Assembly (NCBI GenBank): GCA_963771885.1 | Contig: CAVYVF010000022.1 | Location: forward strand, 332,668 to 396,667 | DNA length: 64,000 bases | Direction: 5' to 3' | Origin: Candidatus Bathyarchaeota archaeon | GTDB taxonomy: Archaea > Thermoproteota > Bathyarchaeia > TCS64 | Shown: positions 1 through 64,000 of the stretch, piece by piece | How positions within the stretch are numbered: the first letter of the stretch is position 1 | Layout: each line of letters opens with the position of its first letter | Notes under the pieces: model-generated | The model's database searches: none | What the model saw: only the letters and a program-made list of their open reading frames with translations | Told to the model about the DNA's origin: nothing | Translations under genes and position numbers: made by a program

Positions 1-819
1 ACTGAGGGAAGCGTCTACTTCAACGGTGAGAATGTCTTTAAGGCGGATAAGGAGAAGATGAAAAAGCTCCGCAGGGAGATGCAACTCATCTTCCAAGACC
101 CCTTCGAGTCACTCAACCCCCGCATGACCATCTACGAGGCGGTAGTAGAACCCCTCGACATACACAATATAGGTAAAAGCGACGAGGAGAAGAGAAAGGT
201 AGTCGTCGAGGCCCTTGAGGAGGTTCAACTCATCCCCCCAGAGGACTTCCTCTTCAGGTACCCCCACGAACTCAGTGGCGGACAAAGGCAGAGGGTCGCC
301 ATAGCACGCGCCCTCATACTACGCCCAAAATTCATCGTTGCCGACGAACCAGTCTCAATGCTAGACGTCTCAATACGGACAGAGGTCCTCAACCTCATGC
401 TCGACCTCCAGCAGCGCCTCGGCCTAACCTACCTATTCATCACCCACGACCTAGCGATAGCTCGCTACATGTCGAGCAGAGTCGGCGTCATGTACCTTGG
501 CAAGATAATCGAGATGGGGGAGGTGAGAGATGTTCTAGACGACCCAGACCATCCCTACACCCAAGCGCTCATGGCGGCCGTTCCGGTGCCCGACGCTGAG
601 AAGAAGAGGGGCGACTTACCAATCAAGGGGGAGACACCTCAGCCGATCAACCTCCCCGCCGGATGCAGGTTCAACGCAAGGTGCCCTTACGCCTTCGAGA
701 AGTGCTTCAAGGAAGAACCCGAATTGTTCACAGTTGAGCCCGGACACGGGGCAGCCTGCTTCCTATACGAGGAATTCCACACAGGCCGCCTAGAAAGGGG
801 CAGAATTCCCGAGGAATAA
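1..819 (+). CDS. Oligopeptide/dipeptide ABC transporter ATP-binding subunit (OppF/DppF family), 5'-truncated by window edge
   Basis: Frame open from base 1; Q-loop QLIFQDP, signature LSGGQRQR, Walker B IVADEP, H-loop ITHD, C-terminal HPYTQAL and GCRFNARC. Confidence 0.93.
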   Translation, partial: TEGSVYFNGENVFKADKEKMKKLRREMQLIFQDPFESLNPRMTIYEAVVEPLDIHNIGKSDEEKRKVVVEALEEVQLIPPEDFLFRYPHELSGGQRQRVAIARALILRPKFIVADEPVSMLDVSIRTEVLNLMLDLQQRLGLTYLFITHDLAIARYMSSRVGVMYLGKIIEMGEVRDVLDDPDHPYTQALMAAVPVPDAEKKRGDLPIKGETPQPINLPAGCRFNARCPYAFEKCFKEEPELFTVEPGHGAACFLYEEFHTGRLERGRIPEE

Positions 820-1032
820 ATTACACAGCAGAGTCAAGCTAAAGCCACCACGACCTGCCTAATTTTATCCTTTCAAAAGCCGATGATCTTAACTATCCCT
901 TATATAGAGACGGAGCACCGATTTTTTACCGTTTTTTGACCCTTTTCGTGCAATCGCAACAAGGCTGGTAACTGAAAATGATTAAATCTCTAAACCGTGA
1001 GTCATTATTGTTATCGACTGGATGGTGTTGTT

Positions 1033-2160
1033 ATGGCGAGCGGAGCTTCTGGCGAAGTCGTACACTGCCCCAATTGTAAGGAGGATGTCCCAAAGACCCT
1101 CTACTGCCTGAACTGTGGCTTTCCCCTCTACAAGGAGGAGCAACCAAAGGATGAGGTGAAGACTGAACCCGAGGCAAGGACGGAGCCCGTGAAGCCGGTT
1201 CAACCAGCCGAGGAAGACGCGTTAATAATGGTCGACGACGAGGAAGAGGAGGTGCAGCCCGAGCCAAAGGTGGAAATGTCTGCAGAACCAAGTGTTAAAA
1301 TGGAAGTTCCTCCCGTCGAGACAACTCCTTCACCTTCCGAGCCAGAGGTAAAGGAACCGGAGCCAGCCCCTACACCAATGCTCGAGGTATCAGAGAAGAT
1401 CGATGAGCCCGCGCCGGTCGTGGAAATGGAGGAAGCGCTAGCCCCGGCTGTGGAGGCCGCCACCCCCGAGCCCGTTGAAGCTGTGGCCCCCGTAGATCCA
1501 GCGTCTACGCCAGCAGAAGAGCCAAAACCCGTGGAGACGCCGAGCGAGCTCTTATCTACCGGATCAGAGCCCACAAAGATCGAGGCAGTGGAAGTGGCAG
1601 AAGAGTACCAGGCACCAAATACGTTCGTCCCAGACCCACTCACAAAGGATCTGATGGAGAACCTCGCAAAGACCATCTCACTCAAGATAAAACTCGTCAA
1701 ACTCTACAGGGATGGCGTGGTAAAGGAGGAGACCTTCACCAAGCTCTTCGAGGGGTACGCCTCCGAGGGCAAGATCTGGGTTAGTCGCCGCGAGGAGCTG
1801 CTTAGGAAGCTTTCCGCCGAGATCGAGGAGATGGAGGAAGCATACGCCACTGCCTCAGACGCGCTAGAGCTTCTCGAGGTGAGGAAGTCGATAGGCGAGG
1901 CGTCGGCCGGCGAGTACGATGTAAAGGCACCCGCCTACAGGTGGGACATAGGCAACTTCGAAACCGTTATCGGGGAGAAGAAGAACAGAACTGCCTACCT
2001 TGAAAACGTGTCCAGCGCCCTCACAGACGCCGAATTAAAGGAGCTTAAGGAACTCGCCAGCATCCAGTATAACACCCTCGAGTCGCTACAGCTATCGAAA
2101 GATGAGGTTCTAGCCCAGATAAAAGACAGCCTCTACGAGGCTATAAAGACCCTTGGCTGA
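1033..2160 (+). CDS. Zinc-ribbon / Pro-Glu-rich linker / CdvA-like coiled-coil protein
   Basis: N-terminal CPNC..CLNC, long PE-rich linker, C-terminal helical region (LYRDGVVKEETF; LEVRKSIGEAS..EY) resembling the CdvA-like coiled coil; ATG 1033 preceded by GGTG. Confidence 0.65.
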   Translation: MASGASGEVVHCPNCKEDVPKTLYCLNCGFPLYKEEQPKDEVKTEPEARTEPVKPVQPAEEDALIMVDDEEEEVQPEPKVEMSAEPSVKMEVPPVETTPSPSEPEVKEPEPAPTPMLEVSEKIDEPAPVVEMEEALAPAVEAATPEPVEAVAPVDPASTPAEEPKPVETPSELLSTGSEPTKIEAVEVAEEYQAPNTFVPDPLTKDLMENLAKTISLKIKLVKLYRDGVVKEETFTKLFEGYASEGKIWVSRREELLRKLSAEIEEMEEAYATASDALELLEVRKSIGEASAGEYDVKAPAYRWDIGNFETVIGEKKNRTAYLENVSSALTDAELKELKELASIQYNTLESLQLSKDEVLAQIKDSLYEAIKTLG

Positions 2161-2162
2161 GG

Positions 2163-3341
2163 CTACTCCTCGACCTTCTTTCTATGCGTCAGGTAGATGA
2201 AGACTGCCGTAACCAATGATACACCTGCCATTACAGTGAACATGTTGAAGGCACCCTGCCCCGTACCGTCTCCAAGGATTGTTGTAGCCATTATAGGGCC
2301 GATTGCCATACCTAGGAATCGGGCGGAGTTCAGGAACCCCATACCTGTGCCCTTCCTTCCTGACTTCCCCCCGAGGAGGTTTGGCGGTATTCCTGCCTGC
2401 AGTCCACCGATGACTATACGGAGGGCTATGAACTGGAGTGGGTTAAAGACGAAGGCCGTCATCATTATTGCTGCCGAGGCTCCTACTGAGAGCCATGGCA
2501 TGATTTTGTTCGTCATTACCTTTGTCATCACCGGTGTCGCCACGGCAAACGCTATTCCGTTCAACACGGTCGCCGCTGTCGTCCAGAGCAGTAGCTGATC
2601 ATCAGGCACACCAAGCGAGGAGAGGAACCATGACACCGTGGGGAAGAGGAAGCTAATGCACATGTAGACTAGGATGAGCGCCGTGATGTCTGGGAAGAGC
2701 GACCTGAAATCGGAGAGGCTGAATGCGCGTGTCTCCGACTCCTTGGGCGCCGGTGGAGGTAGAGTGATCTTGAGGACAAGGGGCAGTATGAGGACGAAGA
2801 GCACCGCTGAGGTGAGCATGGTCATTCGATACCCGATCACCGCCGCTAGGGCTCCGCCAATACCCGGCGAGACGAGCCCACCCATCGTCATCGCCGCCAT
2901 CTGATAGCTAAGCGCCTGTCTGAGCTCCTGCGGACTAACGGTTGAGGCGACAATCGCGAACATAACCGTGCTAATTCCCCCGAAGCCACCCTGCAGCGCA
3001 CGGAAGAAAACGATTTGGATGACGTCTCCCGCGAAAGTCATTCCGGTGTAGACAATGATGTTGCCGATAAGGACGAATAAAAGCACCTTTTTCGTTCCGA
3101 TGCGGTCACACATCATACCCCAGAAGGGTGCGGTTATCGCCATGATCGTTGAGGCGATAAAGGAGGATGTCCCCGTCCAGCCTGTCGCCTCGATCAATGT
3201 CTGGTTCAGCTCGCTGCTTATGAAAAGGGGCATAAAGCTGCCCATCAGGTTAAAGGATATCGAGACGAGGAACTGGACTATGAGGGCGGCAGTCACTGTA
3301 TCCAAACTTGTAATCGTTCTGAAGCGGGTGGCGGGCGTCAA
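2163..3341 (-). CDS. MFS transporter
   Basis: About 12 hydrophobic segments; motif A-like WGMMCDRIGTK; RALQGGFGG. Confidence 0.9.
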   Translation of the reverse strand: MTPATRFRTITSLDTVTAALIVQFLVSISFNLMGSFMPLFISSELNQTLIEATGWTGTSSFIASTIMAITAPFWGMMCDRIGTKKVLLFVLIGNIIVYTGMTFAGDVIQIVFFRALQGGFGGISTVMFAIVASTVSPQELRQALSYQMAAMTMGGLVSPGIGGALAAVIGYRMTMLTSAVLFVLILPLVLKITLPPPAPKESETRAFSLSDFRSLFPDITALILVYMCISFLFPTVSWFLSSLGVPDDQLLLWTTAATVLNGIAFAVATPVMTKVMTNKIMPWLSVGASAAIMMTAFVFNPLQFIALRIVIGGLQAGIPPNLLGGKSGRKGTGMGFLNSARFLGMAIGPIMATTILGDGTGQGAFNMFTVMAGVSLVTAVFIYLTHRKKVEE

Positions 3342-3475
3342 ACTCCAACCAAGTGCATCTCTTCGAGGAATGATTCCCTCGCGTTAGTTGCTGAGATAAC
3401 ATGGAGCCCGATTTAAACGCTCCCCTGATTAGAATCGTTATTTACCCCCGACCACCCATCTGAAGTAGACAGCAG

Positions 3476-3961
3476 ATGGGTGACACAGTACAACATATAG
3501 GCAGGAACGTCAAACTCGGCCAGAACGTCAGGATGTGGCACTTCACATATATAGGCGACAACACGGAGATAGGCGACGACACCAAGATCGGCTCGCTTGT
3601 CCACATTGACTATGGAGTCAAGATCGGGAAAAGGTGCAAGATCGAGGGCTCCGCCTACATACCACCACTTACAGTCATCGGGGACGACGTCTTCGTCGGG
3701 CCTGGCGCTATTTTCACAAACGATCCTTACCCAATGTCGCCGAAGATGGTTGGGGTCAGAGTGATGGATGGGGCGATCATCTGCGCCGGCTCCATGCTCA
3801 AGGCTGGAGTGACTATCGGGAAGAAGGCTGTCGTTGGCTTCGGCTCAGTAGTCACTCGCGACGTACCACCAAATACAGTAGTCTTCGGAAACCCAGCCAA
3901 GCCAAAAATGACTCTCAACGAATACCTCGAGAAGAAGGCGGAGTGGGAGAAGACACCCTAA
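3476..3961 (+). CDS. Hexapeptide-repeat N-acetyltransferase (WbpD-like)
   Basis: Left-handed beta-helix repeats IGDNTEIGDDTKIG, FTND motif, VVTRDVP..VFGNPAK. Confidence 0.88.
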   Translation: MGDTVQHIGRNVKLGQNVRMWHFTYIGDNTEIGDDTKIGSLVHIDYGVKIGKRCKIEGSAYIPPLTVIGDDVFVGPGAIFTNDPYPMSPKMVGVRVMDGAIICAGSMLKAGVTIGKKAVVGFGSVVTRDVPPNTVVFGNPAKPKMTLNEYLEKKAEWEKTP

Positions 3962-4177
3962 GCTCATACAATACGTCTACGAAAAGAGCGCCTCTAGTTC
4001 ATACCTACTGGTAGTTATTAAGACAGCCTTCTTTCTCCCGCGCGCGCCATTTTTTTCACCACGCGTAATGACGCTTATTGGTCCGTAGTCTTTCTCGATC
4101 TCGGTTAATGAGCGGCTATAGTCAAGCAGTTATTCACAAGATTAAAAGGTAGTCGAGACGAGGATCTATTAGAATTA

Positions 4178-5330
4178 TCACTTGTGATAACTTGCTGCGA
4201 CTTTAGAGACACCTTCAACGACTTTGTGTAGGTCGTTGTCGCTTAGATAGGGGTGCATGGGGAGGCTCATTATCCGCTTTGACAGATCCTCTGAAACCGG
4301 ACACTGCTTTGGTTTGAGAATCTCCTTAACGACGGGCTGCTCGGTCAGAGCTGCGGGGTAGTGGATGCCGCAGTCAATGTTCTCGGCCATTAGAGCCTTC
4401 ATGAACTCGTCGCGTGTGCAACGGAGCTTCTCCGTGTCGAGGACTACGCTGAAGTAGCTGTAGCTGGGGTTGGTTCTCGGGGTTATTCTCTGTGGGGTAG
4501 ACACCGTCAACATTTCTGAGCTCTTTCAGCAACACGTCGGCGTTGTGCCTTCGCTTTTCAAGAAAGTCGTCGAGCTGAGCTAACTGGTTGAGCCCTATTG
4601 CCGACAGTATGTCAGTTGTGCGGTAGTTAAGACCGAAGAGTACATGATGATATCTGCCATCGTCGCCGTGACTGCGTATGAGTGAGCCGAGGCGGTTCAG
4701 CTCGGGGTCATCTGTCGTGACTATACCTCCCTCGCCGGTGGTCATAGTCTTCGTTGGGTAGAAGCTGTAGCAGCTGAGATTGGGCCAGGAGCCAAGGTCT
4801 CTGCCATCGTATTCTGTGCCGTGGGCCTGGGCGCAGTCGTTGATGATGAGAAGGTTATGATCCTCGGCTATGTCTGTAATTGCCTTCATGTCGCAGCTAT
4901 TGCCGAAGAGGTGCACGGGGGCGATTGCCTTTGTTTTCTTTGTAATTTTCTCCTTAACCTTCTCGGGGTCAAGCAGGAAAGTGTCAGGGTCGACGTCGGC
5001 GAGTACCGGCCTCGCGTTGCTGTAGAAAATGGTGCTTATCGTCGCGATGAATGTGAAAGCGGGGGCGATGACCTCGTCGCCTTGTTTTAGCGTTGAGAGA
5101 TAGGCGCAGTGAAGGGCGGCTGTGCCATTTGAGACCGCGTAGGCGTATTTTGCACCCACTCGGGCTGCGAACCGTTCTTCGAACTCTATTGTGTAGGGTC
5201 CCGTGCGGACGTAGCCTGACTTCAGAATCTTTGCGATGTCATCTGCGTCCTTCTGGGTGAACGTCGGTTTTACGAGTGCGATCTTTTTGTCGGAGACGGG
5301 TTTGCCGCCTTCAATTGCGAGTTTAGCCAA
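4178..5330 (-). CDS. DegT/DnrJ/EryC1/StrS PLP-dependent aminotransferase (WbpE-like), split by one extra base near 4499
   Basis: SNGTAALH, DCAQAHG, SFYPTKTMTTGEGG; ORFs 4374-5330 and 4178-4513 join into one protein ending IHYP..SLPMHP if one base is removed at GTC-T-ACC-CCA. Confidence 0.9.
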
Positions 5331-5455
5331 TGAGGACTCTCCAGTTTATTATTGTATAACGTTGTTTATTGACTTTCCTGATTCGACTCGAAATACGCCT
5401 TTGTATTTAGAAGGTATTATAGCGGGAGAATGCATATTAGAGATCAGGGGATTGA

Positions 5456-5680
5456 ATGAATACTGCTTTCGTTTTGATAAACGCGGAGATGGGGGCAAGC
5501 CTGGACAAGGATCTGAAGGCGATTCCCGAAGTGAAGGAGTTCTACGGCGTATACGGTGTGTATGACTACGTTGTTAGACTTGAGGCTGCTACGATGGAGC
5601 AGCTCAAAGACGCCATCACGAACAGGATCAGGCGCATGGAGAACGTAAGATCGACGCTCACCATGATGGTCATTGATTAG
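5456..5680 (+). CDS. Lrp/AsnC ligand-binding-domain protein
   Basis: AFVLIN..EVKEFYGVYGVYD..IRRMENVRSTLT; typical 74-aa archaeal stand-alone RAM domain. Confidence 0.9.
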   Translation: MNTAFVLINAEMGASLDKDLKAIPEVKEFYGVYGVYDYVVRLEAATMEQLKDAITNRIRRMENVRSTLTMMVID

Positions 5681-5781
5681 GATAAAAAAAGCTGTTTCTC
5701 TATCATTCCTGTGTGCCTACTGGGCACTTTGTTTATATCGGTCTTCGAGGGTATCATTTGTAAAGGAGTTGAGGATACTAC

Positions 5782-6936
5782 TTGAAAGTAGTGATATTGG
5801 GTATGGATGGTTACCTAGGATGGCCACTAGCGATGCACCTGAGCGCCCGGGGGCACATTGTCTCGGGTGTGGATAATTTTAGTAGGCGTAGGAACGTCGT
5901 GGAGGTGCATTCGCAGTCTGCGACGCCGATTAGGTCGATGGAGGAGAGGCTTGCTGCTTTCAAGAAGGTCACGGGTAGGATGCTTGGCTTTCATGAGGGG
6001 GATTTGACGAATGTCGCCTTCGCAGATAAGGTGGTCGAGGAGGAGCGGCCCGACTGTGTAGTCCACTTAGGCGAGATACCGAGTGCACCTTATAGCATGA
6101 TGGATGTCGAGCACTGCAACTATACTCAGGTGAACAACGTCATCGGCACCAATAATGTACTCTTTGCCATGAAGAAGCATGCTCCTAAATGCCATTTGCT
6201 CAAGCTCGGTACTATGGGGGAGTATGGCACTCCTAATATTGACATTCCGGAGGGCTTTTTTGAGGTAGAGTATAGGGGGCGGAAGGATGTGATGCCCTTT
6301 CCCCGTCAGCCTGGGAGCTGGTATCATCTGAGTAAGGTGCATGACACACACAATATTATGTTCGCCTGCAAGATCTGGGGGCTCCGGAGCACGGACATTA
6401 TGCAGGGGGTCGTCCACGGCGTCGTCACGGAGGATATGGTCAACGACGATCTGTTGACGCGCTTCGACTTTGACGAGGTGTGGGGCACAGCGCTCAACAG
6501 GTTCTGCGCCCAGGCGGTTATCGGCCATGAGTTGACTCCGTATGGGAAAGGTGGCCAGACTCGCGGTTACATAGCCCTCAGGGACAGCATTCAATGTATG
6601 ACGCTTACGCTCGAGAACCCGCCGAAGGAGGGGGAGTACCGTGTATTCAATCAGTTCGATGAGACTTTCTCGGTGAACGAGCTCGCGGAGCACGTCGTGA
6701 AGGTTGGCGGCGAGTTCGGGCTAAAGGCGAAGGTCTGGAACATCGAGAACCCTCGGGTCGAGAAGGATGAGCATTACTATAACCCGGATAGGGAGAGGTT
6801 GCCGGGGCTTGGCTTCAAGCCGACGAATGACCTTGACGCGGAGCTCAGGTTGACTATTCCGAAGCTGATGAGGTATAGGGATAGGATACTCGAGAAGAAA
6901 GATGCTATCATGCCAAAGATCAAGTGGAGGGCCTAA
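5782..6936 (+). CDS. agl3: UDP-sulfoquinovose synthase (Agl3/SqdB family)
   Basis: GMDGYLGWP, SAPYSM, LGTMGEYG, YHLSKVHD, TALNRFC, VFNQF motifs typical of SqdB/Agl3. Confidence 0.9.
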   Translation: MKVVILGMDGYLGWPLAMHLSARGHIVSGVDNFSRRRNVVEVHSQSATPIRSMEERLAAFKKVTGRMLGFHEGDLTNVAFADKVVEEERPDCVVHLGEIPSAPYSMMDVEHCNYTQVNNVIGTNNVLFAMKKHAPKCHLLKLGTMGEYGTPNIDIPEGFFEVEYRGRKDVMPFPRQPGSWYHLSKVHDTHNIMFACKIWGLRSTDIMQGVVHGVVTEDMVNDDLLTRFDFDEVWGTALNRFCAQAVIGHELTPYGKGGQTRGYIALRDSIQCMTLTLENPPKEGEYRVFNQFDETFSVNELAEHVVKVGGEFGLKAKVWNIENPRVEKDEHYYNPDRERLPGLGFKPTNDLDAELRLTIPKLMRYRDRILEKKDAIMPKIKWRA

Positions 6937-8588
6937 GTTTTCTTTTCGAGTGTGAGTCTGCTGACTCCGTTAGGGCTGGATAGTAGGCCGATGAGTTTTC
7001 CTTCAACGGCCTTTAGATCTATTTTGATGTCGGCGTAGTCGTTTGTTCCCCATCGCGCGTATTCGCGGGGGATCCTTATGGTGGATTGTCCCGTGACGTA
7101 TCCGAGCTCGGCGCGGAAGTCTCGGAGTGGCGTGTATTCGCCGTTGGTTCCGTTTACTGTCGCGGTTGTTCGGCTCGTTATCCTGAGGTTTAGGTGGTGG
7201 AAGCCGTAGGCGTCGTAGTATTCACCGGACCAGTATGCGATTAGGTCGGCGCCTAAGTCGACTTTTGGCGTCGTAGGAATATACTTGCGGTGGTAGTTGG
7301 TTCCTAAGTCGAACTGTGTGACTGACCCGTCTGCGGCGTACTCGAATGTCAGCTCTTCGCCATCGCTTGAGGGGCCGTGGACCCTGTACCTCGAGTCGTC
7401 GAGCCTCTCGAGGGTGAGGCGGTCGCCGAGTGTTAGGTAGCCGTTTACGACCCTGATGGTGATCTGGCCCGTCTCGTCGCCGTATGTGCCCGCGATCTTC
7501 TCCCAGTTGGATGGCGGTGACTGCATGTATGTTGGTGCAACTTCCCTTCCGAGGGTGATGCGGAGGACGGTGGGCGCTGGTGGCCTCCACGAGGACCCGT
7601 CTTGTAAATTGCTCAGCCAGCAGACACCCAGCTTCTCCTCGGGGTAGAAGCAGACATGGTTTGTGAAGTCGGGTAGACCGCCTGTGTGGTAGAGCATGAC
7701 TTTGTCGTCGTGGATGGTTCGGAACCATGTGAGTCCCATGCCGCTTCGGGACTTGCCGGTCGGCGCCTGGAGGCTTTGCATCGCCGATATTGTCTCCTCC
7801 TTCAGGAGGCGTTTTCCCTGGTATGCGCCTCCGTTCATGTTCATCGCTAGGAACTTTGAGAGGTCGAGCACGGTGGAGTAGAGGCTGCCTGCTGGGTCAG
7901 CGGGCTTCATGCCGAGGTAATACGATGGCATCGGCAGGATCGGGTTCTCCGGCCCACCTGCACGCTTGTAGCCCTGTGCGAGCCTCGCCATGACGGCGGG
8001 GCTGAGTTCGAAGTCGCTCGACGTCATTTCGAGGGGTTTGAGGACGTTTTCCTTGATGTACTCGTCGTATTCAACGCCTGTGAACAGTTTGATGAGTTGA
8101 CCGAGGATGGTGAAGGAGGTGTTGCAATAGGCCCATGCTTCACCGCGTGGCCTGACCATTCTGGCTGCGGAGTGTATGTAATCCTTGACATCGGCGGATT
8201 TCTCACCGAGTAGGTAGAGCGGGGGCACGCGCGTCGGCATCCCCGTGTAGTGCGTGAGGAGGTCGCGTATTCTCGGCTCGTCTCCCTTGATGTCTCTTAT
8301 CTTGACATCCAAGTGCTCGTTGACGTTGTCATCGAGGGTGAACTTGCCCTTCTCCATCAGTTGGAGGAAGCCAACGGTTATGAACGGCTTTGTGACTGAG
8401 GCGCATCCGTAGATGGTCTCTGAAGTGGCTTTGACGCCGTTTCTAAGATCGGCGTATCCGAAGCCACTCGACCATACCACCTCGCCATCCTTGACTATTG
8501 CGACGGATGATCCGGGATGTCGGCGTCCAGTGAGCTCGGCTGAGATGAAGCGTTCAACTGCCTCGATGTCAAACATACATTCCACCAA
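6933..8588 (-). CDS. Serine hydrolase, beta-lactamase class C/AmpC-like family
   Basis: SxxK (ASVTK), LLTHYTG, YxN (YCN), HTGG. Confidence 0.88.
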   Translation of the reverse strand: MVECMFDIEAVERFISAELTGRRHPGSSVAIVKDGEVVWSSGFGYADLRNGVKATSETIYGCASVTKPFITVGFLQLMEKGKFTLDDNVNEHLDVKIRDIKGDEPRIRDLLTHYTGMPTRVPPLYLLGEKSADVKDYIHSAARMVRPRGEAWAYCNTSFTILGQLIKLFTGVEYDEYIKENVLKPLEMTSSDFELSPAVMARLAQGYKRAGGPENPILPMPSYYLGMKPADPAGSLYSTVLDLSKFLAMNMNGGAYQGKRLLKEETISAMQSLQAPTGKSRSGMGLTWFRTIHDDKVMLYHTGGLPDFTNHVCFYPEEKLGVCWLSNLQDGSSWRPPAPTVLRITLGREVAPTYMQSPPSNWEKIAGTYGDETGQITIRVVNGYLTLGDRLTLERLDDSRYRVHGPSSDGEELTFEYAADGSVTQFDLGTNYHRKYIPTTPKVDLGADLIAYWSGEYYDAYGFHHLNLRITSRTTATVNGTNGEYTPLRDFRAELGYVTGQSTIRIPREYARWGTNDYADIKIDLKAVEGKLIGLLSSPNGVSRLTLEKKT

Positions 8589-8685
8589 CGGAGTGTATTA
8601 GATCGGTTTGGGATAAGTGTGTTCTCGGGAAGTGGAATGCTTTTTTCCATAGGAAACACATCATGCATCTCTAGGTGTCTCGTCG

Positions 8686-9357
8686 GTGATACGGGTGGAG
8701 TCTAAGAGGCTGCTCTACTGCGGTATTGCTCTTCTAGCCTTGTTTGCCGTAGCTGACCTCGCCGTGAAAACGGGCGTATCCCAGCCCTTTGATGTGACGG
8801 GGTTCACCTCAGTAAACTCGCTGAGACCTCCAGACTTTGTCGACTCGGTCATGGTGGGGATTACCCTATACGGACGCGAAGTCGTGTGGGGGGGTCTGAT
8901 AGTGGCTCTGTTCTTCTTCGGAGACGAGCGTGAGAAGAAGGCTGCGCTGACTATGGGGGTACTCTTCGTGTTGCTAAGCGGAGCAGGGTATGTTGTAAAG
9001 GGTCTCGACGGTAGGATTCGCCCATATGACGCCATAAATGGCATCAGGCTTCTCGTACCCCCGGAGTCGGACTCCAGTTTCCCCTCGGGCCACACGTTCA
9101 TAGTGGCGGGAGGAGCGGCTGTTGCATGGCTTTACCTAAGGAGGTGGCTGGCGGCGCTGCTCACAATTGAGGCGTTTTTTGTCGCTATTTCGAGGGTTTA
9201 CGTGGGCGTCCACTACCCGATGGATTTGATCGGCGGGGTACTGCTTGGGGCGGGTTTCGCTTTGATACTCTGTTCAAGCCCCGGATTTATTGATAGGTTA
9301 TATGGCAAGATACCTAGAGCGTTGAGTAACTTAAGCCGAGTCTCACTGCCTGCTTAG
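8686..9357 (+). CDS. PAP2-family membrane phosphatase
   Basis: K..GRIRP, SFPSGH, SRVYVGVHYPMD. Confidence 0.92.
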   Translation: MIRVESKRLLYCGIALLALFAVADLAVKTGVSQPFDVTGFTSVNSLRPPDFVDSVMVGITLYGREVVWGGLIVALFFFGDEREKKAALTMGVLFVLLSGAGYVVKGLDGRIRPYDAINGIRLLVPPESDSSFPSGHTFIVAGGAAVAWLYLRRWLAALLTIEAFFVAISRVYVGVHYPMDLIGGVLLGAGFALILCSSPGFIDRLYGKIPRALSNLSRVSLPA

Positions 9358-9816
9358 GTAGATGAGTATTGCTGATGCAAGTGTCGTGAAGACGTCCGGT
9401 AACAGGTTGAAGAGGTTGAATATATTCGTCCCGTTGAACCCGTTTATCCAGATCATTATCGGGTTGCTGGTTATAGAGTAGAGGAATAGTGTGGCGGAGA
9501 AGAGGACGAGGCAGAGACTGAAGTTGGAGCGCGTCTCACGGTATATACCGTAGTAGAGGATCATTAGATAGACGAGAAGACAGGAGTTGATCAGAGCCAG
9601 CACTGTCCTCCCCTGGATGTAGAAGACGAGAATATTGCTGATCTCCATCAGCTCCTGGGGCGTCATAAGCTCAAGCAATGGACGACCGGGGCGCCCGAAT
9701 AATGAGTAGAGTGTGTTCAGGGGCCCAAGGAGGAGCAACAATATCACTGCCAGCACGACGATTATGGCGATTGGCCCCCACTGTGTCTTCTGCATCCGGT
9801 TCTCATTTCCGTCCAT
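9343..9816 (-). CDS. Small multi-pass membrane protein
   Basis: Four hydrophobic segments; overlaps the 3' end of the upstream wHTH gene. Confidence 0.7.
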   Translation of the reverse strand: MDGNENRMQKTQWGPIAIIVVLAVILLLLLGPLNTLYSLFGRPGRPLLELMTPQELMEISNILVFYIQGRTVLALINSCLLVYLMILYYGIYRETRSNFSLCLVLFSATLFLYSITSNPIMIWINGFNGTNIFNLFNLLPDVFTTLASAILIYLSRQ

Positions 9817-10129
9817 CGTTTTTCAACCTTTTACCTATTCTATTCCAAATCTCTTCGAAATCGGTATAGTTTTGCTCGAGGTCCTGACTAACGAAGAAGA
9901 CCTTCCCGTAGTGTTCCCCAACCGAGGTTATGAGGCGGTTTTTCTCGAGCACGTCGAGGTGGTGACGGATTGTGCGATAGTCGACTTCGAGGAGGTTGCA
10001 GAGTTGGTTGGCGTTGAGGGGTTCCTGTTTGATGGCCTCGATTATCCTCCCCCTGTTGACACCTCCCCTGGACCCCTCTATTAGCCAGAGGAGCAGCTGC
10101 TTGTAGGAGCGCCGAGAGAGGGACATCAC
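9803..10129 (-). CDS. ArsR-like winged-helix transcription regulator
   Basis: WLIEGSRGGVNR..NANQL..DYRTIRHHLDVL..YG, an archaeal wHTH pattern. Confidence 0.85.
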   Translation of the reverse strand: MMSLSRRSYKQLLLWLIEGSRGGVNRGRIIEAIKQEPLNANQLCNLLEVDYRTIRHHLDVLEKNRLITSVGEHYGKVFFVSQDLEQNYTDFEEIWNRIGKRLKNDGRK

Positions 10130-10271
10130 TTCACCGGCTGGTTTCGCTGATTACGTTGTTGAGGATTCCCTTAAAGGTTGACCGGGTTGATCCGGAACGA
10201 ATTATGGTGTGATCTTGAAAAATTGTTTATGAGCAGCCGATCTAATCGGTTCGACAGAAGAAAGTTGTCAG

Positions 10272-11636
10272 GTGACGGATTTGACTGAAGAAAACAAGGA
10301 TGTGCCACAAGAGACAGGTGCCAACGAGGCGAAAGAAGACGCCATAGCTAATGAACAAGCTCCAAACTTAGAGGAAGAGAAGAGGAGGGAGACGCCGTCA
10401 TTTTCCCCTGCTCCTGAGCCAAGGGCGGAAGCGAGTCCGGCCTTCCATGAGAGGCGGAGCGGGCTCAACATGATACTTGCGGCTCTTTTGATTCTCAGCC
10501 TCGGGTTCTCGGCGTTCGTATACCTAGACAGCAGTAGCCGGGTGGATGTTCTGACTGGGCAGGTTTCGACGCTCACGTCGTCGATTCAGACGCTTAGCGA
10601 CAAGCTTGTGGAGTCGAATTTCAAGATCAACACTCTGACTACCAGACTGAACAACATTGGCAATGGAGGGAATGGTTCGGGCTTAACTGACGTGACCGTA
10701 TTGTACGAGCAGGTGAAGGGCAGCGTCGTGCTGATTAGGTCGACGCTTCCGCAGGGTACGGCGACGGGCAGCGGCTTCATCTATGACATGCAGGGGAGGA
10801 TAGTGACCAACTACCATGTCATCGAGGGGGCTAACAGCATCACAGTGACGTTCATCAATGGCACAATAGTGCCTGCGACTGTGGTTGGGACCGACCCCTA
10901 TTCAGATATCGCGGTCATAGATATTGACGCTCCGCTTTCACTGCTTAAGCCCCTGGTACTGGGCAACTCCTCTGCCCTAAAGGTAGGCGAATCTGTGCTG
11001 GCAATCGGCAACCCCTATGGCCTCGCAGACACCCTGACGACTGGTATAATCAGTGCCCTCGGGAGGGAGATGGATTCCGCAAGCGGATATCCGATAGTTG
11101 ACGTGATACAGACAGATGCAGCCATCAACCCGGGCAACAGTGGCGGGCCACTGCTCAATATGTATGGGGAGGTCGTGGGGATAAACACCGCCATCGCCTC
11201 GTCGACATCGACGGGGATCGGATTCGCAGTCCCAAGCAACACGATAGCGCGTGAGATCGACAGCCTCATCGTAAACGGCACCTATGCTCAAGTGTACATC
11301 GGGATACAAGGCGTAGATGTCACTCCGAACATTGTAGCAGCCATGAATTTGCCCGCGGGTACACATGGGACACTCCTAACAGGGGTTACAAATGGGGGCC
11401 CCGCCTCTGTGGCGGGACTCAGGGGCGGCTCGACCTTCCGGGTCATCGACGGTGTCAACATGTTAATCGGGGGGGACGTTGTAACGGCCGCAGACGGCAC
11501 CGAGTTGAAGGGTATATACGACTTCATACTCTACATGCAGAGGAACAAGAGACCCGGAGACCCCATCTCCCTTACCATCATAAGAGGTGGATCGACGATG
11601 ACGGTCAACGTGACGCTTGGGACGAGGACCGGCTAA
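10272..11636 (+). CDS. htrA: Membrane-anchored HtrA/DegP-type serine protease with PDZ domain
   Basis: TM segment and coiled coil; TNYHV, SDIAV, TDAAINPGNSGGPL; C-terminal PDZ. Confidence 0.9.
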   Translation: MTDLTEENKDVPQETGANEAKEDAIANEQAPNLEEEKRRETPSFSPAPEPRAEASPAFHERRSGLNMILAALLILSLGFSAFVYLDSSSRVDVLTGQVSTLTSSIQTLSDKLVESNFKINTLTTRLNNIGNGGNGSGLTDVTVLYEQVKGSVVLIRSTLPQGTATGSGFIYDMQGRIVTNYHVIEGANSITVTFINGTIVPATVVGTDPYSDIAVIDIDAPLSLLKPLVLGNSSALKVGESVLAIGNPYGLADTLTTGIISALGREMDSASGYPIVDVIQTDAAINPGNSGGPLLNMYGEVVGINTAIASSTSTGIGFAVPSNTIAREIDSLIVNGTYAQVYIGIQGVDVTPNIVAAMNLPAGTHGTLLTGVTNGGPASVAGLRGGSTFRVIDGVNMLIGGDVVTAADGTELKGIYDFILYMQRNKRPGDPISLTIIRGGSTMTVNVTLGTRTG

Positions 11637-13000
11637 TTCTTGGGGGCCTTTTTCGGGAGTCCCACTCCTCTGAAGCTTAATCCCAGCTTTAGGCACTCGT
11701 CCTGATCGAAGACGTTTCTGCCATCGACGATTACAGGGGTTTTCATGAGTTTTTTAACTTCCTTCGGGGTGAGCTTTTGGTATTCTCTGTGACGCGTTGC
11801 TACTATGAGGCAGTCTCTCCCCTTGATCGCATCGCCGATGTCCGAGGTGATCTTCATGCCCTCATACTCCTTCACGTAGGGGTCGTGTGCGATTAGGCTC
11901 TTGCACTCCTTTTTGAGGGCGTTATAGAGGGATTCTGTGGGAGTGTTTCGTGTATCGTCGCTGTTCTCGAGGAAGGCAACTCCCAGGATGGCGATCTTTG
12001 CGTCCTTCAGGCTGACGCCTTTCTCTGCGAGTGCCTCCTTGGTTAATTGCACCATGTGCTCTGGCATCGAGTCGTTCAGATACCTGCTCCCCGTGATGAT
12101 GCGTGGCTCGAATTTAGTGGACCCGTATGTGTCCAGTCCGTACTTGAGGAGCCAGCTGTCCTTTGGGAGGCAGTGGCCGCCGACACCCGCGCCAGGTGTG
12201 TGCATGTTCCTGTAGGGGTTGGCGGATGGGTTGCTGTTGTCGTTTGGGAGGCTGTTGACGAATCTGCGTACATCGTGTACGTTGATGCCGAGGCTCTCGC
12301 AGGCGAGAGCTACCTCGTTCGCGAAGGCGATGTTTACGTCGCGGTAGGCGTTCTCGGTTACCTTAGCTACTTCCGCTGTGAGGGCGTCAGTAGCGTGCAG
12401 GTTAGCTTTGACGATGTGACGATATAGTTCGATGCCTCGCCTCGTCGACTCAGCGTCGACTCCTCCGACTATCCTGTCGTACATCGTCAGGTTGTGGAGG
12501 AGGCGCCCGACCATTACGCGTTCGTAGCTGAATAGGAGCCCAAAGTCGGTACCTGCTTTGAGACCGCTGTGTTTCTCGAGTATGGGCTTAGCGAGGTGCT
12601 GCGTCGTGCCGGGTGCAACCGTCGATTCGAGACATATGAGTACGTCTTTCCGCATGTTGTCGCCGATGTCGGCAAGGACTTGCCTTAGGGACTCGTACTG
12701 CGGGATATGATTTTCATCGACGGGTGTCTGGACGGCGATTATGATTGCATCTGCGTCACTGTAGGTGGCTACGTCGTCGGTGACGTGGAAGGTGCCCTTA
12801 TCGTGAATCCGCTTGATGAGTTCTGGTAGCCCCGGTTCATCGGCTTCGATGACCGATCTACCTTGATTTAGGGCGTCAATCTTCCAAGCGGAGCGTGGAG
12901 ATCGGCGCTGAATACCAGTGACCTTGAAGCCCGGCACATCTGCGAATAAAGCGGCTACGGGCGTCCCGACATAGCCCATCCCGACCACTACGACGTTCAT
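11633..13000 (-). CDS. Nucleotide-sugar dehydrogenase (WecC/WbpA family)
   Basis: GMGYVG, ESTVAPGTT, ENAYRDVNIAFANE, GVGGHCLPKD; start placed at ATG 13000. Confidence 0.92.
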   Translation of the reverse strand: MNVVVVGMGYVGTPVAALFADVPGFKVTGIQRRSPRSAWKIDALNQGRSVIEADEPGLPELIKRIHDKGTFHVTDDVATYSDADAIIIAVQTPVDENHIPQYESLRQVLADIGDNMRKDVLICLESTVAPGTTQHLAKPILEKHSGLKAGTDFGLLFSYERVMVGRLLHNLTMYDRIVGGVDAESTRRGIELYRHIVKANLHATDALTAEVAKVTENAYRDVNIAFANEVALACESLGINVHDVRRFVNSLPNDNSNPSANPYRNMHTPGAGVGGHCLPKDSWLLKYGLDTYGSTKFEPRIITGSRYLNDSMPEHMVQLTKEALAEKGVSLKDAKIAILGVAFLENSDDTRNTPTESLYNALKKECKSLIAHDPYVKEYEGMKITSDIGDAIKGRDCLIVATRHREYQKLTPKEVKKLMKTPVIVDGRNVFDQDECLKLGLSFRGVGLPKKAPKN

Positions 13001-13067
13001 CAGAAATCCTCTGTCTGGGTCTATTAGGATCATCGATTATATCTACCTTGTTTATACATTCTCCTCC

Positions 13068-14021
13068 ATGAAGCGCGTTTTCATCGACACCGATGGTGAG
13101 TTCGACGACTACATGGCACTTGTGCTCGCATTGAAGTCCAAGGACCTATTCGTGGAAGGTATAAGCACCCTGAGCGGGATACGAAACCTGAGGGATTCGA
13201 CCGACGACGTGTTAAATGCCGTCGAGCTCCTCGGCAGGGGGGACATACCGATTGCGGAGGGACTGGAGGTCTCAATGTCCCAGAACCTTACCGAGGAGAG
13301 AAAAAATATCCTCAATATCTGGAAGATGGGTGGGAGGACGTCGACGAAGGCGATCCGCCGTCCCGGAATAAAGCCTGTGAAGGAGGACGGCGTCAGCCTC
13401 ATGATCAGGAAGGTTATGGAGGCCCCTGGAGAGGTGACCCTCATAACCCTCGGGGCACTCACAAACGTTGCCTCTGCGTTGCTCAGGGAGCCACGGTTCT
13501 CGAAGAAGGTGAAAGAGGTCTATTCCATGGGCGGTGCTGTACTCGTGCCTGGTAACACTACCCCTGTCGCCGAGTTCAACATCTGGGGCGACCCCCTCGC
13601 CGCCAAGATATTCTTCAACTCAGGCATGCACATCACCATGATCGGTCTCGAAACCTACTACCAGCCCGTACTATCAGGCGAGGAGTGGGTCAAAGTCAAG
13701 GAGGCGAATGAGGCAACGAAGTATTGCTTCGATAATTTTGCCCCATGGTTCAGCTACCTTATCGGACTCCATCCCGACTGGAAGGGGGGACTACAGGTCG
13801 GTGACGGTCTCACGGTAGGCGCAGCCATTGATCCTACTCTCATGAAGTGTAGGCGGTGCTTCATAGACGTCGAGACGAAGGGTGAGTTGACGGTCGGGCA
13901 GACGGTCGCCTACGGCCTTTCGAGGAGGCACCTACTACCCAAGGAGGCGAACACCGACCTTACCGTCGACTGCGACTGGAAGAGGTTCAACCGTCTCTTC
14001 GTCGAGAAGGCCACATCTTAG
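13068..14021 (+). CDS. Nucleoside hydrolase (IU-NH family)
   Basis: DTDGEFDD Ca-binding motif, LGALTNVA, MGGAV..GN..AEFNIWGDP. Confidence 0.88.
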   Translation: MKRVFIDTDGEFDDYMALVLALKSKDLFVEGISTLSGIRNLRDSTDDVLNAVELLGRGDIPIAEGLEVSMSQNLTEERKNILNIWKMGGRTSTKAIRRPGIKPVKEDGVSLMIRKVMEAPGEVTLITLGALTNVASALLREPRFSKKVKEVYSMGGAVLVPGNTTPVAEFNIWGDPLAAKIFFNSGMHITMIGLETYYQPVLSGEEWVKVKEANEATKYCFDNFAPWFSYLIGLHPDWKGGLQVGDGLTVGAAIDPTLMKCRRCFIDVETKGELTVGQTVAYGLSRRHLLPKEANTDLTVDCDWKRFNRLFVEKATS

Positions 14022-14111
14022 GTCCTAGTCTTAATAGTGATTCTGTTGGGTACTCGTTATATTCTACCCATATCTCTGTAGCTAGGTATCGTCGTAAAAA
14101 GAGGAAGTACA

Positions 14112-15350
14112 ATGGGAGACAGCCTCATCACGAAAGGGGTACAGTTCCTACGGAAGCAAGAGAGCGCTTTCAACGTCAACATGGTACGTCGATCGGTCGA
14201 GAACTTTGCCATCACGCTTGTGCAGCAGTACCAGTCAATCTACCTGATCGCCCTCGGCGCCGGCTCGGTTCAGGTGGGACTCGTCAATAGCCTCGCCGGG
14301 GTGGGTTCCACTCTCACAGCTCTCCCGTCAGGGTGGGCGATAGACCGTTATGGTTTGAAGAAGACGTTCTATTTTGGCACTATCTTCATGGCGCTCGGGT
14401 CGCTCCTCTTTGGCCTCGCGACGAACTGGATCTTCACAATCCCCGCCATGTTCATCTTCACGATCGCGGCGAGGGTTAACCAGACCTCATGCCCCGTAGT
14501 ATGCGGCAGCGCCCTCGTTAACGAGGACCGCGCCGTTGGCATGCAGCTATGCGACAGCCTTGCTGCGATCTCGGGGATAGTCGCCCCCATAGTGGGAGCA
14601 GCGATCATCGCCGCGAGCGGCGGAATGACAGCCGAGGGATTGAGACCGATCTTCTACCTGCAGCTCGCAGTGCTTGCGGTCGAGTTCGTAATAATCGCCT
14701 GGAAGTTCAACAATCCAAGCAAGCGCGTCGCGCCGAGGAGCGGGCTCGGCATGATGGAGGGGGTTAAACAGGTGCTGGAGAAGGGCGTTGCGGTTAAGAG
14801 GTTCCTCCTATATCAGAGCATCCAGACCGTGCCCTTCTACCTGAATGCAATCTACATCCCTCTCTACGCGGCTGAGGTGAAGGGAGCCGACGCCTACACA
14901 CTCGGGGGTATGGCAACGGCGGCCCTGCTCGTACCGCTCATACTCTCGATCCCGAGTGGGAGGCTGGCCGATCGCCTCGGGCGGAAGAGGGTCGTCTACC
15001 TCTGTCTCCCCCTCTACTGCCTATCCCTCGTCCTCCTCGCCGTCGCGCCCGTGGGAGCGTCATGGATCATCATCGCGTCTGGTGTACTGCAGGGATTCTA
15101 CATGCTTGGGATGGTAACGGGGAACGCGATGAGGGCGGAGATCGTGCCAATAAGTCTGCTTGGAAGTTGGGGCGGGCTGCTCGGATTATTCGGGGGAATT
15201 GTTGGCATCATTGTGCCCATAACTGCGGGTTTCATGTGGAACTCGTTGTCACCCGTCTCCGTCCTCCTCCTACTGATCGCTTCGACTCTAGTCGGCGGTG
15301 CCGTTCTGACGACGATGCCTGAGACGCTTAAGATGAAGAGGGAGATCTAG
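14112..15350 (+). CDS. MFS transporter
   Basis: GWAIDRYGLKK and GRLADRLGRKR motif A copies; about 12 TM segments. Confidence 0.9.
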   Translation: MGDSLITKGVQFLRKQESAFNVNMVRRSVENFAITLVQQYQSIYLIALGAGSVQVGLVNSLAGVGSTLTALPSGWAIDRYGLKKTFYFGTIFMALGSLLFGLATNWIFTIPAMFIFTIAARVNQTSCPVVCGSALVNEDRAVGMQLCDSLAAISGIVAPIVGAAIIAASGGMTAEGLRPIFYLQLAVLAVEFVIIAWKFNNPSKRVAPRSGLGMMEGVKQVLEKGVAVKRFLLYQSIQTVPFYLNAIYIPLYAAEVKGADAYTLGGMATAALLVPLILSIPSGRLADRLGRKRVVYLCLPLYCLSLVLLAVAPVGASWIIIASGVLQGFYMLGMVTGNAMRAEIVPISLLGSWGGLLGLFGGIVGIIVPITAGFMWNSLSPVSVLLLLIASTLVGGAVLTTMPETLKMKREI

Positions 15351-15388
15351 ACCCTCAAGTTCATTAGTTTGTATACTGGTTTAGGGTC

Positions 15389-16294
15389 GTGGCGGTCCAG
15401 AGCTCACTTCGGGGGAACTTGGTTCCTTTCCTTGCGATGGGCGCTCTCTTCATAGTCGTCGATGTAGCGGCTCTCGTCTTCGTCGGGCCATTCGTAGACG
15501 TCGGGCTCTTCGCCTTCGGGGACACGGGGGACCCTGTTAATGTGGCCTATTTCGTCTTGATGATGATTGCCACGACGGCTTTCGTACTGGCTATAAGAAA
15601 GTTCAGGGGCGGCGCGTTGGTCAAATGGGTTTTGAGGGGGGCGATCGGTGTCTCCATCTTTTCGACCTTCTACTCGCTATCCTGGGGCGTACTTGGAGAC
15701 CCGGCTGCACTCATAACATCGGCCGCCTCGGCCCTGCTCTGCGTCCTCGCCCTCTCGAAGTGGCCGCGATGGTATGTCATCAACTTCGTGGCGTTGCTGC
15801 TGGGAGCTGTTACGACGGCTGTACTCGGAATATCCCTGTCTCCGCCCCTCGTTTCAGTCCTGCTTCTGCTTTTATCGGTCTATGACGCCATCGCGGTCTA
15901 CAAGACCAGACATATGCTCGGCCTTGCGGAGGTCATCCTCAACTCGGGGTTGCCGCTTGTGCTCATCATACCGAGGCGTGGCGGGTATGTCGACGATCAG
16001 AAGGTCGTGATACAGAGTGGGAGTACAACGGGGGAGCGACGTGCCTTCTATATGGGATTAGGTGACCTGATCATCCCTGGCTGTCTCGTAGTCTCTGTTT
16101 ACTCGTTGCTCGGCGTTAGTGGCTTGCCGGTTATTGCCGTAATCGTATTAGGGACTCTGCTTGGATTTGTGGTATTGGCTACATACGTTGTGAGGGGGAA
16201 TCCCCAGGCGGGGCTGCCATTTCTGTGCGGTGGCGCACTTCTGGGGTATCTATTATCTAGTTTCCTGTTTTATGGTAAGCTTATCGGGCTCTGA
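15389..16294 (+). CDS. Presenilin-family intramembrane aspartyl protease (archaeal PSH)
   Basis: YDAIAVYKT, GLGD, QAGLPFL (PAL-equivalent); multiple TM segments. Confidence 0.9.
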   Translation: MAVQSSLRGNLVPFLAMGALFIVVDVAALVFVGPFVDVGLFAFGDTGDPVNVAYFVLMMIATTAFVLAIRKFRGGALVKWVLRGAIGVSIFSTFYSLSWGVLGDPAALITSAASALLCVLALSKWPRWYVINFVALLLGAVTTAVLGISLSPPLVSVLLLLLSVYDAIAVYKTRHMLGLAEVILNSGLPLVLIIPRRGGYVDDQKVVIQSGSTTGERRAFYMGLGDLIIPGCLVVSVYSLLGVSGLPVIAVIVLGTLLGFVVLATYVVRGNPQAGLPFLCGGALLGYLLSSFLFYGKLIGL

Positions 16295-16523
16295 ATTAGA
16301 AGAGTGGAAGAGCGCACGCGCTTGCGGTTCTTTGCAGAATGGGATGCAGTCTCGCAGATGCTGAGAGCTAAGGCTGTCTTCGCTGCTCACTGGTTTCGAT
16401 TTATCGTAACGCACCCATAGTGGTGATAAAGGTACTAGAATCGTTTCGGCAAATCTTCGCTGCGATACGAAGACGGTCAGCATGCCTATTGTAGGTTAAC
16501 AATAATAATGCGGATCTTCATAG

Positions 16524-17591
16524 TTGAATGTGGAAAAAATATCCATCGTCTACGACGAGGGAATCTCGGAGTACGATTTCGGTGAGGAATATTCATTAAG
16601 GGGGGATAGGTTTCCCCGCTATCTTCAACTCCTAAAGTCGGAGAAGGTTTTGGATGACCCTGAGGTTAGTGTTGTCTCACCCAAACCTGCAACGGATGAG
16701 GACTTGGCTCTCGTTCATTCTCGGGAGTACATTGGGAAGGTTAAGCGATTGGCTGAGAGAAGGGAATATCTTTCGGATGATACCCCGTTGAAGCCCGAGA
16801 TTGTCGAGGCGGTCAGGCTCATCGTTGGCGCTGCACTCAAGGCGGGGGAGGAAGTAATTGGAAGTAGAGTAAAGATGAGCCAGGGTGTGGGGGGTGGACT
16901 TCACCATGCAGGGAGGGATTATGGTGAAGCTTGGTGTGTCTTCAACGATGTCGCGGTGTGCGCTAGGGCGTTGACTGAGCGACATGGGTTGAATCGCGTG
17001 CTCATCTTCGACACGGATGCCCATACGGGGAACGGTACAATGGACATCTTCTATAAGGAACCCAAGGTTCTGTACCTTTCCGTGCATCAGGATCCCGACA
17101 CTATTTACCCTCACACAGGATATGTCGGTCAGATCGGTGAGGGAAAGGGCGAGGGGTACACTGTTAATGTGCCCTTGCCGAAGGGAGCCGATGATGCTTG
17201 TATAGAATTAGTGTTGAAAGAGGTGTTCAGGCCGATCGTGAAACAATTCAAGCCCCAGATAATCATTCGGAACGGTGGAGCTGACCCTCACTATCAGGAT
17301 GAGTTGGCAGACCTTGCTTTAACGTACAGGGGACTGTGGTCGATCGGACGAGCAGTTTCTGAGGCCGCGGAGGATGTCGGTTGCGGGGTTGTGGATCTCC
17401 TATGTGGAGGCTATAATCCTGGCTTTGAGGAATTCGGGCTCTATGCCCTGCTCTCAGGAAGTATGGGAAAGCCACTGACATTTAGTGAGAAGGGGAGAAA
17501 GCCAAAACCGGATCCGGAGGTGCTACAGAAGACGGTTGAGGTGATCAAGGGTCTTGGCGAGGTGCTCTCCTCTTATTGGAGGATCACTTAG
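16524..17591 (+). CDS. Histone deacetylase-family / acetoin utilization AcuC-like deacetylase
   Basis: GGGLHHA, CVFND, DTDAHTGNGT, GADPH..D, GGY. Confidence 0.9.
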   Translation: MNVEKISIVYDEGISEYDFGEEYSLRGDRFPRYLQLLKSEKVLDDPEVSVVSPKPATDEDLALVHSREYIGKVKRLAERREYLSDDTPLKPEIVEAVRLIVGAALKAGEEVIGSRVKMSQGVGGGLHHAGRDYGEAWCVFNDVAVCARALTERHGLNRVLIFDTDAHTGNGTMDIFYKEPKVLYLSVHQDPDTIYPHTGYVGQIGEGKGEGYTVNVPLPKGADDACIELVLKEVFRPIVKQFKPQIIIRNGGADPHYQDELADLALTYRGLWSIGRAVSEAAEDVGCGVVDLLCGGYNPGFEEFGLYALLSGSMGKPLTFSEKGRKPKPDPEVLQKTVEVIKGLGEVLSSYWRIT

Positions 17592-17600
17592 GCTTGATCG

Positions 17601-18080
17601 GTGGTTGGCGTGACGGAAATTGTGTCTGAATTGAGGGGTTTTTGGGGAACTAGTGACCCCCGGGTTCTAATCATTGGAGTCGGAAGGAGGATAAGAGGCG
17701 ACGAGTCGGCGGGGCTTCTCGTGGCGGAGTATCTCAGGGGTAGGGTGGGGGACCACCTGGTTGTGGTCGCTGAGGATAGACCCGAGAACTATACAGATGT
17801 GATCAGACGATACAACCCGTCTCGGATCCTCTACGTCTTAGCTGCGAGGAGCGGAGGCGCACCTGGTGAGACGAGGTTGGTGCCTTTTGAAGAGCATGAG
17901 AGGGTACTGTTGCACGAGTCGCCGCTGACTACGCTGAACCACTTTCTCTCTTCCCTGATGGGGGTTGAGGTGAGTATGCTGCTCATCGAGCCCTGGACGG
18001 TGATGGGTGAGGAGTCACCCGGCATGATACGGACAGCTAAGTTGATCGCCGAGGAAATAGTGAACTCTCTGCCAAACTAG
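17601..18080 (+). CDS. Hydrogenase maturation protease (HycI-like)
   Basis: IIGVG..RGDESAG, PENY, LHESPL. Confidence 0.75.
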   Translation: MVGVTEIVSELRGFWGTSDPRVLIIGVGRRIRGDESAGLLVAEYLRGRVGDHLVVVAEDRPENYTDVIRRYNPSRILYVLAARSGGAPGETRLVPFEEHERVLLHESPLTTLNHFLSSLMGVEVSMLLIEPWTVMGEESPGMIRTAKLIAEEIVNSLPN

Positions 18081-18691
18081 AATTGAATGCAAAAGTTCTC
18101 AAGGAGTTGGCTTGTCTTCACGAGTCTAACACCCATTCGTCGCCAATCGACGAAGCACTGCTCAGCATTTTCGGCGTCTATCTCCTTAATGGCGTCTTCA
18201 ACGACTATCGTTTTGTAGCCAAGCTCTACAATGTATCTGACAGCGAGGTCAACGCAGATATCTGAGGCTACCCCGTAGACCGTGACGAGGCCCGGGGCGA
18301 TCTTGGTTAGGAATGGCTTAACGTTTGGGTTTGTGCGAGCGTCGTTGTGCTGCTTCTCGAATAATAGTTGGGCACTGCTCGTGATGGATTCGTTGAGCTG
18401 CTCTCCGGTTAGTCTTCTGGAGGGGATATGTATAGGTGTTTCCCGTATTGACTCGGGGACCTTGAGTTGGCCGGGTGTGCCGTAAATGCAGTGTGGGGGC
18501 CAAGTACCGAACTCGGGGTCTCGAGGTGTGTGGGCGTCGACAGATCCTGCGTGTATGAGGTCTTTGTGATTGGCGTTTGTGAGTCTCTTGAGGTTGGGGA
18601 GGATGGTGGTGGCGCCGGGGGCGGTTAATTTGCCGTTCGGGTCGATGAAGTCGTGCTGGGTATCGACGTCCCAGAGTAGAGTCTTCGCCAT
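18077..18691 (-). CDS. pncA: Nicotinamidase (isochorismatase family)
   Basis: DVDTQHDF, DAH, WPPHC, K, GVASDICV; adjacent to pncB. Confidence 0.85.
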   Translation of the reverse strand: MAKTLLWDVDTQHDFIDPNGKLTAPGATTILPNLKRLTNANHKDLIHAGSVDAHTPRDPEFGTWPPHCIYGTPGQLKVPESIRETPIHIPSRRLTGEQLNESITSSAQLLFEKQHNDARTNPNVKPFLTKIAPGLVTVYGVASDICVDLAVRYIVELGYKTIVVEDAIKEIDAENAEQCFVDWRRMGVRLVKTSQLLENFCIQF

Positions 18692-18818
18692 GTTAGGTGT
18701 GGCTCATTTCTTAGAATTTAGATTTGTTTGTGTTACCCCTTAGATTAAATGGGTGTTAGGGGTAGGCGCATGCGTTCGTATCATTTTTTTATCGTTTTGA
18801 GAGTGTGTGTTTTGTCAC

Positions 18819-20171
18819 CTAGTTACTTGAGTATTCTTTTGTCAGCTTTGTAGTGAGGGCTTGGAGATTTTTACTAATGTGGAGCTCGTAGGGTTGGGGT
18901 GCCTTGATCTTCTTACAGGTATCGGGGAGCTTGGCGACACTCTCGACCGAATAGTCCCGTATCTTGCTTAGGGTGAGGCGTTTCTTCAAGCGGTGGCCGT
19001 TTTCCGCAACCTTCCTGAGGAGGGGCGTGCCTATGGGCTCTTCCCCGTCGAGTTGGAGCACATCGTGAGTGTAGCGGTTATTCAACTCGATTCGACAAAG
19101 TTGCTTGCGTCCGGGGTAAGTCTTCTTGCTATCGGATAGTTTGATCCTCGGGCCGTAGTTGTCCTCGACGAGCTTGTAGACGCCGCCGAGAGCGGCGATC
19201 GGCTTGGCGGTTATCATCTCGGTTCCTACGCCGTAGCTGTCGACTGGTGCCTCGTGGCGGGTGAAGGCGTCAATCTTGTACTCGTTCAGGTCGCTGCTGA
19301 CGACTATTTTGACGTATTTTAGGTCCGCTTTGTCGAGGATTTTACGTATCTTCTTAGAGAGACCCCTCATGTTACCAGAGTCGAGGCGGACAGCCTTCAG
19401 GTGGTGGCCTTGGGTCTCCATCTCCTTGGCGACAGCCGCTGCCTTTTTTGCGCCTTGAACAGTGTCGTATGTGTCAATTAGGAAGACGGAGTCGTCTGGA
19501 AAGGTGTGAGCGTATGCCCGGAAGGCGTCCGTCTCTTCGGGGAAGCCCATTATGTAGCTGTGGGCCATAGTGCCGCTTGGGGGTATGCCGTAGTCTTTTG
19601 CAGCCTCGACGTTGCTTGTGGCGATAACTCCGGCGATGTAGGCGGCTCTTGCTCCTTTGACACCTGCGTCGAATCCCTGTGCCCTGCGGAGGCCGAAGTC
19701 GATGACCTGCGATCGACCGGCGGCGTTTACTACCCTGCTGGCTTTGGAGGCGATGAGGGTCTGGAAGTTGACGATGTTGAGGAGAGCGGTCTCGAGTAGC
19801 TGTGCCTGTGGACGCTTGGCCGTGACTCGTAGTATGGGGGAGTTGTTTGTGACTGGCGTGCCTTCGGCGACGGCGGTTATCTCACCCTCGAAGCGGAAAT
19901 GGTGGAGGTAATCGAGGTAGTCGTCGCTGAATATTCCGAGGCCTTTAAGGTAGGCGATATCATCATCTGTAAAGCGGATGTTGCATGCGTAATCTATCGC
20001 CTCGTCGAGACCGACTGCGACGAGATAGCCCCAGTTCTTCGGCAGTGATCGTACGAACATCTCGAATGAGGCGACCTCATTCGTCTTGTTGTTGTCGAGG
20101 TATGATGCGTTCATCGTGAGCTGGTATAGATCGGTTAGCAGGGCGTTCCTGTGCTCAGCAGTTATGCTCAT
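18819..20171 (-). CDS. pncB: Nicotinate phosphoribosyltransferase
   Basis: LLTDLYQLTM, DFGLRRAQG, GTMAHS, LIDTYD, RLDSG, GVYKLV. Confidence 0.95.
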   Translation of the reverse strand: MSITAEHRNALLTDLYQLTMNASYLDNNKTNEVASFEMFVRSLPKNWGYLVAVGLDEAIDYACNIRFTDDDIAYLKGLGIFSDDYLDYLHHFRFEGEITAVAEGTPVTNNSPILRVTAKRPQAQLLETALLNIVNFQTLIASKASRVVNAAGRSQVIDFGLRRAQGFDAGVKGARAAYIAGVIATSNVEAAKDYGIPPSGTMAHSYIMGFPEETDAFRAYAHTFPDDSVFLIDTYDTVQGAKKAAAVAKEMETQGHHLKAVRLDSGNMRGLSKKIRKILDKADLKYVKIVVSSDLNEYKIDAFTRHEAPVDSYGVGTEMITAKPIAALGGVYKLVEDNYGPRIKLSDSKKTYPGRKQLCRIELNNRYTHDVLQLDGEEPIGTPLLRKVAENGHRLKKRLTLSKIRDYSVESVAKLPDTCKKIKAPQPYELHISKNLQALTTKLTKEYSSN

Positions 20172-20253
20172 TATGTGTTGTGTGTCGATTTGTTGGATAT
20201 ACCTCTATCGAGAGATGAGGGATCGTATAATTGTCAAATTAGCATGCGCGTTT

Positions 20254-21168
20254 TTATCCGGATGCGTAGATCGGGTTTGACCAAGCGGTCCTGCCCTGGT
20301 AGTCGGTAACCTCGACTCTGACGTATTTTTCACCTGGTCGGCCGGGGTAGGTGTACTGTGTCAGTGGCTCGTCTCGGGCTGTGAAACGTGCGCCGAGGCT
20401 CGGTTGGCTGCTGAAGGTCATGGTTTTAACGGGACTGCTTTCGACATGTATGCCCTCCGCCGTAAACTGTATGTTCTTGATGGTCGGGCCATTGCTGGCA
20501 TAAAAGTGGCCTTTCTCTATCGCTTTGATTATGTTTAGGAGTGTGTTGTCGGTAGACTTGACCATTATCCATGCGCCGCAAGCGTCGCTGGGCTTTAGGG
20601 GTTCTGGGGCGCCGTGGTGGTCGTCTGTCGCGAAGATTAGGGGGCGCCTACCAGCGACAAGTAGTGCGTCTAAGTGTGGTGCGGAGTAGCCTGTGCCGCG
20701 GTAGACATCGCAGCTCGTGTTGTATATTTCGACGCCGAGGAAGCCTTTGAGTCTTAGGAGGTCTGCTGTGTGCAGGCCACTCCAGTAAGGGTGGGCGATG
20801 ATAGTGAATCCCCCCTGCTCGGCGGTGAGACTTATCGCTCGCTGTGGGTCGGTTGTCGGGTCAAAGTCTCGTAAAGGCAGGGTCTCTCGGATGTTGACGG
20901 CGACGATGTGGGTCGTCGTTCCGGCTTGGCTTGTGCCGATGCATATCTCCTGGGCGGGGATGAGTGTCATACCCCGACTGTCGAGCTTGGTTGGGTCGAC
21001 TAGTGTTCCGTGATCGGTAATGGCGAGAAAGTCGTATCCATTCCTTTTGTAGTGGTCGACGGCCTCCTGTGGAGTTCTGACGCCGTCGGATACGGTCGTA
21101 TGTGTGTGCAGGTTTCCCTTGAGCCATTGTCCGGGGGTGGTAAAGGGGTTGGGGAACTCGCTATTCAT
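20254..21168 (-). CDS. PHP-domain metallohydrolase (CehA/McbA-like)
   Basis: KGNLHTHTTVSDG, ITDH, AHPYW, TDDHH, AWSNPI. Confidence 0.85.
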   Translation of the reverse strand: MNSEFPNPFTTPGQWLKGNLHTHTTVSDGVRTPQEAVDHYKRNGYDFLAITDHGTLVDPTKLDSRGMTLIPAQEICIGTSQAGTTTHIVAVNIRETLPLRDFDPTTDPQRAISLTAEQGGFTIIAHPYWSGLHTADLLRLKGFLGVEIYNTSCDVYRGTGYSAPHLDALLVAGRRPLIFATDDHHGAPEPLKPSDACGAWIMVKSTDNTLLNIIKAIEKGHFYASNGPTIKNIQFTAEGIHVESSPVKTMTFSSQPSLGARFTARDEPLTQYTYPGRPGEKYVRVEVTDYQGRTAWSNPIYASG

Positions 21169-21242
21169 AAGTCAAGTTGAGGGGGTTGAGGTTATGAGTC
21201 TTGCCGATGTTTATTCGTCTAAAAGTAGTAATATGATTCTTT

Positions 21243-21530
21243 TTATTGTTGGGATTCGTTTGCGCATTTTGGGCAGATTAGCACTTCATCAAATCCAGTT
21301 GGGTAGCTTATCTGGAATCCATGTGTTTTACATTTAATGAGGTAGAAGGGGAGATTTTTCTTCCATCCATTGAAACTAGTATGACCCAGAAGCACAGAGC
21401 CACTGATCCCGAGTGTGATGAGTTGGATCAGATTGAGGCTGGAGACTAAAGCTAACATAGTCTCTGGGTTTACCTGAGCTAAGCTTAAGGCGCTTGCGAG
21501 ACTAATCCCAGCCAGCAGTTTGCTCTCCAT
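21243..21530 (-). CDS. Small hypothetical protein with C-terminal metal-binding motif
   Basis: Hydrophobic N-terminus; CKTHG...CPKC. Confidence 0.6.
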   Translation of the reverse strand: MESKLLAGISLASALSLAQVNPETMLALVSSLNLIQLITLGISGSVLLGHTSFNGWKKNLPFYLIKCKTHGFQISYPTGFDEVLICPKCANESQQ

Positions 21531-21871
21531 TTATATTACTCTCACTCAGCTGAGAATAACATATCGTTATTTCTTATATTAATTTTTAGGTGAGGAAAAA
21601 GTATCAAATTTTCTATTTTTATTGAGGATCGGATTTTTTCCGGTTGTTTGGGGTTTCCTGAGGCTTGTAAGTGTATTCTGTGTCTTGATTTTGGGTTTTT
21701 TGACGTTTCTTTGGATTTTTTAGTTGTTTGATGATTTTTTGTGGCGAGTTTTTTTTGATTAATTTGTGAGTTGGATTGTGGGTTTTGGGTTCATATTTTG
21801 GGTATGTGTGGGGAATCCATAGAGTATAAGTGGTTAGAATCTCCTCGTTTTTAGCGTAGGTGGGGGATAGA

Positions 21872-22030
21872 TTGGAGAAGAAGTGTGATAAGTGTCTTGA
21901 GAAGTTGGGGGTGGCGGTCTCCTATGTTCCTGATTTGGGTGAATCGTGTACGGAGTGTTTGATGAGTATCCCTTCTCGAGAGTTTGTTGGGAAAAGTAAG
22001 CGAGTTTTTAGTCGTTTGAATGCTCAGTAA
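21872..22030 (+). CDS. 52-aa CxxC-x17-CxxC microprotein (not in ORF track)
   Basis: TTG start after AGGTGGGGG; MEKKCDKCLEKLGVAVSYVPDLGESCTECLMSIPSREFVGKSKRVFSRLNAQ; paralog at 36493. Confidence 0.72.
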   Translation: MEKKCDKCLEKLGVAVSYVPDLGESCTECLMSIPSREFVGKSKRVFSRLNAQ

Positions 22031-22043
22031 TCTTCTTGTTTTG

Positions 22044-22976
22044 TTAGAAGAACTGGGGTAGTATCAGCGCCAAGTTTATTGATCCTATGATTACGAAGAT
22101 ATTCATGACTAGATTGAATATGATGATCAGTCTCTTTGTTCGGAGTAGGTATTCGTCACTCATCACGGCTACTTTGTCGAAGTGGTTCATTATTGGAAAG
22201 GCATATCTCAGGAAGACTAGACAGCTCAATACTACGAATATTGGTAGTATCATGTTGAATCCAAAGTTCAGATAGGTGAATGGGGTTAGGGTCATTATTA
22301 ATAAGATTCCACTCATCATGAGTTGGATTCTTCTTTTCCAGGATAGTACGCTTGCTAAGGTTTTTACCCCTTGTAGTTTATCTGCGAAGACGTCGGTCGA
22401 GTCCATGGCTGCGGGCATGACGGCGAATCCGTAGATTGCGAAGAATATGGTGCCTATCATTGCCATCCATGAGAAGGAGTTGATTATGGCATAGCTGACG
22501 GTTATGTTTACTAGGAATAGTCCTGTGACGATGACTGATTCTTTGATTAGGAATTTTTTCTTGAGGTGTATTGGGGGGTAGGAGTATATTAGGAATAGGA
22601 GTAAGTAGGCTAGTGTGAAGATGAAGCTGATTAGGTTTAGGTAATAGCTTAATGCTACTCCGATTATGGCGGAGATGTAGACGAGGTATCGTGCATTTTT
22701 TAGGGGAACAGATCCTGAGGGTAGAGGTCGGTCCTTTTTTACTGAGTTGTTTTTATCTGCTTCCGTGTCGATGATGTCATTGTATATGTAAACGGCTAAT
22801 ACGGTGAAGAATACGCTTAGTAGGGTGAGTATGGTTGGTATTAATGGGGGGAAGCCTCGTCCGACGAGAAGGGAGAAAACCATTGATGCCCACATCCATA
22901 ATCCTAGAGCCTCTCGTCTAGATTTGATGAGTGTTACAATATCCTTTAGGAAGGATGACTTTGAGGCCTGCAACAT
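22044..22976 (-). CDS. UbiA-family prenyltransferase (copy 1)
   Basis: YNDIIDTEAD..RPLPSG, YSYPP, DSTDVFAD..GVKTL; multiple TM segments. Confidence 0.9.
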   Translation of the reverse strand: MLQASKSSFLKDIVTLIKSRREALGLWMWASMVFSLLVGRGFPPLIPTILTLLSVFFTVLAVYIYNDIIDTEADKNNSVKKDRPLPSGSVPLKNARYLVYISAIIGVALSYYLNLISFIFTLAYLLLFLIYSYPPIHLKKKFLIKESVIVTGLFLVNITVSYAIINSFSWMAMIGTIFFAIYGFAVMPAAMDSTDVFADKLQGVKTLASVLSWKRRIQLMMSGILLIMTLTPFTYLNFGFNMILPIFVVLSCLVFLRYAFPIMNHFDKVAVMSDEYLLRTKRLIIIFNLVMNIFVIIGSINLALILPQFF

Positions 22977-23457
22977 ATACCCCGAACCTAAGGGGGATAA
23001 TTACTATAATAAGTTTTTTAATTTGTAGATATTATTTTTTTTACTGTTATTAAAGAAATATTTATCATGGAAGAAAAAATTACTATCTTTTTACATGATC
23101 ATTGTGATGAAGTGGTAAAAATCTGTACTATTCCTAAGGATTGCATGCCTTGGAAACGGTTATACAGGTTTGTCGGTCATGAGTTGTAATATATAGATCT
23201 CAAAAGTCGAGTGAAATATGGGGTTGTTACGGGTGTGTCCTAAAGTGTAAAAGAGAAAAAGGGGGATTGCATATCTTTTTCAAGTTATGCCGCCTTTCGG
23301 AGGCGCGAAATGTTTTTGATCTATTTCCACCCCCAAAAACAATTTTTACTTTCTATGTTTATGAACTTTGCAGATGTTTGGTAATAACTATTGATATGAT
23401 TTAAAAGTAAGAAGGTTTGATTTTTTTAGTAACACTTGGTAACCTGCTTACAATTGG

Positions 23458-23850
23458 CTACGATGGTATCTTATTGTATACTAGTGTTAGTAAGGAAGTG
23501 ATGCGTGGCTGGTCTTTTACTCGGTAGAATACCCATTTTCCTTCTTTTCTGCTAGTTATTAAGTCGGCGTCTTCCAGGATTTTGAGATGGTGGCTCGTGG
23601 TTGGCTGGGTCATATCGAAGGCTGTCATTATCTCACACACGCACATCTCCCTGACTAGGAGGACCGCTATGATGCGCTGTCGCGTCTCGTCGCCTAGTGC
23701 CTTGAAGACCTTGCTCCTTAACTTGGCCTGCTCCTTGCCTCCTTCTGTCGAGCCGAGTTGCCTTAATTTCTCTCGGTATACTCCGGCGTCAATGCAGTCA
23801 CATCTACCCGAGCAGACAAGCCTCTCAAGGGAGTCGTCGGTCTTGGACAT
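23458..23850 (-). CDS. ArsR/SmtB metalloregulator
   Basis: FKALGDETR..MCVCEI..QPTTSHHLKIL..EGKWVFY; ATG 23850 preceded by AGGTG. Confidence 0.9.
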   Translation of the reverse strand: MSKTDDSLERLVCSGRCDCIDAGVYREKLRQLGSTEGGKEQAKLRSKVFKALGDETRQRIIAVLLVREMCVCEIMTAFDMTQPTTSHHLKILEDADLITSRKEGKWVFYRVKDQPRITSLLTLVYNKIPS

Positions 23851-23970
23851 ACACCTTAACCCTCTTCTTGGTGTGATTAATGGTTTCTCCTTCAAGCAGT
23901 GTATTATACTGAATATTAAAGAGGGCTGAATATGCATGTAAGTGGGTTATGGGGAACTCGTTCATGGAGC

Positions 23971-24516
23971 TTATCCATGGTGTTGCTCAAGGAGCGTTCG
24001 GATTTGCTTGATCGTCTCCTCTTTTACGCGGAGTTCTTCTTCGAGAGAACTGATGTAGGTGCGTTCTGACTGGAGTAGACTATCTACTCTGACATCTATG
24101 TCATTAATGAGCAGACCTTGAGTGACGACGGATACATTTGAGACGTCGCGCATTTCTTGATCAAGGTCAAGATAACCGTTCGCTATCTCTTTTAGATATT
24201 TCGTGGCATCAACGTCGAGAATCTTGTGTCGAATGCTCTCTTCAATAATTTTTAGGATCATCCTCGTCGATTTCTCGAGTTCCCCTAATGAGCCCAGCTT
24301 TTCAGCGAAGATCTTTTTATCGATTACACTTATTGCCTTTCGCGAATTCTCTTCGAAGGATAAGATTTGGTTTACTATCGGTTCGAGTTCCTTAAGATGA
24401 GATTCGTTAAGTTTAATCGGAGGGTTCTTAGATTCGATGTCGATAACGCCTGTTTTTTTGGGTTCTTCTCTTGTTTCATTGTTTTTTTCGAAGTCGTCTT
24501 GACTCATGTTTCTCAT
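23971..24516 (-). CDS. Hypothetical coiled-coil protein
   Basis: 181-aa ORF, E/K/I/L-rich helical composition. Confidence 0.6.
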   Translation of the reverse strand: MRNMSQDDFEKNNETREEPKKTGVIDIESKNPPIKLNESHLKELEPIVNQILSFEENSRKAISVIDKKIFAEKLGSLGELEKSTRMILKIIEESIRHKILDVDATKYLKEIANGYLDLDQEMRDVSNVSVVTQGLLINDIDVRVDSLLQSERTYISSLEEELRVKEETIKQIRTLLEQHHG

Positions 24517-24748
24517 AGATTTTTCACGTTATTTAACGGTTCCGAGTTCTATGAGAGATATCCAAGTCTAGAGATTGATCGCGAGACTTCTGAATTTATA
24601 AATCAGCATTTTGATTGGAAGAAGGCTATTGGATGGTTTGTATTGTTGTGGGAGCTATTGTTGGAGTCGAGAAGCAGGGGATACCTTCCAGCGAAAATTA
24701 GTTTTAATTACTTGGTTTGAAAGCTATATTGATCATTAGGGATGTTTC

Positions 24749-25048
24749 TTGTCGGGTTTTAGGGACGATGTAAGTTCGACTAACTGTCCTCTGTGTGGTA
24801 GAACAATGGAAATAGTCAGCGAGTTACCGAGATTCAATATTGAGATATGTAGAGTTCATGGCATCCTTGGCGTCGATAAGCCTACTAAGGATGTATGGAT
24901 ATTGGATGGATTCGACATCAATATGGCTCCGATTAAACTAAAATGGTACACGGTTGAGAATCATAAGGCTTTGACATTACCCCGATATAGAGAGATGGTT
25001 AAACTGGCAAATTTTCATCGTCTAGAAAAAATGAATTCTGGGAATTAA
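24749..25048 (+). CDS. Hypothetical protein with CxxC..CxxH metal-binding motif
   Basis: CPLCG...CRVHG. Confidence 0.5.
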   Translation: MSGFRDDVSSTNCPLCGRTMEIVSELPRFNIEICRVHGILGVDKPTKDVWILDGFDINMAPIKLKWYTVENHKALTLPRYREMVKLANFHRLEKMNSGN

Positions 25049-25370
25049 GTTAATTTGTTTTTCAGGCATTAAAACAACGGAGATAATTTTTCTTCGAGTC
25101 TGATATGAGTATTGCGGGATCTTACACCGGCGCCTGGCTTAAACAGTGGAGCTGTGGTTCAGTGCTTGGACTCCAGGGCTTTTTTCAGCTTTATGAAGGC
25201 TGGAAGAGAAGCGTGTTAACCGGAAAGAATGTATGCGTGGAATAATCCAAGGTGTGTTCGACTGATACATTATTGATAGTTGCTAATCCCTTGACTATTT
25301 GCTTAGCATAACAGAGTCTCTACGAGGTTAAATATCAAAACAACGCCACTATCCTGCCGAGGCTAATCCC

Positions 25371-26912
25371 CTGCCCGAAGAGTATTCCAAACTCGTCAGA
25401 CAATCAGCTCATGGTAGCCTCGCACTCCTAATTGGACAAGTAGCATCAGCCATAATCCTCGCAGTAACAACAATAATAGTCGCTGGAGTAATTGGATCGG
25501 TTCACTATGGCGAATACTCAAAGATCTTCGTCCCCATCAGTATTGCCCTATTGATCCAGGACCCCGGAATCACCGTTGCCCTAACCAGATATGTATCGAT
25601 TTATCAGCAGCCCAAAGAAGCTGATAAACAGGGCACATTCATAATCACGGGACTCGCATTAAATCTAGCCACTTCAGTTATTTTGTCATCAATTCTATAC
25701 TTGTTCGCAGCGCCTATTGCAGAGGGGTTTCTTCAGCAAAAAGAACTTGAGGATATGCTTAGAGTCGCGTCATTTGCTGTGATCGGTCAAGCACTGATCT
25801 ACACAACTAACTCAATCTTCATCGGTTATATGAGAGTACAACTACAAAACCTATCGACTTTACTCTACGCCATCCTCAGAGGCGTTGCGTCAACCATACT
25901 CGTCCTCATTGGGTTTGGGTTGCCAGGAGCAATTATGAGCCAAGTGGCAGCATTTCTCATCACGGGTGCGGTAGCACTAACCATCACACTTCTAATCGTT
26001 CATAAGAAAAGTCGAGCATCACTTTCATCTGAGGCTCTACGAGAAATGCTACGATTCGGTGCCCCGATCTACCTGAGCAATCTAATCGGAGGTGCCCTCA
26101 ACCAACTCACAAGTAGCCTTATGGTGCTATACGTCGTAAGCTCAGAAATTGGTAACTATGGGGTGGCACTCAACTTCACGGTTCTCATATCCTTCCTAAT
26201 AAGCCCCATCCAGACAACCATCTATCCATTATTCTCAAAGCTGGGGAGAGGCACCCTTAACCTAAAACACGCATACATTAACTCAGTAAAATACTCCGCG
26301 CTCTTAGCTATCCCCGCTTCAATAGCGCTCATAGTCCTCTCAGGATCGATAATAACAATAATCTACGGAGACAGTTACCCCACCGCATCTCTCTACTTCT
26401 CCGTCTACCTACTAACCAGTATTCCAATAGGTCTTGGAGGAACTTGCCAAGGTACCATCCTCAACAGCCAAGGTGAAACAAGGGCAAATTTGTGGAGAAG
26501 TATGCTCACATTAATTACGGGGGCAGCACTCGCCTTCCTACTTATACCGGTATGGGGTATACTTGGACTTATAATTAGCCTAATAGCGTCAGCTTACCCT
26601 GCATTAATTTATGGCCACGTCTTTATCAAAAACAAGCTTGGTCTCACCTTCGATCTCAACTCTTCATTGAAAATATATGCTTGCTCGCTCGCCTCACTCG
26701 CCACGACTCTTATTATAATATACTTCGTTTCGAGCCCACTGCTAGAGCTGGCCATAGGTGGCCTAGTCTACCTCGCAAGCTACTTAATAACACTCAAGAT
26801 AACTAAAACATTAAACGTAGACGATTACCAGATGTTTCGTTCCATACTCGGAACCACTGGAGCATTCAGTAAAACATTACTCAATCTACTCGCAATTTAC
26901 GAGAGATTATAA
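25371..26912 (+). CDS. Polysaccharide/oligosaccharide flippase (Wzx/MATE-like), probable CTG start
   Basis: Many TM segments; the frame extends upstream of 25551 with a flippase-like N-terminus (VRQSAHGSLALLIGQ..YGEY) to CTG 25371 with GAGG upstream; in-frame TAA at 25329. Confidence 0.85.
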   Translation: MPEEYSKLVRQSAHGSLALLIGQVASAIILAVTTIIVAGVIGSVHYGEYSKIFVPISIALLIQDPGITVALTRYVSIYQQPKEADKQGTFIITGLALNLATSVILSSILYLFAAPIAEGFLQQKELEDMLRVASFAVIGQALIYTTNSIFIGYMRVQLQNLSTLLYAILRGVASTILVLIGFGLPGAIMSQVAAFLITGAVALTITLLIVHKKSRASLSSEALREMLRFGAPIYLSNLIGGALNQLTSSLMVLYVVSSEIGNYGVALNFTVLISFLISPIQTTIYPLFSKLGRGTLNLKHAYINSVKYSALLAIPASIALIVLSGSIITIIYGDSYPTASLYFSVYLLTSIPIGLGGTCQGTILNSQGETRANLWRSMLTLITGAALAFLLIPVWGILGLIISLIASAYPALIYGHVFIKNKLGLTFDLNSSLKIYACSLASLATTLIIIYFVSSPLLELAIGGLVYLASYLITLKITKTLNVDDYQMFRSILGTTGAFSKTLLNLLAIYERL

Positions 26913-27080
26913 CTCAATAAACATTATTAATTATCTAACTTATTGATAGTTATCCTCTGAAGCGCGCTTATTTTTCGACGTTTAATGAGAACTGTTGTAG
27001 ATTATTTGATAATCGGCGAGTATTATTTAAAGTTTAAATTTGACTAAAATGTATTTAGGTTTCGTCGCGGTGATTGATCT

Positions 27081-27932
27081 ATGAATAATAAATCCAAACT
27101 CAACACAAACATTGCTAAATCATTGTTTCAGACTTTGGTCGAAAGATCCAATGATGCGATCCTTGTCGTCTCAGGCGAAACTCTAGTCTATGTAAACCAG
27201 GTTACAACGGTGCTATGTGGATACGATAAGCCCGAGGAAATAATTGGGAAAAATGCATTACAATTCATCTCGCCGACATACCGTAAGCATTTCACGGAGC
27301 GAGTTAAAAGTAGACAAGCGGGTAACCCTCAACTAGTGAGATTTGAGCACGAGATAGTTAGAAAGGATGGATCAATTGTCCCCGTGGAAACTACGGCTTC
27401 ACTAGTTGAATACGAGGGGAAACCGGCGGTACTTTTTATAAGCCGAGACATATCTGAAAAGAAGAATTTTATAGCTAAGTTAATCGCCCTTCACAAGTTC
27501 ACCGTACAGATCGGTAAGGCCCAGTCACTTGTCGACATATCAGAGCCTACACTCAGTGCAATCACTACAGTGATGGGTTTCAAGCTTGCGAATTTTATGC
27601 TAAGGGAAGAAGACCATCTGGGATGTGTCCATGATGTTGGGTATGAATCATCCTATTGGCATACCCCAATAGAGGGTAAAGGGGGAATGTCCTCCGCGGC
27701 ACGCGAGGCACGCACGGTAATTGTTAATGATCCCAAAAACATTGTTGATCACCTACAACAATATGGCATACAATCCGAAATAGTCACCCCCATAATCGCA
27801 AAAGGCAGGGTTGAAGCGGTAATCAGCATAGAGAGTAAAGAAAAAGAGGCTTTCCTTGATTCCGATGCACAAATATTGGAGATTATTGCGCAATACGCGG
27901 GATCTGCACTTGAGCGTATTGATCTGACCTGA
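27081..27932 (+). CDS. PAS-GAF sensor protein
   Basis: PAS/PAC (YVNQ..RKDGS..RDISE) followed by GAF (SEIVTPI..ES..AF..D). Confidence 0.85.
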   Translation: MNNKSKLNTNIAKSLFQTLVERSNDAILVVSGETLVYVNQVTTVLCGYDKPEEIIGKNALQFISPTYRKHFTERVKSRQAGNPQLVRFEHEIVRKDGSIVPVETTASLVEYEGKPAVLFISRDISEKKNFIAKLIALHKFTVQIGKAQSLVDISEPTLSAITTVMGFKLANFMLREEDHLGCVHDVGYESSYWHTPIEGKGGMSSAAREARTVIVNDPKNIVDHLQQYGIQSEIVTPIIAKGRVEAVISIESKEKEAFLDSDAQILEIIAQYAGSALERIDLT

Positions 27933-28031
27933 CATAATACTAGCTCATTTACCAAAGATATGTATTAGAGATATGGATTGTAAAACCTTTAACTATTTAT
28001 TAAATAAAATATACAATCTTTTCGAAGCATT

Positions 28032-29898
28032 ATGATGCCATTTCGGCAGCCGTTTAGTCTGATCAAGGTATTACATGTAGACGATGATCAGCTGCAAATC
28101 GAAATGGTAAAACAGTTTGTTGGATACTTCGACAAAGAAATAGACATTGAGTCCACGACAGATCCACGTGAATTTCAGGACAAGTTAAACAAGAATTATT
28201 ATGACTGCCTAATTGTGGACTTCCAGATGCCGGAAATTAGTGGCATCGAGTTAGCCAAGATAATCAGAAAGACAAACAACATCCCAATCATACTATACAC
28301 AGGGCAAGGAAGCGAGGAAGTCGCCGCCGAGGCATACAACGTCGGGATAACTGACTATATCCGTAAAGAAATTACGCCCCCCCACTATCAAATACTCGCC
28401 AAACGCGTCAGGGATATTGTAGAGAAGCGCAGAATTGAACACATATACAGCAACGTCGTAAAAGATGCTAAAGACGCAATCGCATTAATAGCGCAGGATA
28501 AGCTCATTTTCGCAAATAAAACTTTCTTAAACCTACTTGGAGCCACAGAAAGGGAACTATACAGTGGCGACAACTCGAGACTAGTCAAAGACCTTCAGAA
28601 AAATCTCGTCGATGAGGATATACAGAAGCTCCTCAATGGAGAGAAGAAGTCATACACAACCGAGGTCGAACTGAAAAAGAGAAACAATGAGAAAACACCC
28701 GTTGATGTAAAGATCAGTGCAATAAACTACCTCGGAGGAAAGGTGCTTCTCTTCATTGTAAGAGACATTACTGAAAGGAAGGCTCTGGAGAACGAGATTA
28801 AAAGATCTGAAAATAAATACCGTGCCTTGATAGAACTCGCACCCGATGGGGTTATCACCTTAAGTCTCACAGGGACGGTGACTTGGGTCAACGACGCCTA
28901 CGTAGCAATAACGGGCTACACCGCCGATGAGATCGTTGGGAAGAAAGTGTGGTCTCTAAAAACTGTCAGGCCGACAGACGTTACCAAATTCTTCAAGGCA
29001 TTCTTCGACGTACTAAGGGGCAAAGACATCCCATCCATGCAGTTTCAATGGATTGCTAAGGACGGTACGACGGGGTGGGGAGAGGGACGCGCCAGCCTCA
29101 TCAAAATTGGAGGCGAGAAGAAAGAGGTACTACTCTCCCTACGAGACATCACTGAGAGAAAACAGATGGAGGACGACCTTCTGAGTATACTCGAAGGAAA
29201 TGCATCGTCTTGCTGAGGAGCGTGCGGAGAAGCTGCTAGAGTCGGAGAAGATGGTATTAGCTGGCACAATCGCTTCGTCTGTTGCCCATGACCTGAAAGG
29301 TCCGCTAAACACGATCCTCAACGCCGTATATCTTATGGAAACCAAACCGGAGAAAGCCGCTGAGATGAGGGGGCTCATCGTCAAGGCGGTCGGAAACGCA
29401 GCGAAGATGCTCGAAGAGGTGCGTGGTAAAACGGTTTCAGTCGGACTTAACTACGAGGAAGTTGACATCGCCGAATTGATAGAGGACGTCATCGCCGAGT
29501 CCCCTAGACCGAGCCATGTCCAGGTACGGACTAATCTAAAGCATGTAAACGTCGAGGTCGACAAACTCCGAATAAGGAGAGTCATTGAGAATCTTCTGAG
29601 AAACGCGGTTGAAGCCATAGATTCCAAGGGATGTGTAACCTTCACCAACAGGAGAGATGAAGACAGCGTAGTGATTGAGGTAGAGGATACGGGTAAAGGA
29701 ATAGAAAAGAGTCGGCTTGACACACTCTTCAAGCCGTTCCAAACCACAAAAGCATCCGGGACCGGGTTGGGATTAACCTACTGTAAAAATACTCTTGACG
29801 AGCATAAAGGTCAGATTAGCGTAAAGTCAAAAATCGGGTCGGGCACAACATTCACCTTAAAGATTCCGATGAAGAAATGGTCAATGGAAAAGACGTGA
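28032..29898 (+). CDS. Hybrid histidine kinase REC-PAS-PAS-HisKA-HATPase, split by one extra base near 29185
   Basis: REC HVDDD/DFQMP; two PAS; H-box AHDLKGPL, N-box, DTGKG, GTGLGL; the two ORFs join as DDLLRYSKEMHRL, collinear with the paralog at 34350. Confidence 0.88.
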
Positions 29899-30185
29899 TC
29901 TCCTCCCCCCCAACCATTAAAAAATGAATGTATCGATAACATTATTCTGAATCGTTAATACAGTTCTCCCGTCCATTTTCCTTAAATTAATTCTGAAATA
30001 TACTCACCTCGTCAATCTCAAAGGTGTGTAATGATGGTACAAACTGCAAAAGTAATAAACGAAAAGCTTGCAACAGTCCTCGCTATTAGGAGTCGGGGCG
30101 ATAACCTGCGCGGCCTTCATGTATTGGATGTACGCCCTCTTCATCTAAATACTGAATTCTCTACTGAATCTCAGCTAATCGTTTA

Positions 30186-31101
30186 TCATTTAAAAAATCC
30201 GCTTAGGTTGATCGATCCGATAACTAGGCAGATCGATAATACGAAGATGAACGTCACTATCGTCTTTCGGCTCTTCATGATCACGCCCATCTCAATAGTG
30301 TTACTGCTGGGCTGAGACTCATCATAATCGGAATCAGGTTTCTGAGGAAGATCAGGCCACCGAGCAATATGTGATAGGTAGAAGCATGTTGTACCCGAAG
30401 TTGATGTAGGTGAATGGGGTGATCGTCATGATGATGAACATGCCGGTGATGGCAAGTTGTAGCCTACGCTTCAACGTCGTAACAGAGGCAAGTGACTTGA
30501 CGCCCTGAATCCTGTCTGCATCAATGTCCGTGGAGTCAAAACCAGTGGGCATGGAGAAGAATGCAAATATTGAGAACATCATGAAGCCGATGAACACCAT
30601 CGGTGAAAAGGTGCCTAAGATCGCGTAACATACACTGAGACCAATAACCATAATGCCGCTGCTGATTACGAACTCTTTCACGAGGAACCTCTTCTTCAGA
30701 TGAATCTTCGGGTAAGAGTATATCAGGAATAAAACGTAGTAAAGTAGGCTAAGTAGAAAACTGGGTAAGTTGTTGAGGTAGCTTATCGAAAGCCCGATGA
30801 TTGATGAAATGTAGACGAGTTTCATGGCGTTGGATCTTGACACTAAACCTGATGCGAGAGGTCGGTCACTCTTGAATGTATTATTTTTATCTGCATCCAT
30901 ATCCACGATGTCGTTATAGACGTAAACTGCTGTCGCTAAGAAGAAGAAGGCCGTCATCGACATTAATGTCGTCGTTATTGGAGGGAATCCTCTACCAACA
31001 ATCAGACTAGCTACAAGTGCGCACCATATCCATAGGCCAAGGGCTTGCGTCCTTGATTTAATCAGTAGCCAGGAAGACTTAATGAAGGATTGTTCAGGCA
31101 T
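30186..31101 (-). CDS. UbiA-family prenyltransferase (copy 2), two frameshifts near 30370 and 30305
   Basis: YNDIVDMDAD..RPLASG, DSTDIDAD; shifted frames continue LGGLIFLRNLIPIM..VIGSINLSGFFK, matching the C-terminus of copy 1. Confidence 0.85.
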
Positions 31102-31355
31102 ATACAGTCAGTCCACACTCGTATCATTAGTTCTAACTATTGGTCTATATAAGAGATTAGATTGAGCCATAATCTAGAAATCGCGGAAAAAAGGTTAAAT
31201 TCATAATTTTAGACTTATTTTGGCAAGTTTTATTTGGTTTAATAATATTCTTGCCGAGGTTTGATAGGACAAAAAATCAGAATTTCATCTCGTATAACCT
31301 ATACTAATTCCCGACGATCAAAATCTTATGCATTACACTTCTACATGGAAACTCT

Positions 31356-32325
31356 TCATTTAAAACTTCGAGCCATCTTAAAGACATCGAGGAAACCCAT
31401 CCTCATGTCCATTCTCCTACGAGAATTCTCTAATAGGACACGGGCATCCAACAAGTTCAGTGGACGACCGTTAGCGAGTTTGTCAACTACCTTTCTCTCT
31501 CTATCAAGCCAGCTGAATTCCCTAAGGATTTCACCAGTGTAACCTTCGGGATCATCCCAATTATTTAGAAGAATTTGTACGCTTTTCATAGAGGTAACGA
31601 TGCCGTCGCCGACTAGTGGAGAGACACATCCTATTGCCTCTCCTACTCCCCAGATTTGAGGTGCGTCCCTCAACCACAAAGGGTATTGAGGCACCCGGCG
31701 CCGACAGGCGAACCACTCCTCTGCAACCGCAGACTGGCTCGTTAACCTTCCAGCCTGCCAGCGTTGTGCCATCGTAACTATTCGCAGGGTCATCGTTAAT
31801 ACATCCAAAACCGATGTGAACGTGGTCTCCGAGTGGAAAATGCCAGGCATACCCGACCCCGCCGAGTTTTATCTTGATCTCATCTGACTCATCCGATTTC
31901 TTGACCTTGAATTGGATGCACGACATCAATAGGTCATTCTGAATCGGGGGTAAGAAAGCTCTCGCCACTCCGGTTGCATCAATAATTCGGTCATAATCAG
32001 AGGGGTTAAGGGGGCCATGCTTTACCTTTGCCGATTGAGATAACGCCTTGACCCACCGTGGCTTGTCAAAGGTGATGAAGTCAGCCTTAACTTTGAAGTC
32101 GTCGAAAATCATGTGGTCATATCTACTGATGATGTAGTCCTCGGGGTCAAGACCAGCTTCCTTGACCAGCTCGCGGAAGCCTAGTGATGTACCCCAGGCA
32201 CATGAGTGAATACCGCAGGCAGTATCATTATGCCTCTCGTAGACGTCGGGGGAGAATCCCTCCTCTCTGAGGAGCCTGTAAAGATACGCGCCGGCTACGC
32301 CGAGGCCTGCGATGGCTATCCTCAG
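31356..32325 (-). CDS. FAD-dependent oxidoreductase, geranylgeranyl reductase-like; CTG start, frameshift near 31668
   Basis: Rossmann motif LRIAIAGLGVAG, CAWG, GYAWHFP, GEAIGCVSPLVGDGI; GGAGGT upstream of CTG 32325. Confidence 0.82.
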
Positions 32326-32604
32326 ATTCTCTACCTCCTAGATAGAGGAACCCTCATAGGCAGTATTATAATTATGGTAAAAGTAACCAAATATTTAGCT
32401 TTTACGCTCGAAGAGTTTTATAAATTGAGGAGAACAGACTTACGGACATAGTATTTAGACCATTTGTGAAAGAGAATAACCAATAATATCTGAAATTGTT
32501 CAAAGTGACCTTGAGTAGTAAAGAAACATTAATATGAACTAAAAATAAGAACAATTTGGACGCAATCTTATTAATCACGATTACCGATGCTACTATGCTA
32601 CATT

Positions 32605-33547
32605 ATGTATCAGGGGTATAGCATTGCAGTCGTTGTTCCAGCATACAATGAAGAGCTATTAATTGCGCAGACGTTAAAATCGATCCCTGATTATATCGAT
32701 AAAATTTACGCAGTAGATGATGGTTCAAACGACCGGACCCTAGATATAATCGAGGAAATTGCATCAAAAAATAAACAAATAATACCGATAAGTCATGAGG
32801 TGAATCGTCGGGGTAGGCGCATCCATTGTATCAGGCTACAAAAATAGCCTGAGAGACAACATAGACATAACTGTAGTAATGGCTGGCGATGCACAGATGG
32901 ACCCCATGCACATCCCACAGCTCATACAACCTATACTTGAAAACAAGGCAGATTATACTAAGGGAAACCGATTACTCAAAGTATCCCACATGAAGGGTAT
33001 GAGCCCCTTCAGGAGAATTGGGAACTCGATTCTAACTATGCTCACAAAGGTATCCTCTGGATACTACGACCTCATGGATCCCCAAAACGGATACACCGCT
33101 ATAACCAAGAGAGCGCTCGCAACAATCGAGCTCGAAGAGATCTACCCAAAATACGGTTACTGTAACGATCTTTTATGCAAACTGAACGTTTTCAACTTCT
33201 CAGTTGTGGATGTAGCTATACCTGCAAAATACGGAAGCGAAAAATCAAAGATAAAATACGGTCGCTATATAGTCAAGGTATCCTGGCTGCTCCTCAACAA
33301 CTTCCTCTATCGGCAGAAAATGAAGTACATTTTCCAAGATCTAAGCCCTATCCCATTCCTGTTCCTTCTTGGAGTAATATTAACTCCTTATGGGCTATTC
33401 ACTCTGGTAAATGGCCACTTTAACCCGGCTTTCGGCATGTCGTTGCCAATAATTATACTGGGGCTACAACTAACGCTAATAGCAACTTTCCTTGACATCA
33501 ATTATAGCAAATATAACCATAAACCGAAGAAACAGAAAAAAATCTGA
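32605..33547 (+). CDS. Glycosyltransferase family 2 (dolichol-phosphate sugar synthase-like), frameshift near 32810
   Basis: VVVPAYNEE, VDDGS, joined NRGVGASIVSGY..MAGDAQMDP, DPQNGYTAI; C-terminal TM segments. Confidence 0.88.
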
Positions 33548-33607
33548 CGGTTAATAATATTATTTATTGGAAAGCGTTATATCTACATCGTATAGTGGGG
33601 AGTAATA

Positions 33608-34288
33608 TTGAATACGTTAAGTATTTTATTAGGCTTTTTATTATTATTTTTCGGTTTTTCTATAATCTTGGTCGGCTGGAAGATTCATCGGCAAATGATT
33701 GGTCTGGCGGGGTTCATCACAGGAGCATTGATTGGTAACTTTATTTACGTGGAGATTCTTCGCCAAGATTTCTTTGTATTCCAGTTAGTACTTGTTCCAC
33801 TCGTAGGTGTTGCCTTTCTTATTATTTTTCTCGTTTACGAAAGGTGGGCGCTATCGATTACGGGAGGCGTCGTCGGTGCATTGGTAATATCTGGTTTCAC
33901 TTCAACTCGTGTCTTAATTGATTGGGATGCTGAGACCCCGATATTTGCCCCTCACTACAATTATGTCGCTCTTTTCGCTGCATTTCTCGTGTTTTTTTAT
34001 CTCAGTCATAAATTCTTCAAATTAGGCTATATTTTCCTCTCAACGTTCATAGGTTCAATATTTATCGCCTATGGTGGGGTAGGGATAGGCTTTTGGAGTT
34101 ATGATAATCTTGGTCTTTTCCTCCTCCTTTCAATATTAACAGGCATCATTATTCAACTTCACAGCGAAGGTGAGGTGAAAGAGCGTCTGCTGAGGATCAA
34201 TGATTACAAGTACTGTATATCATGTGGAAATCAACTTAAACCTGGGACGTTAAAGTGTCCTCGTTGTGGGAAAAATAACAATTATTGA
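33608..34288 (+). CDS. Membrane protein (DUF4203-like) with C-terminal zinc ribbon
   Basis: Several Gly-rich TM segments; CISCG..CPRCG. Confidence 0.7.
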   Translation: MNTLSILLGFLLLFFGFSIILVGWKIHRQMIGLAGFITGALIGNFIYVEILRQDFFVFQLVLVPLVGVAFLIIFLVYERWALSITGGVVGALVISGFTSTRVLIDWDAETPIFAPHYNYVALFAAFLVFFYLSHKFFKLGYIFLSTFIGSIFIAYGGVGIGFWSYDNLGLFLLLSILTGIIIQLHSEGEVKERLLRINDYKYCISCGNQLKPGTLKCPRCGKNNNY

Positions 34289-34349
34289 AAAATTTGGTTT
34301 GTTAGTAGTTTTTTTAGATTAAATGGCTTCTATCCTAATTAGGACCTAC

Positions 34350-36248
34350 TTAGCCTTGATTTGAAGTCTCTGCCCCATCCCGGGTTTTAGGTTTTTGTGG
34401 TATCTCGTTGTACAGCTGTAGGGGTAGAATTATCTTCATCGTTGTGCCAATTCCTAACTCGGATACGATCTCAAGATCTCCCCCATGGGCTTTGATAATC
34501 TTACGACTTGAGGCGAGTTCTGGATGATCGCTGCTGGTTTGTGAGGTTTTAGAGCTCAGCGGTATTCCTATACCCGAGTTTTTGATCTCGATGACCAAAT
34601 GGTCTCCTTCGTTCGTGGTAGAGATTTTTAGTAAGCCTTTACTGGGTAACATCTCAACAGCATTTGTGAGGATGTTGATGAGCGCATGACCCATCTTTCC
34701 TCGGTCAATTCTTATTATCTGTTTTTCGAGGGCTAGATGGACATCAATATCTGATGGGACGAGGATCGTTGATACGATTATGTCGATTAGGTTGGCGATG
34801 TCAACCTCTTCGAGATCAAGTCTCTCGGGTGTCGCTGTTTCATGGACTTGGCTCATTAATGTCGAAGCATTTTCAACTGCGTCGAGAATCGTGTGCTTCA
34901 TTTCCTCACATTTTTCTGGTTTAGCATCCATCAAGTAGATTGCGTTAACAATTGTGTTTAATGTTCCCTTTAGCTCGTTTATGATTGAGTGTTTGAATGC
35001 GTCTTCATCTAGAATCTTTTCGGACTCTAGTATTGTCATCGTGTTCTCCTTTTCTAGGAGTTCAACATTTGAAGAGTACTTCTTTATGTCTGTCTCTAAC
35101 TTCTTCCTCTCGGTGATGTCTCTAACGAAGAGTAGGATCTCAGTCATTTCGTTTTCTATCTTCACTGCACTTGCACGGCCTTCTCCCCAGCCGGTTTTTC
35201 CTTCCTTATGGATCCACTGGAACTCTACGGTTGGGATTGAGCCACCTCTAAGGAGATCGTAGAACACTCTGACGAATTTGGGTATGTCCAGAGCTCTTAT
35301 CGTTTTAATTGACCATACTTTTTTTCCTACGATTTCTTGAGCCGAATATCCGGTGATCCGTGAGAATTCCTCATTTATCCAGGTAATATCTCCATTACGC
35401 GTCACCGTCATTATTCCATCGGGTGCTAATTCGACGAGTGTACGGAATTTTATCTCTGATTTCTTAATTTTTGTTTCAAACGCCTTTCTTTCGGTGATGT
35501 CTCTTAGGAAGCATAAAATCCCCTTTTCTCCGAGGAAGTCTATAACACTTGCATTGATTACTACGGGTAGTAGTTTTCCGTTACTCTTTTTGATCTCGAG
35601 GTCGAAATCTAGCTGATTTTGTGTTCCATCGAGGAGGCTCTTGACTGCTTGTTCTGCCTCCCTTTTATCGATGCCGAAGAGAAGATCTATGCCGGTTTTC
35701 CCAAGTATTTTGCCATCTGAGGAAGCCTCCAGTAGGTTGAGTAGTGCATCGTTAACAAACGCTACTTTTCCATCAACGAGAATGGCGATGGAATCTTTCG
35801 CGTCTTTTACAATGTGGCTGTATACGTTCTCGATTCTCTGCTTCTCTACGATGTTTCGTATCCGCTTTGCAATTACCTGGTAGTGTTGAGGTATCACTTC
35901 TTTGCGGAAATAGTCGTTTATCCCTACTGCAAACGCTTTCTCGGCTACTTCTTCGCTTCCTTGGCCGGTGTAGATGATGATTGGTATAGAGCTCTCTTTT
36001 CTTATTTCTTTGGCGAGGTCTATGCCGTTCATGTTGGGCATCTGGAAGTCGGTTATGATACAGTCGTAGTCGTTTGAGCGTAGCACTTCGGTTACTTTGA
36101 GGGAATCATTTATCGAGTTAACTTCGATTTGGTTGTCAAAGGTTTGTATTAACTCTTTGAGCATGTTTAGTTGCCACTCGTCATCATCTACGTGAAGCAC
36201 CTTGATCGGCTTGGATGATTGCCGGAATGGCATTGCATCTGAGAGCAC
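34350..36248 (-). CDS. REC-PAS-PAS hybrid sensor with degenerate kinase core (pseudokinase)
   Basis: Paralog of 28032-29898; H-box reads IINELKGTL, D-box NSGIG, no GxGLGL box. Confidence 0.85.
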   Translation of the reverse strand: MLSDAMPFRQSSKPIKVLHVDDDEWQLNMLKELIQTFDNQIEVNSINDSLKVTEVLRSNDYDCIITDFQMPNMNGIDLAKEIRKESSIPIIIYTGQGSEEVAEKAFAVGINDYFRKEVIPQHYQVIAKRIRNIVEKQRIENVYSHIVKDAKDSIAILVDGKVAFVNDALLNLLEASSDGKILGKTGIDLLFGIDKREAEQAVKSLLDGTQNQLDFDLEIKKSNGKLLPVVINASVIDFLGEKGILCFLRDITERKAFETKIKKSEIKFRTLVELAPDGIMTVTRNGDITWINEEFSRITGYSAQEIVGKKVWSIKTIRALDIPKFVRVFYDLLRGGSIPTVEFQWIHKEGKTGWGEGRASAVKIENEMTEILLFVRDITERKKLETDIKKYSSNVELLEKENTMTILESEKILDEDAFKHSIINELKGTLNTIVNAIYLMDAKPEKCEEMKHTILDAVENASTLMSQVHETATPERLDLEEVDIANLIDIIVSTILVPSDIDVHLALEKQIIRIDRGKMGHALINILTNAVEMLPSKGLLKISTTNEGDHLVIEIKNSGIGIPLSSKTSQTSSDHPELASSRKIIKAHGGDLEIVSELGIGTTMKIILPLQLYNEIPQKPKTRDGAETSNQG

Positions 36249-36492
36249 AGTAACTGGTAATAAAACGATTAACTATCTCGAATCTATATTACCACTTCAT
36301 AATGGGAAGTTGATTTTGTGTACTTCAAGAAGATTGTAGCGCCGTACTTGACATTTAATATTTTACATGTTTATAATGTTGATCATAAAACGATTCTATC
36401 TAAATAGGATACTGATTATAGGTAAGAAATAGATGTCCCGATAGATTATATATAATATCGCTCTATTATCGATTAAGAAAGAGGTATATTTG

Positions 36493-36648
36493 ATGACCAC
36501 CAACTGTGTGAAATGCCAGGAAAAACTGGTGAACTTCATAGCCTATCTGCCCAACCAGGGTGAGGTTTGTATAAGTTGTTACAGGGACTATGCAGTTAAA
36601 GAAGAAGCGAAAACGCTTGTGAAGAACCCTCGCACTAAGAATCACTAA
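36493..36648 (+). CDS. 51-aa CxxC-x17-CxxC microprotein (not in ORF track)
   Basis: GAGGT upstream; MTTNCVKCQEKLVNFIAYLPNQGEVCISCYRDYAVKEEAKTLVKNPRTKNH; paralog at 21872. Confidence 0.75.
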   Translation: MTTNCVKCQEKLVNFIAYLPNQGEVCISCYRDYAVKEEAKTLVKNPRTKNH

Positions 36649-36694
36649 TCCAGAAACCTATTAATTTCTATCGTTGATTCTGTAGGGTGCGAGA

Positions 36695-36769
36695 GCCGGG
36701 TTGGCTGAGTAGTTAGGCGACTGCCTGCAAAGCAGTAGCACGGAGGTTCAATTCCTTCGCCCGGCTCCA
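36695..36769 (+). tRNA. tRNA-Cys (GCA), intron-less, CCA encoded
   Basis: Acceptor GCCGGGT/GCCCGGC, anticodon arm ACTGC-CTGCAAA-GCAGT, T arm GGAGG-TTCAATT-CCTTC, U73 discriminator. Confidence 0.95.
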
Positions 36770-36880
36770 ATTAACACTTCCAATTTAAGCCCTGTTTCAT
36801 TTGGCGTGCGCGGTAGTGGGTTAATGAAATGAAGAACTTTTATAATCTCACGGTATTAGCCTCGAAGCAGGGCGGGGTAG

Positions 36881-38536
36881 ATGAGTTTGGGTAAGACTAG
36901 TTTGTATTTGGTATTTGGTGTGCTCGCACTATCTATTGTGCTGAATGGTTGCCTTTCAGAGGCTGTTTATGCCATAGATTCGTATACTTATGATTCAAGC
37001 ATAAAGGAGGAGAATTTTATTCTTCACTCTCTTGATAATCCAGTTTTTGTCGGTGGGCAGGAAACGAAGTATGTTATGGATACTAACTTCGTCTATGGCT
37101 TTAAGACCCTGGAGCAGGCTAGGCTAGGTTCATTATTCAAGCCAATAGGTCTACCGAAGAGCTCGCTGAACTTTTTCCTGTCCGCTCCGCTGACCAAGCC
37201 TCTGGAGCTTAGCGGGCAGTGGAAGGCGTCGATATGGGTCAACAGCACAGCGTACAAGCCAGTTGGATTCACTGTTGAGTTGATCGAGATATCTTCGTCT
37301 GGGAGCGTGATCTACGATACTGGCCAGCAGTCACCCATCGTGATTTCGAGTATTGGAGAGCACCTGGACGTTCAGGTGACTAATTACGTGCTTGTTTCAC
37401 CGATCAACCACGTCTTCCAGGAGGGGTCGGCAATAGAGGTGAGAGTCGAAGTGAACGCGGGTTCAAGCAGCGAGACCCGGATATGGTTTGACTCCCCGAT
37501 GTATCCGAGCAAAGTGATACTGCCCTGTATGGATTACGCTCGACCTGTATCGATGAAGACGTATAATTGGGAGGGTGTAAGGACCGACGCATTCGACGTT
37601 GACGCTACATCGGATAAGAGGATTGTTGAGATCTCTGCTAATGTAACCGACCCCTTTGGCGGTTATGATGTGGCTTCAGTCGAGTTGGAAATTTATTATA
37701 ATGGTACGCAGCGTGTGGCGGGACCCATGATTATGACCCTCGTAGACTCCGAGATAGGTCAACGCCTCTACTCGATAAACTGGACCTATCCATCAAATAT
37801 GTTGAGGGGTAACTACTCGGCAGTCATATCCGTAGTTGACAATAATGGGGCCTATTTTGAGAAGCAAAACGGGAGCCCCGACCCATTCATAGAAGAGGCG
37901 ACGCATCCCTTCAGCCTCGGCCCCATTGTATACTACAACCCTCTGATAACCATAAGGGACTCAGATGGGGATCCTGTGCCGGAGGCACAAGTATTTGTGA
38001 GTTATCCAAACGTCGCCCGAGACGAGTTGCCGCTTCTCACGGATATGAATGGAACGATTGTACTTACGAAGGTCGTACCCGCTAATTATACGCTTACAGT
38101 GATCTGGAAGAATAGCGTGGTAGCACACTCGGGAGTATACGTCAACTCTGACGGGCCTTTCAACGTATCAGCGAATGTGTACTCACTTACAGTAAATGTT
38201 GTTGATAACGTTGACAAACCCGTTACCGAAGCGTATGTTTTCGCCTACAGGGATAATCTTGGATACGGTTTTGGGACAACCGATGAAGAAGGCGTTGTGG
38301 TCTTCAAGGTTCCTAGTGGCATCTATGACCTTGAGACTCATTTCTCATCGACCTATCTGCTCAGCCATGTCTCATCGAACTCCACTAAGCCAGATCTTTC
38401 TATCGGGGAATCGACACAGATTACCTTAAAGTTAAACGATTATCCTCCGCCGCTATGGACAACTACAGGGTTTTTGGTCGTGCTAGCGGGAGCAGTTCTG
38501 CTAGTGATGATCCTGATGATCATCAGACGTAATTAA
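36881..38536 (+). CDS. Exported, C-terminally anchored surface protein with carboxypeptidase-regulatory-like beta domains
   Basis: Signal peptide; repeats of D..G.PV.EA.V..TD..G; C-terminal TM followed by RRN. Confidence 0.75.
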   Translation: MSLGKTSLYLVFGVLALSIVLNGCLSEAVYAIDSYTYDSSIKEENFILHSLDNPVFVGGQETKYVMDTNFVYGFKTLEQARLGSLFKPIGLPKSSLNFFLSAPLTKPLELSGQWKASIWVNSTAYKPVGFTVELIEISSSGSVIYDTGQQSPIVISSIGEHLDVQVTNYVLVSPINHVFQEGSAIEVRVEVNAGSSSETRIWFDSPMYPSKVILPCMDYARPVSMKTYNWEGVRTDAFDVDATSDKRIVEISANVTDPFGGYDVASVELEIYYNGTQRVAGPMIMTLVDSEIGQRLYSINWTYPSNMLRGNYSAVISVVDNNGAYFEKQNGSPDPFIEEATHPFSLGPIVYYNPLITIRDSDGDPVPEAQVFVSYPNVARDELPLLTDMNGTIVLTKVVPANYTLTVIWKNSVVAHSGVYVNSDGPFNVSANVYSLTVNVVDNVDKPVTEAYVFAYRDNLGYGFGTTDEEGVVVFKVPSGIYDLETHFSSTYLLSHVSSNSTKPDLSIGESTQITLKLNDYPPPLWTTTGFLVVLAGAVLLVMILMIIRRN

Positions 38537-38584
38537 GATTAGCTATCAATCACAACTTTTTTTGACCATGTCGTGCGCGCGTAT

Positions 38585-39037
38585 TTATGGGTAGAAGTGG
38601 ACTATCTTCGTCGGCACGACCCTTAACGTGACTTGGGTCTCTTCATCGAACTCGGGGTTGTAAGATGGCTCCTTATGATACTTGCCAAAGACCCAGCGTA
38701 GATACTCGTCATGGCCCTCCTCGGGCTTAAAGCCTAGCTCAGCCAGCCCGTAGACCAACGCATACTTGGATGGGATGTCACCTTCGTCCCAGGTCTTTGT
38801 GCCCTGCATGAGGAATGAGAGTGAAACGTTCTTGTTCCGTTTGATGTTTTCCACCCTCTTTGATTTTTTTATGGATACGAAGTAGAAGGCGTCGTCTCTG
38901 TAGTTGTACCATATCGGTGCAGCGTGGATGGTGCCATCCTTGTTATGGCTGCAGAGGATGGTTGTGTAAGATTCCTTGAATAGGTTCTGTATATCATCCT
39001 GTGTCATTTTGTTACTACTCAATAGATCCACTTCCAT
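38585..39037 (-). CDS. Pyridoxamine 5'-phosphate oxidase-family (split-barrel flavin/F420-binding) protein
   Basis: SHNKDGTIHAAPIWY..SKRVENIKRNKNVSL. Confidence 0.85.
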   Translation of the reverse strand: MEVDLLSSNKMTQDDIQNLFKESYTTILCSHNKDGTIHAAPIWYNYRDDAFYFVSIKKSKRVENIKRNKNVSLSFLMQGTKTWDEGDIPSKYALVYGLAELGFKPEEGHDEYLRWVFGKYHKEPSYNPEFDEETQVTLRVVPTKIVHFYP

Positions 39038-39098
39038 AATGCTATTGCATTTCTCGGCTTTTAAGGGTCATGTGCTCGCTTTTTTGACGTGTGCGCGC

Positions 39099-39200
39099 AA
39101 TTCTCGTCCAGCTCAGTCACCGAAGTTCTGTAAGTATTGTGGTGGCGCCCTTTCGGCTAACAGTGTTTATTGTCCCCAATGTGGGAAAAAAGTAGAATGA
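39099..39200 (+). pseudogene. Orphan C-terminal zinc-ribbon gene fragment
   Basis: PKFCKYCGGALSANSVYCPQCGKKVE-stop with no convincing start; begins right after a GTGTGCGCGC tract. Confidence 0.5.
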
Positions 39201-39298
39201 GTTCACGTGCTCGCGGGATGAATGTGCATACATAGCATTCATTTATATCTGCATTCAATGAAATCTTTACAATACTTTCTCCTAACGATGGTGGTCAA

Positions 39299-41485
39299 GT
39301 GAATAAAATTTCTCAACTTTTACTGCTCTCCATTGGCGTCTTGCTTTTACTGGTCTCATCTATCTCAACAGCAGCCAAGTCTACAAACCTCTGCAATGAA
39401 TGCCATACTAGTTACAGCCAATATCTCGATATACTCGAAGACAATGCAAATGAAATAATTCCTCAGACAATAGGCGTAGGAGAAACTAAAACCGTTACCA
39501 TTCAGGTCAATAACCAATGTAACTCAAAAAGCTATACAACTCTGACAAATGTGCGCTTAAATCTCTCGTCAAAAAACGGTCTATTTCAGATAACCAACCC
39601 AACCTACATAGTTGGCACAATGAGTATAGGATCAAAAACAGCGACTTGGCAAATAACTGGGTTAACCAGTGGCTCGGATGAATTCGTAATAACTGCACAG
39701 GGAACAAACGCCCATAATCAGCTGACTTTTCGCGACATTTATGGCCCAGTGAAAACCCTCACAATAACAACCCCACAGCCAACACCAAAATACGCCGTAT
39801 TTGTAACGATCAGGGACACCACAACTTCGAATCCGCTTCAAGGGGTGATCGTAAGCCTCGGTGGGGCACAGAAAACAACAACTAGTAACGGAACGGTCTC
39901 ATTCAGCGTCGAAACCGGTAACTATTCTCTAGAAATATCTAAAGATGGCTATACAACATCTCAGGAGACAATTACACTAAGCGCTACAACAACCATTACA
40001 CGAACACTTGCCCCAACGTCTCTACCAAGCTACACCTTAAAAGTTAATGTAAGTGACTCAAACGCTCTCCCACTTCAATCAGCCAACGTCACAATAGCGG
40101 GAATTCAGAGACTCACCGATCAAAGCGGGCAAGCCTCATTCAACCTTCAATCTGGTATCTACACTGTAATAATCACTAAAAACGGGTATCTCCCCTATAA
40201 TGAAGCACTCACAGTATCAGCTAACGCGACTCTCTCAGCAACACTCACCACCATACTCCCTGAAACAGTTTTAATCAAGATCGTAGTAACCGACTCAATA
40301 ACTCAGACACCTATCAACGAAGTCGAGGTGAGACTCGGCGGAAAAATACAACAAACGAACACAATGGGGTTAACCACATATAGTCGACTTAGCGGAGAAT
40401 ATCTGCTTGAGCTCGTAAAAACTGGCTATATTTCATACGCAGAAAACGTCACCATTACTGCAAACGCAACAATTGAGAGAGGTCTGGATCCCGAGCAAAC
40501 GCCCGCAGAATCACTTCCACTGATGGTATACATCCACCCCCCAATCGCCATCACTGCTTATCTTTTGACATTCACTCTTACTGCCCTGTTATTTTCCAAC
40601 CTCGAGTCGAAGAGCATGCTATGGGTTGGATACGCGGCCTGGATCATGTCAATACTTGGCATGATCACTGGAATGATATGGGCTGAAAATGCATGGGGAT
40701 CATATTGGTCGTGGGAGCCGAGGGAATCCGCGATGCTAGCGATCACGGTGCTGATTTCCCTCACTATGATAACGCTAATAGAGAAAAGAAGGATCTTCGC
40801 CAAACCTCTTGCCTTGGCATCCTGCATCGCAATCGTTGTCACTCAGCAGATCTATTTCCTTGTAGCTGGAATTCTCGCCGTCTTGATTGTGGTCGTATTA
40901 AGATCTGATCTTCTCCTCGGGATGGAGAAGCCAAAACGATATGCTGCCCTCATGAGGCTCAATCGGGACATCTCTTGGGTTTTCATCGCTGAATCGGCGG
41001 CTACTCTAGGTGCAGGTTATGTTATGACCCGACTACAAATCGAGCCGTCAACCACCCTGATTGTTCACACATACCTGGGTTACGGCTTCGTTGCTTTGTT
41101 GCTCCTCCACATCATTCTAAGCTTTGCGTATCCCTATCCGTGGTTAGGGTATCTTCGAGCACTTCGGGGAGGTATAACTTCTAACAAGTTGTTCGCTGTC
41201 GCTCAAGAACTCTCGGCAGTTGCGCTGATAATAATTGCCTTAGCACAGTTTATCACAGGCTTGAGTTGGCTCAATCCTGTCCTAGCAAATCTAGTGCCAC
41301 TTAGACTTCACGTTGTTCTTGATAATGCCCTCATCTATCTACTCATTGTTCACGGATTGATCGGAGTAAGATCTGTTTTGCTAAGAAGAGGTTTGAGAGT
41401 GCCTGGAGCCAACTTGACTTGGGTTATCATTGCCTTAGTCATTCTCGGGGCTTTCCTTTACATTCAATACACTAACCTGTGGTAA
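39299..41485 (+). CDS. Fusion: signal peptide, CxxCH domain, Ig-like stalk, CcsA/CcmF-type WWD heme-lyase domain, His-paired cytochrome b-like membrane module
   Basis: CNECH at aa 32-36; three beta-sandwich repeats; IHPPIAITAY; GMIWAENAWGSYWSWEPRE; two TM repeats each with H-x13-H. Confidence 0.8.
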   Translation: MNKISQLLLLSIGVLLLLVSSISTAAKSTNLCNECHTSYSQYLDILEDNANEIIPQTIGVGETKTVTIQVNNQCNSKSYTTLTNVRLNLSSKNGLFQITNPTYIVGTMSIGSKTATWQITGLTSGSDEFVITAQGTNAHNQLTFRDIYGPVKTLTITTPQPTPKYAVFVTIRDTTTSNPLQGVIVSLGGAQKTTTSNGTVSFSVETGNYSLEISKDGYTTSQETITLSATTTITRTLAPTSLPSYTLKVNVSDSNALPLQSANVTIAGIQRLTDQSGQASFNLQSGIYTVIITKNGYLPYNEALTVSANATLSATLTTILPETVLIKIVVTDSITQTPINEVEVRLGGKIQQTNTMGLTTYSRLSGEYLLELVKTGYISYAENVTITANATIERGLDPEQTPAESLPLMVYIHPPIAITAYLLTFTLTALLFSNLESKSMLWVGYAAWIMSILGMITGMIWAENAWGSYWSWEPRESAMLAITVLISLTMITLIEKRRIFAKPLALASCIAIVVTQQIYFLVAGILAVLIVVVLRSDLLLGMEKPKRYAALMRLNRDISWVFIAESAATLGAGYVMTRLQIEPSTTLIVHTYLGYGFVALLLLHIILSFAYPYPWLGYLRALRGGITSNKLFAVAQELSAVALIIIALAQFITGLSWLNPVLANLVPLRLHVVLDNALIYLLIVHGLIGVRSVLLRRGLRVPGANLTWVIIALVILGAFLYIQYTNLW

Positions 41486-41522
41486 TATAATTGCGCATAT
41501 AGAAGTGCGCGCGAATAGATGT

Positions 41523-43860
41523 TTATTTTCGCTTTAATAGAATAAGCACGGCGACGCCGAGGATAACACCTGCCACGATTTCCTCATACATATATCCGGG
41601 TACCCCCCCCAGGCGAGCCTCCTGTTAATTTTGCTTGCAGGGTGATCGAGGTTGAGGCGACTGATCCAGCGATAACTGTGGCTGAGCTTGAGCTCGATTC
41701 GTAGCCATTATACGATGCTTGGAACGTGTAGCTGCCCGCTGCGATATTGTTGAATGTGAGTGACCCATCAGATCCTGAGACTCCGCTAAGGGCTGATTGC
41801 CCGTTTGGTACATTAGTCGATGATATGTTTGCTCCGGGAATTGATTTCCCCACCTTGTCGAGGACGGTGAGTTTAACCCCGCCGGTTGTCACCGATGGCT
41901 GGGAGATCGTAAAAGACATTGAGTCAGAGCCGTATGGCTGGGCTTTGAGGTGGAGGGTATAACTACCAACACTTAGCTTGGATGTATCCACCTTCGCCTC
42001 ATAGTAACCTCCGTTTAACCCAATATTTCCCTCGTCCACAACGGTTTGGTTGGCCGAGGTGATGTAATATGTGAAGCCAGGAGATGGATCGTTCAGTAGG
42101 GTACCGGCGAAGCTTTTTACGATATATTCCACTGTTAGGGTTTCGCCTCTGGCAACTAATTGCCTAGTTTCTTCTCTTGCGATTAGTCCAGGCCTCGATG
42201 GAGTCCTCAGTAAGTAGATTGGGTTCCATACCAGCGTAACATCTTGTTTTCCCGGGACGAAGATGAAAGGACCGGTGCCTACGAGTTTCGTCAAACCCTT
42301 AACAGTCGGGTTGGCTTCCTCCCAAGGCTTGAAGTTAAGCGGCTCTGAAATGTCACCCCAGATGCGCTCAGACATAAAGGTAAGCCAGTTGAGGGCGTAT
42401 ATGAGCCTGAAACCGGATTCATTTAGATAGATAATAATTGTATTATCGTCGGGTGTCTCAACTTTGGCTACCTTGCTGATGATTTCCTTATAATTTGGTA
42501 AATCATGAGTTCTGAGATAATCGATGCAGAAACTATAATCCCTGGAAGTGAATTGTGCGCCGTCCTGCCAGAAAATGCCTTGTCTCAGATTGAATTTGAC
42601 TTTCATGCCCTGAGAACCCGTTGGTGTTGTCCATGCCTCTGTTGACCAGCTGCTGGCGAGCATAGGCTCATCCTCCCCCGTCGAGGGGTTGACGTATATC
42701 ATGGGACTGTAGACAAGTTGTAGTATCCCCCACTCCCTGAACGAGTCGGCTGTACATGGGTTTAGTGTTGTCAGGTTCCCAATGATGCTCCCTTGGAGAA
42801 TACCCCCGTAATTCTGGTTGTCTATGCTGAGGTTGGTGTAGCTCCAGATGTTATCGACGCCCAGCCCCGGAATGTTGACTACCCCGGAGAGTCCTGAACT
42901 CCAAGCTGACTGGGTATACGGCGCGAGAACTGGAACACAGGGGAGTAACTGTGATACCCTCTCCTGCGCTGCTAGGGCAGCCTGTCTGCACTCGTCTTCC
43001 GTGGCGCCTGTCCACATCATCTGAAGACTGGTATCGAGGATCTGATCGTGGAGCCCTGAGTAGTTGCCTGTACCGTTTGTATCCTGTGAGGAGTGCAGCA
43101 TTGCGTAGAGGCCGAAGGGTATCCTCGTGAATGGGACGTACTGGACTAGCACATCGAAGTCCCTGCTGCTCGTTGTCTCCGCGAGGAGCTGACTCTGGGG
43201 TAGCGAAAGCTGCGTGCATTTGATGCCTATGGCGTTGGCATAGTATGCCGTCGCGTATCCAATATCCCAGAGGGTTCTGCTGCCTACTTGGGTTGGCGTC
43301 ATCAGCACGATCTCGAGTGTTTTACCTGTGTTCGGGTTTATTCTCCATCCAGTCTTCGTGTCGAGCTTATAGCCCGCATCCTCAAGCATCATTGCGGCGG
43401 CTTTCGAATCGAACTCAGGGACTATCGCCTCCTCGTTGATCCAGCTGGGCGTTGTCGTTGAATAACTGAGTGTGGGGGTGGCTCCTCCCCTCTCAAGGGT
43501 GTCGCAGATGTAGTCTCTGTTTATGAGCCTCGAGAACGCCTCCCTGAAGGCTTGGTCGTTGCAGGGGTTTCGCCGCGTGTTAAAGAATAGGTAGGCGACC
43601 GTTGTGCTTGTCGAGTTGACTATTTTGATGTTCGTTGATTGTAATTGTTCAGCCTGCGAGCCTGTGAGGAGTGGGATATAGTCGATTTCTCCGTTGGCAA
43701 ATATTCTAGCCTGATCGTTTTCGCTGAAGCGGGGGAGAATTCGCAGGTTAATCGAATCGAAATTGGGACCTGTAGGAACAGATGCTGTGGCTAATGGAAT
43801 TGGGGTTGAGAGTATAGCCAAGAAGAGAAGGGTGAGTAGTTTTTTCCACATTTTAATCAC
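41523..43860 (-). CDS. Family 5 ABC peptide-binding protein with C-terminal beta domains and PGF-CTERM-like anchor (frameshift in G8 run at 41603-41610)
   Basis: FREAFSRLINR, WQDGAQFTSRD, VGTGPF; with 7 G the C-terminus reads GGVPGYMYEEIVAGVILGVAVLILLKRK-stop. Confidence 0.82.
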
Positions 43861-45065
43861 TTTGTCTGTTCTGGAATAAACGCCTCCAGATAGGCGTTCG
43901 CTGTCGCCTGCGCCCGGTTATATAGATCGTAGGCAGATCTTTGGTCATTTACTACGCTGCTGACTCTGTCAGTGTATAAAACGGTCCCGGACCCGTCGGT
44001 TATCTTAATCGAGCAAATCTCCACACTGTTGGGGTTAATTGCTTCACCGCTGACATGCACGCTTATGGTCACGATGTAGCTGATCGGCCAGCCACCGTAG
44101 GGGTTGTAGCCGGGGAAAGTCTCAGGGGAAATTTTCCCCTGCTCATACAATTTAAGCTGAGCCTGCTGAGCAGCCAGGAACTCGGGTGAAGCGTCGAATA
44201 TGCCGACAGTGGGGTTCTGTCCAACTCCGTTAATCAACTCGATTCCAGGCATATCTCCATTGGGGTTGCTAGGTGGGGCTGTGCCAAATGTCCATAGAAC
44301 CGGCATTTCTAGGATGATCACTGGGTTAGTGCTGGCTGGGGGTGGGGTTTCCTCTGTTGATTGAGGGGTGGATTCGGACGGTAGCGGTGGGTCAGGTACA
44401 TCGCCGTCGGGGTAGACCGTATTCGGGTTTGATTCTGATGAGGTGTCTGATCCGCCGCCGGTTGACGGAGTGGGGACATACCCTGAGGCGAATGTGTACT
44501 TTACCGACCCGCTTGGAGGAGAGATGATTGATACGGCGGTCACTCGGGACATCTGGGTATCCGGCTCCGCATAGTTCTTGAGGAGCGCGCTGTTGCAGTA
44601 GAGTGCGATCGTGTTCCCTATCTTATGCATCGTCACCGCTACATTTGCGTTTGCGGCTTCATGGTAGCCATCTAAATGGATGGTATCCACGCCGTCTCTG
44701 TAGAAAACGTATTGGCTACGAGACCCGTCCGCCACCCAGAGGTAAGAGTGTTTCTCTGTGTAGACCTGGATATTTACATAGCTGTGGCCAAATCCTCCAA
44801 TCCATGAGCCGGTGGCGTCCACCTTCCAGTCAAATATCCCGGTGGGTACGCTGTATACGCCGACCGAAGCTCCACCTCGGAGGATTATACCCGGGCCAGT
44901 GAAGGTAATACCTTCGGGGTTTGTAAGAGTCCATCCGTTTTCTTTCATATCAGTTTGGTTTTTATAACCGAAGTTAGTAGACCATTGAGTTCCCTTTGCT
45001 GTCTTGTAGCCTACAGAAATGAAGAATAAGGTTATTAGTAAAATTAAAAAAAAGTATTTCTTCAT
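43857..45065 (-). CDS. Exported hypothetical protein
   Basis: Signal peptide MKKYFFLILL; beta-rich N-domain; S/T/P linker; stop overlaps the start of the SBP gene. Confidence 0.7.
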   Translation of the reverse strand: MKKYFFLILLITLFFISVGYKTAKGTQWSTNFGYKNQTDMKENGWTLTNPEGITFTGPGIILRGGASVGVYSVPTGIFDWKVDATGSWIGGFGHSYVNIQVYTEKHSYLWVADGSRSQYVFYRDGVDTIHLDGYHEAANANVAVTMHKIGNTIALYCNSALLKNYAEPDTQMSRVTAVSIISPPSGSVKYTFASGYVPTPSTGGGSDTSSESNPNTVYPDGDVPDPPLPSESTPQSTEETPPPASTNPVIILEMPVLWTFGTAPPSNPNGDMPGIELINGVGQNPTVGIFDASPEFLAAQQAQLKLYEQGKISPETFPGYNPYGGWPISYIVTISVHVSGEAINPNSVEICSIKITDGSGTVLYTDRVSSVVNDQRSAYDLYNRAQATANAYLEAFIPEQTK

Positions 45066-45281
45066 GTTAAGATATTTGACTCAATCTAAATATAGACTTA
45101 TTGCAATCTTGCGGGGTATTCTCGCTTCTTATGATGGGAGTGATACTCATCTCCGACACTCGCATCGATGCCTGTGCGGATTTATTCAGGAAGTTGTAGA
45201 ATATTGTGCGTTAATTAATTGTTAATTCGTTTATTTTTGAGGCTAAGAGTGCATTTGATATCGAGCCTCGAGCAATAATAT

Positions 45282-46466
45282 TTGATGAAAACCGCTGCTG
45301 AAAGACGCAGTCTCCGAGATATTTACCGCGATGGATTATTGAACGACACCATTCCCTTCTGGTTTCCGAGAGCGGTAGACCGCGAGAATGGGGGATTTTT
45401 TACATGCTTTGACCGTGATGGGACTCTGCTACAGGCTGATAAGGCGGTCTGGTTCCAGGGGAGGTTCACCTGGATGCTGGCGACGCTCTATAATACGGTT
45501 GAGCCGAGGGATGAGTGGTTAAGCCTTGCAAGGCACGGAGTCGAGTTCCTCAGGGAACATTGCTTCGACGCCGATGGCCGAATGTTCTTCAGCTTGACCA
45601 GGGAGGGGCGTCCGCTTAGGAAGCGACGGTACGTGTTTTCGGAGATATTTGCCATCTTGGCTCTGGCAGCGTATGGTCGAGCTGCTGGAGATAGTGGGGC
45701 TTCTGGAGAGGCTCTTGACCTCTTTAGAAAAGTTCAGGAATATCTGAAGACCCCTGGCGTGCTCGTCCCAAAGACTAACCCTGAAGTGAGGCCGATGAAG
45801 GGGCTGGCTATCCCCATGTGCATGATCGTGGCAGCGCAGGAGCTGAGGAAAACTCGACCCAGCCAGCTTCTCGACGACGTAATCGATAAAAACATCGTTG
45901 AAGTTGAGCGCGACTTCATGAAGCCAGAGTTCAAATGCGTCTTGGAGAATGTGGGGCCCAACGGCGAGTTCATCGACAACTTCGATGGACGCCTGATCAC
46001 TCCGGGCCATGCTATTGAAGTCGGCTGGATGATACTTGAGGAGGCGCGGCTCAGGAATAGGGATCCGCATCTTGTTGAGGTCGGAACCAAGATCATAGAC
46101 TGGTCCATGGACATCGGGTGGGATACCGAGTATGGGGGCTTATACTATTACCGAGACGCCAAGGGGCTTCCCTCGACGGAGTATTGGCATGACATGAAGT
46201 TCTGGTGGCCTCATAACGAGGCTATCATCGGCTCGCTCCTCGCATATCAGTTGACGGGGGACCCTAGGTACGAGAAGATGCATCGAATGGTGCATGATTG
46301 GGCTTATGGACACTTTCCCGATTCGAAGTTCGGGGAGTGGTATGGGTATCTGCACAGAGACGGGTCCCTCTCATCTCCTCTTAAGGGAAACATGTGGAAG
46401 GGCTTCTTCCACCTGCCCAGAATGCAGTGGTATTGCTGGCAGCGTCTGGAAGAAATGGGAGTGTAG
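45282..46466 (+). CDS. AGE-family epimerase (N-acylglucosamine 2-epimerase-like)
   Basis: PFW...D..NGGFFTC, KAVWFQGR, PGHAIE.GW, KFWWPHNE, KG.FHLPR. Confidence 0.9.
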   Translation: MMKTAAERRSLRDIYRDGLLNDTIPFWFPRAVDRENGGFFTCFDRDGTLLQADKAVWFQGRFTWMLATLYNTVEPRDEWLSLARHGVEFLREHCFDADGRMFFSLTREGRPLRKRRYVFSEIFAILALAAYGRAAGDSGASGEALDLFRKVQEYLKTPGVLVPKTNPEVRPMKGLAIPMCMIVAAQELRKTRPSQLLDDVIDKNIVEVERDFMKPEFKCVLENVGPNGEFIDNFDGRLITPGHAIEVGWMILEEARLRNRDPHLVEVGTKIIDWSMDIGWDTEYGGLYYYRDAKGLPSTEYWHDMKFWWPHNEAIIGSLLAYQLTGDPRYEKMHRMVHDWAYGHFPDSKFGEWYGYLHRDGSLSSPLKGNMWKGFFHLPRMQWYCWQRLEEMGV

Positions 46467-46575
46467 TTCACGCGTGCGCACTGAGACACTTGTTTTTTAA
46501 AAAGACGCCATTTTCGACGCCGTCAAGTCGGCGTTTACTAGCGGATAAAATACCGATGATGAGTGTGCGAGTTTG

Positions 46576-47079
46576 TCACTTCTTCTTGTAGAAGTTTACT
46601 TCGCAGATGGGGTCGCCGGCTGCGATCGTCTTGCCTAACTTGAAATCGGCGCCGACGGTCTTCGCGATGTTGCGGTCGCCGTCCATGGCTATATCGCAGA
46701 GGGTGGGTATCTCCTCCTTGGGGATGCCTGCCTTGAGCCACGCGGCGACGAGTGGACAGTAGTGGAACTGGATCTCGAGGGCGTCCTTGCTCCTCGTCTT
46801 GACCTCCATCTCGAAGGTCTTGATGCCTAGGGGGATGATGAAGGCGTCGGCGAACTCCTCGATCTTTCCCGGCGTCTTCATCTTGGCCTTGAATCCGGCG
46901 CCGTGCATGCAACCGGTCTGAGCGACTGCGGTGCGGGCGATTTTTTCCGCGTTTGCTCCCGCCTTCTTGCCCTCCATATAGGTAAGGCCCATCCAGGTGG
47001 CGCGGTGCTCGATGGCGTTTCTGTTTACGTTGATAAGCTCATCGTTCGTGATCTTTGGGTTATTGGTTATCTTTGCCAT
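46576..47079 (-). CDS. L-2-amino-thiazoline-4-carboxylic acid hydrolase-family protein
   Basis: FHYCPLVAAW..LCDIAMDGD..TIAAGDPIC. Confidence 0.75.
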   Translation of the reverse strand: MAKITNNPKITNDELINVNRNAIEHRATWMGLTYMEGKKAGANAEKIARTAVAQTGCMHGAGFKAKMKTPGKIEEFADAFIIPLGIKTFEMEVKTRSKDALEIQFHYCPLVAAWLKAGIPKEEIPTLCDIAMDGDRNIAKTVGADFKLGKTIAAGDPICEVNFYKKK

Positions 47080-47101
47080 GGGATCTCTCAGCATCCGTAA
47101 A

Positions 47102-50100
47102 CTACTGCTTAGTACCGATGAGGTTGGTTATATTCTGTTCCAACCTTGCGTCGAGCGCGCGCCTTTTTCTTATCCTCAAAAAGATAACACCCACTAAAAC
47201 AATACCAATGACAACTGAGATAGATGGATTTGAAGGAACACCCGTAGGAGTACTCTGTGAGCCAGACGTAACCGTCACGTTGACCTTCATAACATTTGAT
47301 AAGCCGTCACTCTGATAGGCAGTTACGGTGACGAGATATGTGCCAGGTTTGGCGTATGTGTGTTGATTTGCGAAGAACTTATCCTCCTCAACCCCGTCTC
47401 CCCAGTTCCAGTGGATTTTACTGATAATATGCCCCGGCATTCACTGGGACTGTGAACCCGTTGATTGAAGCAGTTAAACCTGTGATCTGTGGATCGTAGA
47501 GAGTTAACTTTGGCACACCTGTGCTTATCTTCAACTTATATTCTGCCCAGCCCTGGGTGGGGGTTACGGTGAGCATAGTTTCATCGTTTAGGGTTACTCT
47601 CAGGGTGTTGTTACTCATGAATGGTCTCGCCCTGAAAAGAATGTATTCGGCGTTTACTGGCTCGGGGATGTTTAAAACGGCGATCTTGCCGGGTCCTCCA
47701 CTCCAAGCATAATTTGCTGCTTCTCCCCATGAGCCGGGGTTATCATACCAACCTGATGTTAGATACTGTTTGGCATCCGTTGAACCTATGTCGATTTTTG
47801 TTAGGGTGGTGTTACTTCCGTCTAGGAATTCGACCCAGTCAAAGGCGACCGCCAAGTCCCTTGTGTCCGTTGAGTTCTTCACTAGTTCGCTTGGCTTCCC
47901 GACGCGGTCGAAGACGAACTTCACTACGCTGGGCACGAGTTGAGTGGGTTTGGTGAATGGAATAGATATCTCATGTGTACTCAGGTGATACTCTACGCAG
48001 ACGTAGTAGTATGAATCGTCGCTTGTAATTGATGATGCTAGTGGTTTTCCATCTATATACACCCTGAGAGCAGTTGTGTTGGTTTTAGGGCAGGTTATCC
48101 TAGCGTAGCCCTTCTTACCATCCTCTCCTGTTACGGTGAACTTTAGAGTATCAGATACTGCGGCGACTTGAAGGACTGTTGAGGATGTTACAATGGTGAC
48201 AACCTGCTCCTCCCCATTAACAGAGATAGTGGCAATTGTTGGTTTTGCCGAGAAACTTGAGAGTGGGAACCCATCCGCCAGAGTGACCTGCTTTTTACGA
48301 TAAATCGAATCGTATGCGGTAATATCGTAAGGATCGTCAAATATTCCATCTCCTCCAAGTTGGTCCTGTTTAGCTCCCGAGTAATCATCTATAGCTTCGT
48401 AGTTGCTCCAGTAGTTCCCACCAATAGGATACCCGTTATCCCAGGCAATGCCGGTGTTCGCGTGCTCGTACACAACTATTGGGTCATCGCGTGAAAAGAT
48501 CTTATTGTTATAGAATTTATCATTCGTGCAGTTCGTTACTCTGAAGCAGATTTGATAATGTGCTATAGTGTTATTGTAGACCTGAACACCTGATGATTGG
48601 AAAAGACATACTGCATACGAATCCTCTTGATCGTTACTGAGTCCAATAGAATTGCCGTAAATTGAGTTTCCATCTATATTTCCAATAATTTTATCAGGAT
48701 CTACGATTTTCATTCCTTTTGCCTCGGACCCTCCAACGTCAATCGCAACCGGATAATTATCAAGTAAAACGTTGTTCGAAATTCGGTTACCATTATTTTC
48801 GAAAAGAAGGTCTATTCCTATTCTGCTGTTTTTAATGACGTTTCCATTTATGTAGTTATTATTATTCTTGTCTAAAAGGAAGATGCCGATTGTTGTGTCC
48901 TCAATATGGTTACCTGCTATAGTGTTCGAGTTTGAGGAGACGCCTAGATTAATCCCGTCCCCGCATTCATATACATTATTTCCAACTATCTGGGTGTTAT
49001 TTGAGTAAACGAGTAATAAACCCCCTACTATATTATTTTTTAAAGAGTTGTGGTGGATGAAGTTATTATTTGATGCCGATAGTACTATGCCTGGAGTGAC
49101 TACTTGAGTCACGTTATTGCTGCCAATGTTGTTGTCATCCGACTCTTCCAAATAGATGCCTCTGCTTCCCGATTCATAGTATTGTTGGAGATGGAGTTGG
49201 AGTATGAATTTCTTAGATAAATGTTGGTAAATGTCGTTAAGTGTTAACTTGTTGTCTGTAATTTTGTTGCCGACAGAGTCAAAGATAGCTAACCCGGATC
49301 ATGAGCCCTTAGCGAGATTTCGTATGCAAGCCATTGTAGTTAGATCTCGTTTTCGGTGACAGTGTGATAATTGGCGCTGTTTTGCAGGACTACTCCACTA
49401 TCAGTATTGTTGAAGATCTTGTTATGAGTAATTTTGCAGTCTGTTCCCCCATCAATAATTACGCCGTTGAAAAAGTGGTCAATATGTTAGATTCTCAAGG
49501 GTTACTTTTTGAGCCTTTATGTAGACTCCTGTGTCGTTTACGTTTGAGATGGAGTGTTTGCCTCCGTCAAAGATGCAATTAGTTCGGTAAATCTGTACAG
49601 GAACTATTAGTATTGGAAGTCAGTGTGTATGTATTTCCCTTGACCGTAACTGGTGCGTCGATTGGGGTGATGGTTCCATCCTCTTTAATGATGATGGAAT
49701 CAGAGCGAGTAAGGTATGCGATTGAGTTGATATGTTCAAATGTGTTCCCAGCGATGACGCAGGGGGGACTGTTTGACCCGTTTATCTTTACAATAGTCGC
49801 CTTTTTCAGTAGAAAGGTGGCGGTGAAGGTCATCGGGGAACCGTAGCGATATAGTGAGTAGGATCTTAGGGATCATCCGTTATCAAATTCTGGGACGTTA
49901 GCAGCCTTTGTAGCTGTAAATCCCCAGTTTATGACTGCACCATCTTCCATTTTGTAAATTTGACCTATGTAGGGGTAACCTGTCTCCACTACAGGGCTCA
50001 TGGATACGATGTCTACATCTCCATAGTATACTCGCATTTCGACGCTAGGAGAGCGCGGACATGCCCTCCTTCAAGCATGATATTACTAAGGTTACAGTCA

Positions 50101-50344
50101 AAGTGCTATTGTTTTTGACTTTATTTGTAGAAAGACTTAAATCCATCACGGTGCGATATCCATCTGCCACAGTGAACTCTACATGCTTCTTATCATTGAA
50201 GAAGCCTGTTCCATCCCAAACGTTACCACTAACATTGATTGTATGTTGAGTGCTTACACCCGATAATAATAGAATTAAGATGACTATCAGAGTGGATACA
50301 CGCGGGACAAATCCCATAGGATGACCCGTAATATCCTCAGACAT
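47102..50344 (-). pseudogene. Large surface protein with NosD/right-handed beta-helix and PKD domains, broken by several indels
   Basis: Consecutive ORFs 50045-50344 (signal peptide), 49579-49833, 47418-49151 (Asn-rich beta-helix, WDNGYPIGGNYWS), 47102-47440 (PKD WNWGDG, TM, RIRKRR). Confidence 0.75.
47116..47153. repeat. 38-bp imperfect palindrome, copy 1
   Basis: cgatgaggttggttatattctgttccaaccttgcgtcg; 34/38 identical to 50496-50533. Confidence 0.9.
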
Positions 50345-50495
50345 CGAACATCCCTTATCAATTACTAATACTAAAATGTCTGATACTATAACATTTTCGC
50401 GCGCTAAGTTGTTAAGAAATCAATACAACCTACCCCAATCACTCATTGATTACGCGTACAGTTCATGTTGCGTAGGCTAAACACAATCGCACGCG

Positions 50496-50533
50496 CGATG
50501 AGGTTGGTTATATTTTGTTCCAATCCTACGTCG
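50496..50533. repeat. 38-bp imperfect palindrome, copy 2
   Basis: cgatgaggttggttatattttgttccaatcctacgtcg; same orientation as copy 1. Confidence 0.9.
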
Positions 50534-50679
50534 GGAAGTACTTTTGAAAGGCTCCAATCGACTCCAAAAATGATTAGGCCTATGAATTCACCTGCCTTTT
50601 TCCAGCGTGTACAATCGGATAATTTGTATAAATTTAGGGGGTACGCTTATTTCCTCCATACACATCTAGGGATATTGGT

Positions 50680-50844
50680 ATGGATGAAGCCAACCTAGCT
50701 GAAGCGATAGAAATTTTACGCATTCGCGAGGAGAGGGTTCGCAAGGCTAGGCAGTACCTTGAAGCAAAGTATCGCGTTCATAGGATGAACGAACTGTTAA
50801 AGGAATTCAGAGCAGTCCAAGAAATACCCCAACCAGCAGCTTAG
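50680..50844 (+). CDS. Small 54-aa helical hypothetical protein (not in ORF track)
   Basis: MDEANLAEAIEILRIREERVRKARQYLEAKYRVHRMNELLKEFRAVQEIPQPAA; TATA-like TTTGTATAAA about 50 nt upstream. Confidence 0.5.
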   Translation: MDEANLAEAIEILRIREERVRKARQYLEAKYRVHRMNELLKEFRAVQEIPQPAA

Positions 50845-51079
50845 AACTCGGATAACTCACACGATCCATTCTGCGAGTGCAAGTAGAGCAAATAAACAAT
50901 AGAATCTGAGTTACCGCTCCATAAAAAATATCCCAACACTTGGCGATGATTATTCGGCGAATTCGGCATCAACGCGTTCGCCGCCTGCAACTAGGGCTCC
51001 GAAGAGGGGCCCGAATTTTCAATCATTTTAGGAAATGGTTTGAGCTGACTTGATTGATCACGTTACTAGTTGTTGAGCA

Positions 51080-51490
51080 TCAGCCCAACTTTTCAAGCGC
51101 TGACTCCATCTCGGCGGGGAACTCTTCATTGATTCGTGTCAGGATCATGTCGACGATAAACTGCTTATACTGAGGGTCACCCATCCCCGGAAAGTATACC
51201 CAGTGATGTCCCCCCTTCCCGGTTTCATCCTCCCCCCGTAGGATACCCAAGCCCCGTAGGTATTCGAGGAAGTTTATGATGCTTGCGCGTGATATGCTGT
51301 TTTGGCCAAGTTTTTTATTGACTGTTATGGTCACAGCATTGCTATTCATCCCCGTACTGCTCACGTGAATGGTGTCGAGTACGACTACCTGCCATGGCCT
51401 GAATATCGAATCAAGTCCCATCTTCGAGGCGTCGTATTGAATTGACTTCATCGGGGGTTTATTGCCTATCCATTTTAAAAGTATTATCAT
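51080..51490 (-). CDS. Winged-helix regulator (BlaI/MecI/CopY-like archaeal family)
   Basis: SRASIINFL..GIL..ETGKGGHHWVY. Confidence 0.7.
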   Translation of the reverse strand: MIILLKWIGNKPPMKSIQYDASKMGLDSIFRPWQVVVLDTIHVSSTGMNSNAVTITVNKKLGQNSISRASIINFLEYLRGLGILRGEDETGKGGHHWVYFPGMGDPQYKQFIVDMILTRINEEFPAEMESALEKLG

Positions 51491-51773
51491 TTGCTAATCT
51501 AATTTCTCGAATTGGAGGAAGAATATGCGAACAATTCTAGCTTTAATGAGTACGTGGAATCTCAAGATATTCCTCAAGAGAAGGACGATGTTGTAAAGGT
51601 TGGGTCGCTTCAAGGATTTACTTGGCTAAAATAAGGTTTAAGATGATATTTCGGTGTGCTCGTAAGGTTAGAGCTCTTATGTTAGAGGATTGGTGTTTTT
51701 CTATAGTATTGTTAAGAATTTTTGGTAGGTATCACGAGTGAATTATTCTTTTTAATCGATCTGTAATCATGAT

Positions 51774-52568
51774 ATGATGAATAACAGCAAGATATTGAAG
51801 GGTATGATGTTGATACTCGTCGGCCCTTTAGATTAAACCGCCGACGAGTATCAAGGCTCGACAGCGGGTGAAGCGAAGCAGGTCTGGTTCCAGGCAAAGG
51901 AGGAAAGTCGGGTAGCCCAGGAGGCAAATAGGCAAGCGAACCTCGATTATGCGGGCGACAAGTCGGATGCTAATAAACAGAGGGTTATCGACAACGGAAA
52001 GGACTAGGCTTAAAGGCCGCGCTTAACGAGGCTGAGGCATGGCTTAACTGGGTCGAGCTCGAGGTGATGGAGAACGCGAGGTGCCAAGTGATCTTAAGGA
52101 GGTCATCTAGCAGGACGTTGAGGCGAACCGCGTTAAGATAGCGGCTCTACGTGTTGAAGTCGATGGTATACAGAATCGGTTCCAGCTGGCAACGACTTTC
52201 ATCAAGATGTTTGGGAAGTATCTTGAGCTAGTTGCTGATGTGGCTAGGAACCACGGCTTGATTTGGGTGCACGTGCGGGGACGTACGCGGATACGATTGA
52301 GGCTTACGAGTCTGAAATCAGGGAGAAAGCTGATGGAGCGTCGAATGAGGTGCAGATAGTTGCCAAGTTGGATGAGGCTAAGGCCAATTTGGCAGAGTGC
52401 GAGAGGAACATAGACCAGGCTGAAGCGGAGTACCTTCAGGTCAAGCTGACGGGAAACCCTCTTCTGAGGTTCTCGAATGGTAACCAGTACCTTCGTCTAG
52501 CCAGGAATAACCTGCTCTCGGCTCACGCCTCGCTTAAACAGGCTTATCGGCTCCTGAAGGAGAGTTGA
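51774..52568 (+). pseudogene. Exported coiled-coil protein, heavily frameshifted
   Basis: Helical fragments in alternating frames (LNEAEAWLNW, KYLELVADVARN) leading into ORF 52263-52568. Confidence 0.5.
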
Positions 52569-52569
52569 C

Positions 52570-52764
52570 ATGGCTAATAGAAGTACCCTCATCCTGGTGG
52601 GAATAACCATAATCGTGCTGGGGGTAAATTCATTGGTTCTGAGGAAGGCTGCCGATAAACGGAAGTTATCGTTCTCGGAGAGCGAGCTTCAAGCCCTGGA
52701 GTCTAGGATGAGGGATTGGAGGCTAGCAATCTTGAGGGTTTGTCGAGTAGCGCTGTATCCATGA
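52570..52764 (+). CDS. Small membrane-anchored hypothetical protein, possibly frameshifted
   Basis: ATG immediately after the previous stop; N-terminal TM segment. Confidence 0.4.
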   Translation: MANRSTLILVGITIIVLGVNSLVLRKAADKRKLSFSESELQALESRMRDWRLAILRVCRVALYP

Positions 52765-53046
52765 GCTTAAGGCAAGCAAGAGCTTCAACGAGCTTGGGTC
52801 GATGATAGATGGGCTGTAGTTTGATGATCTCGAGGGTTTAACGAACCCGTAAAAGCTGTGTGCCCGCAATTTGATAAGGCTGCTCATCACATACTCCACT
52901 TACGCGCGCAGTGTCTCGGATCCGACGCTGTATGTGGAAGTGGCTGGTGACTGATCGGGGGTAGGCTCCCTCGTCTTTTATCATCAGAAATTTTTTAAAG
53001 TCTCAGGGTAAATTCATTATAGGGTTATTTCAGAGGTTGACTGACT

Positions 53047-55750
53047 TTGAATAGATGTGTGTCAGTGTTCATCTTTGCGATCATGTTACTCAATGTGCTT
53101 GCACCCGTTTTTTGCAACGTCTTAATTTCTGTGGGGGTTGCGAAAGCGGCTGCTGGGTCCATACCGTTTGAAACCTTTGTCCCGGTAAGGGGCACGTATC
53201 TTTTCGCTGACAATGAAGTCACTGAGTGGGATGATGATGGGGACGGCGAAAAGGAGGAGCATAGCCTCGAGATGCCTTTGATTTTGAATCTCACATCGGC
53301 TGGCTTCAAGCCAGGTGACTTGATCAGGATCAGTTGTCAAGGTGAGGTCCATTTAGCGGCTCATGTGGACTGGACGATTTTATCGCAGGAAATGATGATG
53401 CTGGGGGTATTCAGTTCCTCAAATAAGGTTCTCTGGGAGAACGTGGGGGATGAGGTTGGGCCTCTCCACAGGGTTCCGGATGCATTAGACGCGGGTAAGC
53501 CGGAGGTCACGGAGGCAACGTTTCTCGGCTTTCCCACCGATATTCCGGAGGATTTCCTAATTCTTAATACTGGGACCACGATTCGGGTTCCGCAGGGAGC
53601 AGTTATTCTAGTCCTTTGCTTCTACGATGTAAAGTACACGGATAATGATGGCTGGCTCAAGGTACTTATCGATAAAGACACGGATGGGGATGGCCTCTGG
53701 GACTCCTGGGAGACGAAGGGCATAGACGCTGATAGCGACGGGACGATTGATCTCAAACTTGAGGGGGCGGATCCTGAGCACAAGGACATCTATGTGGAGG
53801 TTGAATACATGGAGGGCCATAGACTCAGCGCGGTTGCGAGGGATAACGTTGTGGCGGCTTTCCGAAGTTCCCCAGTAAGCAACCCCGATAACAAAAATGG
53901 TATCAATATTCACATTGAGATTGATGACACTGACATCGTTCCTCATCAAAACCCCATTCGAATTAGTTTATACACTGGATATTGGCCGGACTTTGACGCG
54001 ATCAAGAGTGTTCACTTTGGGGCAAATGATCAGCAAAAAGACGAGGATATAATGGAGGCTAAGAAGATGGCCTACCACTATTGCTTGATGGCTCATAATT
54101 TCGCTGTGTACAATTCAACTACGGGGAAGTGGGTGGAAAAGACACATGGCGGCGTCGCTGAGCCCTATGGGAACGACTTCATCGTCTCCCTAGGTGGGTG
54201 GACGAATGGGGTGGGTTCTGTTGAGGAGCAGGCGGGGACCTTCATGCATGAACTCGGCCACAACCTCGGTCTTCGACATGGCGGTGGAGACGACCAAAAT
54301 TATAAGCCCAATTATTTGAGCATCATGAATTATCTTTTCCAGGTTCCTTATGCTCCACTCGTGCGGGCGTTGCAGGCGCCGTTGAGCTATTCTAGTTTCG
54401 CGCAACCGGATCTTTATGAGAAGAGTCTCGATGAGTCGAAGGGGATTGGTGCTGCGCCGTGGCACTTGGACGGCTTACAGCGCCCCAGTTAAGACTGGGT
54501 CCGGTGTAAAAATGGTTCCACTCCCAGTTTCCACCTTCGGAGCGATAGATTGGAACAATAACGGAGAAGATGACGAGACGGGGATCTGGGCGAACATAAA
54601 CTACTATTCAACTTGGCCTTTCAGGTACGATAGCGGCAACGCGGATACTCTCAAAGGGTTCGATGATTGGCAGAATCTGCGCTTCGCCTTCCAGGAGACT
54701 AAGGACTATGAGGATGGAGTTCACTCTTCAGATTTTGGCGTCGATGAACTGACGTGGGAGACTGTTCAGGCGATGCGTGACGCCTTCCTCCAGGTGCGTA
54801 ACTTGGCTGTGTTAAACGTATTCGTTCCACAGGGTAACGTAGGCGGTGCGGGTTTCGTATCTAACCTTACGGTCGCTAACCTCGGGGGAAGTAATGAGAC
54901 CTGTAGCGTCGCTATCTTTGCGAACTCTACATCCATCGCGTCTAGGATACTCAAGCTGGATAGTGGCAACTTCGCGGCTCTAAACCTGCCGTGTGACATT
55001 AAGGATCTCCCCTATGGGAGCTACGTTGTGACTGCTCGCATCATCCATGTGACGAATGAAACGTATACGGCGGATAACACGGTCTCAGGTGGGGTCATCA
55101 ACGTCGTTGATGAGGCTCCGCCCGTCACAGTTGCGGATTACGATGATCTGTGGCACATCTCTGACTTCGTCGTTCCTTTGGAGGCTACTGATGATATGAG
55201 TGGGGTTGCTGAGACGTTTTATGTGGTGAACGGTGAGTCAGTCGTTAGAAGGTTGAGCGTTGATGGAGTACCACAATTCGCGTCGGATGGTGCGAATAAC
55301 ACGTTGAGGTACTGGAGCGTTGATCTGGTTGGTAACGTCGAGCAGGGTAGGTGGCTGTCTGGCATAAAGTTGGATAAGATTCCTCCGACTCTGACGATTA
55401 ACGTTCCTGCTGCGGGGGGTCAAGTTGGGACTTCCGTGGCTGCGAATTGGGCTGGTTTGGATGAGACTTCTGGGGTTAAGTTGTATGAAGTCAGGGTTGA
55501 TGACGGTTTGTGGATGAGTATTGGGTCGAGTGTTAGCCACGAGTTCTCTGGATTGGGAGAGGGTAGTCACGTTATTGAGGTTAGAGCAACTGATACGGCG
55601 GGTAATGTAAGGTTGGCTTCTTCTAGTTTTTCGGTTAACTCTCGTCCTTGGCTGCTGCCGATTGTTGTGGGGGGGCTGATTGTTTTGGTTGTTGCATTTG
55701 TTTTCTTTCGTAGGGTCAAGGGGGCGAATCGTCCACTAGTATCTCGTTGA
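53047..55750 (+). CDS. Membrane-anchored metzincin-like zinc metalloprotease with CARDB/Ig-like domains, frameshift near 54463
   Basis: Signal peptide; DTDGDGLWD Ca-binding repeats; HELGHNLGLRH; SIMNY Met-turn; Ig-like tail; TM plus RRVK. Confidence 0.8.
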
Positions 55751-55787
55751 TTCGTTGGTAGGTGTGATGGATGATGTTGTTTTCATC

Positions 55788-55918
55788 GACGCGCGTGTAG
55801 TATTGTTTTTGAATGTATGTTTGCGTGCGCTAAGAGACAGTTTGCTTGTTGCTAGACTCGTTTATTATGATAGAGAGTTTGTATTATTTTCATCTTTTTC
55901 TAGTTATGCGTGCGCGTC
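55788..55918. repeat. About 130-bp AT-rich segment bounded by imperfect inverted GC-alternating ends
   Basis: gacgcgcgtgta ... tgcgtgcgcgtc. Confidence 0.45.
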
Positions 55919-56356
55919 AAGTTGTCTCTTTGGAGCTTTTACGTTAAAATTGTTAACGAAGTTGTTCTGGTTGACTCTGGTTGCCCGTGAATGTGGAGTT
56001 TGTTTCGAATAGAACGTGGTCGAGGTAACAGTTGTGGCATACTTGTCCTAATCCGGGTTCGATCACGTATTGCTCCTTGAGCTCTTTCCCACATTTTTCA
56101 CATTTTTTTACCATCTAAATAGTCACCCTTAGATAATATATATTAAGAATCTATATAATTTAAACGGATAATTAGTACTAATGAGGGATTAGGTCAATAG
56201 ATAATCAGTTTATAATTAATATTTATGTTATGAATTTGTCCGAGTTAGAAAACATTTAGAATAGCATATTAAAATCGATTTTATTTGATATACCTATTAA
56301 GTATCTAGAATCAATTATCCTTTTAAAAACATGCAACTATTTAGTCGCGATTGAAT

Positions 56357-58975
56357 TGTATCGTAGGAAAGCGGGCCTATTACTCCTACTTCTAGTATTA
56401 GCTCAGCTACAAGTAGGATTATCACTGGTACAGGCAGCCGATACGAACCCAAAGTTGACCATCACCGCAGCGATGTCGATGGTACCATCCGACGGTAGGC
56501 CTCACCCAGCGTTGTATGTTAGTATAGTTGATTCGAAGGGAAACCCCTATCCGTTGAGTTCTAGCCTTCAGGTGACGCTAACTTACTCGGATTTGAGCGC
56601 GGTTACGCTTCCGACAACGATCGAGATTCCTCCAGCTTCATGCTTCTATTTAGTTAATGCAACTAGCAACGCGATAGGCGCTAAGCAAATTGAGGTGACG
56701 GCCTCTGCTTCGGGCTTTACCTCGGCTAAGACTAATCTTTCCGTAGGGCCACCTGCCGGGGCTCCGTCCAGCCTCGCGCTTACGTTTCTGCCGAATGCTA
56801 TCATGCCGGTTGTTGGTGCTAAGGCTGATCTAGTTGTGACTCTTGTTGATAGCTATGGGAACCCGACGCCGGCGCGTTCTAATCTGAATGTTGTATTGTT
56901 TTCGTCGGATCCGAATATTGCGGATGTTTCCTCAGGTTCTCTAGTAATTGTTGAGGGTAGTGTATCGGTTAAGACTACTGTAGTTTCGACGGGTAGGGAG
57001 GGCTCGATTACTGTAACGGGTTCGGCCCCCAATATGAAGTCAGCCTCGGCTGTTTTGAGGGTCGCTGGGCCTCAGCCCACCAAGATTACGCTATGGGCTC
57101 TGAAGCAGCTCCCGGTTAATGATGCTAGCAATGTTTTATTCGTTGGAATCACCGACGCTGACTCGAACCCGGTTAAGCTGTTAGCTCCGAAGACGATTAG
57201 CCTCTACTCCTCTAATACTAGCGTTCTTAGTGTCCAGAGTTCGGTGACGATCTATGCGGGTCAGTGGAGCGCCATTGTTCCTTTAACCTGTAATATATCT
57301 GGGAAATCGGTTACAATTTCTGCGGTTTCAGCTGATCTGAACACGGCTACGTATAGCCTCACTGGGGTTGATGCGTCAGATAATGCGATGGCTTCAATTA
57401 AAGTTGTATGCGATTGCACCTCAGGTTCCGGCGGATGAAGCCAGTCAGACAGCTTTACTCGTTCAAACCTTAGATGGGTTGGGAAAGCCTACGAAGGTTT
57501 TGTCGTCCCTACAGATAACGCTCTCTTCAGATAACACGATTGTGGCTGTAACACCGCTGAGTTCAAGTATACAATCTGGAAAATCAAGTACTCTGATTAC
57601 TTGTACGACAAAGTTGCCTGGTAAGGCAGTCATTACCGCGGGTAGTGCTTCTTATGGTACCACGACCGCGAATGTGAACTCGTATGCACCTGAACCTGAT
57701 AAGGTAGACATCCAGACGCCGCCGATACCCACCAACGGGGAAGTTGATGCGTGTTTGATCGCATTGAAGGGAAGTACGCCGGTGCCCGTTTCTGAGGATA
57801 CAGTATTCCAGTTTACTTCATCTGACACCCAGATGGGTGTAACCAGTGTTGACTCGATATCTATCGACGCTAAGACGTTTATGACCTACCTAAAGGTGAA
57901 GGGGTTGGCGCCTGGCCAGTTTTCCCTGACGATCTCAGCGAGTGGGATTCCTTCGGTTACTAAAAAACTCCAGGTTTTAGATACGATGCCTTCGACATTC
58001 AAGGTATCTACGGTTAAGCCAGTGGTTGGGTACGAGTTCCCCGTCCTAATACAGTTGACAAATGCGGCTGGGATACCGGCGGTGAGTTCTAACTCCATCG
58101 GGGTTAACGTTGTTGCGAATGATGAGTCTGTGATGAGGGTGCCCGCGGAGGTCGTTATTGGCGTTGATAAGACGGAGCAGCTATTCTATGCTCAGGCTCT
58201 TTCGGCTAAGCAGACGGTGTTGACTTTCTCTGAGGTTGGTTTCAAGTCCACTACTTTGCCGTTGACTCCGGTTGCGTCCACTGTCGCCGCGGTGTTGAAT
58301 ATTAGTGGTAAGATGCCGATGAACAAACCCTCAGAGGTGCAGTTTACCCTAAAGGTGAATGGTGAGCCGGTGGAGGGTGCTACAGGGGTCTGGAGTAGCC
58401 CAGGCTTTACGAACAGCGTGCTGATGACGGACTCATCGGGAGTCGCCAGGAACACATACACACTCACGCAGAACACTGATTACATAGAGGCCAAGGTCAA
58501 GGTGGGGGGAGGATATCTATTCGCCGGTAAGACGATCGTTGCGGTTCCGGACGCCTACCATCTCAGCGTAACCTCAAATGTACCGATCGAGATTGTTGGC
58601 TCTGGCACTTACGCATATGGCGACGTCGTTTTACTTGATGCCCCGGCGACTTACCCTATGCCTCATATTCTTGGGTTATTGGGTGGCAAATACGTGTTCG
58701 TTCAATGGGATGGTGCAGTGAATACTTCCGGGGATACAGTTTCGCTTACCATAGAGGGAGATGCTACTGAACTTAGCGTCAATGCGGCATACGTCGAAGA
58801 TATGTTTATGCTCTACGTTACTTCTGCGGCTATCGTTATCGTTTCGGTTATTGTGTTAGTGGTATACAGGTTGTATGGTTCTAAGATTAGGGCTAGGTTT
58901 AGCAAGCCTCCAGCAAAGCCGGATGCCAAGAAAGGCCCGAATGTTAAGCCGCCTGAACCCAAACCACCGAGATAA
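56357..58975 (+). CDS. Large S/T/V-rich Ig-like surface protein (adhesin/S-layer-like), frameshift near 57401
   Basis: Signal peptide; repeated D..GNP / L.SS(D/N) beta-sandwich modules across both ORFs; C-terminal TM and Lys/Pro tail. Confidence 0.78.
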
Positions 58976-59096
58976 GAGACTAGTTATTTCTCTTCTTTTT
59001 TCAACCTGAGCATATTTTTTTAAAGAATCCTTGTTTCACTATGCCCCGTTTTCTCGTAGGAGATGCGAAATTTAAGAAAAATTTACTTATTGCTAT

Positions 59097-59555
59097 CTAT
59101 TTTTCTTTCGCTTCTTTCACTCGTAGCAGGCAGCAGTCAAAATCAACATCGAGGCATTCTGGGTTCTCGTATTGGGTTTCGATCTCAGAGGCCTCTGCTA
59201 CGATTCCGGCGATGAATCCTCGGAGGAAAATGCAGCCTGAGGTTCCATGATCTTCGCATTTTCCGCTGAAGGGGTTTGAACGCACGAAGACGTTCACTTT
59301 TCCCATTACTTCGTTGTTCTTTTCTAGTGAGATCTTGCCCCAGCCCATGCTACTGGCTCTTTCGAATGCCTTTTCCAGGAGTTCGTTTTTAGGTAGTGCT
59401 ATGTTGAGGAGTTGTAGGTCTTTTCTTAGTCTCTTTACCTCGTATGAGCCATTTTCGTGGCCCATTGAGTAGATCATTGATAGTCCAGCTGATCCGTAGG
59501 CTTTTGGTAGGTAGCTGATGATCTCTTGGAATGAGTCGGTCATCAGTAGAAGCAT
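59097..59555 (-). CDS. V4R-domain protein
   Basis: MGWGK, NPF, CIFLRGFIAG, C..C pattern typical of 4VR domains. Confidence 0.8.
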   Translation of the reverse strand: MLLLMTDSFQEIISYLPKAYGSAGLSMIYSMGHENGSYEVKRLRKDLQLLNIALPKNELLEKAFERASSMGWGKISLEKNNEVMGKVNVFVRSNPFSGKCEDHGTSGCIFLRGFIAGIVAEASEIETQYENPECLDVDFDCCLLRVKEAKEK

Positions 59556-59575
59556 GGAGGGATTTATGTTTGGCG

Positions 59576-60619
59576 CTAACCTGTTTTTCTTCGCCTGAAA
59601 GGATTAATGCCTTTTCCATTTTGTCTTCCCTTGTCAGCGTCTGTGAGGAGGTTGACCAGTTTTTCCAGATGCTTCTCGTCTCTTCCATCCAGTACTTCTA
59701 TTTCGTAGGACTTCCCCAGTGACGCAAGACGCTCGTTGCCGGTTATATCTAAAAGTATTATGGATTTGGCGTCGAGATCCATCTTCTTGCCGAGTAGGGA
59801 GATGATGTCGTTTTGGTTGCCCTCGGTGGAGATGTCGATGAGGGTAATGTCTCGGCCTTTTTTTGCGGCTATGTCGAAGTGTTGGTCAACACCTGATTTT
59901 CCCGGCAGCTTTGTGTCGACTTCGACGTTGTAGCCGTTTTTGATGAGTATCTCGGAGATGGCGTTTAATGATTGGTTCTTCTTCTCATTTACAGTTGGTT
60001 CTGTACTCGTTGACGGGACTTCGTAGGTGTATACTTTTTCGTAGATCGCGTCTTTGTAGTTAAAGGCGGCTGTGCAGCTTTCACACTTGTGTGTTATATT
60101 GGGTTTTTCGAATTTGGAGCCGCATTTTTCGCATTCGAATGTCGATCCTATTAGCTTGATTGTTCGTCGATTATCGACTCTTTCTGGGTCCTTGGCATCA
60201 AAGTAGTTGCCTATTTCGATTTTGCATTTGGGGCAGACTAGGTTTGCGCCTGTTCCGAATTCTTTGATGTTGCCTATGTATCCGCATAGTTTGTGTTCTA
60301 TGAGTTGTATTTTCTTTACATTGTATGATTGGCATCGGGGGCATTCGTATCTTGAGTTGATGCTTACTGAGTCGCAGTGTGGGCAGAAGATGGTCGATTC
60401 GTTGGTCTTTGCTATTAGGTTGTTTTTTGAGGCCAGTTTGTTTAGTAGGTTTTCAAGTTCTTCCTGGCCTATTTCATTGGTTACTTCTTCTAATCCTTCG
60501 TAATGTAAATGACCGCCGTTTCTTATTTGGGCTATATTTTTCAGATTTTTTTCTTTGATGATTTTAAGTAATTTTTGTTCGTCAATTTTTTTCTCTGGGC
60601 TTATATTTTCCGTATTCAT
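59576..60619 (-). CDS. TackOD1-type multi-zinc-ribbon protein with C-terminal restriction-endonuclease-like fold
   Basis: CPHC..CPRC..HKLCGY..CPKC..CEKC..CESC, then GKSGVDQHFDI. Confidence 0.75.
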   Translation of the reverse strand: MNTENISPEKKIDEQKLLKIIKEKNLKNIAQIRNGGHLHYEGLEEVTNEIGQEELENLLNKLASKNNLIAKTNESTIFCPHCDSVSINSRYECPRCQSYNVKKIQLIEHKLCGYIGNIKEFGTGANLVCPKCKIEIGNYFDAKDPERVDNRRTIKLIGSTFECEKCGSKFEKPNITHKCESCTAAFNYKDAIYEKVYTYEVPSTSTEPTVNEKKNQSLNAISEILIKNGYNVEVDTKLPGKSGVDQHFDIAAKKGRDITLIDISTEGNQNDIISLLGKKMDLDAKSIILLDITGNERLASLGKSYEIEVLDGRDEKHLEKLVNLLTDADKGRQNGKGINPFRRRKTG

Positions 60620-60628
60620 CTGAAATCC

Positions 60629-61490
60629 CTACGCTAGAAGTGTTATGTAGAATAAATAGGTGATTGAGAGGAGGAGCACAGCTGTGTATTAATCCGCTGA
60701 ATATTCGGCTGTTCGCAATTTTTCCTGCGACTAAGCCTCCAATTAATCCTTCTACGATTGATGCCCAGAAGATTATTGCCTTATAATAGTTGATGTCGAG
60801 TGCCCCACCGATGAGGTTGGGTATACCGGGGGTATCTAGGGTTGTTCCGGTCATGGGGAATAAGAACTGCTTAATCACAACCCATCCTATGAATAGGAAG
60901 ATTAGGCTGCTAACGTAGACGAGTAGGATGTATGGGCTGATCTGGGATTCTCGTTCGTCCTTGTATGAGGCTAGGCTTGTGAAGATCTTTATGCTTGTGT
61001 CTAGGACGTCTATCATTCTTCCCCCGGCTTTTTGAGCCTCGGTTAGTATGGTGGCCATTCTTTTCCCACTAGGCTGAAGGAGGCTCTCGCCGAACCAACT
61101 CATGGATCCGTCGAAGTCGGAGGTTAGGTTGAAGTTGACTATGGCTATCTCCAGGTTTTTGCTTATTGGCCCGTAGTCTCTCTGTGAGGCTAGTTCGAGG
61201 GCTCTGACCATGGGCATTCCTGATCTTATTGATTCGGTTACGTCCATCATGATTTTTGGTATGTTTTTGTCTACTTGTCTTAGCCATCGGTTGTTGAGGA
61301 TCTCTACTATTGCGGGGGGGGTTATTGCGATTAGAATCAGGAATAGTATTGCATAGTTTAGGCCCATATCTATGGGGATTATGTATTCTGTTAGTTTGTA
61401 TCTTGGTAGTATTACTAGGACTGACATGGTTAATGCTGTGGCGATGGAGACTATCCAGATCCCTTGTTTGTACTCTTGTTTGAAGTACAT
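60629..61490 (-). CDS. Type II secretion system F / TadC-like pilus platform protein (one extra base near 60682)
   Basis: IRSGMP..AL, AGGR, GLVAGKI..GLIHS; corrected frame ends VLLLSITYLFYITLLA-TAG at 60629. Confidence 0.85.
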
Positions 61491-62426
61491 TATTCCTCTC
61501 TCCCAAGGGTCTGGTCAAGTAGCACTGTGAATATTGCGCCTAAGATGGGTAATCCTATGAATACTATCACGTTGAGTTGTGTGACGGCTCCAGTGCCCTG
61601 TGAGCGGCCCATTACGGTTAGTATTGATATGACTAGGATGAAGATGGTGGGTGTGATTACCATCATGGCGACGTAAATCTCGCCTATGTAGACGAGTGTA
61701 TTCATCTTTGCTTTGAGTTTCTCCCTCTTCTCGTTAAGTTGTCTGTCGACTTCGTACATTAGGAGATTTTTTAGATCTCCGCTGGTGGCTATTGCGGTTC
61801 TTATTCCCTCTATTTCTTTAGCTAGGGTTTGGGATGGGCTCATGTCTTCGATGTCTTTCAGGGCGGTTCTGACGTCCATTCCAAAGAGTTTGACGTTCAT
61901 TAGAAATTTTTTTGCTAAGTGGACGAGGGGGGGGTTGTTCTCGACTTCGGACATTCTGTCTAGGATTCGTTCAACTGACATTCCACTTGCGGATAGTACC
62001 GCCATGTAGCTTAGGAAATATATTAGGCCGTCATCTAGCCTTGATTTTGCCTCTGAGCTTTTATAATAGGGATAATAGACTAGGAAGAATATCGTGAGAC
62101 CTGTAACGATTACTGTTGTGCCGAGGGATATGCCAACTATTGTTAGTAGGCTCCATGCTAAGAATTGGTTGAGTAGGAACCTCAGGGTTATTGTTGTAAG
62201 TGAAAAAGTTGCTATTGAAGTGAGTATTGTTATAATGACGGCTCTTCGTATGTAGTCGTCTATGTATCTGGTTAGACCGCTGTTTAGGTAGTGTTTTTGG
62301 AAATCGGTGTTGAAGTCTTTGAGGGTCTTCTGAGACTCGTTTGTGATTCGTTCCGGTAATGTTTTAATGTATTCTGAGGCGATTTGCTATGACCTCGCTG
62401 GCGCTTGGACGCTGAGGAGAGGTCAC
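61490..62426 (-). CDS. Type II secretion system F / TadB-like pilus platform protein (frameshift near 62375)
   Basis: YMAVLSASG, FGMD..AL..SPS, SGDL..L, EIY; frame extends upstream of 62005 with TM segments; GTG 62426 overlaps the ATPase stop. Confidence 0.82.
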
Positions 62427-63934
62427 TTGGCAGCCAGCCTCGCTATGTTGTATACTTCCTCCGGGTTGTGGTAGTAGTTGCGTATGTTTGTGGCAACCGC
62501 GTCGTAGTCTTTGACGCCTATGTCTACCATCCACTTGAGTATTGTTTCGCGTCTATCGAGTTCCTGGTTGAGTTTTTCGACTGGGACTTGGTTTATTTCC
62601 GAGATTAGTTTGAATACTCCTTTGTTGTTCTTCGGTTTTTGGTACTCGAATGTGTCTGTGGCGGAATCCCATTTGAATCGAGTTTCTAGTATAGCTTCAT
62701 TCGTTTTTGGGTCTATGCCGACTATCTCGTTTATAGAGTCTACTCGTCGGGCTATCTGGCCTTTGATTGTTACTCTGCGAATTTGGATTAGGCTGTTCAT
62801 TAGGGGTAGCATCATTGGGGGGATATCCATGGGTCGGGTGATCAGTCGTTTTATTACGGAGTCTTCGCTGTCGGCGTGTATGGAGCATAATCCTCCGTGG
62901 CCTACCGCTATGCTCTGGAAGAGGGTGTATGCTTCCTCGCCTCTTACTTCGCCTACTATGATGTAGTCTGGGCGTTGACGTAGGGCTGATCTTAGGAGGT
63001 CAAATAGGGTGATCTCTTGGATACCGGGCTGGTAGCTTGGCCTTGTCGTCATGGGGATCCAGTTTTCGTGTAGTCGGAGCTCTCTTACTTCCTCGATTGT
63101 GACGACCTTCATCTCGGGTTTGATGAACATACTAATCGAGTTGAGAAGAGCAGTTTTACCCGATGCTACTGCTCCGCAGACCATCATGCTGCGAAGGTAT
63201 TCGACGAGTATCCAGGTGTAGGCGGCTATTCTAGGAGAGATTGTTCCTAGTTGGATTAGATCAACTACAGTGAATGGGTTTGGCCTATATTTTCGTATGG
63301 TGAAGGAGTCTCCTCTGCGTGAGACTTCGTCGAGGGTTATGTGGGCGCGGTAGCCTTCTGGTAGTGTGCCTTCTAGTATTGGGTTTGCGATTGAGATCTG
63401 GTTTCCGGTTTTGTAGACGAGTCTGTTTACAACGAAGTTGAGTTCTTCTCTGGTTGGGAAAATGATGTTTGTTGAGAGGGATTCGTGTACTCTGTGCCAA
63501 ATGTAGATTGGTGTGTTGAAGCCGTTGCATGAGATGTCTTCAATGTTGGGATCATGGAAGAGTAGATCGATTTTCCCATAACCCATGAAATCCCTCATGA
63601 GATAATATTTTAACTTATCATCAGTTTCTAGCGGTATTTCTTTTTTATATTTATTAATTATCTTCTTAATCATATCATCTAGATATTTTTTCATTAATTC
63701 ATCATTTTTTAATACTTTTAATGGAACACCGACATTAATTATTATTGCTTCTTTTATAGCTCTTAGAATATCTTGTTCATCTTCACTTAGAGTTGGCTCA
63801 ATTACATTATAGATTTTTTTACCAGTATCATCATCAACCTGTATACCTATATAACCAAATGGAGGATTAACTGGATAGAATTCTTTGTAGACTGAGTTTT
63901 GATCATTATTTTTTATTTGAATTATTTCATCCAT
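62423..63934 (-). CDS. Type II/IV secretion ATPase (archaeal pilus assembly, FlaI/TadA/VirB11 family)
   Basis: DPNIEDISC, FTIRK, GAVASGKT, ALRQRPDYIIVGEVRG.EA, GHGG..IHA. Confidence 0.95.
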   Translation of the reverse strand: MDEIIQIKNNDQNSVYKEFYPVNPPFGYIGIQVDDDTGKKIYNVIEPTLSEDEQDILRAIKEAIIINVGVPLKVLKNDELMKKYLDDMIKKIINKYKKEIPLETDDKLKYYLMRDFMGYGKIDLLFHDPNIEDISCNGFNTPIYIWHRVHESLSTNIIFPTREELNFVVNRLVYKTGNQISIANPILEGTLPEGYRAHITLDEVSRRGDSFTIRKYRPNPFTVVDLIQLGTISPRIAAYTWILVEYLRSMMVCGAVASGKTALLNSISMFIKPEMKVVTIEEVRELRLHENWIPMTTRPSYQPGIQEITLFDLLRSALRQRPDYIIVGEVRGEEAYTLFQSIAVGHGGLCSIHADSEDSVIKRLITRPMDIPPMMLPLMNSLIQIRRVTIKGQIARRVDSINEIVGIDPKTNEAILETRFKWDSATDTFEYQKPKNNKGVFKLISEINQVPVEKLNQELDRRETILKWMVDIGVKDYDAVATNIRNYYHNPEEVYNIARLAAK

Positions 63935-64000
63935 AATTTAACCCCATTATGTAACTACTATGTTAATTGTTTTAGATAATGCAGTATCAGTATCAGTAAT

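Follow-up and report, generated by a model that had tools for sequence, protein, structure and literature searches.

A single archaeal gene joins what appear to be a cytochrome, a stripped-down heme-attaching enzyme and a membrane electron carrier, and it may thus encode a cytochrome that matures itself. The gene lies at 39299..41485 on the + strand of the 64,000-nucleotide stretch of DNA analysed here (the window), and its product, P0001, is a triple fusion of 728 residues. Behind a signal peptide come an Ig-like domain with a CxxCH motif, a stalk of three further Ig-like repeats, a heme-handling core of the WWD type and a cytochrome b-like module. Comparison of sequences and genomes establishes this anatomy, its conservation, the partnership between the CxxCH domain and the WWD core, and the loss from the fused core of P-His2, the second external histidine. 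The fusion appears to be built from three modules that also occur separately. We consider the chances evenly balanced that heme handling by the fused core still serves the CxxCH motif of its own chain, within a one-gene, outward-facing redox module. No published description of the triple fusion or of the mini-WWD clade described below was found in the literature searched, in which subscription journals were thinly covered.

A real and conserved gene fusion

The original prediction had described an uninterrupted frame with a signal peptide, a heme c site with a possible distal histidine, three Ig-like stalk repeats, a WWD-type heme-handling core and a paired-histidine b-type module, and it had raised the possibility of an assembly artefact. 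The 728-residue frame was confirmed, and all the motifs lie where they had been placed: CNECH at residues 32-36, NAHN with H139, IHPP with H413, WAENAWGSYWSWEPRE at residues 461-476, and the histidine pairs H590/H604 and H671/H685. At the composition of P0001, a CxxCH motif is expected by chance 0.0002 times per protein. Scoring of 8000 candidates yielded six proteins of 728-729 residues that match the C-terminal half of P0001 with 50-99% identity, one of which is nearly the window's own sequence. C32, C35, H36, H139, H413, the WWD tryptophans and H590, H604, H671 and H685 are invariant in six full-length homologs (48-99% identity), and the CxxCH motif is invariant in 10/10 triple fusions; the CxxCH motif with its distal histidine, the WWD core and the paired histidines of the b-type module have been conserved as a set.

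Among the 401 genomes of the class, full-length matches were found in G000, G153, G240 and G162, all of one genus, in which the triple fusion is present in 4/18 genomes. It also occurs at full length in two metagenome contigs (L150 and L151), and L003, with 49% identity, is the only full-length match among 80 named GTDB loci. A contig of 1452 nt from run X1, which represents a second strain, covers 40088-41539 without gap or joint, differs by 12 substitutions, and bridges both the junction between stalk and core and that between core and cytochrome b, although no single X1 piece covers the whole gene. The full-length copies in G153, G240, G162, L150 and L151, together with the X1 contig across the junctions, rule out an assembly chimera: the fusion is real. 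Six of the 12 substitutions examined are synonymous, six are non-synonymous and none falls in a motif, numbers too small to judge selection.

The gene sits in a low-GC stretch (0.45 versus 0.54-0.58 in large contigs). No conserved gene neighbourhood beyond a WWD partner was seen in the window or in the loci of relatives. A scan for promoters of the bacterial type, which is unsuited to archaea, gave results at chance level, and an ESM Atlas search returned only leads below 0.9. The chain starts with a hydrophobic leader (residues 1-26; 39299..39376), modelled as a helix over residues 3-27, which has the features of a Sec-type signal peptide; cleavage would probably follow STAA, which we take to be the site from the small-x-small rule. 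The full-length AlphaFold model, based on a seven-row alignment, is of low confidence in the membrane part (pLDDT under 50), and a fold search with it returned Ig-stalk proteins only.

An Ig-like domain with a putative heme c site

The CxxCH segment turned out to belong to an Ig-like domain (residues 27-160; 39377..39778), the fourth in the chain after the three repeats already noted are counted, and its family is without a Pfam model. In the AlphaFold2 model of this domain (82-row alignment, pLDDT 96), the CxxCH motif (C32-N-E-C35-H36; 39392..39406) is in a short helix upstream of the beta-sandwich, and H139 (39713..39715), the candidate distal heme ligand, is in the hairpin that connects the final strands. 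Judging from Ig topology, H139 would lie at the same end as CxxCH. Fold matches were to macroglobulin, transglutaminase and CARDB-type domains (Z about 10, rmsd 2.9-4.5, 105-114 residues aligned). Neither of two fold searches listed a hemoprotein within its top 50, and a PDB sequence search with the domain profile gave nothing meaningful. Cytochrome f is a beta-sheet c-type cytochrome with a CxxCH near its mature N-terminus and a C-terminal anchor; it was absent from the top 50 matches listed in both searches.

Strong matches to the domain were found in 19/401 genomes of the class (23 at E<=0.001), and the family comprises 153 representatives, 116 of them at E<=1e-10. The 120 rows that cover the full domain, which include seven P0001-like proteins, divide into 100 with CxxCH, five with a longer Cys spacing and 15 with other variants, and 119 have the distal histidine. 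The motif lies 5-19 residues past the leader in 107/107 proteins, a position that should hold it near the membrane prior to signal-peptide cleavage. The majority of the family are Ig-stalked surface proteins. Among 48 members scanned, hand-picked from 150 listed, five end in a ferric-reductase-type membrane domain (two over the cut-off) and four contain ferredoxin domains; by these fusions, the CxxCH domain is repeatedly tied to redox modules.

Both features by which we judged a c-type cytochrome, an exported CxxCH and a conserved distal ligand, are present, and we see a strong probability that heme is covalently bound to the motif. The invariant distal histidine suggests bis-His ligation rather than ligation by the N-terminal amine. 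An Ig sandwich carrying heme would probably represent a new c-type cytochrome fold, with more than 100 clusters. The three stalk repeats that follow (39785..40492) match CarboxypepD_reg and PEGA of Pfam, in three stretches each, and their beta-strands are modelled at pLDDT 76-89. The stalk and TM5 are the least conserved regions of the mature protein (40% to P0007).

A minimal WWD core and its free relatives

The four-helix core of P0001 (40511..40858) matches Cytochrom_C_asm of Pfam (PF01578) over the cut-off at residues 409-523 (E 3.7e-11), and its best heme-handling match in NCBIfam is the CcsA-type TIGR03144, under the cut-off of that model. Its profile matches CcmC (7f02), CcmF (6zmq), CcsA (25vk) and CcsBA (7s9y), with CcmC best. 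The four helices expected of such a core were found at residues 413-433, 439-466, 474-494 and 498-515 (low pLDDT), with a positive-inside pattern. H413 (40535..40537) represents P-His1, as its IHPP motif aligns with the histidine of CcmC and CcmF, and it is present in 13/16 triple fusions. In the WWD motif (40679..40726), Asp is replaced by Glu and Lys by Arg. P0001 matches five of the six WWD residues given as essential for Campylobacter jejuni CcsBA, the sixth (K988) being Arg and D986 being Glu (positions from PMC11322641). The WEPK variant is also found in L009, a full CcsA-type protein, and Glu replaces Asp in 12/16 triple fusions. No conserved membrane histidine follows the WWD motif in the core.

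The same core occurs in family f11 either as a protein in its own right, about 132 residues long (hereafter mini), or fused to the CxxCH domain via a Pro/Thr linker, with six adjacent and six fused arrangements. Nine f11 genomes (89-100% complete) have a single PF01578 match, a mini that is joined to the CxxCH domain or encoded next to it; ResB was found in 0/19 genomes and CcmE in 0/5. Both parts are present in 29 of 46 metagenome loci (12 fusions and 17 adjacent pairs), 16 having a mini only and one neither. Inspection of the 16 mini-only loci by eye showed a truncated Pro/Thr- or Ig-rich gene ahead of the mini in nine, a gene whose end encodes a membrane domain with histidines in two, a start at the contig edge in three, and no partner in the remaining two. 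In L158 and L192, also inspected by eye, the three parts are present as two genes, one ending in cytochrome b and then a mini. In the genus of the triple fusion, WWD genes were found in just those 4/18 genomes that contain it. The search for co-conservation of CxxCH and WWD motifs hence reveals the CxxCH domain and the WWD core as partners across many relatives. In a quick tree of 91 cores, the minis and triple fusions stand apart from CcsA, CcmC and CcmF (SH-aLRT 99), and the triple fusions form one group inside the minis (SH-aLRT 98), with long-branch warnings; the tree kept 29/58 CcsA-type rows, and its bacterial rows, found with patterns from the mini family, are a biased sample.

The best 120 of 274 hits all have P-His1 and the WWD Asp, 119 have P-His2, and they have no conserved membrane histidine. 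C509 (40823..40825), in the fourth core helix, is conserved in 118/120 minis and in 15/16 triple fusions, including decayed ones. The minis end with GLHSY, which aligns to CcsA 25vk. At the fusion junction (40856..40906), which leads into a linker helix, P0001 has FLVAG-ILAV in place of the minis' FLVAG-LHSY-stop, a replacement by which P-His2 was lost. A histidine after the last core helix is found in 0/16 triple fusions, a set that includes several near-copies, and none of the seven histidines of P0001 could be a displaced P-His2, as all are assigned to other sites. The two caveats attached to the original prediction, Glu at the WWD Asp and the missing second external histidine, were therefore correct. 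Double fusions retain P-His2 in 4/5 cases although their substrate is tethered, and thus tethering alone does not relax the need for it.

P-His1, W461, A462, W466, W470, W472 and E476 are kept in 12/16 triple fusions, and the WWD motif is lost in 4/16, whose cores we describe as decayed; this decay took place in a sister branch, and the three loci with a decayed core for which DNA was available (L085, L086 and L151) each abut ccmF. Intact fused cores persist down to 45% core identity (45-53% to P0053 and P0007) and occur in both tree sub-branches of the triple fusions. With its WWD residues kept and P-His2 lost, the fused core is still under selection and yet departs from one defining feature of its superfamily.

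A four-histidine membrane module

The C-terminal module (40934..41482) is composed of two His-x13-His helices (H590/H604 and H671/H685) and a last helix. Its four histidines are invariant in 16/16 rows, including stand-alone proteins and other fusions. Pfam matches are weak, to Ni_hydr_CYTB in 11/16 members and to DUF4405 in 5/16; the best of the relatives reaches E 2.8e-6 (Ni_hydr_CYTB), and all matches of P0001 for this module are under the cut-off (for DUF4405, 14.3 bits against 26.7, E 0.06). A PDB sequence search with the module profile gave nothing meaningful. Loop charges, analysed with helix limits picked from the low-confidence model, fit an outside location of the WWD loop, with H590/H671 as the outer and H604/H685 as the inner pair. 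The module is very likely a di-heme cytochrome b. It resembles DUF4405, MsrQ, PepSY-like and cytochrome b561-type proteins in having four membrane histidines on two His-x13-His helices, and purified DUF4405 was reported to bind heme b (PMC11334425). Unlike DUF4405-type proteins, the P0001 module has five helices and an external partner domain that appears to be c-type, not flavinylated.

Discussion

How might these modules work together? From the sequences, we infer catalysis by the fused core, the histidine substitution, the direction of electron flow and an external partner. The signal peptide would export the chain, and the WWD core would use H413 and the tryptophans of its motif to bind heme on the outer side of the membrane. 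The core would then present heme to the CxxCH of its own chain, or of a neighbouring copy, and the histidine of this substrate would substitute for the lost P-His2. Work on CcsBA, CcmF and CcmC describes P-His2 as required and proposes that it is exchanged for the CxxCH histidine (PMC11322641, PMC10746174). The di-heme cytochrome b would move electrons across the membrane, keep the incoming heme reduced for ligation, as ascribed to the membrane heme of CcmF, and afterwards deliver electrons to, or withdraw them from, the bis-His heme c that the tethered Ig domain would carry. Since a rigid three-domain stalk would be too long for direct heme-to-heme transfer, a hinged shuttle would be needed. 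Heme would probably be supplied from outside the cell, given that the core has no membrane histidine and that no heme synthesis was found in the host. P0001 would work like a CcmF-style synthase with an attached client but, by the tests run, is not a System I or II member.

The original prediction had proposed either a self-maturing cytochrome or a one-gene conduit. The conduit reading gains support from the fusions of this CxxCH domain to further redox modules. Self-sufficiency is unproven, because P-His2 is required in the synthases tested and the carrier genomes all have another WWD gene. Mutagenesis reports describe both P-His as required (PMC11322641, PMC10746174, PMC10663686); in the CcsBA work, P-His2Gly abolished the function of the synthase tested without rescue by imidazole, and D986C left 5-25% activity (PMC11322641). 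We give clearly less than an even chance to the full version of the proposal, in which one chain of a heme-auxotrophic archaeon takes up heme from outside, reduces it by means of its cytochrome b, attaches it, with a core that has lost P-His2, to the CxxCH of its new Ig-fold domain, and forms a complete transmembrane conduit without Ccm or Ccs.

P0001 may instead be a real conduit of monoheme c and cytochrome b whose core is an incomplete synthase, serving as a heme holder or relay or as a decaying spacer, while CcmF or an intact mini matures the chain in trans. The absence of P-His2 (0/16), the replacement of Asp by Glu (12/16) and the full decay of some cores (4/16) speak for this, as do the host genomes. 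Besides the triple fusion, each of the four carrier genomes contains another WWD gene, in which both histidines are present: an adjacent ccmF in G240 and G162, an intact orphan mini in G153, and in G000 a ccmF on contig C10. The ccmF genes that adjoin L085, L086 and L151 point in the same direction, and so do G249, where the CxxCH domain comes with a different cytochrome b, a fused core is missing and CcmC/CcmF are used, and G303, which has the CxxCH domain and CcmF only. Decay of the core at the three loci with an adjacent ccmF counts for the main reading as well. However, the tryptophans and P-His1 persist over 45-53% identity and in two sub-branches, and a mere spacer would not need them. 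The ccmF of G000 is broken as assembled, with three frame breaks, and lies beside a substrate of its own, a broken CxxCH gene, which rules out P0001 as its only possible client; the breaks may be assembly errors, and two other genes among 44 query matches in G000 also show them. Moreover, in the window and in L003, where the fused core is intact, the gene has no ccmF beside it. In f11, ccmF accompanies cbb3-type cytochromes in 4/4 genomes and the nine mini-only genomes have no cbb3-type cytochrome; ccmF therefore has other substrates there, and synthases seem to travel with their own clients. The second WWD gene thus cuts both ways, in that a helper is always on hand and yet may serve clients of its own. 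Maturation in trans is accordingly a serious contender, though we would not call it probable.

Two further readings dispense with a ligated heme. G000 (92% complete, 6.7% contamination) has no match to HemB, HemC, ferrochelatase or AhbD, none to FecCD, and none to CcmB, CcmE or CcmF_C; CcmB-family matches in 15/19 genomes are weak, mostly partial and probably represent other ABC permeases. The presence of a catalase-peroxidase-type gene in a genome with no heme-synthesis match suggests heme scavenging. P0001 might then serve an auxotroph, the Ig tip binding heme reversibly via two histidines, the cytochrome b reducing it and the core passing it inward, and CxxCH need not be ligated; consistent with this, both histidines outlast the second Cys, since 15/120 rows have no regular CxxCH and 119 keep the distal histidine. 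This function is nevertheless improbable. Covalently bound heme cannot be handed on, and the canonical CxxCH in 100/120 rows, beside a synthase-type partner, counts against it for that reason. In addition, the core has no equivalent of the membrane histidines found in the heme channel of CcsBA, six genomes that contain the mini pair have HemB and HemC, which are both present in seven f11 genomes, and the gene is missing from 14/18 genomes searched in the genus. It is less plausible still that the Cys/Cys/His/His set forms a disulfide or a metal site, in a protein that acts as a surface adhesin or resembles an S-layer protein, with an incidental link to heme. The ordinary Ig sandwich, without a hemoprotein in the top 50 of either fold search, the varying Cys spacing and the prevalence of Ig-stalked surface proteins in the family would agree with such a role, but the tight linkage to a WWD protein, the fusions to ferric-reductase-type (5/48) and ferredoxin (4/48) domains and the extracytoplasmic position of the motif directly past the leader do not.

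The family reduces a cytochrome c synthase to four core helices. It offers a natural series, from the intact mini with both histidines through the double fusion and the triple fusion without P-His2 to the decayed core with a neighbouring CcmF, and this series makes the role of P-His2, the uncoupling of heme export from ligation, and a membrane b heme as reductant testable. The host archaeal class is, to our knowledge, not known for cytochromes c, and our results suggest outward-facing electron transfer in abundant sediment archaea. A 2015 survey reports no System II-V proteins in archaea (PMC4429474). If P0001 does mature itself, cytochrome c would have a maturation route that belongs to neither System I nor System II.

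With CcsBA and CcsA (PF01578; TIGR03144; 7s9y, 25vk), P0001 shares the four core helices, P-His1 and a WGSYWSWDPKE-style motif, and the minis also share the terminal GLHSY. Unlike those proteins, P0001 and the minis have neither CcsB/ResB (0/19) nor the membrane His pair (TM-His1/2), their core is of about 115-130 residues versus at least 260 and forms a separate clade in the tree, and P0001 has lost P-His2 and has both a substrate motif and a cytochrome b in the same chain. The fused core resembles CcmC, which is also described as lacking membrane histidines (PMC10663686). CcmF has, in addition to its WWD site, a b heme in the membrane, for which reduction of the incoming heme has been proposed (PMC10746174), and the cytochrome b of P0001 would have this role. 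Nevertheless, CcmF is a protein of about 650 residues and 15 helices with its own TM-His pair and CcmF_C, whereas the core of P0001 has about 115 residues and the b-heme module of this protein forms a domain of its own, with four histidines, which also exists as a stand-alone protein. P0001 further differs from System I in that no CcmE or CcmB was found in G000 and in that its core falls outside the CcmC and CcmF clades. Substrate-dedicated heme lyases likewise keep a synthase gene beside one client cytochrome. Those dedicated to the atypical motifs of NrfA and SirA are full-size CcsBA/CcmF proteins, whereas here the motif is mostly a plain CxxCH and a minimal core is part of the same chain.

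Conserved cysteine and variants of the fused modules

In the fourth core helix of the triple fusion P0001, which joins a CxxCH Ig domain, a stalk, a WWD core and a cytochrome b, C509 (window 40823-40825) occupies a conserved position: it is Cys in 118 of 120 minis, small WWD proteins beside or fused to the CxxCH domain, and in 15 of 16 triple fusions, and it is retained also where the WWD motif of the fusion has decayed. A thiol-redox role is possible for this residue.

The CxxCH site itself varies, as P0103, P0125, P0126, P0133, P0042 and P0045 of the CxxCH family have lost one of its Cys residues and retained both His residues. In P0045, the loss of the second Cys coincides with that of one WWD Trp and of P-His2, the external His missing from triple fusions. 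Genome G258 has a truncated CxxCH-domain fragment (L130) at the locus where G240 and G162 carry their decayed fusions. As for the minis, an intact gene without an adjoining CxxCH gene is present in G153 (L136:466-831), and a quick tree places its product as sister to the triple-fusion clade.

Both end modules of P0001 recur in other fusions. The CxxCH Ig domain is carried on long stalks with ferredoxin domains at their end in P0020, P0051, P0064 and P0068. The P0001-type cytochrome b module is joined at L101, L102, L104 and L106-L109 to what we take, by eye, to be a molybdenum oxidoreductase domain, presumably preceded by a twin-arginine-like helix (also by eye), and at L095 and L100 to a different, His/Cys-bearing domain.

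Genomic context and ccmF loci

Window 21000-64000 has a low GC content (0.45) and a tetranucleotide profile closer to the small contigs than to the genomic core. It abounds in Ig-stalked surface proteins, such as those encoded at 36881-38536 and, for the SBP_bac_5 protein, at 41584-43860. Two genes, by eye one reductase-like and one glycosyltransferase-like, seem split over frames (31356-32112 and 32587-33547), and two bases at 39091 are absent from three sequencing runs; the assembly may therefore contain indel errors.

The ccmF gene of genome G000 (L144; contig C10, 42100-44560) carries three frame breaks, and the secreted CxxCH gene (CVGCH) facing it is likewise broken, the two representing either a pseudogene pair or an assembly error. 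No CcmABCE partners for this ccmF were found in the genome. The nearby stretch at C10, 34900-39250 presumably holds, judged by eye, a fragmented gene of multicopper-oxidase type, genes resembling tatA and tatC, and one for a SOUL-like heme-binding protein.

Elsewhere, in G303, G329, G346 and G351 (L145-L149), ccmF lies in cassettes with a triheme cbb3-type cytochrome (PF13442), and the upstream gene resembles, by eye, a cbb3 oxidase catalytic subunit. Such oxygen-reducing genes are unexpected in this archaeal class; G351 harbours the cassette twice.
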